Below, piece after piece: positions 1-64,000 of a stretch of DNA of 64,000 nt. Every line of letters begins with the position of its first letter. The stretch's first letter is position 1. The stretch is from Haplodiscus bocki (lineage: Eukaryota). The DNA is taken from contig OZ296657.1 in assembly GCA_965655095.1 (NCBI GenBank), positions 61,690,001 through 61,754,000 on the forward strand. The letters are read 5' to 3'. The position numbers and the translations under genes are program-made. Below the pieces are notes generated by a model that was not told the origin of the DNA, did not search any database, and worked only from the letters and a program-made list of their open reading frames with translations.

Positions 1-109
1 AAAAAGCTGAAAAGAAGGTTGCAACTGACCATGCGCCAAATTTTCAGCGTCCGAAATCTTTTTGCCCAGAAGTTGCTAGCGAAAAAATATTGTAAACGCA
101 GAAAAAACT

Positions 110-2400
110 TAGAGCAACTCGTCGAATTTGACCAGCATCAGTATCATTTGCTTACGATGGGTGCCTATGTTAGTGGAATCGGTGCAAAATCAACCCAGCT
201 TCATGCCCTACCAGTTTGAAAAAAATCCAACTTTCCGGTTGAGATTTAGCGGAAACTTTTGCGATAAATCTAATAATCCATGTTTTTTTTTGTTTGTTAC
301 TGCCGTAGAGGCCTCGAACTGTCTTGATTTTCTTTCATATGTTCCTTTAACCTCGTGAGACCGAAAGAAAATATCGCAGGTGAGGGAAACATTCCGAGTT
401 TTTTTCGGTAATTGGTCGGTACAAAAAAAATTGCCAGAAAAGGCTTTCACTTTTTGGCGACTTTGTAACTTAAGGGATTTTCATAAAGCTCGGAAGTGCA
501 ACGTTATTTCTGTTTCCGATATGCAATTCCAAAACACGCCGGAGCTTAGAACCATTTTTTTGGGGGGGGGGGGGTGTAAATGTAAGTTTGCCGAGAGTTT
601 CATAAAAAATGTCGGGTACCTCTATTTCTTCCGTTAAATAATCATCTTTTCACTTGGTCCTCCTATTGTTCTCTGTAGGTGAGTGAGGCATTATAACGGA
701 AAACCGAAGAACAATCATCGGTAGACAGTTTGTTTTATGCGAAGCTGCATTTCGACCTTTTGCAAATGATTGCAACTAATGCCCGGAAGACCCATATTTT
801 CAGAAAGTACTCAATTGATTATGGGGCGAAAGATTTTAGCAACGAATAACAAATTCTGGCAATAGAATTTCCAACACACAGGGTGCTCATTTTCGGCGTT
901 TCTTCTATTCCTCGGGAGCCCAACGTAGAGCACTTTGGGAGAATGTTTTGCCACAAATTTCGTTTTTTGCAGATTCTGCAGACTTTATTTTTTTTTTGAA
1001 AAGCGCCACCATCTTAGCGCCCATGGTTATCCAATGGGATAGTTTTCGCTGACTCAACTCGGAAAAACGTGAAGTTTCTCAAAGATTTTACTTTGGCATG
1101 TATGGTTTTCTCCGGAGGAAACAAGAAAAATTGGATGTTTTTCGAACTAATCACGTAATTTTTCAACTCTAGTACCTCCGAGCCTTGTACACTGCCTAAA
1201 TGAACTAACAATTTTCCACTAATTCCAATGGTTTATTGAAGTAGTGAAAAAATTGACAAATTAAAAAATGGTATAAATTAGGCTGTTCTCACGTTAACCT
1301 GAAGCCAATGATTTTCCATTATCATATCCCGTAAAAAAATATTTCTACTCCTCACGGGGATCGGATTCAAAGGGAATCAACACAAGTTTTGCATTAGTCC
1401 CTCCATTGGCTTCGCCGTTTAGGAAAGAATGGCTATAGAATGTTATTCCCTGAAGAAAACTTTCTTTGCATAACTTTCAGTAATGGAGGGGCGAGCTACC
1501 GCAAAACACCCTATGACGCCCCATTTGTCCATTTCAACAGGATGGACGCCACTCGTGAGTCGGTTAAACAGGTGGCCAGACAAACTACATTTTTCCGGTC
1601 AAAACAAAAACAACGCGCCACTATTTTCAAACAATTCATTTTTGAAAACCCAAAAACAAAATATTGAGACTAAATCAGCCTCTACAACATTCATGGGCAC
1701 GACTGACAGCACCAACAATGGAAGGCAGAAAGAAAACTGACATCAGAAAACCAGAAAAAACCGAAAGTTCAAAGGATTGATTAGATTTCGCTTTCTTTGG
1801 CTTCATAGCACGCCGATCATTGGACTGGCTTTCCATCAATTGGTGCAAAAACATTAGCAATTTCGAGCTGACTTGAACGGCAGGACTCAGAAAAATAGCC
1901 CTTGTTCTCTAAAGAAACCTAAAATTGAAATCGGCGACTGAAAATTTGGAATATAGTAGATCGTGAACCCAACGTATTTATGCAAAAATCAGATAAATCC
2001 GACCAATAGCTGTTGAGAGATTTAGATTTAGAGAGATCAAACCCAGAGGGTTTTCTCGCATGGAGAATAAAATTATTTTGACGTGTCCTTGTGAAAATAG
2101 GCTTCGCTCCACTCGCCAACGAACCTCGAAAATTTCATCTACTGGTGTAAAGGAACGTTTCCATGCCCTTTTATCCGCAAAATGTATAAACGCCATCGCA
2201 GAGTTTTGTCGGAGCGTGTCGGAAAAGTTCTTCATCAGCCAGCCAAAATCTGGAAGAGACAGAACTTTAGTTGTGTGGTCGGTGTCTGATGCGCCCAGCT
2301 AGACGTTATTCTCGTGAAACTCAAACTACCAAACTTTCAACAAAACTATGAAACTTTTTCACACGATGTTTGCCAATTGCGTTCACGCCACATCGGCGAG
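110..2400 (+). pseudogene. Heavily decayed Ty3/Gypsy pol relic (protease and RT fragments)
   Basis: VEFD..LL..GAYVSGI (~120-180) parallels LDFDNGLTIDALVDSGAYVSAIA of the intact protease at ~54.5 kb. ~1970-2040 resembles PIFAQRKPNGKLRLLVDLRKIN and ~2185-2225 resembles YKRLAQGLSRSVS. Many stops and frameshifts. Confidence 0.4.
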
Positions 2401-2437
2401 TTTGTCCACGCTACTGAACGTGAAAATATTTTTTGAT

Positions 2438-2776
2438 CAAATTGTAGCAAACTTGCCGTAGAAGGCGACTGAAATAGTAAAATTTCTCAAAAACGTTCGA
2501 AATTTCGGTCTTTGTTGAAAAAAGAGATGAGCTTTCCGGAAAAAGATTGATATTTTTCGAAATCCCTAAAGGTGGCAAATTTGCTGGAGAATTTGTATGA
2601 AATGGAATTATTTCCTAAAAGTTTCATTTCCGTTCTAAATATGAGGTTTTTCTAGCAAAAAGGCAGAAAACTTTGAACGTGGGAAAAAGAAAAAATATGA
2701 AGTGTTTTTTCGAAAAAAACGGTTTCATCTTTTCAGAAGCCTTCTTTACAAAAACGGGACGGCGCAAAATATGCCG
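2438..2776 (-). repeat. Partial copy of a dispersed MITE-like repeat, inverted relative to 4495-4834
   Basis: Its reverse complement (cggcatattttgcgccgtcccgtttttgtaaagaaggcttctgaaaagatgaaacc...) aligns along ~340 bp with 4495-4834 (gacatattttccgccttcccatttttgtaaaaaaaggctcttaaaaagatgaaaac...). Confidence 0.8.
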
Positions 2777-4494
2777 TCTTGTTGGGTATACACCCATATT
2801 TCGTTTAATGCCGTTTCAATTTTTTTTCCAAATAATTTAGCATTGCAGTCCAATTAAGCGTGATGACTTGGATACCGATTACACAATCTACACAGAGGCG
2901 AAAAGGAACTTCGCAAGAGTCTGACTTCTCAGTTTAGGTCAAGGATTTTGAACAAATCAAAGGCCGCGAGAGGTATTCAAACCTTGATCGGATATATGGT
3001 TAACACTTTTAGAAATACAATACCAGATGTCTATCAGAAGGTTGTTTGAAAAAGTCGAAATGAAACAAGAACCTGTAGCAGTGTCTGATACTAAAAGATT
3101 TGATCTGTCAATCATTGCTTTTTAGATTCGCTATATTGCGGACCAATGTTTTGAAAGACTTACATAGTAAACAATGTCAAAAATGAACAATACTGTGTGT
3201 CCTAAAAAACGTTACATGTCAAAATATCGAGATCTGAAAATGGCCAAAATTTGTCAAAAAGACGTCGAAACAATTTCAAAAGATTTTTTAAATTCCGATG
3301 TCTTGTTTTCTCATATTAACCATTTTCAGAGCTCGAAAATTTTACATTTAATGATTTTTGGGGACACCTAATACACAGCCCTCGCTGCCTCATATTCGAA
3401 ACATTGTGATATGAACCAATTCCTGTTAGAACGCTGTTGTTCGTTTTTCAAACCAGTGTTCGAAAATTTTCTACTCGTCAGAACGCGAAAATAAACATGT
3501 ACATAACAAGGTGTTTCGGAAAGGGCTTTTTGGACAGTTTAAAGTAGACTATTTGATGACGTCACAAATGTAAGTTTTAGACAAGATAAAAAAGCTATGC
3601 ATAAGCTGGTTTCCAACACACATTCTTCCTTCCAGTCAATGTGTAGAAACAATACAATCCTTGTTTAATTGACATTTTTATATACTGAAGAGTCCAGCAA
3701 TTCGATTGTCTGTGGCATTGGTTCACATTTGTGATCTCTTGCATTATGGTTAAGAACACAATCAATTTTTCTTTAAAAAAACTCCCTCTCGGATCAGAAC
3801 TGAGAAGCGACTCAGTATGTTTTGTCTTTTGTATTAGCAGGGAGTTCTTCACTCAAATTTTCCCTCAATACTTTGGTAGTCAGGGTAAAAATACGGGTTT
3901 TAAATAGCCTCAAATGGTGACGGAACCACGTCCACTCGCATTACAGGGTGAAAGGGATGAGCGCCGTGGATTCATCATTAAATGCTTGCGGTCTAACTTC
4001 CTGTGGAGCTTCTCAAAACTCATCAGCGGCAAAGAAGGTTGAACGGAAAACATGCAAGAGATCCATTTAAGGAGCACTTCGAGGCAGGCGATCACACGTG
4101 ATAGAACGCTTCATTACCCACAACGCAAAATCCCTCTCAAAGATCAAGCACAGCATCCAAAAGTTAGATATTTTTCGCCATATTTATAAGATCAAAAAAT
4201 CATAGCTTTAGCGACAAAAATTGGCATAATAACGCTTTTTTTGGAGAAAGATTTCTCTAAAATTTTTCACACAAAGGCGAAGCTGAGCTTCGCAACACTT
4301 GGGCCAACGAAATACTAGTCAACAAAGTGAACAAGTAAAACTGATTTTTGAAGGCGCCACGATAAAACTAAAATTACTGATTGAACAATTAAACAGGAAT
4401 TGAATTAACTGTTGATTCTTAAACTTATATATTGTGACAAGTACGAATTGCTATAGCAGTTAGGTCACTCTATATTTAAAACAAGACTACCACT

Positions 4495-4960
4495 GACATA
4501 TTTTCCGCCTTCCCATTTTTGTAAAAAAAGGCTCTTAAAAAGATGAAAACGTTTTTTTTTTCGAAAAAACACTATCATATTTTCTAATTTTTCCAACGTT
4601 GAGAATTTTCTGATTTTTTGCCAAAAAAAACCTCATAAGGGGAAAAGACATTTCTAAAAAATAATACCATTTGATACGCACTCTACAGCAAGTTTGCCGT
4701 TTCTAGCGATTTTGAAAAAATTCAAAGGTTTGTTCGAAAAAACCCATCTATTTTTTCAAAATAACCAAATTTTGAATGTTTTGAGAAATCTTACTATTTC
4801 AGTCGCATTGTACGGCAAATGTGCTACAATTTGGTGACAAACGTGAACAAAAGTGAACGGAATCGGCAAAGTCGGGTAAAAAAACGTTCTCGTTGAGTAG
4901 ATGATTTTCCTCCCATATTATAAAGATGGCGGAAAATGCGGGCACACTGGAAAATATGCC
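4495..4960 (+). mobile_element. MITE-like non-autonomous element (~466 bp) with short TIRs
   Basis: gacatattttcc (4495-4506) and ggaaaatatgcc (4949-4960) are 11/12 inverted repeats. A second partial copy lies at 2438-2776. No convincing coding capacity. Confidence 0.55.
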
Positions 4961-5426
4961 ACGTAAACAAATTTTTGCAACTGCGCGAGAACGAGTGAAC
5001 AATTTTTTTGCAAGAAAGCGAGCGCATGAACAAAATCGAGGTTATATTAAAATGTAGGCACAAATGCGAGTTGTGAAGTGATCGGAAAAAATCAGAAGCC
5101 TGTGGTATAACACTTACTTGCGCAAGTGTAATCAGAACTAGATTTTCAGCTGAAGTTTTGGTGAAGTTGATTCCTCTGAGGCTGAAATAATTCTGTCCCC
5201 AAATCAGCAAGTTTTTCTAAGCGATTTTTAAAATGAATTATCTAGCAGTTACGGTTTTTCAAAGTAGCGATTTAGCACAAAAAATGGCGATTGCACAATT
5301 CCTTTTCATTACTTATAATACGTAAAGCACGAAAAATGTTCCATTGTTTTATTCTAACCCTAACGAAACTAGTAATATCAGAACATTCGAAACCTTTCTT
5401 CTGTAAAACCAAAATGTAGTACTAAC

Positions 5427-5715
5427 ATTTTCCTTTCATATAAGAACGTTGACTTTTTTCAGACTGTCTCTGTGCTAGTGAGTCACAGTTGATGAGCAAT
5501 TTGGGACTAGCGATACCTCCGGCACCGCCTGCCCCTGTCAAAACTCCCAGAACCCCCGCCCCTCCAACAGACCCTGTTGCCAGTCTCGTCTCACATGTGC
5601 TCGAGTATTCGGTGAATGTCGTGTCTGAGTCGACAGAGTCACGGTTAATACCAGTAAACTGGTACCCACGATCGTAGATCTCCGTCAGCAGACCCTCTAT
5701 TATGGAAGATGTTTT
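5427..5715 (-). CDS. TBC1D30: Coding exon 2 of a TBC1D30-like Rab GTPase-activating protein (N-terminal region)
   Basis: Minus strand tttcAG|...|GTTAGT, 289 nt open: KTSSIIEGLLTEIYDRGYQFTGINRDSVDSDTTFTEYSSTCE...QRSYMKGK. This resembles, from memory, TBC1D30 'RTASLVSGLLNELY...RDSLDSSTE...QMLYLRQK'. It joins in phase 0 to the exon at 10077-10349. The TBC domain itself is not seen in the window. Confidence 0.65.
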
Positions 5716-5854
5716 CTGAAAGATTTACCATCATTATTTTCCGTCGCAATATACTAGGAAAGAAAATTTTCAACTAAGTATCGTAGGCAATTTTTCTCCG
5801 CTGGTTTGTCAATTCCGGCTGCGACAACTCACATCGTATCTGAGTTCTTTTAAT

Positions 5855-5935
5855 TAGTAGATTAGTAGTTAATCGCAAAAGACGGTCCTCAGACAACGAC
5901 GGTCCTGGTTCGATTCCCACTACGACTAGATTTTT
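5855..5935 (+). mobile_element. tRNA-derived SINE head (degenerate A and B boxes)
   Basis: tagattagtagtta (A-box-like) and ggttcgattccc (B-box), followed by actagattttt. A similar, more decayed copy lies at ~9160-9245. It does not fold as a complete tRNA. Confidence 0.45.
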
Positions 5936-6249
5936 TATTAATATTTCGCGTTTTTATCAGCTTTTATTATATAAAAGTTTGCAAACACCAGAAGTCTTTC
6001 TTCCAGTTTTAGAAGTTTTGTTCTGCTTTTTTGTTCAAAAACTTTGAAATTTCTAATGAAAATCGAGAATAGTGAGAGTCGGAAAAATCTAAAATTTCCA
6101 AAACAGTCGAAACTTTTTCAAAACTTTAAAATAACGATATTTACAAGTTTTCAAGAAAAATAGAAAAATACAAACATCTTTCAAAAAACTTGAAGCACAA
6201 CATGTAAATACCGAAATCTGGTCATTTTCGCGTCTCAAAAAAGCATCTC

Positions 6250-8600
6250 GACCGGAACATTTTTCTGACTAATCTTTTTCATCCAAAAAAGCCGAAGCTG
6301 CGGTAATGATTTTTCTCCTTGATCAAAATCAATGTACTGCAAAACAAACAGCTGCATTTCTATCAATGTCAGTCGACAGTTCAAATCGGAGAGGGGCATT
6401 ATCGACTTGAAAGTTGCTTTTTGCATCAGAATCCTGATGAACCGGAAATCTCGTTAGATTTTCAACCTCACATTTCCACAAAACTACAGGTTTGATTTCC
6501 TCCTTTACAAACTTAATCCAGTCTTCCAATTGTGTAAGAGCACTCAACGCAAAAATCAACACGCGAAAGGTTTCGATCCTTGCATTAGAAACCTGATGAG
6601 CCAAAAAGGCAGATGTTGCTATTATTATTAACTTTTCCCCATTCTCAAACTCAACTTTCTTCAAAACTTACGGCTTGATTTCTTCCATGAAAGTCGTAAC
6701 GGCAGTTTTGAAATTCTGCATGGGATTTGAATATTGAAAAGTGAGATTTTGTTCATTGCACTGATATTCCCAGATACCGAAAAGGCCCAAAACATTGGTA
6801 TTTACCCTTCTCGATTCTAACATTTACTTCCGGCCATTACTGCCGGTTTGATTCCTTCTATCAATGTCTTATTTCACAAATTTCAATTTGTTGAAAAGGT
6901 GCAACACTAAGTTCTACATGATTTTCAGTGAATCGGAATTCCTAGACAGAAACTGCGTTGAATGACATTAGTTTTAAATTTTGTCGACTTTCAAATATTC
7001 TTTCGGAACTTCTCGCTTGATTTCCACCAATATGTCTCAATCGATCGTTTACAACTTGTTGAAGGGCATTAATTAGTGACATCTGGTAAGTTCGTTCATT
7101 TCAATGGAGGTCTCAAAGACCAGACTTGCAAAAAAACTTACTTCTAACTTTTATCGATGTCCAAACTCATTTTGCTCTAAAACTACGAGTATGATTTCTT
7201 TCTTCATTCCATCAATTGGGTATTTTCTTCATGTACAATACCCTTCAGCACAGAAATGCCAAGTTTTGATCAGTCCAATCGAGTATTGATACGCCAAACA
7301 AGCCACGATTTGCCCTCAGCATTGAAATGTTTCGAAAATCAAGCCTTGTCCAAAACTGACGCCTTGATTTTTCAATATCAAAGTCCTAATCGAAAGTTTC
7401 CAGATCGTAGAAAGGCGCCACCCATTAGGCACTGGGATGATCATCATTGCATTGCAGTTACCACAGACAAAAAATGTCAAAAAAGATGACAACTGCAGGT
7501 TTGATTTTCTCTGACAAGGTCTTAGCTTACCGTTTAACATTTAAAAACGGCATTCAACGCTGAAATCTGAGAGCTGGTCAATGAATTGGAAGAGTCAGAG
7601 CTCAAAAACGCAAAAAAGCAGTAGTGTTTAACTTTGATGATCCAACTTTTGTGCATAACCACCGCCCTGATTTCTTCCATCAATGTTTTATTCAATACCT
7701 TTTACCTTCTGAAAAAGCATTCAACACTTAGCCTCCAGGCGACTTTCATCGCATTGGTAGTCCGAGACAGGGAAGACTATCAAAAAACGATTTCATTTTC
7801 GACTTCTCTGGATTTTAAAACTAACATTCACCAACACTACTGGCTTGATTTCCTACTCCAATGTCTTTATCGAAAGTTTCCAACTTCTGGAAAGGCGTTC
7901 AACACCAAACTCTTGGATTAATTTTGTTGCATCGGAACAAAAAGAAATGTCAAGAAAGCTTGAGTAATGCCTTCTCTCAAATCTCAAACTCGAGTTTCCA
8001 CAATTCTAGTTCATCAAATCCCCAATCAATACTTCTTAATAGCAAAATGTCGATCAATCAAAAAGCGGATTTTCTTCTGTGAATCCGGATTTTCATAGAA
8101 CAGAAGCTTCAGATCTTGCACTCTATTCGAACTTAGTTTTCTCGAATAATAATGGCTGGATTTCTGCCGTCAAAAACTTAATTAACAGATGCTGAAAATT
8201 TCATGACAGTTTGGCTTTCGCCGCATTACAACCCTGGTATGCCGGAAATGCCAAAAGTGCGAAAAGTATTAAAATTCGCTTAATTTCAGAGCCATTCCCT
8301 TTTAGATAAACGGCTGGATTTTGTCCATCGATGGCTCAATCGACCGCGGTCTACCTGTAAAAAGTCATTACACTATATTGTCTTGAGTTTGCTTATTCTT
8401 CGGAATTTTTATTGGTGGCATAAATCAAAAGCTGCATCTTTCAACAATTTTCCCAAGAAACACTTCTCTCTCCAGACGTAATTTTTATCGCATCATGTTG
8501 TCTTTCGCCAGCTTCCCTCCCGTATAAATTGGTTTGGCAACATTTTTTGGTTTTTTATCCTTGCATGGAACAATGTTAGGTTTTAAAAAAATCCAAAAGC
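6250..8600 (-). pseudogene. Decayed BEL/Pao-like pol relic inside the TBC1D30-like intron
   Basis: Minus-strand remnants TNVLGL..W (~6775-6810), MPF (~7060) and AAVCFAV (~6340) match the order of Pao RT/RNase H motifs. Frames are broken. Confidence 0.3.
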
Positions 8601-9159
8601 CTCTCCGGTTTGAAAAATAGCACTCAGGGAAAGTGCAGGTACTATCAGATTCTGTGATATAAATTGATCAATGATTTCTCAGACCATGTATACGGGACAT
8701 ATCGCGCCTCGTTTTATTTTCCCTCCATGTTTTTCAATATGAACGAAAAATCAATCAGTTAGTAGTAGTACTGTCCCTCTAAATAATTCTAAAACCCAGG
8801 AAAGAATTATGTGAAACTTTGAAGTTCCAAGACCACCGCAAAAAATTCCCTTTTTTCAACAAAAATTGCCGTTCAACGTCGCCAGCAATGAAAAGAAAAG
8901 TACAACTACTGTTTGAGCCACTTTTTTGACAACCAAAAAGAACTCATGTTGTATTTCATGAGACACCTTGGATTTTGGCGGGAAAGTGTTCGAGGTTTCA
9001 CACAATTTCTGTGGAAACTCATCCACCGATATGCCACAACGTTCTGGAAAGATGTGAATAAACCTCAGGTTGTGGATTTCAATCAAAATTTGAATTTCTG
9101 TTTTTTGAACTAATTGTTTTGTCCTTTTTTAGTCGATTTTTGGCAATTTATAAACCATG

Positions 9160-9245
9160 AGTCTCGGAAGTGGAGTTACGACACAGATTTTTCAAGCAGT
9201 AGGTAGGTCAAGGTTTGAATCTCAGTTTGCCACTAAATTTTATGT
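9160..9245 (+). mobile_element. Second degenerate tRNA-derived SINE head
   Basis: ggtttgaatctcag (B-box-like) followed by ccactaaatttt, as in the 5855-5935 copy. Confidence 0.3.
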
Positions 9246-10076
9246 TTGTTGGAATTCGTCCAAAACGAAAATTTCCACAGCACAGTGGTTAAGATTAAAA
9301 AAATTCTGAAGCGTTTAGTATAAGGGGCTCAAATCACAGTTTTTACCCATAATTTTTGAGTTTATTACTGCGACTTTGAGAATCGTTCTTTTACTACTAC
9401 TTCAATTACTATAATTATTCCCCGTATAATTTTTCCAAGTTCCGTTGAAAAACTTTTCGAAAGGAAAATATGCAATTCAGCATTGGCGTTTTTTCTTTTC
9501 TCTCAAAAGTAACGCAGACTTGTTAGCGCCTTGTATAATACATATATGCGGTATCAACGCAATTAGGTAGCCCGCGGGTAGCGTGATCGAATCCTTTTAC
9601 AAGTAGATTCTATGTTTCCAGAAATTTTTATACATTGTGGATACTTTTGTCCCAAAAAACAGGTTTTCTTCCATATCCCTGATTTCACGAAAATTCTTTT
9701 GTACCGATTTCAAATAATTCAACCTTTTCAAACAAGACCCTTTTTGAAGAACAAAAACCGCCCAAGGCGGATAGGACTTCGGAAAACATTTTGGATAATC
9801 ATTCAAAGGACTCCTGTGTATGGCGGTTACCATTCATTTCCCCAAAATTTTCAAGTTCACACAGCTAGCAATTGACTAGGCGTTTGCCCGGACACTTCTC
9901 TAGACTAGAGTTGAAAACTTAATCCAACTGAAAATTGTCCGACCACTCCCACTGCTTAGTGCTCGCTCCTTAACCCCTATACCCGCATTGCAATAAATTT
10001 AAGATTTTTCAGCCACTATGGTCCCTAGAACCTTTAGTCCAATTCAAAAGTATCAAAACATGGCAAAATAAATAAC

Positions 10077-10349
10077 CCGCATTGCATCGTCTGAAGATGC
10101 AAGATAATACTGGTTTGTGTTATTGGAGGAGCACACCGTTTCGGAGTTCTGATCAGCCATAATTAAGCCATTGCCAAATCCACTTCCAGAATCTGGAAGA
10201 ACCGGCCCACTCGTATTATCTGAGTAAGGCCACTGCTTATGAGGACCAACATTGATAATCAGCCCATGTTTCTGTGGAGCTTTCGTAGCATTCTGGCCTT
10301 GCGCTCCCCATAAATCACCTTCCAGCAAATCAAGGTCATCATCAGACAT
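10077..10349 (-). CDS. TBC1D30: First coding exon of the TBC1D30-like gene
   Basis: Acceptor ttttcAG at 10387, in-frame upstream TAG, ATG at 10349, 91 open codons (MSDDDLDLLEGDLW...SSDDAMR). The donor GTTATT at 10076 is weak but in phase 0, giving DAMR|KTSSIIEGLL. Confidence 0.55.
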
Positions 10350-11126
10350 CACGGTGACGTCAAAATGTCGAAAGAACTATTTTAACCTGAAAACATTTTT
10401 CGAATAAAAAACAATCGATTTTCGCAGCAAATGCTAGCGGAAATCAAGAGTATATCAACAAAGAGGCCCCAGGTGATTTTCAAAGGGCTCGACTATCAAA
10501 GCATATGATAACGAGAGGCACTTTCATGGATCAATTAATAAAATCGATCATAATTAACAAATGTTGTAATTCTGGTATTTCCAAAATTTTCGTGAATTTG
10601 AAAATGATTCATAAATATGAATTCAGCTGAGTTATTTCGGAAGATACATCGCTTTTAACTTAAGGTTCTCTGAGCAAAATCGACCGAGCGGTTATGAGGA
10701 AACAAGTTTCGGAAAGAGAAAAGGGATTTAAAAACTTTGAGTAACTAAATCTTTTGTAACAAGGGCAAGCTACTGACAAAGTTCTCATGAATAATTCGAG
10801 AAGTGATGTAATAGAAAATTCTTCTACAGTCAATAGATCTTCAACAAATTAGGTTCTGTGGCAGTTCCGAAATTTTGTCGCGAAATAAAATGAATCATAA
10901 AAATTGCACGATATCATCTTTGAATAATCTTAGCTCTCGATTCAAGGGTTAGGGCGAAAAATCGAAGGAACAATTATCGAAATAAGTATTTTCGAAACCG
11001 ATCAAAAAATTTTATGGCCTTTCAAAGATTCCAAAAAAGGAAAAAAAACTTGAAAACATGTCCCTCTGGGTGGTTTCTGAATAGTTAGCATTTGATTATG
11101 CAGTTGATGGAAAAACTAAATATGGT

Positions 11127-11300
11127 ACTTACCGATAAAAACTTCTGGAAAACGAAAAGTTTGCTACTATTACAATTCTTCTCATTTTGAATGGTTTTTC
11201 CAACTCAAAACACTAAAATTAACATCTCGGGCAGATCAACTAATATTTTACCAGCAACTGTGAAAACAGCCCATCCAGATCGCTTTTCGTAACCAAAACA
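11127..11300 (-). other. Candidate non-coding first exon of the TBC1D30-like gene
   Basis: Consensus donor cg|GTAAGT at 11132-11127, upstream of the 10387 acceptor and next to a (GA)n tract. The 5' limit is unknown. Confidence 0.3.
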
Positions 11301-11303
11301 GGA

Positions 11304-11308
<5 letters not shown>

Positions 11309-11363
<55 letters not shown>
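11309..11363. repeat. (AG)n microsatellite (~27 units)
   Basis: Perfect AG dinucleotide run. Confidence 0.98.
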
Positions 11364-11367
<4 letters not shown>

Positions 11368-12099
11368 ACTGTATTATTGTATAGGGATAGCTGACACTAA
11401 ATATACAATAAAGTGTGAATGATTTGTTGACGCCAAAGGAATGGGAATTGCGCAAAAACAGTTACGGACCTATTCAATTTTTACCTTGATCGACAACAGT
11501 AGATTGAACAACGAATAAGATTAGGAGACTCTACTGCATTTTGAGCATTTGTAAGGTGTTAGTGTGGACAATCAGAATGTTGATATAAACAGCCTGAGTG
11601 CGAAAAAAACGAACTTAGCTTCTTTTGACTCACGTCAAAACAAAAAAAAACACATTTTATGACAAACCTATCCAAAAAAAATTCCCGACTTCTCTTCCAA
11701 TTTGTATGTTTATTTCATCTTTGCCGGTTGAGTACGTAAATGGATGACATGTAAGACAAAAATGTATGAATCGGAAAAAGTAGCACAATTTAGCTTTTTT
11801 GCAGAGTATACACTCAAGAATTAGAACTTGTTCTCCCAGATCATGACAAAACAAAAAATGATTTGTTGGTAAGAAATCGAGAATATATTCTGCGCAAAAA
11901 ACGTTTTGAGGCGAAAATGGGAGAAATCGGGAAAAAATTGGAAACCTACCAACTTTCTTCCAAACTTTAGACCACCGAATTCGTCAGATTTTGTAAAAAT
12001 GGAAATTATGCGGCAGTGAGTTCTAATTTAATTTTTCACACGTGCATATCAAAAAGATCTACTCAAAAAATTAGAATTTTCTTTGTTGAAAGTTTGTGA

Positions 12100-14300
12100 T
12101 GATCATGAAAGACTCTCTGGTTTTTCGATGTACGAGAAGAGCAGCTGGAGAACATTCAGGTCAATTTGCTTTTCGAGGTTCGAAACTTTTTGTCCAAATC
12201 AAGAGTTTTTCACGTCAGATCAGGTTTTTTGGTTCCAGGCAAGTGCCTCGACGACAAGCTCATACGTGTCTGTCCTTCTCCCTAAAGTGACTGTTGATTT
12301 CTCTCTTTCTGTTCCGCTAAAATTTTCACTGTTACACTAGAGCATCGCGGGTTGAGCTTTCTACAAAACTTCTGGGCAATGAGTGCGAGTGGCTCATAGC
12401 TGCTACCGTGAATGATCGTTTCCAGAAATCCATTCTGGCTTTCTGAACTCACAGCTTCCTTAGTGTCCCTTGAATTTGACTGTAGGGTCCTTGAACCGCA
12501 TTTGCGTCGTACAGGTTGTCCAGACTTTGTAAGTCAGGTTTTGTAAACATCTAACAATCGAAGTTTTATTGTCTGCCTCATCATCTTCCACAATGAAATG
12601 TCGGTAAAATTTCTCTTCAATCTCTTGTGATGATACATTCCTATTAGCGTCTCCAGACATCTCGTAGCACATCCTTGGACCTTTTCAGAAGCAATCCAGT
12701 TAAAAATTTTTGCTGGGTTTTAGACTAGGCTGAGCATAATAAGATGAGGGCAGGCTATGGTTTTCTGGAAAGTCCTAAATATTTCAACGTCAAAGTACCG
12801 GAAATCCATCTTGATTAGAGCGAGCGCTGCAAATGGTTTTTTTTCGGTTTGCCGGCAATATGCTCGTTGAAGTTCATGCTTTCAAAAGTAACGATCTTCA
12901 GGCCATTTCCAAATGTCACATTGTTCGAGGTTCTACTATGTAACGTGTGCTGAGAATTTCCAAAAAGTTGCAGCGTCCAAAAGGTATTCTGACAAATTGG
13001 TCGCAGTGGAACTTCAGGAGGATTCTCTAGGAGCTTTCAGCTAGGTTCCTTATGTCTTTTCCCTGGACATCCCTTGATTGTTTGTTATGAATCGTTGAGT
13101 TTTATATAGAAGAACTAGCGAAGATGTATGTTGGGGAAGTAACAACGGGGACTTACAAAATGACACATTTTCGGAGGAAAAACGATTGGCTTTTGCACAG
13201 AACTTAGAGCTATGCCATCAATGACAGCCTCTCATTCCAAAACCACACCACTCACAACAACTCTTTGTTCTCCATGGTTCAGAAAACGTTTGTCATTTAA
13301 GAGTTTTGCCAGTAATACCTTTTTGTTAGTATTATCAATGTCCGATGAGGTACGCCATTGGAAATTTTTGAAAGTCTAGGCAAAAAGTGTCAACTTCTCT
13401 ACCATGATCCAGAGCAAGCGCCAACTCGTCCATCATTTACAATAACTGAAGCGTGGATGATCTACTTTTTACAAAACCACACTGTTTTGCGATATGTTTA
13501 CTCTGGTTCAACAAAAATATAGACAAAGATTTCGGCCGATTGTCCTCTTTATCTTCCAACAGACCGCGGTTAAGTTAAGGGCATGTAGTTGTTTGGGCTA
13601 TTTTTGGAAACCAATTTGAAGATTGCTTCACTGGTTTTTTTGCAGCCAACAGGGATTTGGGCCGTATCGCGAGAAAAATATCAGAAAACGCCGAATTGCT
13701 CGGACAATCTACGATTCATTTGGAAAAAAAACATGAGTACCCGAAAATCTCGGTCCAATCAATTTGTTGACATTTATTTAGTTCACTCAATTCAGGCAGA
13801 ACTGTTTCTTCAGTGAAGCTAGCTCTGATGAAAGTTGAACACTTACCATAAATTTGCTCTCTGAAGGAAAACCAAGTGCGACGGGTTATTTGTACTCCGA
13901 AAGTCATTCGGTCGAAAATCTATCAACATTCAGGCCAACCCCCAAAAAAATGAAGAATTAGCTACAAGCGAAATTTTGTTTCTTTTGAATCTAGAAAGAG
14001 GACCCTAGGAGGAGAGGATAGAATCGCTCAGGCAAAAGCAATATCAAGGTCCACACAAGTTTTTTTCAAAAGCTAAACAAGCGTTATTGAACGCGGAAAA
14101 GGTTGCGGCAGAATCTTCTCTCGTTGTCGCCAGGATACCCGCGGAGACCCTTTGTCCACTGAAACACTTCCAACCGATTTATTGGAAGAAATTTTTTGGG
14201 GTCAACGGCAAGATTGATGACCGGATCTCAGCCACTCTTACCGGTACAATCATATTAGTTCCTGCGAAGATGCAGTCTCCTCGACAACGGGCCAATTAGG
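12100..14300 (-). pseudogene. Decayed Ty3/Gypsy pol relic
   Basis: Minus-strand remnants in Gypsy order: NYMP (~13580, RT), IGH (~13340), EHIAGK (~12850, RNase H end) and MDF (~12800, integrase). Confidence 0.4.
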
Positions 14301-15025
14301 CTATCACTAGTGAGATAGCTAGTCAATCAAACGGGCAAGGGACGAGTTCCCCCAACTAGTAGGATAGACTAAGGGGCCCGACAGCCGAATGGAGCCCAAG
14401 TTTGTGTTTTGTGTAGGATGTCGGTTCTCGGCTCCTATGTTAAAACGTCGGTCAAAGTATTAAGGTTTTTCGCCACTGCCCGAATTTTGCGTTCACTGCA
14501 ATGTAATAAAACATTTTTATCTGGACCTGTGAGACCATCTGCCAGGGTTCGTTCCAAATAAAACTCTTCGCCAATACTCGAAGCACGCCATTGTTTTCGG
14601 ACAGGGTTCAGCCCAAGGTGAACCCACCGGCTTTTTCCCATCCACAGGCTTTTTCGCACCGTGAGACAAGTGCCGATGGTTGACTCCAAAATGAGGTCCA
14701 CCCATGTCCTAATATCAAACACTCCGATGTATTAAGACAAAGGTTTTGTAAAGCGAGAAGAGTTTGCTTCGAACGGAACAGTGAAGTGTCATAGTGTGAG
14801 CAAAACTGGGAGGGGGGAAGTAAGTCTTGAAACTGCGCGGAATGAAGCCGTAAATAAATGGCAGGCAGGGAGGCAACTGCGGGTGTTTTTTTGCCTGATA
14901 ATTTTATATTACGCCCGAGGATAATTCATTAAGCCTGCAGACTTTTTTATGTCTGTGGATACTACTACTACTACTACTTAAATTATGAGTAATCATAAAT
15001 GAATAGACACCAATAACTTAATTAC

Positions 15026-17855
15026 TTACAGATGACAGCAATAGCATTGAATGAAAGAAGCACATGATTTCCTTTCATAGGAATTAAGGAAATAATTCCA
15101 AAAAAGAGATTTCAACAGGGGTTTGACTTTTTCACATGGATCATAGAAAATTACATTATGTTTCATTGAAACGAAGTTCGCAAGTCTCGTTGCTCGATGG
15201 ATGAAATTTGAATCTGTCAGTTTCAGTTTTGTTTTTTGGAGTTTGAAAGGTGGAAAACTAGTTTCGCGGAGGTTTTGTCGAGGTGCTTTAGAAGGCTCTA
15301 TCAGGGACCGAACTTCAGGGCCAAGCTTTCCATTCAGAACCTTGTTGAAGGTTAGTAGATCCTCTAACTGAAACAGAAGAGACAGTGGCAGAATGTTGCT
15401 TTGAATAAGACGCTCTTTATACGTGTCAAATGAAGTTATCCAACGCGTAACTCTACTTTGGAAACTTTCCAACTTTTCCAAACCAGTTCTGTTCGCGAAC
15501 CAGACAGTGGTTCCATATAAAATCAAGGGCCTTATAGAAAGAACATATACTGAAGCTTTCTGACTGGTGGATAGATTATTTGGCAAGTTGCTTTTGATGG
15601 AGATGAATCTATCATGAGCTTTACAAACTTTCGACTTGATATGCTCAGTCCAGGACAGATTATAACAAAAACCTATTCCCAAATCCACAACTGGCTTTCG
15701 AGTAAAAGAATTGTCTTTACCGCCAAAAACACATAGAGGTTGTTCTTTAATGTCCTTTCTCTTCAGTGTGAACCATATTAAACTTGTTTTGCTGAAATTG
15801 AACTGCATTTTATTTTCCAAGGACCACTGACGTAGTCTAAGAAGATCATTCTGAAGCAAGACTGGATCTGTATTGTTGACTTTTGTGTCATCGGCAAAGA
15901 GATAAGCAATAGAGGTTTCAAGCACATCCGGAAGGTCATTAATAAAAACCAAAAACAGCAGAGGCCCAAGCACAGAACCCTGTAGAACTCCACTGTTTAT
16001 AGGCAAATACTCGGAATAGATGTTATTTATGACCGTCCGCTGAGATCGATCTTCTAGATAGGATGATAGAAGTTGCAAAAGTTTCCCACCAATGCCGAAA
16101 TTTTTTAATTTTTCAATTAGCAGGTAATGATTTTATTTATCGAAAGCTTTGCAGAAATCGAAATATAGTGTAAAAACTTCTTCGCCTATGTCAAGAGAGT
16201 CGTGCAGTAACTTTAAATGCAATAGTAGTTGACTAGTTGTTGAGCGGTTCTTCATAAATCCAAGCTGTGAAGAGTTTATTTTCGGTACAATAAATTTATA
16301 TAGGTGCTTGAAAAGAAGCCTCTCAAAGCTCAATGATAGCCTGGAGAGATTGGCAACAGGCCTATAATTGGATATAATGTTCTTTGCCCCTTTTTTATGC
16401 AGAGGCTTTACATCAACTAATTTCCAGTTATCAGGAAATTTCGCTGTTTCCAAGATACTTCTGGTCAAGCCAAGGAAATGCACACTCATTGGAGTTGCAT
16501 ATGTCCGAATGGTTGCGCCTGACATGTTGTCAGAACCCATACCATCACTTGTTTGAAGAAGCGTTTCAATGACTTCTTCAAGTGGGAATTCAATTTCGTT
16601 CAGAACAGAAGGAGGGAAGTCTCTGTATTGTCTATCGCATGGTGTGAACTGACTTATGAAGAAAGTATTGAATTCCTGCGCAATTTCCGAAGGTCCAATA
16701 AACTGGTTATTGTTATGAAACATTTCATTCGGGAACAGATCTTCCATCCGAAGAGATTCGATAAGTTTGTAAATATCGTTCATTTTGGTATTGAAATTGA
16801 GGAAATTTTCGAAGAACAGTTGTGTGTCCAGTTCAATTGACTGCAAAAAGTTTCTCTTAATCACGAGGTACTTTGATTTGACAAACTCTCTTCGCACCAA
16901 GGTTAAAAAGCAATTCATTAGGTGAGTCGTATGTGACGAGAAATAACTTGGTACAGACTGGTGATATAATGTTTTGTTTTTCATATAAACCAGCAATAAT
17001 TGATGCAAATTCCGAAACCAATTCTGTGAAAAGAAAAGATCAGCTGTTGCATCTTTAAAAGAAAAAAAACTGGTTGAAAGATCGAGTTTCAAATACTCAA
17101 GCCTCTCTGGACTCAGGACGAGCGTACTTCTGGAATTACGCATCATACCATCGACCGGAAGTAAATGTTGTGTTGAGAGTGTGAAGTGTAGCAAAGCATG
17201 ATCAGAGTGGTCACAAAACTCTGACTCGATGGAGACAGAAACTTGAAAGTTACAAAGAAAAACGTCCAGGCTTTTCCCAGGCTTGTGAGTAAAAATGTCC
17301 ACATATTGGCTAAAGCCGTTTGTCAAAAGAAAGGAGGATAAAATAGGGTAATTGGGAATATCATGGAATGGTAAAGATGACCAATCAAATCCAGGAAAAT
17401 TGAAGTCGCCAATCAGAATTATTTTGTCGTCAGTTGACCAGGAGTATTGCCGGAGAGATTCTTGAATGAAATTCGTTAGCCGGTCATCAGAGATCCGGTA
17501 TTCACTGCTAATTGGCGGGTTGTATATCAGCAAGAATAGAATACCTTCAATTACTGTAGAGCAACCACAGTCGAACAGAGATGTTAACGTAGTAGACTTG
17601 CTTGGATCCCAACCAAACGCTGCTGTACCACCATGTGTTCCCAAGCTTCTATCGGAACGACAAATTTGAGCTGGAGTGTTGTTGGGGAAAACCACTGAAC
17701 TTGTTTGACTGTCGAACCATGTTTCAGTAACGAACAAGTAGCTACAAGTACTCAACAAAAATTTATTGAAAATTTTTCAGTCGTCTCTCAAGCGATAGAA
17801 GGCCCTGAGAATTTAGGTAAAATAGTTTCAATGATAATTTGCAGAGAGTTGGTTG
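15026..17855 (-). pseudogene. LINE ORF2: AP endonuclease plus reverse transcriptase, with two lesions
   Basis: APE motifs LFYLNSQGL, FVTETW, GDFN and SDH. RT motifs NYRPVA, DFCKAFD, QGSVLGPLLF and FADD. One extra A at ~17775 and an in-frame TAA at 16133-16135. Confidence 0.92.
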
Positions 17856-18698
17856 TCAATCAAGCTTCACCTCAATCTCGCCTGAAGACGTGGATTGGTA
17901 AAGCCTGAACTTGTGTATCCGAAGGTCTTCTTTCCTTATTCCAGAACTCATTAAATCCCATCGTTTTTTCAATACTACTTGTTGTTTTCTCACGTCTGCC
18001 TCTGACCGGCCAGGCGTGATTAGAACACGTGAGTCTTTGTACAATTCCTTTTCAGAAGCCTTTGCTACCAGCGCTCTGGCATCCCAGACAGAATTAAAGG
18101 TAACGAGCAGTTTTCTGGTCCTGCCATCAACAAATTTCCCAATGCGTCTGCATTCCTTAATCGGATATGTACATCCGATTGACGAGCAGACGTTCTCAAC
18201 TTCTTCTTTATCTTTGAACTGACGTTTGATTCGACTTGCTTCATTGTTTTCTGGAATCCCACTTACTCGGACCTCGTATTGGTATTCATCAATAATTTTC
18301 GATGGAGATACCTTTTCTACATTTTGTATTCCTTTTTTAACGGACAGTTCGATAGGCGGAATTTTCGTAATGGAGGTTTGTAAGTCATTGGGAATGGAAC
18401 TTAGCTTTCGAGTTTGTTTGGCCAGTTCCTCGACTGCTTTCGTCTGTGGAAGACAAGAATCGCAGAACCAGCGGCAGTTTGATATTCTCCCCAGCACCCT
18501 GATGTCCTCGGAAGAAAGAGACACGCAGGCGCCATGGAACCATCTGCTGCATTCATCGCACAAGATACAAGGATCCACGTGCTCTGCTATTTCCTCCCCA
18601 CATTGGCCACCTCTTGAGTGCTTTGCTTTGACATCAGAGACACTCGCTTTTGCTCGTTTTGGAGGCATCGAAAGATCTGAAGTTGACTTATTAAACAA
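17856..18698 (-). CDS. LINE ORF1 with N-terminal PHD finger
   Basis: 280-aa open frame with CILCDECSRWFHGACV...WFCDSC (PHD), a coiled-coil-like segment, and VRVSGIPE...RRIGK...RKLLVTF typical of CR1/L2 ORF1. The true start is probably the ATG of MPPK. Confidence 0.88.
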   Translation of the reverse strand: MFNKSTSDLSMPPKRAKASVSDVKAKHSRGGQCGEEIAEHVDPCILCDECSRWFHGACVSLSSEDIRVLGRISNCRWFCDSCLPQTKAVEELAKQTRKLSSIPNDLQTSITKIPPIELSVKKGIQNVEKVSPSKIIDEYQYEVRVSGIPENNEASRIKRQFKDKEEVENVCSSIGCTYPIKECRRIGKFVDGRTRKLLVTFNSVWDARALVAKASEKELYKDSRVLITPGRSEADVRKQQVVLKKRWDLMSSGIRKEDLRIHKFRLYQSTSSGEIEVKLD

Positions 18699-18959
18699 CC
18701 GAATCTATTAAATAAGTTTATCACAACAATTAGGCTAGTTCAGTAAAAAACGGGTAACATTCCGCGGCTGAATGTCTTAAGAAACGATTTTTTGAAAGGT
18801 TAGAAAATTAAAAAAGAGATTATAAAATTCAACGAATAACTGGTATAGACTGCAACTTCACCTTTAAACAGTCAAAAAATGACCAAATAAACACTTTTAA
18901 ACGGGAGTACCTTAAACTCTTGAACTCCTGTAGTTTCTTGTTGACGTTTGTTTAAGAGA

Positions 18960-19580
18960 AGGAAGGCTTCATAAACCGTGTAAAATGGCAGACTCCAGAT
19001 TGCGACTGCAAATGTGCTGTCATCAATTGCTTGGAAAACCGTTTGCTTTCTAAGTTCTGCGAATGTAGACTTAGTCTCACTGCTTGTGGAGTTATATTTT
19101 TTCCTTCATTGTGACAAAAATTTCCGAAATCTGCAGCAAACTCTACAGCAAACTCTGCCCCCTTGTCAACCCACTTTCTTCTGGGTTGATTCGTTTTCGA
19201 AAGCATGGTTGAAATGTTGAAAACGTTTCTACAGTCTCTTTAGAATCTTTTGCTTTCAGTCCTGTTCCAGTTAGTGTTCCATCAAAATGTTGACGAACTA
19301 ATAAAAACTCGACACCACTTTTTTCTTCTGTCAGTTCATCCACAAGAGCAGGATCGATACACCAAAGTTTACTTTTGAACCTAGCAAAAGCTTCCATTCT
19401 GTTAAATTTTCGTATGGCCTAAGTGAACTTTGTGTACGAGGTATTTGAAAGAAAAATTTGTTTCAACTTTGAAACTCGCAAACTGCTAGCCTTCGGTGAA
19501 TATTGCAGAGACCTAAAAGTAGCAACAGCAATCTTGTGTATCTGATTTAGAAAGGGACCCAGCTTCCTATCTTGTTGGCT
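18960..19580 (-). pseudogene. Maverick-type (rve) integrase remnant
   Basis: AFARFKSKLWCIDPALVDEL..GVEFLLVRQHFD..KAKDSKETV and PRRKWVDKGAEF give the D..D motifs of c-integrases. Frameshifted. Confidence 0.75.
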
Positions 19581-20289
19581 TTGGCACTCTGATTCCGAAC
19601 CGTAGTTAGAGCTTTTCCAGCAATGTCAAGTAATTTAAAGTAAATGTCAGGAACATTTGCGTTCTTCTAAATTATGAACAAAGTCCCACAACAATACTCC
19701 AGTTTAAACAACAACCAAAACTGCAACAAGGTTAACTGTCGTTTAACAACAAAACTTGATATGTGGACGAGACAGAGCTTCTTCCAATGAAAAGTACGCT
19801 TTGACAAGCAACTTTTTGCTAAATTTTTTTAACAGTCAATTTGGTAAATGGGATTTCGCTCAGTTAATTTTGGAAGTTTTTGCTGTGGAACTGACTGAGA
19901 AACAAACTTTTGTTGTACAGAGATGCAGCGATGAGCACAATCTGCTCCATATCAAAACAAATAGCTAATGACGGGAGGAGTAAGGACTTTTATTAGTTGC
20001 CAGCCTTTTTTTCGAACGCCAGAACGTCTCTTTCTACTTCCACGTTTTTTAAAAGAGAGAAACTGAACCTCGTTCTGAAATTTTGCAAAGTAATAACTTT
20101 TTATGCCTTTATGATTTCGTTTGAGTAGATTTAGGAAGCATTTCCAGAGAAACCGGAAGAAATCTTCTGCACAAGACTGAAAAAAGTCGTCTTTTCATTC
20201 ACGACGAAAAAAGGTGGAACAATTGGAGACTAAGAATAATGTGTGTGTGTGTTGATTGTCGAAAAACTTCAAATGCAACAGTCGTTACT

Positions 20290-20900
20290 GAACTTAAAAT
20301 TTTGCTGGTTTTGATCCACTGTTTGTGCAATAACGTAAACTAACGTCTGTACGCGGCAACAAATCAATCAATAAAGACCGTAGGGAAAGATGTTGCGTCT
20401 TCATACTAGACAAATAGCTCTGATCGGAGACCCAACATTGCACTTAGCCTGATGGTTTGCATCACATCAAACGGAGATTTCAAGTGATCAGTCTGCGTTT
20501 TTTTGGAGCCCAATGTCAAAAGCTTGTTCACTGTGATGAAACAAGTTGTACTTGGTGTAATTAGTACTCAATATGCGATGTCTTCCAGCATTGGCAAAAT
20601 TGACAGAAACTTTTGATATGCAAATGTTTTACATGAATCGTCATAGATTAACAATTTCTTTGTTCTGTTGTTTTTCAGCGAATCGAAATCTTCAAAGATT
20701 AAACCTTGAACAAACTCCAGATTTTCAACTTCTTCCTGCAAAATATCCCAAAAAGGTCTGTGAATGTAGATGAAGACAGTAATTTTTGTCAATTTTTGGC
20801 TAAAACAATCCATTTTTTGAACAATGGTACTAAATTTGTGGTCCCCCGGTCTCAGATGGACCAACCAATGATAAAAATACGCTGTTGTTTGAAGAGACCA
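20290..20900 (-). pseudogene. A32/FtsK-like DNA packaging ATPase remnant
   Basis: ENLEFVQG..LKNNRTKKLLIYDDSC (Walker B, hhhhDD). Broken frames upstream and downstream are consistent with a Walker A region and GRH/HNLF-type motifs. Confidence 0.7.
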
Positions 20901-21769
20901 CTGTGTTCATAGTCTTAGCGAAGTAAAATGTATACTGCTTCAATACTCAATTTTGCCACCAAAACGATTGGTTCGTCAACAAAATTGAAAAATTAATTGT
21001 CCAAGAGCAACCAAATATCGTGTACAAAAGACAGAAAGTTTAGAGAAAGGGACAATCAAACAACTTGATCAGATTTGTCGCAAAGCACCTCATGATTTTA
21101 TTTTTCGAATGTTGTGGTCAAAGACACTCTTATCTACATTAAATTAAACTTTTTGATCTCTAATCTAGGTTCTTTACTCAATTTCTCATTGATGAAAACT
21201 TGGGAAAAAATGACTAAATGCAAAAAATTTTTACGTAGTCATTAACAATATATAAAAATGAAAATTCAAAACTTGAAGTAATGCATTGCCCAGTTATTAA
21301 ACACTTTTGCCTTTGCCTTTCACTCTGCACAGAGGAAAGTTGTGTTGTGTCGGAAAGGGTAGCTGGAGCACGTCAACGTTCTTTCATTTGCTTTGGGATC
21401 TACAATCTCTTGATACTTGGCACAGTCATGATCATTCAAGTTGTCCTCCTTTTCATCCATATAATTGCATTTTCCTGTCTTCTTTGCAAAATATACTTTA
21501 CATCTTTCTGAAGAATGTTTGGAATGTCACTATTTGCCAAACTTCCAATGTTCCACGCAATGCTCTGCAAAATTCTTCTTCACCAAAGTGTTTGTTTTGT
21601 GGGTTCGTAACTTTTTAGAGGACCAAAAGAGTATCAGTGAGGTTTGACACCAGAAAAAACTCCCAGTTCTGTGAGTTGGTGTCCCTATGGAAGCTCACTA
21701 TCTAGTTTAATGAAAGACAGACTGCTTCAAAAAATTACAGAAATTAGGAACGAATGTACATAAATTTTT

Positions 21770-22440
21770 AAGTAAAGACAAACAGTCGTCCAGTCAGATG
21801 ACAAAAGAAACACGATTTTGGTCCATGTCTAAAATTTTTCAGGTAGCCAGGGCCTTTAGCAGTGTATGAACGCAGTGTTCCAGCAGCATCTTGTAGTATT
21901 GACGGCAGTTTAAAGACTTGCATTCTTCTAATGTCTGATAGTTGATATATTGTCCTGTAGTTCTTTTGTTTTGTTTGAGTTTCGAAATGAAGAGAAAACA
22001 ACGCAACAGAAAATTTTTTGTATCTTTGTCAATACTGTACCCAATCAAGTCTGTGTATATCATGAGATAGTGTTTGCGGACAATGTCATAAGCAAACATT
22101 GGCTTGTGAGCTTGTATCATTTTTCAAAGATCTTTCGAATTCATTGCCAACCTTGCTTCCAAAATGTGACCCAGGAGCTTTTGAACAAATTCAAGACCCG
22201 ATCGTTCATATGCGAGGTATATCCTAACGACTTCCGTTTTTTCGAAAATTTTCCACTGCAAAACACGTTACTTTATGATTGTGTCTCTCTTGAATGAGCG
22301 CGTTCATGGCCTCCACAATATCCGTAACGGAGTGATAGAGGCCAGATAGTTCCAGATAGTAAACACTCTGAGAAGTCTGAAAGTTTCGTGTTGAGCTTTT
22401 TTTGGTACAAGGATGGGTTGGAAATTTCCGAAAATGCAAC
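21770..22440 (-). pseudogene. Maverick putative minor capsid (penton-like) ORF remnant
   Basis: YYLELSGLYHSVTDIVEAMN and YDIVRKHYLMIYTDLIGYSI.DTK.LLRCF motifs, recalled from Polinton minor capsid proteins. Confidence 0.5.
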
Positions 22441-25400
22441 CTCCCATTACCCCTCTAGATTAAGTCGCTTTAGTAAAAATTCGTCAAAATTCGTATGAAG
22501 GCATTTTAAATACTTTGAGGTGACAATATATGAAGAACAAGTTTGACTGCCCATTAACAGGGCATCCACCAAATTAAAGCCTTTGATCCATTTCGCGTTT
22601 GCCGAATGTAGCTCAAAAACACGCCAATGTAGCTCAAAAAATAGGCTCGTTAAAAAAAAGCGTCTAGTACTCTTTCCTTTTCAGCTGCTTTCTTGATTCT
22701 TTTAGATGTATGTTCTTTCGGTAGCGGTATACGACAATTTTTAACTTGTCTGTATCAGTCTGTTAGTATACGCCCACTTTTCACCTACCATCGTACAATG
22801 TCTAATCTAAACAATGTTATCGCTTGAGCCAGTTTTTCCCATGTCCGGCAATTGTTGCATTTGTACTACATTTGGTGTAATTTTTTTGCAAGACTTTCTG
22901 AGTTTTTCAGGGAAAACAAGGTAAAGTCTCTATTGTGCTTTCAACATTTGAGGAAAAACTCCCTTATCTCTAAGGTTCTAGCTCATTTTGACTCGAAATG
23001 GTAAATATTGATTGAGAAGGAAAAGTTGCAAACTAACTTGACAAGACATTAGAAAAATGTTGATTAGTAATAAAAAAAATATTACAAAGAATAATTAACG
23101 TCAAGCTAAGATACAAACTCATGAAGTTCATAATTGACATAGACAGCTGGATGAAACTTTTTCACTTCTTTCTTTCGTGAGAAAAAATCCCACCTGAGGA
23201 TAGAAACTCCGTGACTTGTCTACATTGTACCGCAGTAGAGTCACACAAATCATTCAATTGATTAGGTCCACAACGTCAACAACTTTATGAACAAACTCAA
23301 GTTGTTCCTTTATGTATTTAGATTTCGTTGTTCTCTAAATTTGAGGCCGCTGCAACAACCAGTTGAGTCTTCCATCATGAAAACTGGTTGAAATTTGACT
23401 CTCTCATTGTGTTCTTTTGGACAAGGTGAAAATTTCTATTGTCACTTTTCTTGAAAACTTTGAGATATACATCCAACCGGTGGGATTTCTTTTGGACCAG
23501 AAAAACTAACAAAATTAGTCTCGGCACTTTCCGAAGCCAAGAAACTCGGATCGAGCGAACTTGCCTGAGAAAGCAGTTTTGTTGTCAGTGATGGTGTTTG
23601 GTCATTGAAGTAGAACACTGGTGGCTAGAAAAGTGATCCATTTTACGCAGCAGGCTGAAAAAATGACTTTGCTATTTGAATTTGTTCCTCTTGGTGGAAA
23701 TCCTTTATGGTCATTGTAACAGGATGTTTCCTTATTTGTTCATTGTTACATGATCTTTTTGAATAAGTAGATTCTTTTTTGGCATTGTCACAGCATATGG
23801 ACATTTTCAGTACTCTTGTGCAATACAAGTGAAACTTTGTTTCTCAAACTCATTTGTTCACAAAACGTTTTAACAATCGAACGGCAGCTGTAATGTTACA
23901 TGTGATACCCATCTTTTATGCAAACTGTTATAAAAACAGACCCTTTGTTTCTGCAAACACACACGGGTGTTACTTTTTTGTAAGAACTACTGTATTGGCG
24001 ACTACAATGACAAACTGTGCCTTTTACCCATTGGCAGACATCACCTCCTACTAATAAATGACATTGATGAGTTGCTACAGACTTTAGACGCCTCTTTCAT
24101 ATACCAATATGTGGATTGTCTCTAACCATTCATCAAGTACCGATTAAGTGAGAAAATGGTTGCCGAGAGCGGAAACGTGTTTGATAATGTGCAAAGACCA
24201 GTTAACTTTAAACAAGAAAACAGAGGAGTCAGCAAAACGCCCAGCATTGCAAAAATAGGACCCTTAAGAAAAAAAAGTACATAAATCTCTCAATGAGCTC
24301 CTTCCAATAAACAAAATCAACGCAAACCACTGGATCAAAATTTTGAGAAAGAAAACACCAGGTTATGACATTTATAATTGATTTGGTTTTTTTTGAAAAT
24401 TGTAGACTGTTTTTTAGACGGTTATGGTAAATATGATGAATTTATAACTTCTTTTGGAATGAAACTTTTAAAAACCAACCAAATTTTGCAAAGCGAGGAG
24501 ATATGTAATAGTCAATTAGTAGTGAAAATGGAACAGCCATAACACCTATCAACGAACACAAAGCAAAAAGGAAACCAATAGTTAACCAGACTCCCGCGTT
24601 TAGCAGGGTAATAACAATGAACAATCTATCCATTCCTCTTTTTGTTTACGCGTTTTTGTTTTTGTTTAGTACTTAAACTACAACTGATATCGTCCGATAT
24701 CCAATCTAATTAACTCACAAAATCTCTGTTCTCGTCAGTTTGTTTGAATTGCTCTAGTTTTTTTGTAACCTTGCGAAACTAGAGGAGAATATGGATGGAA
24801 TTTTTTTTGAAATAATCGTTCCGAAGTGTCGTTTTTTTGAGGAACACTGTTGATCTGGCAGAGATTTTGCTCCACACGGTTTTATTTAGAAGGCTTTGAT
24901 AAATTTCTAAAACCCAAAAAGGATTTTTAACCACTCTGCTAAAGGACTTGATTTCTTTGGCTTCACCAGCTACTTAAACCCTACTTCAAAACGAACAGTG
25001 TCTTCAATTTTCTCATTTCACAGCAAATTTTTTGATTCTGACCAAAGGAGTGATCGTTTAGCAAAAACCTGGAAAACAATTTAAAAACAAGAAACTGCAT
25101 CAACTTTCTTATAACCCGTCCAATTCTGACAACAAACTTTTGAAAAGTGTGATTTTTTGAATTGAAAGTTTTACAACATGTCTGATTTTGAAATAAATTT
25201 TTATGCAAAAGTCAGATTTTGGTCAAAATTTTGCATTCAGAAAAACACATTTTGAAAGAATTTAACCCGTTAAAACGACAGTTTTAGCATTTTGTGTGCA
25301 TTCTTAAAATACGCAAGAAAAAAAACAAATTTTTGATTTTAGAAAACTTCTCAACGTGTCGCTTTTTTTGAGAAAAAAATTCAAATTGTCAGATATTTGA

Positions 25401-26299
25401 AAGAACATTTTGGTTTTCGAGAACAAAATTTCACTTAAAACTACCACATATACTTCATGCGTCGTTTTCGCCCATAATACCAATATCAAAAACAGCCTAC
25501 ATAATTCTGATTGAAAAGTTAATATTCGCCGTTTAAACAAAAAATTTTTGTTCTCAATTCAACAAATACTGTTCGGGTTGTTCCTACACTCCTGTGCCCC
25601 TTTTTTCTTCGTATGAACTCTATATATGCAAAAAGCGGCTGCCACTAAAAGCGCCGCAAAAACTCAAACTGTCTTTATCTCAAATATGTCTCACTAGGTT
25701 GGAAAAAAGTTGTGAAAAAAATGAAACGTTTCGATAATTTGTAGATGATATTACGGAAACGCATAGTAAAATTTTTTGAAACAAAGTTCCTTAAACAGAT
25801 TTTGGCACATTTTTAACCCCACGTCCAAAAGGACAAGTTCTGCGCAACCTGGAATGTGCACTTGGACGGTGAGACACCAGAGTTTTTGGAGGAGAGTTAT
25901 TCTAGTGTTAGTCCTCATCCAACCCAATGGGGTTATCGGATGACCTTCCCATCTCGAATTTGTCGAACAATGATGGTGAACATGGAACATCTGTCCCTAG
26001 TTTAAAGACAGCACCCACCTCCAACTGAGGATTTTCCCAGAAGAATTGGTTGTCATCCGAGTCTTTTAGCTCATAGCTGCTGGTATCCATAACCTGCGCA
26101 CCAGCTCTTGCGTGAACCTCCACCTTCAATTCAAATATTCTTTGTTGCTTGGGAGTGATTGTGATTTGGGGCAACTGATTTTCCAAAAAGTCTTGTCTAT
26201 GGGACAACAACGGGTTCCAAACTTGCAAAGGATCTCCTTGCAAACTTTTTGTCATTTTGGAACGAGATATTCAAAAATCAAAGCAACTGACTCTCGAAA

Positions 26300-28000
26300 G
26301 TGTCAAGAGACAACTCGGTTTTTCCGTTGGAAACCCAGAAGATCATGGTGCATGAATATAGATTCAAGTTTCGAAAAACAAAAAAGAGTTGAAATTATAG
26401 ATCATTTCGTAAACCAATGGAATATTGTTACGTTTTTGCCATAAATGGATTGATTTTGGTGTTTTTCGGGTCCTGTTTGGTCGTGGTAGTTTGTGATTGA
26501 CGCAGAGAATTCATAAAGTCAGGCGACGGTTTTCGCTTTTGTAGTCTTGACTCAATTTTTTTTGCAAAGCAATGTGTGCCATTTGCACCAAAAAGGTCAG
26601 TGTCAGCTGTTGTTCTTCGAATTGAATGTTAAGAACGTGACGGGTGACTTTGCATTTTGTAGGGTAGTAAAAGCAAGAAGGCTTATTAGTTGAAATGAAA
26701 GGAAACTTTTCGTTTCAACATGTTGGACAAGACAAAACTCCAAAAAGCTCTTGTAAATTTGTTGTCCACAAAAAAGTTGAACGATTCCTTTTTCCCAAAC
26801 TTGGCTGATTGAAATGGGACATTATTGATCATTTGCTTGTCAAGTACCAAGTTTATCTTTTTGGTTTAAAAACGGGCTTTGTCTTTTATTGGTGTCCTTA
26901 AGTGCTCCTGTATTGTTAAATGTACTGTGTGAACTTGTGATATCGCTTTGCAGCTCGACACTTTCCAAAAACTTGAATGGATTTCGGAGTAGTCACCTGA
27001 GCATAGAACACTCGCAATTCTTCCTAGTGCAGCTTTTGTTGAAAAAAGAGACGTCACCATTTGTTTTTCGTGTTCTCAGATATTTAGATGTCATAATTGC
27101 TTTCACAAAATCCACACTTGTAACCAACAAAAAAGCGGTTCGTGTGGAGACAGTAAAGCTGAATGATGGTTAATTTTGACAACCTCTGCAACAGTCAGTT
27201 GGTCACCATGAAAGTCCGATTTTTTGATGGAAAATAAACACTTCTTGTCTTGTCCATCACGGAAAGATAAACGTATCTGACTGTTGGAATGATCTCGAAT
27301 ATCCTAAGAGCAGTGAGCAGAGAGGTTGTCTTTTTATAACGTGAAACCAGTTTGAACCTCATATGTTGGCAGTGGAACCTCTCAAAATTTGCTGGCTTGC
27401 TCGTGAGTTTTTGGATCTTTACGGATGTTGTCTAGTAGGACGGCAGTTCCTTTTCTGGACACGGGGATTACTTCTTTGAGATTATAACGTTGCTGAGACT
27501 ACAAATTGTCAAATAGAAAAAGTTTGATTGCAATTTTGTTTTTGTTCGAACCTCAACTGATTCGAACTATCCGGTGATGGAATTGAGAAAAATCTTGAAA
27601 AACGTGACAGAAACAACTTACTACCAGTGTTCCGTACAAAAAACTTTCGGAAATTTCTTCGTTGGATTCGAGTCCGTAGCTGACACTTGTCAGAAAAATT
27701 GTTTTCTAGCCGTCCTAAGACGTTATCAAAAAGAAAAGCATAAATTAGGTCATATTCATAGCAATGGAAGAACGGTCTAAAGATCTTTTGAGATTTTTTG
27801 CATTGATGTTAAACTCAAACTTTAGGCTCACAGGGCAGCCAAAGATGCTTGGTGCTGCCCTCCACATGATTTTTTTTGAAAATATTTTGTTAACTTCCAC
27901 AAACAACACCACGGATGCTTTCGGAAGAGAGTTATAATCGTTTTTATATTAGCAGGTGAAAAGAATGTCTTGGTTGTAAACGAAAAAAATGCATCTTTCA
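26300..28000 (-). pseudogene. Possible protein-primed DNA polymerase B remnant
   Basis: Only faint minus-strand motif traces (an SQLY-like stretch at ~27150, NKF..E at ~26760). The call rests mainly on its position within the Maverick relic. Confidence 0.3.
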
Positions 28001-31000
28001 AAAACAGTGTCTTTCTGGAAAACAGAAGTTTGGATTTTATAGGCGAAGAAATCAAAGACAAACCGTTGCAAACACTTTTTTAGGGAAGTTGTGTTTTTCC
28101 ATCATAACACATTGCCAGAAACTTATGGATAGAGTGAAGTGTTATTTTCGTAAAATGGAAAAGTATTACATTGAAATACGAAGACGCATCCTTCAAGTGG
28201 TCTCAATATCGGTTTGCAATTTCAGATTGCAACTTAGCACGAATTTTGCGGGGTGTCATGATTAGAGGTTTGGATGATGAATGGTTTGTTCAGTTGCAAG
28301 TCTCTCAAAGTGCAATATCGCGACGAAAGGTAATAGCAAATCAAAAAATTTTTTCTGACAAGGGCTGAAAATGAATTGTTAGCAAGTTAACAACTCCTCA
28401 AGGCCCAACTGCCCTGAAACCCTAACCCCGCGCTACGTGTAGACTGATAACTTTTCTCACTCTGCCATAGGTTGTTTCCTTTAGGGAAAACTTTGGTTGT
28501 TAACAAGAAAAACGTTTCCAGGGAGACAATTTTCTTCATTTTCCTCAATTCCAGTTTTCAATTACATAGTGCACTCAAAACTGTTTTTGGCAGCTTCCAT
28601 TAGTCCTTGGTTTCAAAAAAAGGTTCATTGGCATCAACGTTGCTCTGAACGAAAGGTCCTGATTAACGGAATGAACCAATCAGATTATCCCTTTTTTTCG
28701 ACAGCGACTCTACACGACTAATCAAGAAACTCCTGATCCGTCAAGGCTTGACTCTATCGAAAACGGCATACCAAATTTCCAGCCGGAACTATGTTTTTTA
28801 CACTCTTCTGTTGATTGATTGCCTTGACGAAGTTTTGACCGAAAACAAATAAAAACGGTTGTTCAGAAAAACAGCTTTGTGAAATGCAAGTTTTTGAATC
28901 ATTTCAGGTAAAAAAAAACAACGATATACAATAAATAACACTCTTCAGGCAAATTTTTTTTCCCTGGGGTGACCAGTTGTGGAAAAGTTTTGGATGAAAC
29001 TAGTTGTCTTCTTGAAATTTCTAAAAAAATTTAAGTTTTTGGAAAGGAGTCTTGTGCCCCGGCTTTCCATTAATCTGATTTCCAACTTTCAAACAATAAG
29101 TACACGCAAAGGGCCTCTTGCCAGTTTCCATGATTCTTGGTTTCGAAGGTAGTTTTTTCAGTAGCATCGGTATGGCTTATAAAGTAATAATTTTTTTTTC
29201 AAAAGGCAGCATAAATCAGAGTTTCGTCTGTTTTTTTTGCAACGGCGCTGAACCAAGGTTCAACATTTTCGTGTCTTTTCAAGGCACAAGGGACATAAAC
29301 ATCAAAAGCATAAGACCAAGCCTGTTGCTGGGGAGAATTTTTCAAACCTCATCCAAAAATTTAGCTTTAGAGATGATTCTCTTTTTAGAGGAAAAAAAGA
29401 ATTTTCCAAATGACGATTTTGTTCAAATTGGATCGTCGAGATTTTAGAGACACAGGAAACGAAATTATGCGTTATTAAATACTTCCGAGAAACGTTGATT
29501 TTCTCTGACGTAACAAGTTCGGAAGAAAAAAAAACAAGGAAAAATTGTTTTCATCAGAAAAATAAAAAGTTCTTAGAGTGATGTATGGAGACACGATTCT
29601 CGATTGACCTTAACTCTGGTTATCAAAAACATAGTGCAGTCAAATCTGCCTACTGACAGCTTCCGTATGTTCTGAGCTGGAAAAAGTTTTTTTTGAATCA
29701 TCCTTGCCCAAGACTTAACGTCTTGATTAAGTGAATACAGATATCATAATTCCACTTTTTTGACAACGGCTGTAAGAGAATAGTCAGAACGGTCGTGTTA
29801 CTTCAATGCACGACCTCAGAAAAATCCTATCATTTGGCTGTGTGTCGAAAGAATAGAAATAACTAAGCTTAACCCTACTACAGATTGCTTTTTTCAAGAA
29901 AAACTTTAGCTGTAAACGAGAAAAAAAATCTTCAGAGAAAAATTTTTATTAAAGGCTGGTTCTTGAGACGTTCGAAGTAAAAGCAACAAATTTATATAAT
30001 TCATATTACTAACTAGAATAGTTGACTTTTTCTCTCGTAAAAATTTGCTGAGATATGTTTGAAGAAAATGCCTATTTTATTGAGATATGAAACGTATTAG
30101 ATTGAAAAATGGTGACAAAAGGTTATATTGATTTCCACTCCGACCAATAATTTCATTCAGCAGTCAGTTAGCGCCTAATGCTGGTTCTCATGAGTCCCCA
30201 AAGAGAAACATAAGTGGGTTTTTTGCATCAAAAAGGTTAAATATGCAAAATTTTGACTGACAGAATATTCAAATCAGAGTTTTTTTTCGACAACGGCACC
30301 AAACCAACATTTAACTTGCTTTTGTCTATTCAAGGCACACATATATCGGAAGCTTTGCAGCGAACTTTACTCGAAGGTAACTTTAATTTAACTTCTTCCA
30401 TGGGTCGCTAGTTTTTGAGAAAAACAAAAAACTATCTCATCCAGTGAGTCGATTTTTTACAATTTGGCTTTTTGGGTTGTTTGAAAGACAGGAAACAAAA
30501 ATATTCCATAGGTATTACTTCTTATGAAATGTTTTCTTCTGTTTGGTAACGCTTTGTGAAAATTTCAAGGATTAAAAGTCTTACCTTCAAAAGACTCGAA
30601 ATTTCACAGAGTGAAATCTAAAGTCACGATAATCCATTGATCTCAAACACAGTTGCAAAGTCTCAACTGTATGCTGCTGGCTTCCATGAGTTGGGTTTAA
30701 AAAAGTAGTTTGTTTTTTTGTTCAACTTGCTTGAAACGTAAGGTCTTGTTTATAAAAACTGAGGTTTGAGTTTACCATTTGTCGACAACGGCTGGAAACC
30801 AACAGTCAACTTGTTCTTTTCTTTTCAAGCCATGACTACATAGAAACCATAACAGCGAGATTTGTTTCGAAGTGAAACTTCTTTCAATTCTTTGATATAT
30901 TGCTCCCTCTAGACAAGAATTTCACAAGACACACGAGACATTTCTTCTCAAGATACATGAAAGAAAAAAGTTTTCAGGTTAACGATTTTCCACAATTCAG

Positions 31001-33720
31001 TTTTCGGAGAACTTTGAAGTTAAAGAAGACAACATTATAGGACAACCATGCCTTCCTAACAAAATTGTTGTTCTCTGTCGTAACAATTTGTGAAAATTTC
31101 AGGGACAGAAAGTGCAATCATCATAACATTTGAAAATTCATACAGTGAAATGGGGAAAACTGGTTTAACTATCACCCGAATTCTCGATTTCAGTGGCATA
31201 CGGCTTTCAAAAGTGCCTTTTGCTGGAGTCCGAATCCAAAAGAATGTTTGTTTGGTTTGATGCAAAATGCCCAAGTAAGTTGTCTTGAATAAACAAAAGC
31301 TGAGATCGGAAGTTCATTTTTTCTGAATACGGCTCTAATTGAATGAGCAACAGGACCGTGTTACCTCAAGTACAAGGGAACCCTAACACCGACCTATAAA
31401 TTGTAACAAAATAAAAATTAATCCATTCTACTTATTCCTAGTTTCCAGGCGAACGTATGTTTTAAATGAAGAAAAGAACATTTTAGGAATTACGATTTGC
31501 TAAAACGCAAACTTTTTGGACGTTTGAATTGAAGAATCGAACGTACACGATAACTAAACAGTCCTAGCAAACTTGTTTTTTCTCTGGTTCAACATTTCGC
31601 GATGTTTTGTTCGGAATAGATTTGTAGCTTTCAAAGGAATCAAAAACCTTTACAGTCAAATATGGAGATAGGTTTTTCCACTGAGCACAATTGGGGACCC
31701 TAATATGATTCTGCAGTCGCACATGCCCTATGCTGGTTTCAATTTTTGAGTTTTTGCGTCGGTTGTTCCCATGGATCAATGTCATTATTTCACAACAGCA
31801 CAGGTTGCAGTTTCTCTTGTTTTAAAAACGGCTCCAGTGAATACTCAGCCTATTCTTGTTTGTTCAAAGCACAACTGCAACAAAAGCCAAAATCCGAGTT
31901 TGTTATGGAAGGAAAATTTATATTAGATGCTACTCTAGTTTTCTATTTTCAATTAAAAAGTACAGTTGAGAGAAAGTATTCGCAGAAGGGCGATTTTCTA
32001 AATAGCGGATTTTCAACATGTTTCGACCACAGAAAACAAAAACTTACCATAACCAACACTGCTTTGTAGAGCTATATTTAATGGCCGTAAAAGATGTGAA
32101 AAGGTAAAGGATGGAAAGTGTTCAGATCAAAATTACGGACAACTCAGAAAGTAAAAAAGGAGACACGACTTTGGATTGAAGTCAAATCGAGTCTTCAAAT
32201 GCACAGTGCAAAGGTAACTGCCAATTGCTTGCATCGATGATTGCAGGTTGAAGGATAAATCGACTATATGGATCCAACTTTCTCGTATCCCATTGTTTGA
32301 AAAACTATGAAGAGATATCGGAGTTTCTCCTTTTTGAAAAACGGCTCTACTCTAACAGTGAACATTATCGGGTTTTTTCAAGGCACGCCTACGTCAAAAA
32401 CATAACTCGAAGCTTCGTATTGAATCATTTTTTATCCTGAATTCATTTATTGATAGCTGGATCCAAAAAAAACGTAGGACGTAAACAAAAAAGGTACTTT
32501 TTCAGGCAGACGTTTTTCTAAAACGCGGCTTTTGAGGTGTTTTTGGTACAGAATACAAAAGTGTGCCAAAATTATTACTTCCTAAGAAAATTGCTTTCTG
32601 TTGTTAAAAGTTGTAAAAACCTCATCGAAAAAAAGTGTTATCGTCATGACATTGGAAAAACAGGACGTGAAATCTGGAGACCCTGCTTCCATTGATCTCG
32701 ATTCCGGTCTTCAAAAACATAGTTCAGTAGAAACTGCCAAAAGCTCGCATCGATGAGTCCGGGTTGAGAAATGAATTGCTTGTTCGCATCTACTTTGCTT
32801 ATATCGTATTGTCTAAAAAACTATTAACAGAGATCAGAATTTCTCTTCTCTTAAAAGCAGCTGCAAACGGATAGTGAATTTCTTCGTGTCTCCACAACAA
32901 CATCGAAAACAAAGCCCATCGCTTTCCATCGAAACAAAAACAACATGGATATTTCTCTTGATTGCTAGTTTTAACGAAAACCCTTTTTGTAAACGAGAGA
33001 AAGAGCTGTTACAGAAACGATTTTTCTGTCGAAAATTCAGTTTTGTGGGACATTTGAGGTGAAGAAGAAAGGGTTTTACCATAACTGATACTTCATTGGA
33101 AAGTTGTTTTTCCATCGTCACAAGTAGCGAAAATGTTTTGGATAAAAAACTGTTATCTTCATAACAATGGAAAATACAAGAGTGAAATATGGTTACAAGC
33201 TTTAGCATTGATCTCATTTCAGGTTCTTAAGTTCATTGGGCAGTTAAAAATAACTAGCTCCAGTCTCCATGGGTCTCGGCTATCAAGATGTTCGGGTTAC
33301 TTGCGTCAAAAATGCCCATGAAATGTCGTGATGAAACAAAGCAACATCTCTGAGATCCCCTTTCTTTGACAGCGGCTCGAAACGAATAAAAAACATAGTC
33401 GTGTTTGTTGGAGGCACGAAACCATAACACCGAGCATCACATCAAAAAGATTCTTATCTCTGCTTTTATGTTATTAATAGTTGCAATGTTACCGTGTCTG
33501 TTGAGAAACATTAGAACAAAACCTCTGTGCTCCAGGAAAACGTTTTTTTGCTGCTGTTTTAGGCGTTCAAATTTTTTTGGGATATTGAATAAGATCCGAC
33601 ATGTTCTCGAAAGTTTTCGCTTGGAAGTTGAATACTTTGAAATTGAAGAAAGGTCGAGAAATTTGAGTCCCTCAGAGGTAACCTCGTTTGATCTCAACTG
33701 TGGCTTTAACTTCTACTGTA
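28000..33720. repeat. Diverged tandem array, ~520-bp unit, ~10 copies
   Basis: An anchor motif (cagagttt...tttgacAACGGC...tcaaggcac) recurs at 28703, 29241, 29765, 30292, 30787, 31328, 31827, 32340, 32856 and 33371. A second motif (attgatctc...acatagtgca...gcttccatg) recurs with the same period. Confidence 0.8.
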
Positions 33721-33749
33721 AAGGTTTTCTGTCAAAGCTTTAGTCATAA

Positions 33750-36500
33750 AATGCTTGAATATTCAGTTCGATTCCGATATGGCAGGTTAGCGCTTCCATT
33801 GAATTATCAAGAGTACCACGGAAGCTGCGGATCTCATTATGAGCTGTATGAAAAATGCCTTCTTTCAGGCAACGAATTGCAGGACTTGTGGTGACTGCGC
33901 TACACTTTGTCAACTGAAAGCCTCTTAACCATTTTGATGCAGCTTTTTCAAACGTTTGTTCTAGTGTTCTTGGTTGCGCAGTTTTCATCTCAGTTATTTT
34001 TTTCTTCTTTCTTCAATGCGTTCACATTTCTAAAGTTTGATTTCCCGTGCTTTAGTGCGACCGACGTTTCTATGACTCATTCAGTCAGCCAACTGTACAG
34101 TTGGACCATTCATGGTTGTTGCCATTGTCATTAGAGACACTCTAATATGGAGTATTCTTTACGGAACTTCCCGGAACGGTACCGAAAAGTTTTTTTTTCA
34201 ATTTTTGGCATCCAACAACCGGTTACAGCAGGTATCTTTTTCTGATCATTTATTTTTTGTGTTTTTGTTGCTTTTATATGTCGTTCGGTAAATGGAGTCA
34301 ATTTCATATTGAACAACGTTTGCAGCATAAAAACGAACATTCTGAAGACATCTTAGCAGATTTTGACAATTTCAGACAAAAATTTTGATAATCATTCATC
34401 TTGCCTTCTACAAATCTCTGACATGAATCTTCACTTCTGATTACCGAGCCGAGAATCCTATGTTACTACGCAAAACTGATTTCCATCACATGGAATGTTT
34501 TCGATGGGTTTCCATTACTCAGATGAAATTTGGATCACTTAACTTGATGACTGAAATCTTTTCGATGCTCAGGGACGCTGGCAGGAGTTTCAAGCAAAAC
34601 TTAAGCAGTTCCAGCTGCGTTCTAGTTGTCGGCGTACTATTTTGCTGCGATTTAGATATTTTGCTTCGATGAGCAGTTGAAGCAAGGATACGCCATACAT
34701 CGCCATTGGTAATGGATTACCTTGAGCTGTTCTTTCACCGGATTGAAATTTCTTTATAGTAACGTATTATGAGGGGGTTCTGAACTGTAGTTTCCCAAAA
34801 CAGTGGACAAATGCGATTCAAAATTTTTCAATAGTAAATCTCTATTCAAAAAACTAGAGTCAATTTCTGTTTTAATCGACACGATCGACTCGTTCTTTTT
34901 CATTCTCGAAAGCAGCACTGGAAGTGTCAGATACAGTTTTTACGGCCAAGGCACAGGTGAAGATTAGACCAAAGACATTTGAAGTCGACTGACACTCCAT
35001 GAACAAAAATTTAGGGCTACTTTGCTTATCCCTGTTGGTCAAACTCCTGCATTTTTAGCTAATGAGACAAAACGACAGTCGTTCCATTGTGTTTTTGAGA
35101 TGTTCATTATCAATCGTTTCGATCTATGGAAATTTTATCGAAAACGGTTAATTTCGTGTGTCACTTGTTGGAATCGCGGGCAAAGGATCCATGGAATCTC
35201 TGAACTTAGTGTCGACGATTCTCACATGATCGGGGCTGATGTAATCCAAAATTGAAAGTTGGAATCTGATTGTGTTCTCGGCGAAGCTATTCTTAGCATT
35301 TGGATAAACTACCATGGTTCTGGGTGTTTTTCTTGAATAATTTGTGGAACAATTCTGGCTTCGTTTTGTGTGTCAAACGACAGGACGCCATTGGATTGGA
35401 AATTAGATAGGAGTCCAATAGCACCGGCAAGATAAGGTTTACGGCTCCTCTCAGATGATTGAACTGTTTGGCTTCATTAAGTTCTTTTTTGGCAGAATAT
35501 TGACTCTTTCGTGCGTGCGAAGCGTTGGCTTTAGTAAAGAGCTACAGAAACTTCGCCGCTTTTTCATCTTTCAATCTGATTGATATTGTCTCAGAATGCG
35601 TGCCAACGGTGGCAGAAATTTTCGTTTTGGATAGAATAAGACTGGAGAAATTCAATGGGGCTAATATGCTTCTCTCTCTGAGGATTCGACCAACGCAGAA
35701 TTACTCCACTCAGATGGCTAACGGACTCCAAGTCACTTCGGTTTTACTCAAGATGAAAAAGGTGGTCTCTAGCTCGCAACTTCCTCATGTTTTTGCTTCA
35801 TTAGGGAAACTGTTTTGACAATTGCAGTTTTTCCAGACTTGCTGATAAGCGCTCACAACAATGTGGCGCCTTGACAGCGACCATAGATGAGTTTGCACGT
35901 CATCTCCTTCCCAAATCTGCATTTTTAAATCATCTCAATCAAGATTTTTGTTACCCCTAGACCCATATCAGTACCACAAAGAACACTAACCTCTGGAACA
36001 GTCACGCTAAGAAATGCTGCTTCAAAATTGCTCGCTTTGTAACTAACTAAAACGGAAATTTTTTACTCTTTAAGAGTAAAATCGTCTTTGGCAATTGATC
36101 AGGAGAATTGGGACGTTGTTGGGTTGAGTTTACCCTGATATGTTGATATTAGTTGTCGTTCAGCTGCAGGACTCTTCCTTCTAAACGTGATAGTTTGTTC
36201 TGAAATGAAAAGGTGCGCTCATTTTGGGACAATTGAGCGAGGTTTCGGCTTCATGGATGAAGCCTTGCACTGAATGATCAAATGGTGACTCCATGAAATT
36301 CACAAATTCAAAAAGCACCCACATTGATGTATGCGAAATAACAATCATGCGGAGAGGATGGTTTTTCACCAAGTATGAATTTTTTCTTGATAAACCCAAC
36401 CTCGCTGAAACGACTAGGCTTAAAACGTTCATTCTTCTCAAAAATTCACATGGCATCTAAAAATTGCATATGGTGATCAAAAAACGGACGAGTATTTACA
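33750..36500 (-). pseudogene. Decayed BEL/Pao LTR retrotransposon relic
   Basis: FQLTKCSAVTTSPAIRCLKE (~33870-33920) resembles the Pao SFVIGKCRVAP..TIPRLE motif. CQGAH-like zinc-knuckle traces at ~35870-35980. Confidence 0.4.
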
Positions 36501-38059
36501 AAAGGAGAAAAGTTGAGCATAACTGAATGAAAATTCGAGGCTCTGACGAGGCCGCTACTAGTGAAGACGTAAATACTAGTTTAAACTAGAAACCGATTAG
36601 TAGTGCTCCTAGTTCCTCCTCATTTGGGAATACTAAAACAAGTAAACCATTATATTTTTATTGTGCATGAAATAATTATAAAATTTCTTCAACAATATTT
36701 GCATGTTTTTGATACTTGATTTGTAGATGTTCATATTTTCAAACTAACGAATGTTTATCTAATTGCTTCTCGATCGTAAACAATATGCGAGTGCGGGATT
36801 AAGCGCTGTGATGTCCTTTTTCGACGGATTATGTCTGCCCATTTTCCGTCGTATTGTGGAAAGAATGGGACCTTTTGAGGAAAGAAAATGCTGGAAAGGT
36901 TCTTATCTTCTGCCTGAGTTGGCGCTTTTTGCTTCGTATTGTTAGTCCTAGGGTGTTTCTTTCTATTCTATAACTCAACTTGCCGTGTAAACATTCATAT
37001 TCCGCCGAAAAAAAAGGTATAAGTGGGAGAAACGAAAGTACTAGAACTTTGTAATTTGGTACTGATGTCAATAACCAGTTTTTTGATTTTGTTAAACTGA
37101 CAGTATATAACCAGTTACCTAATACTCCCACGTTCAAGTTGGCATCAAATTCAATTCAGTCTTGGACGCTGCTTAAAAATTTTCCTTTCACAATTGGAAA
37201 CGCTGTGGAGCAAGTAGAAATTGGCAGCTGTCAGTAGAAACAGTCAAGAGGAGCATCCTTGGAACAGCTTGTCGCGGGACACAAATTTTCTTAGACTGAA
37301 CGGAGACTACATAACATAAGTCTCAGAAGAAACAGAAAAGAGAGTGGCTAAAAAAGTTTCAGGAGTTTAGCAGGACAGAAAATAAAATTTTGAGCGCTCT
37401 GTCGAAAATGGGCGAGTTTCATCTGAGCTCACACGGTAGGGTGCAATACAGAACCGCTGTGGAGACTTCCCGAAATCATGACAGGCAAAATTTGAAGTAC
37501 GACGAAGATCGTTCGCAGAATGATACTCATCTTGAAGTGGGTACTTTGGTCAACAGGTCCCTCAATCTGTAAATTTAGACCCTGACCTGGTACATAACAG
37601 TAGAATCAAATCAATAGAACTCCTGTTGCGGTAGAAGCTGTTACTGGTTATCATCTGCACTGAAAAAAATTAATTCTGGTGAATATTAGAAGAAACATGT
37701 CAGGTAATGTGAAACGGGATCAATTTGCATTTGAATTCATTTTCATTGGTCCTCAACAAAAAATTATTTCATTTTTTCTCTTAGAGATACGCCAAGTTGG
37801 GAATCACACCACGAAGTCTGATATATAAGGTGAGTAAAGAGTAAAATTGACCAGAATTACATTTAAAACACAAAAAGTCATCATTTTTAGGGAAGGGACC
37901 TCAATTGAAACCACATCATTGAGTTTTCTATTAACTACCAAATGCTTGAGTGATTTTGCATGGAGAATTGTTAAAATTGCTTGACCGCGACAGTCATTCT
38001 ACCTAAGTGGTTATTCAAATATTTTGGACAATTTCCTAGCGTTTTGGAAAATTTCTCGG

Positions 38060-38880
38060 CGTGGAAAATTAGTGGGAAACGCAGGTACTTTTAACTGTGG
38101 ACCGCATAGAAAAGGGCCCCAAACGCAGTTTACCTGCGTTACATGTAGTTTACCTGTAAAAACAGGTAAATTACCTGCACCTGACCGGAAAGCACATCAC
38201 ATAGAAAACCCGCGATCTGCCTGCAGCTGCATGTAAGCTTACATGAAAAGAGCGGGCATTTTGCAGGAAATTCTACATGCCGAACTCGTGCAAAAACACC
38301 CGCGATCTATTAGCATGCAGAATTGCCTGCTTTCGCAAGTAAACCCCCACGAGCGACTTGCTGGCAAAAGTACACCCAAGTACTGCTATTACGCCGTGGG
38401 TGAATTCACATGGAAATTGCAAGTGAACTCGTCGCGTTACGCCCTGCAAGTGAAGTTACCCGCAACTTTATTACGTGTACAAAAATACCTGCACAATATA
38501 CGCTTGACTCAGCGAAAACTTCATTTGGCTGCAAGCATTTCGCGTGTATTCTGCGTGAGGTACTTGCCGCGTAGATGCAGATAAAATTACATGTTTTTAC
38601 AGATGAACTGCATGTAAAGCAGGTTAACAGCATGTGGGGTTTTTGTACACGCGTCGCTCCGAATGTAAAATTTGTCGCTTTTGCAGGTCTTTGAAACCGG
38701 GTCAGAAAACCATCACTTTTTGCGAAGAAACTACACTGAAAGGGATCAGATTGCGGAATCCGCCGGCAATCGTTGCCTGGGGAAAATTCTGCTTGCATTC
38801 GCTGGTGTTTTACTTGCAGAACAGTTTACCTGCGGACATCGGAAGTAATTTTACACGCGCCAGTTTTAAAGTACATGAAA
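38060..38880. repeat. Internally repetitive dispersed element rich in TTACCTGC/GCAGGTAA-like motifs
   Basis: Many variants of ttacctgc, caggtaa and ttacatg in both orientations over ~800 bp. ORFs here look non-biological. Confidence 0.55.
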
Positions 38881-39140
38881 TATATTTTTAAAATATATAT
38901 TCTCACGCTCTTGGGCTCTTGTCCTGTCAACATCTTGTGACAACAAGTCCAAGATTTTCTGTTTTGGTTACAAAATTCTTGCAATCACGATCTGAGATTG
39001 CACTTTTCCCAAAATTCAAAGGAATGTCTAGGACATTCGCTTGGCATGCCAGACTGCCAAATGAGCAACCGTGTGAAGTATTGAGGCAGAACACGGCAAC
39101 CCTGCGCCCCCATAAGGTCGCCAGAGAAAAAAACAGAGAG

Positions 39141-39142
<2 letters not shown>

Positions 39143-39206
<64 letters not shown>
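39143..39206. repeat. (AG)n microsatellite (~32 units)
   Basis: Perfect AG run. Confidence 0.98.
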
Positions 39207-39209
<3 letters not shown>

Positions 39210-51980: not shown

Positions 51981-52796
51981 TGTCGGCGCGGGAATAAACG
52001 CTTTGATGTCCATCTCTGACGGATTAGGACCGTCCATTTTCTGTCGAAAGATGGAAAAGGCGCGTCCTATGATGGAAGAGATGGATGGAAAAGTTGTTTA
52101 TTTCCCGCCAGAGTCGGCATTTTTAACTTTGATGTACTAGTGAACAAAGTACTTTTCCCTATTTGTACCTTGACTGGGCGGGTAAACAATTATGTTTCCA
52201 GCCAGGAAAAGGTATAAATAGGAGAAATGAAAGTACAGAGGACACAACTTTTCATTTATTGTAAAGTACTGATGATAATATTCCAGTATAGCATTTCCCT
52301 TCGTTGTTGATAAAACTGTTGAAAAGACAGAAATTGATTTCTCCTTCTGAAAAAAAATCAATTATTACTGACTGATCGTTATTTTTCCCGCAAGCGATGA
52401 CAAATCGAAACAAGAGGAAATTGGCAGCATTAAAAAAAGAAAACTGTGAAGAACATCCTAGGAGCAACAAGGCACAAAACTCAAGCGCTCCTAGATCGCA
52501 GGAGGACTATGTAACTTAAATTTCTGAGGAAATTGAGGGAAGGGTCACGAAAAGGCTGTCAAAGGAGTTCAGTAGAACAGAAAACCGCATTCTAGGTGCA
52601 CTAGGGCGACTCAATGATTTTCTTATGAACCCGCTACTACCGGGACACTCCGGAACCACTCCGGAGCCACCCCGGAACTCATTAAACACAAGCCAGGGAA
52701 CGAACGAGGACGACTCCCAGAATGATCCTCGTCCCGAAGCGGGCCTCTTCCACGGTCAGATGACACAAAACTCTGGCCCAGAAGATGGCCACAACA
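51981..52796 (+). repeat. 5' LTR (816 bp, TG...CA)
   Basis: TGTCGGCGCGGG...CACAACA, delimited by homology with the 49324-50143 copy and immediately followed by TGG. Confidence 0.8.
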
Positions 52797-54015
52797 TGGT
52801 GACAGGAGCTACAGAACAAATTGGTAATTGCCACAATATGACTGGAGTTCACGAGGAAGTCACATACTGCCCCCCTAGTACATCTTCAGGGAAGCAGAAG
52901 AAAAACCGTTCCACCAGTCAACCACAATTCCGCAGTGAAAACGCACCTGCGACGATCGAAGCAGACCAAATTTTGTTGGCCCTTCAGCAGTTGGCAAATA
53001 ATAACAATTCTGCGAACTTTCACAATAACATCAACAGAATCTCCAAACTCCCAAAGTCATTAGCCACATCGATGCCCACGTTTGACGGAAAAACTGAGAA
53101 ATTTGAGCTCTTTGAAGACCTTTTTCAGACGAGTCTCAATGTTCATAACCAGTTGACTGAAGATGACAGAATCAACTATTTCCATTCTCTCGTGAAGGAA
53201 GATGCCCTACAAACCTTTAAAAATATTAATGGCCCAACCCGAGAGATACTGGAAGAAATTCTAGCAGTTTTCCGAACGAAGTATGTGAAACCTCAATTGA
53301 TGGCAACAGCAAAACATACATTCCAGAAACTCGTCTTTAATCCAGCAAATCAAAAGTTAGTAATTTTCTTGACGAACTTCAAAAACTGGCCAAAGACGCA
53401 TTTGGAATAGCTGCCCATGCCATCATCGAACAGTTCATATACGCCAAAATGCCACCACACGTGAAAAAAACAATAATCCAGGCCCATCTAGAGAATGGCA
53501 CGTACGAACAAATTGTTACACACCTGGAACGGGAATTAGAGTTGAATGGTTTGGAAGCCCCTGACGAGCTACCGATAAACAATGTGAGCCAACAACCCAC
53601 AAACACTAACGCCGACAGACCCAAACCAACGTACCATCAGTGTAAAAAGCCAGGAAATTACAGAAATCAGTGTCGCTTGTTGAAAAAACAGCAAGAACAA
53701 ACTGAAAATAATCAAAACAATCCAGGAAACAAAAACAGTGACGCCAATACCTCTAACCCGAACAGCAATGTCAGCAACAATAATAACAACAAAAACAGTA
53801 ATGGAGCTGAAAGAAAGCCAAAAACTATTTACCCACCCTGTGAGACATGTGGAAAAACAAACCACTCCACAGAGAAATTTTACTTTGGAGCCAATGCAGC
53901 CAATCGACCGCCTCCCTGTCATAGAAGACCGGAAAGACAAAATCAGATATCAGAGAGAGCCAATCAAAGTGATAATAATGAAGCTCCTCAAGCTGCAGCC
54001 CAAAATTTAAACTAA
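52397..54015 (+). pseudogene. Gypsy gag
   Basis: ATG at 52397 (MTNRNKRKLAA), in frame with the 52625 ORF apart from one TAA at ~52517. Contains MPTFDGKTEKFELFEDLF and two degenerate CCHC knuckles (YHQCKKPGNYRNQC, CETCGKTNHSTEKF). Frameshift at ~53365. Confidence 0.85.
52797..52808 (+). promoter_or_regulatory. Primer-binding site candidate TGGTGACAGGAG
   Basis: TGG directly after the LTR-terminal CA. It is 11/12 identical to TGGTGTCAGGAG, the complement of a common tRNA-Leu 3' end. Confidence 0.6.
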
Positions 54016-54061
54016 CAATGCCACGTCTTCACTCCGGAGCTGCGGTTGACAGACCGGAGAC
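54006..54061 (+). promoter_or_regulatory. -1 ribosomal frameshift signal between gag and pol
   Basis: T TTA AAC at 54006-54012 just before the gag TAA. Pol is in the -1 frame, with a downstream stem ctccgg (54032-37) / ccggag (54054-59). Confidence 0.75.
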
Positions 54062-57000
54062 AACTAATTTAAAACTTCCACCAATTCCAGAGGTTGTCTG
54101 GCAGCAAACCCAGGAGACTCATGTACCTATTATTTATCAAACTTTCAAAAATGAAACTCATAAAAATACCCTCATGCCTGAATCTAAACACAGAAGTGAT
54201 GTAGAATCACAAACGTCGCACATAAAAGAAACCTCATCCCAAGCATCCGTATCCCGTACGGAACCACTCCTAGGAAACCAAACTTGGAGCGCGCTAGTAC
54301 CGAGCCTCAATGACTCCAAGAAACTCGGCTCAGAAATTCAAAGAAATGACATTGACATGATGACCTGGGACAGTGGAGATGACAAAATATCCCCGCCTGC
54401 AATAGCAATTTCCCAAATTGAAGAACGACTATTGAGGGATGATAGTACCAATGAACTTTACATGCCACTATCCTCCACAATTGTCCTAAAACGAAAGAAA
54501 GAAATGTTGTATGTCCCTCTGGATTTTGACAATGGCTTAACAATAGACGCCCTTGTTGACTCGGGAGCCTATGTGAGTGCAATAGCTCAAAAAGAGCTTG
54601 ACAGAATCAAACAACAATCTCCGTCTAATATCCTAAAAATTGATGATCCTCCTGACTTTCAAATTCAAGTAGCAAATGGCCAGTTAGAGGAACCAACAGC
54701 AACAACCACACTCAAATTTGACATCGGGGATCACATTTTTGCAGAACATTTCGTTGTGATGAAAAATCTGACAGGACCTTTTATAGGATTGCACTTCATG
54801 AGACATAACAGCGTGGTCATCGATACCACTCATGGTCTCATCCACTTCCCACATTTGACAATGCAAGTCAAAAGTGCATTGAGTCAAACAAGTGTTAAAC
54901 CTCAAGTTGTTGTTATCCACGATAATATAACAATACCACAAATGACGACAAAAACAATCACAGCATTTGTTGACCACGTATCAGAATGGAATACAGCAGG
55001 GACTGTAACGCCAGTGGAAAAATTCAGAAACCGCGAGTCTCATAATATCCCATTCAATGTCAACAAAAACTGACAAGAAGATAGCAGTCAGAGTCACCAA
55101 CACCACGGAATCACCCTATACAATCAACAAGAACACACAAATTGTCGAATTCTCCGTAGTCACTCCGGAGCAATCCAAGTTTATCAAACCGGTAGACATG
55201 GCAGTCCTTAGTATGATTCCTGAAGGTGACCCAGACCTGATTACATATCTGACTGAGCTACTCAGAACAAACAAAGCAGATCAGCAAACCAACACCTTTT
55301 GGTTTCCGACACCCGAAAATCCTGGCAACACAGAGGAGCACACCCGAATTCAAACGCGAATCCTAAAGGAGCTGCGTGAACTGCAATTGAAAGAAAAACT
55401 CAACCCGAAAAATCACACTGAATCAAGAACGGAATTCCTAAAGCGCTTTGATTGGACGGACACACTGCTCACCGAAACTGAGAAACAAGCAGTTGAAGAC
55501 TTCCTAGTCGAACATCATGACATATTTGCTAGACACAGAATGGACATTGGGATGAACACAGAATTCAAGGTGAGACTCACACCAAAGGATGACAAAGCTG
55601 TTTACAGCCAAAGCGTACCAATGCCGATCCACCTGAAAGAAGATTTAATTGTTGAGCTCACTCTTATGCACAAATACGGGATCATCACAGTGTTACCATT
55701 CTCAAAATACGCAAGTCCCATATTTGCACAGAGGAAACCCAACGGAAAATTACGTCTCCTTGTGGATCTCAGGAAAATCAACACCCTGATTGCAGATGAT
55801 TATACCAACAATAATCACCCAGTCAGCACTTTGTCAGATGCAGTACAACACCTGGCAGGGAAATCCCTATTCTGCAAGCTTGACTGCTCTCAGGCTTATC
55901 ATTGCTTGCAGATGGCGGACCAACGTTCGGTGGAAATGCTTGCATTCAATTTTGCTAGCAGAACCTTTGCCTACAAAAGACTTGCACAGGGTCTCAGCAG
56001 ATCTGTGTCTGCTTTTTCGAGCTGCATGCGCGAGTACTTGGTCCCAGTCTTAAAAGTTGACCAATGTACTCAATATGTGGATGATATTGGAATCGCAGCC
56101 AATAATGCTACAGACCTCACCCGGAACATTCGGGCAGTCTTCCAGTGCATTCGCAATGCAGGATTGAAACTGACAATGGAAAAGTGCCATTTTGGAGTCA
56201 GGCAAGTTGAATTTCTCGGAAGAACCATTTCATCCGAGGGAGCATCGCCACAAGCTCACAAGTTCCAAAATTTTTCGAACCAATTGAGACTCCCCAAATC
56301 GAAAAAGGCTTTGCAGTGGTATCTGGGCTTCGTAAATTATTACAGAAATTATATTCCCAGAATGGCTGAAAAATTCAACCCATTCTACAAACTCTTGAAA
56401 GCAGAAGTCCCAATCAACGTCACATCAGAATTGAAAGAAACTTTTGATTGAGTAAATAAAGCATTGAGTGATGTTTGCGAATTAGCATTGAAGCAACCCG
56501 TTCCTGGAAAGCAGCTTGTCCTAATGACGGACGCAAGCTTCATAAGCGCAGGCTATGCTCTCATGATTGAAGATAAGCCAGATCAAAAAATCCAATCAAA
56601 GCGCAAGACTTACGCACCTGTCATGTTTGGATCAAAAATTTTTTTGCCTGCACAACTGAAAATGTCGATTTACTCAAAACAATTTTTGGCAATTTACATG
56701 GCATTCCTCGATTTTGAACACATCTTGTGGGAAACAACGAAACCAACAATCATTCTGACGGACAACAAATCCGTCACACGATTGTTCCAGACCAAAGCAA
56801 TTCCACCATCTTTGTGGAACGCACGTGATTATGTGCAGCAGTTAAACTTCAAATTAGCGCATATCGCTGGTTCAGTGAACACAGCAGCTGATTTCTTTTC
56901 ACGATTACAGTTAAAAGTCTTGGAAAGGATCCGTCTCAAAATCAGGGAAGATGTACAAACAACACCCATTGAAGTCACAACATCCTCTTCAGATGTTGCA

Positions 57001-58903
57001 GATGAAGAACAGTTTTTCTTCGCGCACACAAAAGATCAAGGTGAAAGTGAAGAACAGATCTTACAGAGAAAAAAACAACCTCGAGAGAAAGCAGCAGAAT
57101 GGGTAGTCAACCAGGAACCATCCTCAATGAAGCCAAGTATAAAAGAATTCACAAAGATCGAAGGAAACACTATGGCGTATTCCCTTCATGGAATTAAAGC
57201 AATCGCGAGAATACGAGTAGAGCAAGATGCCGATCTAGTATTGAAGAACTTGAAACTTAAAATACGTGGCCAACCAAACGATGATGTGCTATTGACAACA
57301 GACAGACGATTTAAGCATTACAAAGCAAATGAAGATCGCATTATCCTCAAGGATGGACTCCTATTCCGGAAATACTACGGAGACACTGGTAACGTTAAAT
57401 ACTACCAAATTCTCATACCGAAGCAGTTAGTTAACGAAGTACTCCGGAGTCTCCACGGAGAATTTGGGAAACATCCTGGAATTACCAAAACGATAATTGC
57501 CTACAGAGAAAAATAATATTACCCGAAAAAGGCTCAACTAATCAGGGAATGGGTCATGTCATGTGAGCAATGCATTAGAGAATTACGGATTAATCCCCAT
57601 TTCACCCCCCCCCGTGCAAAACCCAAATGAGCACATTACTGCGCCCGAGGACCCCAAGCAAATTGATTTAATACCGGGATTACCGCCATCTGGTGGCTAT
57701 GAGAACATTGTGACAGCCATGGATGTATTTTCCCGCTATTTGGTTGCTTACCCGACATCAAATCAAGACGCCACAGCAATCGCCATACTGATAATTAACA
57801 TCATGACGAAGCACGTCTACTTACCAACAACACTTATCTCAGATAAAGGTACAGCCTTTACGTCACATGTAATTAAAGAAGTGGCCGTCGTCCTTGGTAT
57901 TACTCTAAAGCACGCCACTACAAAGCACGTGCAAACAATTGGGCTACTTGAACGATCACACGCGTCAATCAAACAGTCATTAAAGATCGAAACAGGCGAG
58001 CGGAGATGATTGCGGCACAAATACATCAGCATTGCGGTCCGTAATTACAACACCTCCTATCACTCGAGTATTGGATCCGAACCGAGCAGAGTGTTTCACG
58101 GCCGCATCCCTTATAATATACTTGATTTAAAATTGGGTATTCGTCCAAAAAAAATTTCCCCGCCAGATTCAGAAATCGCACAAGACGTCCTTGAACAGAC
58201 AGAGGCGATTTTCCAAGACGTCCGGAAAAATTCTCTGCAAGCTTATATCAAATACAAAGCGTATTATGATAAAAAAACCAATGCTTTAAAACTGAAACAA
58301 TCTGATTATGTTTACATTCTGCAGCCAAAAGGGGATCACCAGGGAAGCAAAATTCCCTTCACAGACTTTCGTTGGATCGGGCCATATATTATTGACAAAG
58401 TATTACCCAACAATAAATATGTGGTACGAAAAAATGTCACCAATAAAACGCAAATCCTGCACAGTATGAGGCTACGTCAATTCACACCCCGCCAGCCAAT
58501 ACCAGACACACCAGTCACATCACGCGAATGGTAACCAGACCTGGAAGTTACCAATACACATGATGATTTATACGCCAGAGCATGGGAGTGTGAGTACGAC
58601 AAGCCAATGTTTGACAGCGATCGCGAGAACATGGTCATACCTGATCCACCCGAAGTCACAGTACGACCTGAAGAACAAGCCGATGAAACAAGGAGTATTC
58701 CAGGAACCATACAAGAGGACTCCTCAGAGATTCTTCCCCACACAGATGAAATAGATGACAGAACGGATACGGATCACTACATGCAGCCTGATGCGGATAA
58801 TAGTGTAGAGCAAAATGACCCTAGGCCTACCAACCCCCGCAGCTCAAAATATAATCTACGCCATAACCCAAGGCCAAATTGCAATGACGACTACAGATAT
58901 TAA
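54006..58903 (+). pseudogene. Gypsy pol (protease, RT, RNase H, integrase) with several stops and frameshifts
   Basis: LVDSGA; LRLLVDLRKIN, KLDCSQAY, YVDD; MTDAS, TDNKS, NTAADFFSR; HGEFGKHPG..CEQC, QIDL, ISDKG, GLLERSH; WIGPY. Lesions at ~55030, 56449, 57514, ~57605, 58007 and 58532. Confidence 0.95.
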
Positions 58904-59348
58904 ATCGTAAGTCTACCTTGGTGTGCATCCGGAACAACCACGGATAAAACATGTGGATTGTGGGAAAGTGCTACGGAGCGGTTACGGAACACTTACGTAC
59001 CCAATCACAAAACCTCTAGTACAACGTCTGTAACAACACAGAATTACAAGAAATTTAGTCCTAGTAGTTTTCCAAATTGCAGAGATGCAAACCCAACGTT
59101 CCAGAAACACCCACCTAGTGTACCCTAGTATGTCCTCCGGAGAACTTCCGGAGACATTCCTGAGTTTTCCTAAAATGGTGGCTACGGATACAATACGGGG
59201 TACATACAAATTATTCCTAATACTTTGAGGCTACACCCTGGCGACATACTCAACTACTACTCAACTCTGTGAAATGACAACGGGCTATAGACAGTTAACT
59301 ATATACTCTAAATACTAAATATAATTCCAAATGCAATGATATGTAAAG

Positions 59349-62300
59349 TTATCGGGGACTTGACTGAGAAACTGGTATAGCACGACGACTAAGACCACTA
59401 CGGCGCGAGGAAACAGTTTTATCGTCATCCCGCAGAGCAATTGCAAAACTGGGATCATCGAAATAAACTCCCCGTCCCTTGGGCAGCACTACCGACTCAT
59501 CGTCGAATTCAAAACGGCGCTTGACAGCAGTTTTGGTGGGCGTCTCACTCTTCTTCTGTTTCCCCTTCCCAGGGCTTTTGACAGCGCAACTCGTACTGGG
59601 CACTTGTGTGGCAGAAACAGACTGGGGCAAATAATCCACATGACCGACTTCAACAACATTCGAAATGCGAACAGCTTGCTGACCCGAAGACTCTCCAACA
59701 GCAGAAGACGCGACGCTACCTACACCAAACCATCGCTCAGAAGTGTCTCGAGCATCCTTCCGGCGAACCAAAACAACATCATACGCCCTTTTTAAGTCAG
59801 AGACGACAGCAGCATATCCCTCAGCAGATATAACAGCCCACGAGTCATACACAGAGTCTTCACAAACACTGCCTGCGACGTTTACAGCACACAGCAACAT
59901 TGAGATACCACTGTCCGAGAAGAAATCCCGCTGAGTGAAGAGAGGGTCCCGTACAAAACTTTGTACACAGCAGATAGCAGAATCGATTGAGCGGTGATCA
60001 ATTGTGACACGGTCAAGATTTAGCTGGAATCGGGGTATCTCCTCTGCAGGACCACGTTGAAATATTGCTGTCAATTGGAAGACCTAAAACTTACAAAAAC
60101 TTTTAATGTTTGACCACAGCAATGGAGCCAATTTGCAAGCCCACCAGACTTACTCGGTAAAGGTGCCGGCGACTCCGAAAACCACTCGGCTGAGTCAAGC
60201 AACTGAGGACATTACTAATATCAGAGTGCTTTCTACTGGCACGACATTCAAGTTGGCGCTGGTCATTCACAAAGGATTGAAACTCAGCTTTGCAAGCTTC
60301 AACCGTCGACCTTTTTTCCCACCCACACTCAACCAAGCCGTCCAGGAGCTGTCCAAAGAGAAAGAAGGCGGAATGGTCATCGCCACCGATTATTATCTCT
60401 GGGCAAAAGCAGCTGACGCCCTGACCCAGCCTCGAACGAGCGGCGACAGTAGATAAAACGGTGCTGGTGAAGTCCTCGAAAAAACGACGGGCATTGCTTC
60501 TAAACTCCTTCTTCAAATACTGGCTTATCATTTTCTCCAGCGCTGCATGCACGCGTGTCCCGACAAGAAAATGCTGATCCTCGATGGCTGTGAAGGATGA
60601 ATGGTTTAGGAGCGTGTAACTCTCCCACTTCTCGACAACAGACAAAGATCCACTGGCCTTTATTTTCTGCAGCAAACAATACACGAAGTTCGATAGTTCA
60701 CCATATGCATGGTAGCCGTAATCGTTCCGTGGTGGCTGCTGTGTTGCGAAGTTGTTGTTGTCTGAAACAGAAGAATACATCTGATGACTAAATGTGGAAA
60801 CCAGGATACCACTAGGAGCACCACACGTGGACGCCTAGAAATCCCTAAACATGGGGAAATGAGGATACCACTAGGAGTCCTACATGTGGACTCCCAGAAA
60901 TCCCGAAACATTTGGCAATGAGGATACCACCAGGAACGCGACACGTTGACTCCTAGAATTCCTATAACCAAAACCCGTGTGGGAATGGCAAACACTACAC
61001 AATTGCGACAGTGGATGAAAATACCAACACAATTCAAGGATGAGATGGAACAAGCGGAACTTCATTCTCCCCAGCTGGTCAATGTAGAAGGATCCATCTA
61101 TCCCTTTTTTCTAAACATGAAAACGGAAAAAAGCATTGGCAGTCATGCCAAAACAGAAACTAAAAGGGGAAAACCATACCACAAGACTATCGCCGCTGTC
61201 TTTTTTGCCAGCCTCTTTGAGGTATGAGACAATGAGCGGCCAAACCCCAATGTTGCTCACAACATCCACCAGCCCAGGCAGGGAAAGATCACCTGTCTCA
61301 ATCGCCCTTCGCAGGGATTGTCTCGACTGCATCCAATCACGATGCTCAGCACCTTTGAGTCTGGTCACGATGAACTCAGTCATCGAAAACGGATCGAGCG
61401 TCCCGAACACAGTGGAAGCTGTCTTTTGTAAGCAGCGTTTGAGCAACCTGACATCAAAAAGTGGATAATCCAACACTCCGCGCATGCACCCGCTTCCCAC
61501 ATACTCCTTGTAGCTCTCAGCAAGAGTGTGTGACCACCCAGAAATTCCCACTAAAGACGCCCCACTGCCATCTGCACACAAAATTTGCCTAAGAATGACG
61601 AGTTCGCTGCTAGCATCGCCATGATAGCGATCGATCACCCCCACAGCCACACGGTAAAAAGTGTCCCGACGCCATGTCCTCACGAACACCCAAGTACGGG
61701 AACCACGGTCCTCAAATTCCAGCCCATACTGCTTGTGCGCTTTCACCCACTCGATGACCCGGTCCAAAACTCGGGGAAACATTCCATTCAGAATGATTGA
61801 CTGAAACAAATAAATGAGCAAATCTGTGACAAAGAGCCTACACATATGTTCCGGGGGACACACGGAACTGACCAAAACTTCATTGCGCGACCAGGTAACG
61901 CTGACATTGACCCGACTGGCTGTCAAGACGAACCGCTCCCACAGACGCTCAACCAACTCGTAACTTCCAACCAGCTGGAGTACATCGATGAGGGACGAAA
62001 CCTTGGCGAGCACAGGAAGTTGAGGGTCAGTGTTTCCGGAAGCATCCGGAATCAAGTCCTCACGGTACGGGTATTCTCTGTCCCGAACAACTAAGGGAGC
62101 CCGCAGATTTTTTCACGCTGTCTCTGCAGCTCACCCTCTGTCAAATGCTTGCCATCGAACCCAAGGACACGCCACCCAGGAGTCTCAAGTCGGAGCCGCT
62201 GATCCCTCGCAAAGTGCCGCATCCCTTGAAAATGGCGCAAGACCTCCGAACTGCCATGGGTGAGCACCGACAAGTCTTTTCGGCACAGCCGGCAGTAGAA

Positions 62301-63715
62301 ATCACTCAGTTTTGTGGAAGCGTCAGTGGGACCAGTCACAAAAAACCGAGCCAGCTCGCTGGTGGCATAGCTCTTCTTCATGTTGAAGGTACGTTTTGAG
62401 CGTACCCTCCGTCGAGGCTGGCTTGTGTCAGTCTCCTCCCCACTGGTGTCCGTTGTGTCAGTCGCACGTCGCTGTTGCTGTGACACAGAAGGCCCCAGGT
62501 TCAGCTTGTCCAACACCTCATTAAGCTCTGCAAACAAAATAACAGATGGTGAAACCACAGAATTACGGAGTCATACGGAACAGTTCCGGAGTACTAACTG
62601 GTCATTAATGAACCCAGGAGCTGATTCTTCTCCTCCTCCACCACGGAGCGGCAGAGAGACACCAGCTGATGCCCTGTGGCCCAAATCACTGAATATGAAG
62701 GATTTCCACTGTACTGATCTAAAACAGGAAAATATGGGTTACAAACATGGAGCAAACGAGGAGTAATACTAGAAGACTACTCATTTGAAACAAGGTATAC
62801 CCTCATCAAACGCCTTCTCTAGCAGCTGGCGACTCCTACTCTTGCTTCAGTCGGCCGCAAGGAGACAATGCTGGGCCCCCCAGCGAGCGGTACTAGTCGT
62901 TTAGTAACAACAGCTCGTCTCCTGCGCACCACACTCTCGCTCTCCACGCCAGTGGACACCTCTCCGGCTCGATCCCCTCCTGTCTTTTCTTCTGTGCCTA
63001 TAATGCAGAAAACAACCATGAAAACACGCTGGAAACACTACCATGATAATTAAGCCAGAGCAATGCTAACTTTCAGCAACAGCCGCCAGCGGAGCTCTCC
63101 GGGAAGCTCTCTGGGGAAAGTCCTCTTCAGAAGTTGCCCCGCTATCCTCAAACTCACTGCCCGAAGCAGACTGCTCTCCACTACCACGAGCTGACTTTCT
63201 GGCAGGCTCTCCGCAGGAATCGTACACTAAAACACAACCCGATGGCGAAGTCAACTTCTACTGAAATTGTGCGCACATGACAACTAACTTAACCGATCGA
63301 ACAACTGGCCAGTGTGACATCCTAATAAAAAGTTAATGGATATTGAGAAGTTTGAAAACTAACAAATCGGTAGTCCGGCAGTATCAAGTGCATTTTCTGT
63401 CTGCGAAATTAGACCAGCTCTCCCGATTCCCTCCTCGAAGGTGACTCCTTCTGACTCACACCCACCAACAATTGACAGAGCTCCACCCATAGAGATGGTT
63501 TCTGACTCATTGTCAGCTTCTGTGCCCCTGTCTACTCGTCTCCTCACATCTGCACTACTTCCAACAGCCTCACGCACAATGGGGGGATCAGGGGGGAACT
63601 GATCAAAAGGGGACACAACAGCATCCGGGGCTGCTCCGGAACTCTCCACATGACAACTACCCTCGCCTCTCACAACGACTCGACTCTTCTTCGTTTTCTT
63701 TTTTTCATCAACCAT
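59349..63715 (-). pseudogene. Antisense multi-exon gene (~9 exons, ~1,170 codons) encoding a zinc-finger protein, slightly decayed
   Basis: Predicted exons 63715-63364, 63226-63071, 62997-62801, 62718-62599, 62527-61873, 61800-61180, 61110-61025, 60761-60154 and 60083-59349, with GT-AG introns mostly 69-82 nt. Zinc finger FYCRLCRKDLSVLTHGSSEVLRHFQGMRH. Lesions in exons 3, 5 and 7. Confidence 0.75.
60803..60970. repeat. 3x 58-bp tandem repeat within a predicted intron of the antisense gene
   Basis: Unit ggataccactaggagcaccacacgtggacgcctagaaatccctaaacatggggaaatga repeated three times with substitutions. Confidence 0.85.
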
Positions 63716-64000
63716 GATGAATGGGGTGGCATACTTTCAACTATTACATGGTGGACTTATAATTTTATTCATTAAATAGCTCGATTATTTAATTTCTAAA
63801 TTGACCGATTTGTCTGCCAGCAATGATGTCAGCATGATATTTCAAGGATACATTGAGGAGTGAAACTCAAAATTTCTTCATTCCAAAATCTCATCTTCAT
63901 TTTGTTTACCAATCATCAACTTCAGTTATACCGCCAATTAAGTGACTACAGTACTTCCACTGAAACCGCGGGAACTTCAAAGCGTCTCCCGCCTGACGGC

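What the first reader, a model, noticed from the sequence alone, without database searches (positions are those of the whole stretch)
51981..64000. Gypsy retrotransposon apparently carrying a convergent, intron-rich antisense gene
Seen: ~450 bp after the pol stop, where a PPT and 3' LTR would be expected, the scattered minus-strand ORFs join through eight GT-AG introns (137, 73, 82, 71, 72, 69, 263 and 70 nt) into one ~1,170-codon gene. Most junctions are phase-compatible (AES|TEE, LMT|KLNEV, EVL|SIIL, HLYR|VFQL); exons 3 and 7 carry lesions. It has a few lesions, as does pol. Established: sense-strand introns are usually lost during retrotransposition, whereas antisense introns are not spliced from the genomic RNA and can persist. 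Inference: this is a >12-kb Gypsy family with a spliced antisense cargo gene that could act as a regulator or anti-silencing factor, or supply antisense/dsRNA. I know of no described animal Gypsy with this many introns in an accessory gene.
Basis: partly seen in the sequence, partly recalled or inferred. Interest (0 to 1): 0.9.

Follow-up and report, generated by a model that had tools for sequence, protein, structure and literature searches.

The report
Retrotransposon carrying a spliced antisense gene
A common Ty3/Gypsy-type jumping gene in this animal genome carries, on the strand opposite gag-pol, a nine-exon gene for a zinc-finger protein that selection has preserved as strongly as the element's own polymerase, an arrangement known only in much simpler form from plant elements and a few retroviruses.

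Summary
The core observation holds. The minus-strand ORFs at 59349-63715 form a nine-exon, eight-intron gene of 1,177 codons at the family's modal exon lengths.

- **Location.** The gene lies inside a ~15.4-kb Ty3/Gypsy LTR retrotransposon. All 29 other full-length copies examined show the same order: pol, antisense gene, 3' LTR.
- **Selection.** Variants shared among copies give N:S 104:251 in exons 5-9, against 752:222 for private variants (ratio 0.12, p 3e-57). The pol C-terminus gives the same ratio. Introns and spacers look neutral.
- **Introns.** Four exon borders checked in two element lineages only 40-60% identical in protein, one of them clearly from another species, carry GT or AG at the same codon positions.
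- **Corrections.** The LTR is 1.8 kb (50978-52796), not 816 bp. Intron 7 is in frame at 267 nt, not 263. The family also has a third, sense-strand ORF between the antisense gene and the 3' LTR, overlapping the polypurine tract and U3.
- **This copy is dead.** gag-pol is broken, the antisense gene has two frameshifts, and the element is truncated at 64657 with no 3' LTR.
- **Not shown.** Splicing lacks RNA support, because no RNA runs were available. The protein's function is unknown, and a hAT-transposase origin is not supported here beyond a weak shape match.

This scan had already noted the same element family on other DNA of this genome.

The parts
50978..52796 (+). 5' LTR, 1,819 bp. It begins with a mutated TG (TT in this copy) and ends in CA.
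   Evidence: The LTR pair of the C1 copy (L032 5736-7450 and L033 5397-7108, 97.3% identical over 1,718 bp) maps to the window at 50980-52796.
51576..51758 (+). Three 61-nt tandem repeats inside the LTR, each carrying the core GGATACCACTAGTAGC.
52797..52814 (+). Primer-binding site, starting TGGTGACAGG directly after the LTR's terminal CA.
52625..58903 (+). gag-pol, broken into at least 8 ORF pieces. Pfam matches: weak DUF1759 (gag), aspartic protease, RVT_1, RT_RNaseH, Integrase_H2C2, rve, plus a C-terminal extension.
   Evidence: The C-terminal part is under purifying selection in the family.
58904..59348 (.). Convergent spacer between the pol stop and the antisense-gene stop. It presumably holds the 3' UTR of the antisense gene.
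   Evidence: No codon periodicity and a neutral N:S ratio. No canonical AATAAA was seen on the minus strand.
63364..63715 (-). Antisense gene exon 1. The ATG at 63715 is kept in 25 of 30 copies.
   Evidence: shared N:S 18:21 against private 123:19
63071..63226 (-). Exon 2.
62801..62997 (-). Exon 3. The window copy lacks one G of a G-run at 62878. The 3' border is the least certain in the model.
   Evidence: An alternative 63-nt intron (62839-62777) would fit the copies that lack the G.
62599..62718 (-). Exon 4.
61873..62527 (-). Exon 5. It holds the zinc finger CxxC-x16-H-x5-H at 62214-62294. The window copy has a 1-nt deletion near 62100.
61180..61800 (-). Exon 6, the best-conserved core (760 homologous ORF fragments in public assemblies).
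61029..61110 (-). Exon 7, a short conserved exon.
60154..60761 (-). Exon 8.
59349..60083 (-). Exon 9, including the stop codon. It ends in a lysine-rich tail.
60792..60968 (+). Three 59-nt tandem repeats inside intron 7. They share the core GGATACCACTAGGAGC with the LTR array.
63716..64000 (.). Strongly conserved head-to-head region between the antisense ATG (63715) and the sense ORF3 ATG (64101, just past the window end). It is a candidate internal or bidirectional promoter, with TATA-like TATAAG at 63760-63755 on the minus strand.
   Evidence: inference; no RNA data

Best explanation
This is a dead, 3'-truncated copy of an abundant ~15.4-kb Ty3/Gypsy-type LTR retrotransposon. The family's standard genome is 5' LTR, gag-pol, a convergent nine-exon antisense gene, a short sense ORF3 that overlaps the polypurine tract and U3, then the 3' LTR.

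Shown:
- The antisense gene belongs to the element and is not a neighbour or a nested insertion.
- It encodes a protein of about 1,177 residues with an N-terminal low-complexity region, a BED-like CCHH zinc finger, a conserved alpha/beta-plus-helical core and a basic tail.
- That protein was under purifying selection as strong as pol's while the family diversified.

Inferred mechanism:
- The gene is transcribed from an internal promoter in the conserved 385-bp head-to-head region, or from the 3' LTR in antisense.
- Its eight introns are removed only from that antisense mRNA.
- The element replicates through the complementary, sense genomic RNA. There the introns read CT...AC and are invisible to the spliceosome, so they are copied into every new insertion.
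- My preferred function is a nuclear nucleic-acid-binding accessory factor that the element needs for its own expression or integration. I put this at about 40%. The biochemical activity is unknown.
For: Linkage
- At least 30 full-length copies at 87-94% identity.
- All 29 others are collinear through the pol 3' end and reach the 3' LTR at the same distance.
- In one copy recovered end to end, the gene lies between LTRs that are 97.3% identical, with a PBS and a PPT.

Coding
- Third-position periodicity appears in the exons only, with phase changes matching each intron length.
- Stop-free phases match.
- Shared against private variants give N:S 104:251 against 752:222 in exons 5-9 (ratio 0.12, p 3e-57), and similar ratios in exons 1, 2 and 4.
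- The pol control gives 0.12. Introns, spacer and intergenic controls look neutral.

Introns
- All 30 copies keep all eight introns at near-constant length.
- In L039 and L038, whose proteins are 40-60% identical, exon ends are followed at once by GT, and exon starts are preceded by a pyrimidine tract plus AG, at the same codons.
- In 9 divergent homologues the intron-5 stretch is unconserved and varies in length between conserved flanks.

Depth of the association
- L039 is a complete related element with the same convergent layout. Its pol is 63-69% identical and its antisense gene 41-58%.
- Its nearest relatives in this genome are only 68-78% identical in DNA, so it comes from another species, and further lineages exist here.
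Against: - No RNA evidence. The only public runs that hold the sequence behave like genomic DNA contigs and show none of the predicted joints.
- None of the 30 sampled copies has an intact spliced ORF, so current activity is unproven.
- The exon 3 / intron 3 border is ambiguous.
- The protein matches no Pfam family, no PDB sequence and no Atlas cluster. The two structure models are poor (pLDDT 67 and 56). Function therefore rests on inference.
Confidence: 0.85

Rival explanations
1. The antisense block is a separate DNA transposon (for example hAT-like) or a host gene that merely sits beside or inside this one copy.
For: There is a weak BED-like zinc finger. The first beta-beta-beta-alpha unit of exon 6 gives a weak shape match to Hermes transposase residues 155-238 (Z 4.1). 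Earlier notes of this scan read the protein as hAT-like.
Against: The gene is multi-copy and always in the same place and orientation inside the element. Among the best 37 genomic matches, none was seen detached with ends of its own. A related element from another species has the same layout. An ancient capture from a transposon is still possible, but that would be the gene's origin and not its present state.
Confidence: 0.03
2. The ORFs and 'introns' are chance features of decayed non-coding DNA in a long pol-to-LTR spacer.
For: The window copy has frameshifts, and none of the 30 copies is intact.
Against: The N:S contrast has p 3e-57. Periodicity is confined to the exons. There are 760 protein-level homologues. 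Splice sites are conserved across lineages.
Confidence: 0.01
3. The gene is a transduced passenger, or acts mainly as RNA by supplying antisense or double-stranded RNA for self-regulation, so its protein is not needed by the element.
For: The gene converges on pol with only a 445-bp spacer, so the transcripts could overlap. Antisense transcripts do regulate Ty1 and retroviruses (PMC12786077, PMC7264820).
Against: Selection acts on the amino-acid sequence, as strongly as on pol. It has lasted across lineages only 40-60% identical in protein. A mere RNA source would not conserve reading frames, exon phases and a CCHH finger. An RNA role alongside the protein role is not excluded.
Confidence: 0.08

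Closest known systems
Plant Ty3/Gypsy elements with antisense additional ORFs between pol and the 3' LTR (Retand/Tat lineage, maize Grande, rice RIRE2)
   Same: They have a long pol-to-3'LTR region holding an antisense ORF that is present in most copies and across distant species. They often carry tandem-repeat arrays in that region. The proteins are thought to bind DNA and to be nuclear, and Grande's is transcribed from its own promoter (PMC11963269, PMC7264820).
   Different: Those are plant elements. In the texts I searched their antisense ORFs are described as plain ORFs; 'intron' does not occur in either paper. Most encode the Transposase_28 domain (PF04195), which is absent here. The element here is probably from an animal (not verified here), and its gene has eight introns, about 1,177 codons and an unrelated protein.
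HTLV-1 HBZ and other deltaretrovirus antisense genes
   Same: They are protein-coding genes on the minus strand of an LTR retroelement, expressed from a spliced antisense mRNA and acting as nuclear regulators (cited in PMC10974842 and PMC11963269).
   Different: HBZ has one intron, is about 200 residues long, is a bZIP protein and starts in the 3' LTR. Here there are eight introns and a zinc-finger protein, the promoter is unknown, and a sense ORF lies between the gene and the 3' LTR.
3' accessory ORFs that overlap the PPT and U3 in retroviruses (for example HIV nef; from general knowledge)
   Same: The family's sense ORF3 runs through the polypurine tract and 85 nt into the 3' LTR.
   Different: There is no sequence similarity. 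ORF3 is a Ser/Pro/acidic-rich, probably disordered protein with no transmembrane segment, so it is not env-like.
hAT transposases (Hermes, Ac)
   Same: Both have an N-terminal BED-like CCHH finger followed by a beta-beta-beta-alpha unit. The match to Hermes 155-238 is weak (Z 4.1, rmsd 3.5 over 74 residues).
   Different: Pfam finds no hAT dimerisation domain and no significant zf-BED match. There is no PDB sequence match. The position that would hold the first catalytic Asp is Glu in most homologues (by eye). The gene has no ends of its own.

Membership tests
Ty3/Gypsy (Metaviridae-type) LTR retrotransposon | Direct long terminal repeats ending TG...CA that flank the internal region | tested here: met
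   The C1 copy has a 1,715-bp LTR pair, 97.3% identical, running TGTCGC...ACAACA. In the window only the 5' LTR is present (50978-52796).
Ty3/Gypsy (Metaviridae-type) LTR retrotransposon | PBS next to the 5' LTR and polypurine tract next to the 3' LTR | tested here: met
   TGGTGACAGG follows directly after 52796. AAAG(12)AG lies directly before the 3' LTR in L033.
Ty3/Gypsy (Metaviridae-type) LTR retrotransposon | pol domain order PR-RT-RNaseH-IN | tested here: met
   Pfam finds, in this order, aspartic protease, RVT_1 (2.4e-24), RT_RNaseH, Integrase_H2C2 and rve.
Ty3/Gypsy (Metaviridae-type) LTR retrotransposon | RT groups with Ty3/Gypsy in a phylogeny | tested here: inconclusive
   No tree was built. 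The best solved relatives are a retroviral-type PR-RT-RNase H polyprotein (7kse/7ksf), then Ty3 RT and a caulimovirus polymerase.
Ty3/Gypsy (Metaviridae-type) LTR retrotransposon | 4-6 bp target-site duplication | tested here: inconclusive
   Only one complete copy could be read. It has cccat against ccgat, 4 of 5 matching.
LTR retroelements with a conserved antisense accessory ORF (Retand/Grande type) | Antisense ORF between pol and the 3' LTR in most copies and in distant lineages | tested here: met
   30 of 30 copies have it, as do the related lineages L039 and L038.
LTR retroelements with a conserved antisense accessory ORF (Retand/Grande type) | Transposase_28 (PF04195) domain in the antisense protein | tested here: not met
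   No Pfam hit in any exon at E up to 1, nor in 60 homologues at E up to 0.1.
LTR retroelements with a conserved antisense accessory ORF (Retand/Grande type) | Antisense transcript from its own promoter | not testable with these tools
   No RNA runs were available. A conserved upstream region with a TATA-like motif exists.
hAT transposase-derived protein | BED zinc finger | tested here: inconclusive
   A CxxC-x16-H-x5-H pattern is conserved in the family. Pfam zf-BED scores only E 0.2.
hAT transposase-derived protein | RNase H-like DDE core | tested here: inconclusive
   Best match is Z 4.1 to Hermes 155-238, on a model with pLDDT 67. The larger model gave nothing.
hAT transposase-derived protein | C-terminal hAT dimerisation domain (PF05699) | tested here: not met
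   No Pfam hit in exons 8 and 9 at E up to 1.

The most novel reading that the evidence does not exclude
The element is a two-strand retroelement. A conserved internal bidirectional promoter drives two genes of its own. One is a spliced antisense gene for a transposase-derived zinc-finger protein that binds the GGATACCACTAG-type arrays in the LTR and in its own intron 7. The other is a sense ORF3. Together they control the element's transcription or choice of target. An LTR retrotransposon would then have permanently recruited a DNA-transposon protein as an essential accessory factor.
Probability: 0.15. Interest if true: 0.85.

Novelty: new variant of a known kind. Interest (0 to 1): 0.72.

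Why it matters
- **Gene structure in retroelements.** Retroelements are expected to carry intron-poor genes, because they pass through spliced RNA. This family shows that a large intron-rich gene can ride in a retrotransposon indefinitely if it sits on the antisense strand. It survived family diversification and at least one species split, under selection as strong as on pol.
- **Reach of accessory genes.** Antisense accessory genes, known from plant Tat/Retand elements and deltaretroviruses, would extend to what is probably an animal, in a far more complex form.
- **A testable case.** It offers a way to ask what such accessory proteins do.
- **Annotation.** Gene predictors will call thousands of these copies as host multi-exon genes.

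Tried and rejected
**RNA evidence.** Laid on 58900-64000 they behave like collapsed genomic repeats and show none of the eight predicted joints among those listed. This says nothing for or against splicing.

**Extending past the window.** Only 1,215 bases beyond 64000 (locus L001) and four other copies could be read.

**Protein identity.**
- Pfam on all exons found nothing, and nothing on 60 homologues.
- A PDB sequence search with a profile and with the zinc-finger exon found nothing.
- Two ESM Atlas feature searches found nothing usable.
- The AlphaFold model of exon 6 (pLDDT 67) gave no significant match with Foldseek on PDB, the wide VIA search (best Z 4.8) or the Atlas shape search.
- The model of a 451-residue homologue covering the finger through exon 6 was poor (pLDDT 56) and matched only generic helices.

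**hAT reading.** It is therefore neither confirmed nor excluded.

The joined (spliced) protein was not searched or folded; exons were handled one by one by reference. Intactness of copies is reported only as counts.

**Readings rejected.**
- Single-copy host gene.
- Nested transposon private to this copy.
- Chance ORFs.
- BEL/Pao membership. The weak DUF1759 gag hit is outweighed by the RT_RNaseH and Integrase_H2C2 matches.
Full report
**1. What is in the window**

Plus strand, 52625-58903.
- The sequence carries a broken gag-pol in at least eight ORF pieces.
- Pfam finds a weak DUF1759 gag match, an aspartic protease, RVT_1 (E 2.4e-24), RT_RNaseH, Integrase_H2C2 and rve, in that order.
- The closest solved polymerases are a retroviral-type PR-RT-RNase H polyprotein, Ty3 RT and a caulimovirus polymerase.
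- This is a Ty3/Gypsy-type element.

Minus strand.
- Starting 445 bp after the pol stop, a chain of stop-free segments runs from 63715 down to 59349.

**2. The gene is part of the element**

- A search of the window's own 1.5-Gb genome with 59349-63715 returned 37 scored matches out of 2,852 first-look candidates. Thirty are full length at 87-100% identity.
- Each fetched locus carries 1.5 kb of flank. All 29 other copies remain collinear with the window through the pol 3' end (57849-59349) and for about 940 bp beyond the antisense ATG.
- All 29 then run into the same LTR at the same distance.
- For one copy on contig C1 I could read both ends. Its LTRs are 1,715-1,718 bp and 97.3% identical, and run TGTCGC...ACAACA.
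  - The 5' copy is followed by TGGTGACAGG (a PBS).
  - The 3' copy is preceded by AAAG(12)AG (a PPT).
  - The flanks read cccat and ccgat.
  - That element is 15,373 bp, and the antisense gene lies wholly inside it.
In the window the 5' LTR is 50978-52796.

**3. State of the window copy**

- It leaves the family alignment at 64657, about 85 bp before the 3' LTR should begin.
- The next 559 bp are a 95.7% direct repeat of 50252-50810, which lies just upstream of the 5' LTR.
- With broken gag-pol, two frameshifts in the antisense gene and a truncated ORF3, this copy is dead.

**4. Gene model**

| Intron | Coordinates (minus strand) | Length (nt) |
|---|---|---|
| i1 | 63363-63227 | 137 |
| i2 | 63070-62998 | 73 |
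| i3 | 62800-62719 | 82 |
| i4 | 62598-62528 | 71 |
| i5 | 61872-61801 | 72 |
| i6 | 61179-61111 | 69 |
| i8 | 60153-60084 | 70 |

- Intron 7. The family's reading phases require a length divisible by three.
- At the modal exon lengths of the 30 copies the exons sum to 3,534 nt, which is 1,177 codons plus the stop.
- The window copy lacks one G of a G-run in exon 3 (62878; 15 of the 30 copies also lack it). It also lacks one base in exon 5 near 62100, and has two in-frame 3-nt losses.
- For copies without the extra G, an alternative in-frame 63-nt intron (62839-62777) would also work. The exon 3/4 border is therefore the least certain part of the model.

**5. Is it really coding?**

I aligned the 30 copies and split variable sites into two classes. 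Shared sites have the minor allele in at least 3 copies, so the change arose while the lineage was still replicating. Private sites are singletons and mostly reflect decay after insertion.

- Shared variants pile up at third codon positions in every proposed exon, for example 21/13/62 in exon 6, 15/10/65 in exon 8 and 15/18/73 in exon 9. Private variants are flat, and introns show no such bias.
- A sliding-window map shows the periodic phase switching exactly where the intron lengths predict. It also shows exon 5 continuous in family coordinates, so the window's frame break there is private.
- A stop-codon map across copies gives the same phases.

Classifying variants as amino-acid-changing (N) or silent (S) gives:

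| Region | Shared N:S | Private N:S | Ratio |
|---|---|---|---|
| Exons 5-9 | 104:251 | 752:222 | 0.12 (Fisher p 3e-57) |
| Exon 1 | 18:21 | 123:19 | 0.13 |
| Exon 2 | 9:13 | 46:13 | 0.20 |
| Exon 4 | 6:11 | 37:10 | 0.15 |
| pol C-terminus (control) | 32:78 | 195:55 | 0.12 |

- Intron 7, the 63716-64048 region and the pol-gene spacer look neutral in all phases.
- The antisense protein has therefore been under purifying selection as strong as pol's.
- Duplications of dead copies would add neutral shared variants, so the estimate is conservative.

**6. Are the introns real?**

No RNA was available.
- The only runs holding the sequence are of unknown kind, are stored as contigs, and behave like genomic DNA. 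None of the predicted joints is among the listed ones.

The comparative evidence is strong.
- All 30 copies keep all eight introns with almost invariant lengths, and none lacks an intron.
- An exhaustive protein search with the largest exon found 760 ORF fragments in public assemblies, all unnamed.
- In nine divergent homologues (38-49% identity) the alignment is good up to ...EVL, collapses into an unconserved stretch of variable length, and resumes at ...SIIL. That is exactly intron 5. It collapses again after ...SLVV, at intron 6.
- In two fetched contigs carrying 40-60% identical versions (L039, L038), the bases right after the homologous exon ends are GTTGGT, GTAAGG and GTGAGT. The bases right before the homologous exon starts are pyrimidine-rich and end in AG. 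Intron lengths there are similar but not identical: 69 against 72 nt, and 70 against 69 nt.

**7. Depth of the association**

- L039 is a complete related element. Its gag, PR, RT, RNase H and IN are 40-69% identical to the window's (63-69% across RT, RNase H and IN).
- These lie on the strand opposite a 41-58% identical antisense gene, in the same convergent layout. The last two exons are duplicated there.
- Its closest relatives in this genome are only 68-78% identical in DNA, with 2,344 first-look candidates. It therefore comes from another species, and further diverged lineages of such elements live in this genome.

**8.

- Codon periodicity also appears at about 64100-64700.
- In other copies this is a plus-strand ORF of about 258 codons (L033 4705-5481). 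Its ATG corresponds to window position 64101.
- It is head-to-head with the antisense gene across a strongly conserved 385-bp region.
- It runs through the PPT, whose G-run encodes a glycine run, and 85 nt into the 3' LTR.
- It is under purifying selection (shared 42:70 against private 157:46, ratio 0.18).
- It is present in all 30 copies, and in L038 at 39% identity in the same relative position.
- The protein is Ser/Pro/acidic-rich, has a basic motif, no transmembrane segment and no Pfam match. It is not env-like.

**9. The antisense protein**

- It has a low-complexity acidic/Ser-rich N-terminal quarter (exons 1-4).
- A CxxC-x16-H-x5-H finger follows, conserved across copies. Pfam zf-BED matches it only at E 0.2.
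- Then comes a conserved core (exons 5-9), ending in a lysine-rich tail.
- Sequence searches found nothing: Pfam on the exons and on 60 homologues, a PDB profile, and Atlas features.
- The AlphaFold model of exon 6 (pLDDT 67) shows helix, three strands, helix, three strands, then five helices. Its best structural matches are weak.
  - SRP14 scores Z 4.8.
  - Hermes hAT transposase residues 155-238 score Z 4.1 (rmsd 3.5 over 74 residues).
  - ASKHA-fold kinases score about Z 4.
  - All are below the level at which such scores mean more than a common motif.
- A larger model was too poor to use.
- Earlier notes of this scan read the protein as a disabled hAT transposase. My tests leave that open: the finger and the first beta-beta-beta-alpha unit are compatible with it, but the hAT C-terminal domain was looked for and not found.

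**10. How it most likely works**

Shown: element membership, protein-level selection, and conservation of exon borders.

Inferred:
- An internal promoter lies in the conserved region upstream of 63715, which has TATA-like TATAAG about 40 bp before the ATG. Antisense initiation further upstream is also possible.
- The antisense pre-mRNA is spliced eight times.
- The protein enters the nucleus and acts on nucleic acid for the element's benefit.
- The introns persist because replication goes through the complementary genomic RNA.

One lead: a 16-nt core, GGATACCACTAG-N-AGC, occurs six times in the window, with zero expected by chance. It occurs only in the 61-nt array of the LTR and the 59-nt array of intron 7, always on the plus strand. 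It is modestly better conserved than the rest of intron 7. It could be a shared binding site, but this is untested.

**11. Comparison with what is known**

- Antisense additional ORFs between pol and the 3' LTR are described for plant Retand/Tat, Grande and RIRE2 elements. They often come with tandem arrays and a putative DNA-binding protein (PMC11963269, PMC7264820).
- Spliced antisense genes are known from HTLV-1 (cited in PMC10974842).
- Three full-text searches and the papers I read turned up no description of an intron-rich antisense gene in an animal LTR retrotransposon. That is not proof of absence.
- I rate this a new variant of a known kind.
- The same family was already noted, and followed up, on other stretches of this genome by this scan.

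Noticed in passing
window 64658-64000+ (L001 6810-7367) and window 50252-50810: The sequence that replaces the missing 3' end of this copy is a 95.7% direct repeat of the 559 bp lying about 170 bp upstream of the 5' LTR. This suggests a ~14.4-kb tandem or segmental duplication, or recombination between two copies of another repeat.
   Followed up: partly
window 49335-50143: An inverted fragment of the same LTR family (72-86% complementary to 51981-52785) lies upstream, so the element sits in a nest of related insertions.
   Followed up: partly
window 51576-51758 and 60792-60968: The 61-nt tandem array in the LTR and the 59-nt array in intron 7 share the core GGATACCACTAG-N-AGC (6 hits, none expected by chance), all on the plus strand. 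It may be a shared protein-binding module.
   Followed up: partly
L001 6253-6809 (window-equivalent 64101-64657); L033 4705-5481: The family has a third, sense-strand ORF (~258 codons, Ser/Pro/acidic-rich) under purifying selection. It is head-to-head with the antisense gene and overlaps the polypurine tract and the first 85 nt of the 3' LTR.
   Followed up: yes
L039 11133-13650: In a related element from another species, the last two exons of the antisense gene are present twice in tandem.
   Followed up: no
window 64014-63960 (minus strand): A perfectly conserved AAG|GTGAGT donor and TTTCAG acceptor lie 55 nt apart, upstream of the antisense ATG. They could form a 5'-UTR intron, which would place the antisense transcription start inside or beyond ORF3.
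   Followed up: no
window 52625-52796: The first gag ORF piece starts 172 nt inside the 5' LTR and reads through the PBS, as another first-stage note on this window also remarked.
   Followed up: no
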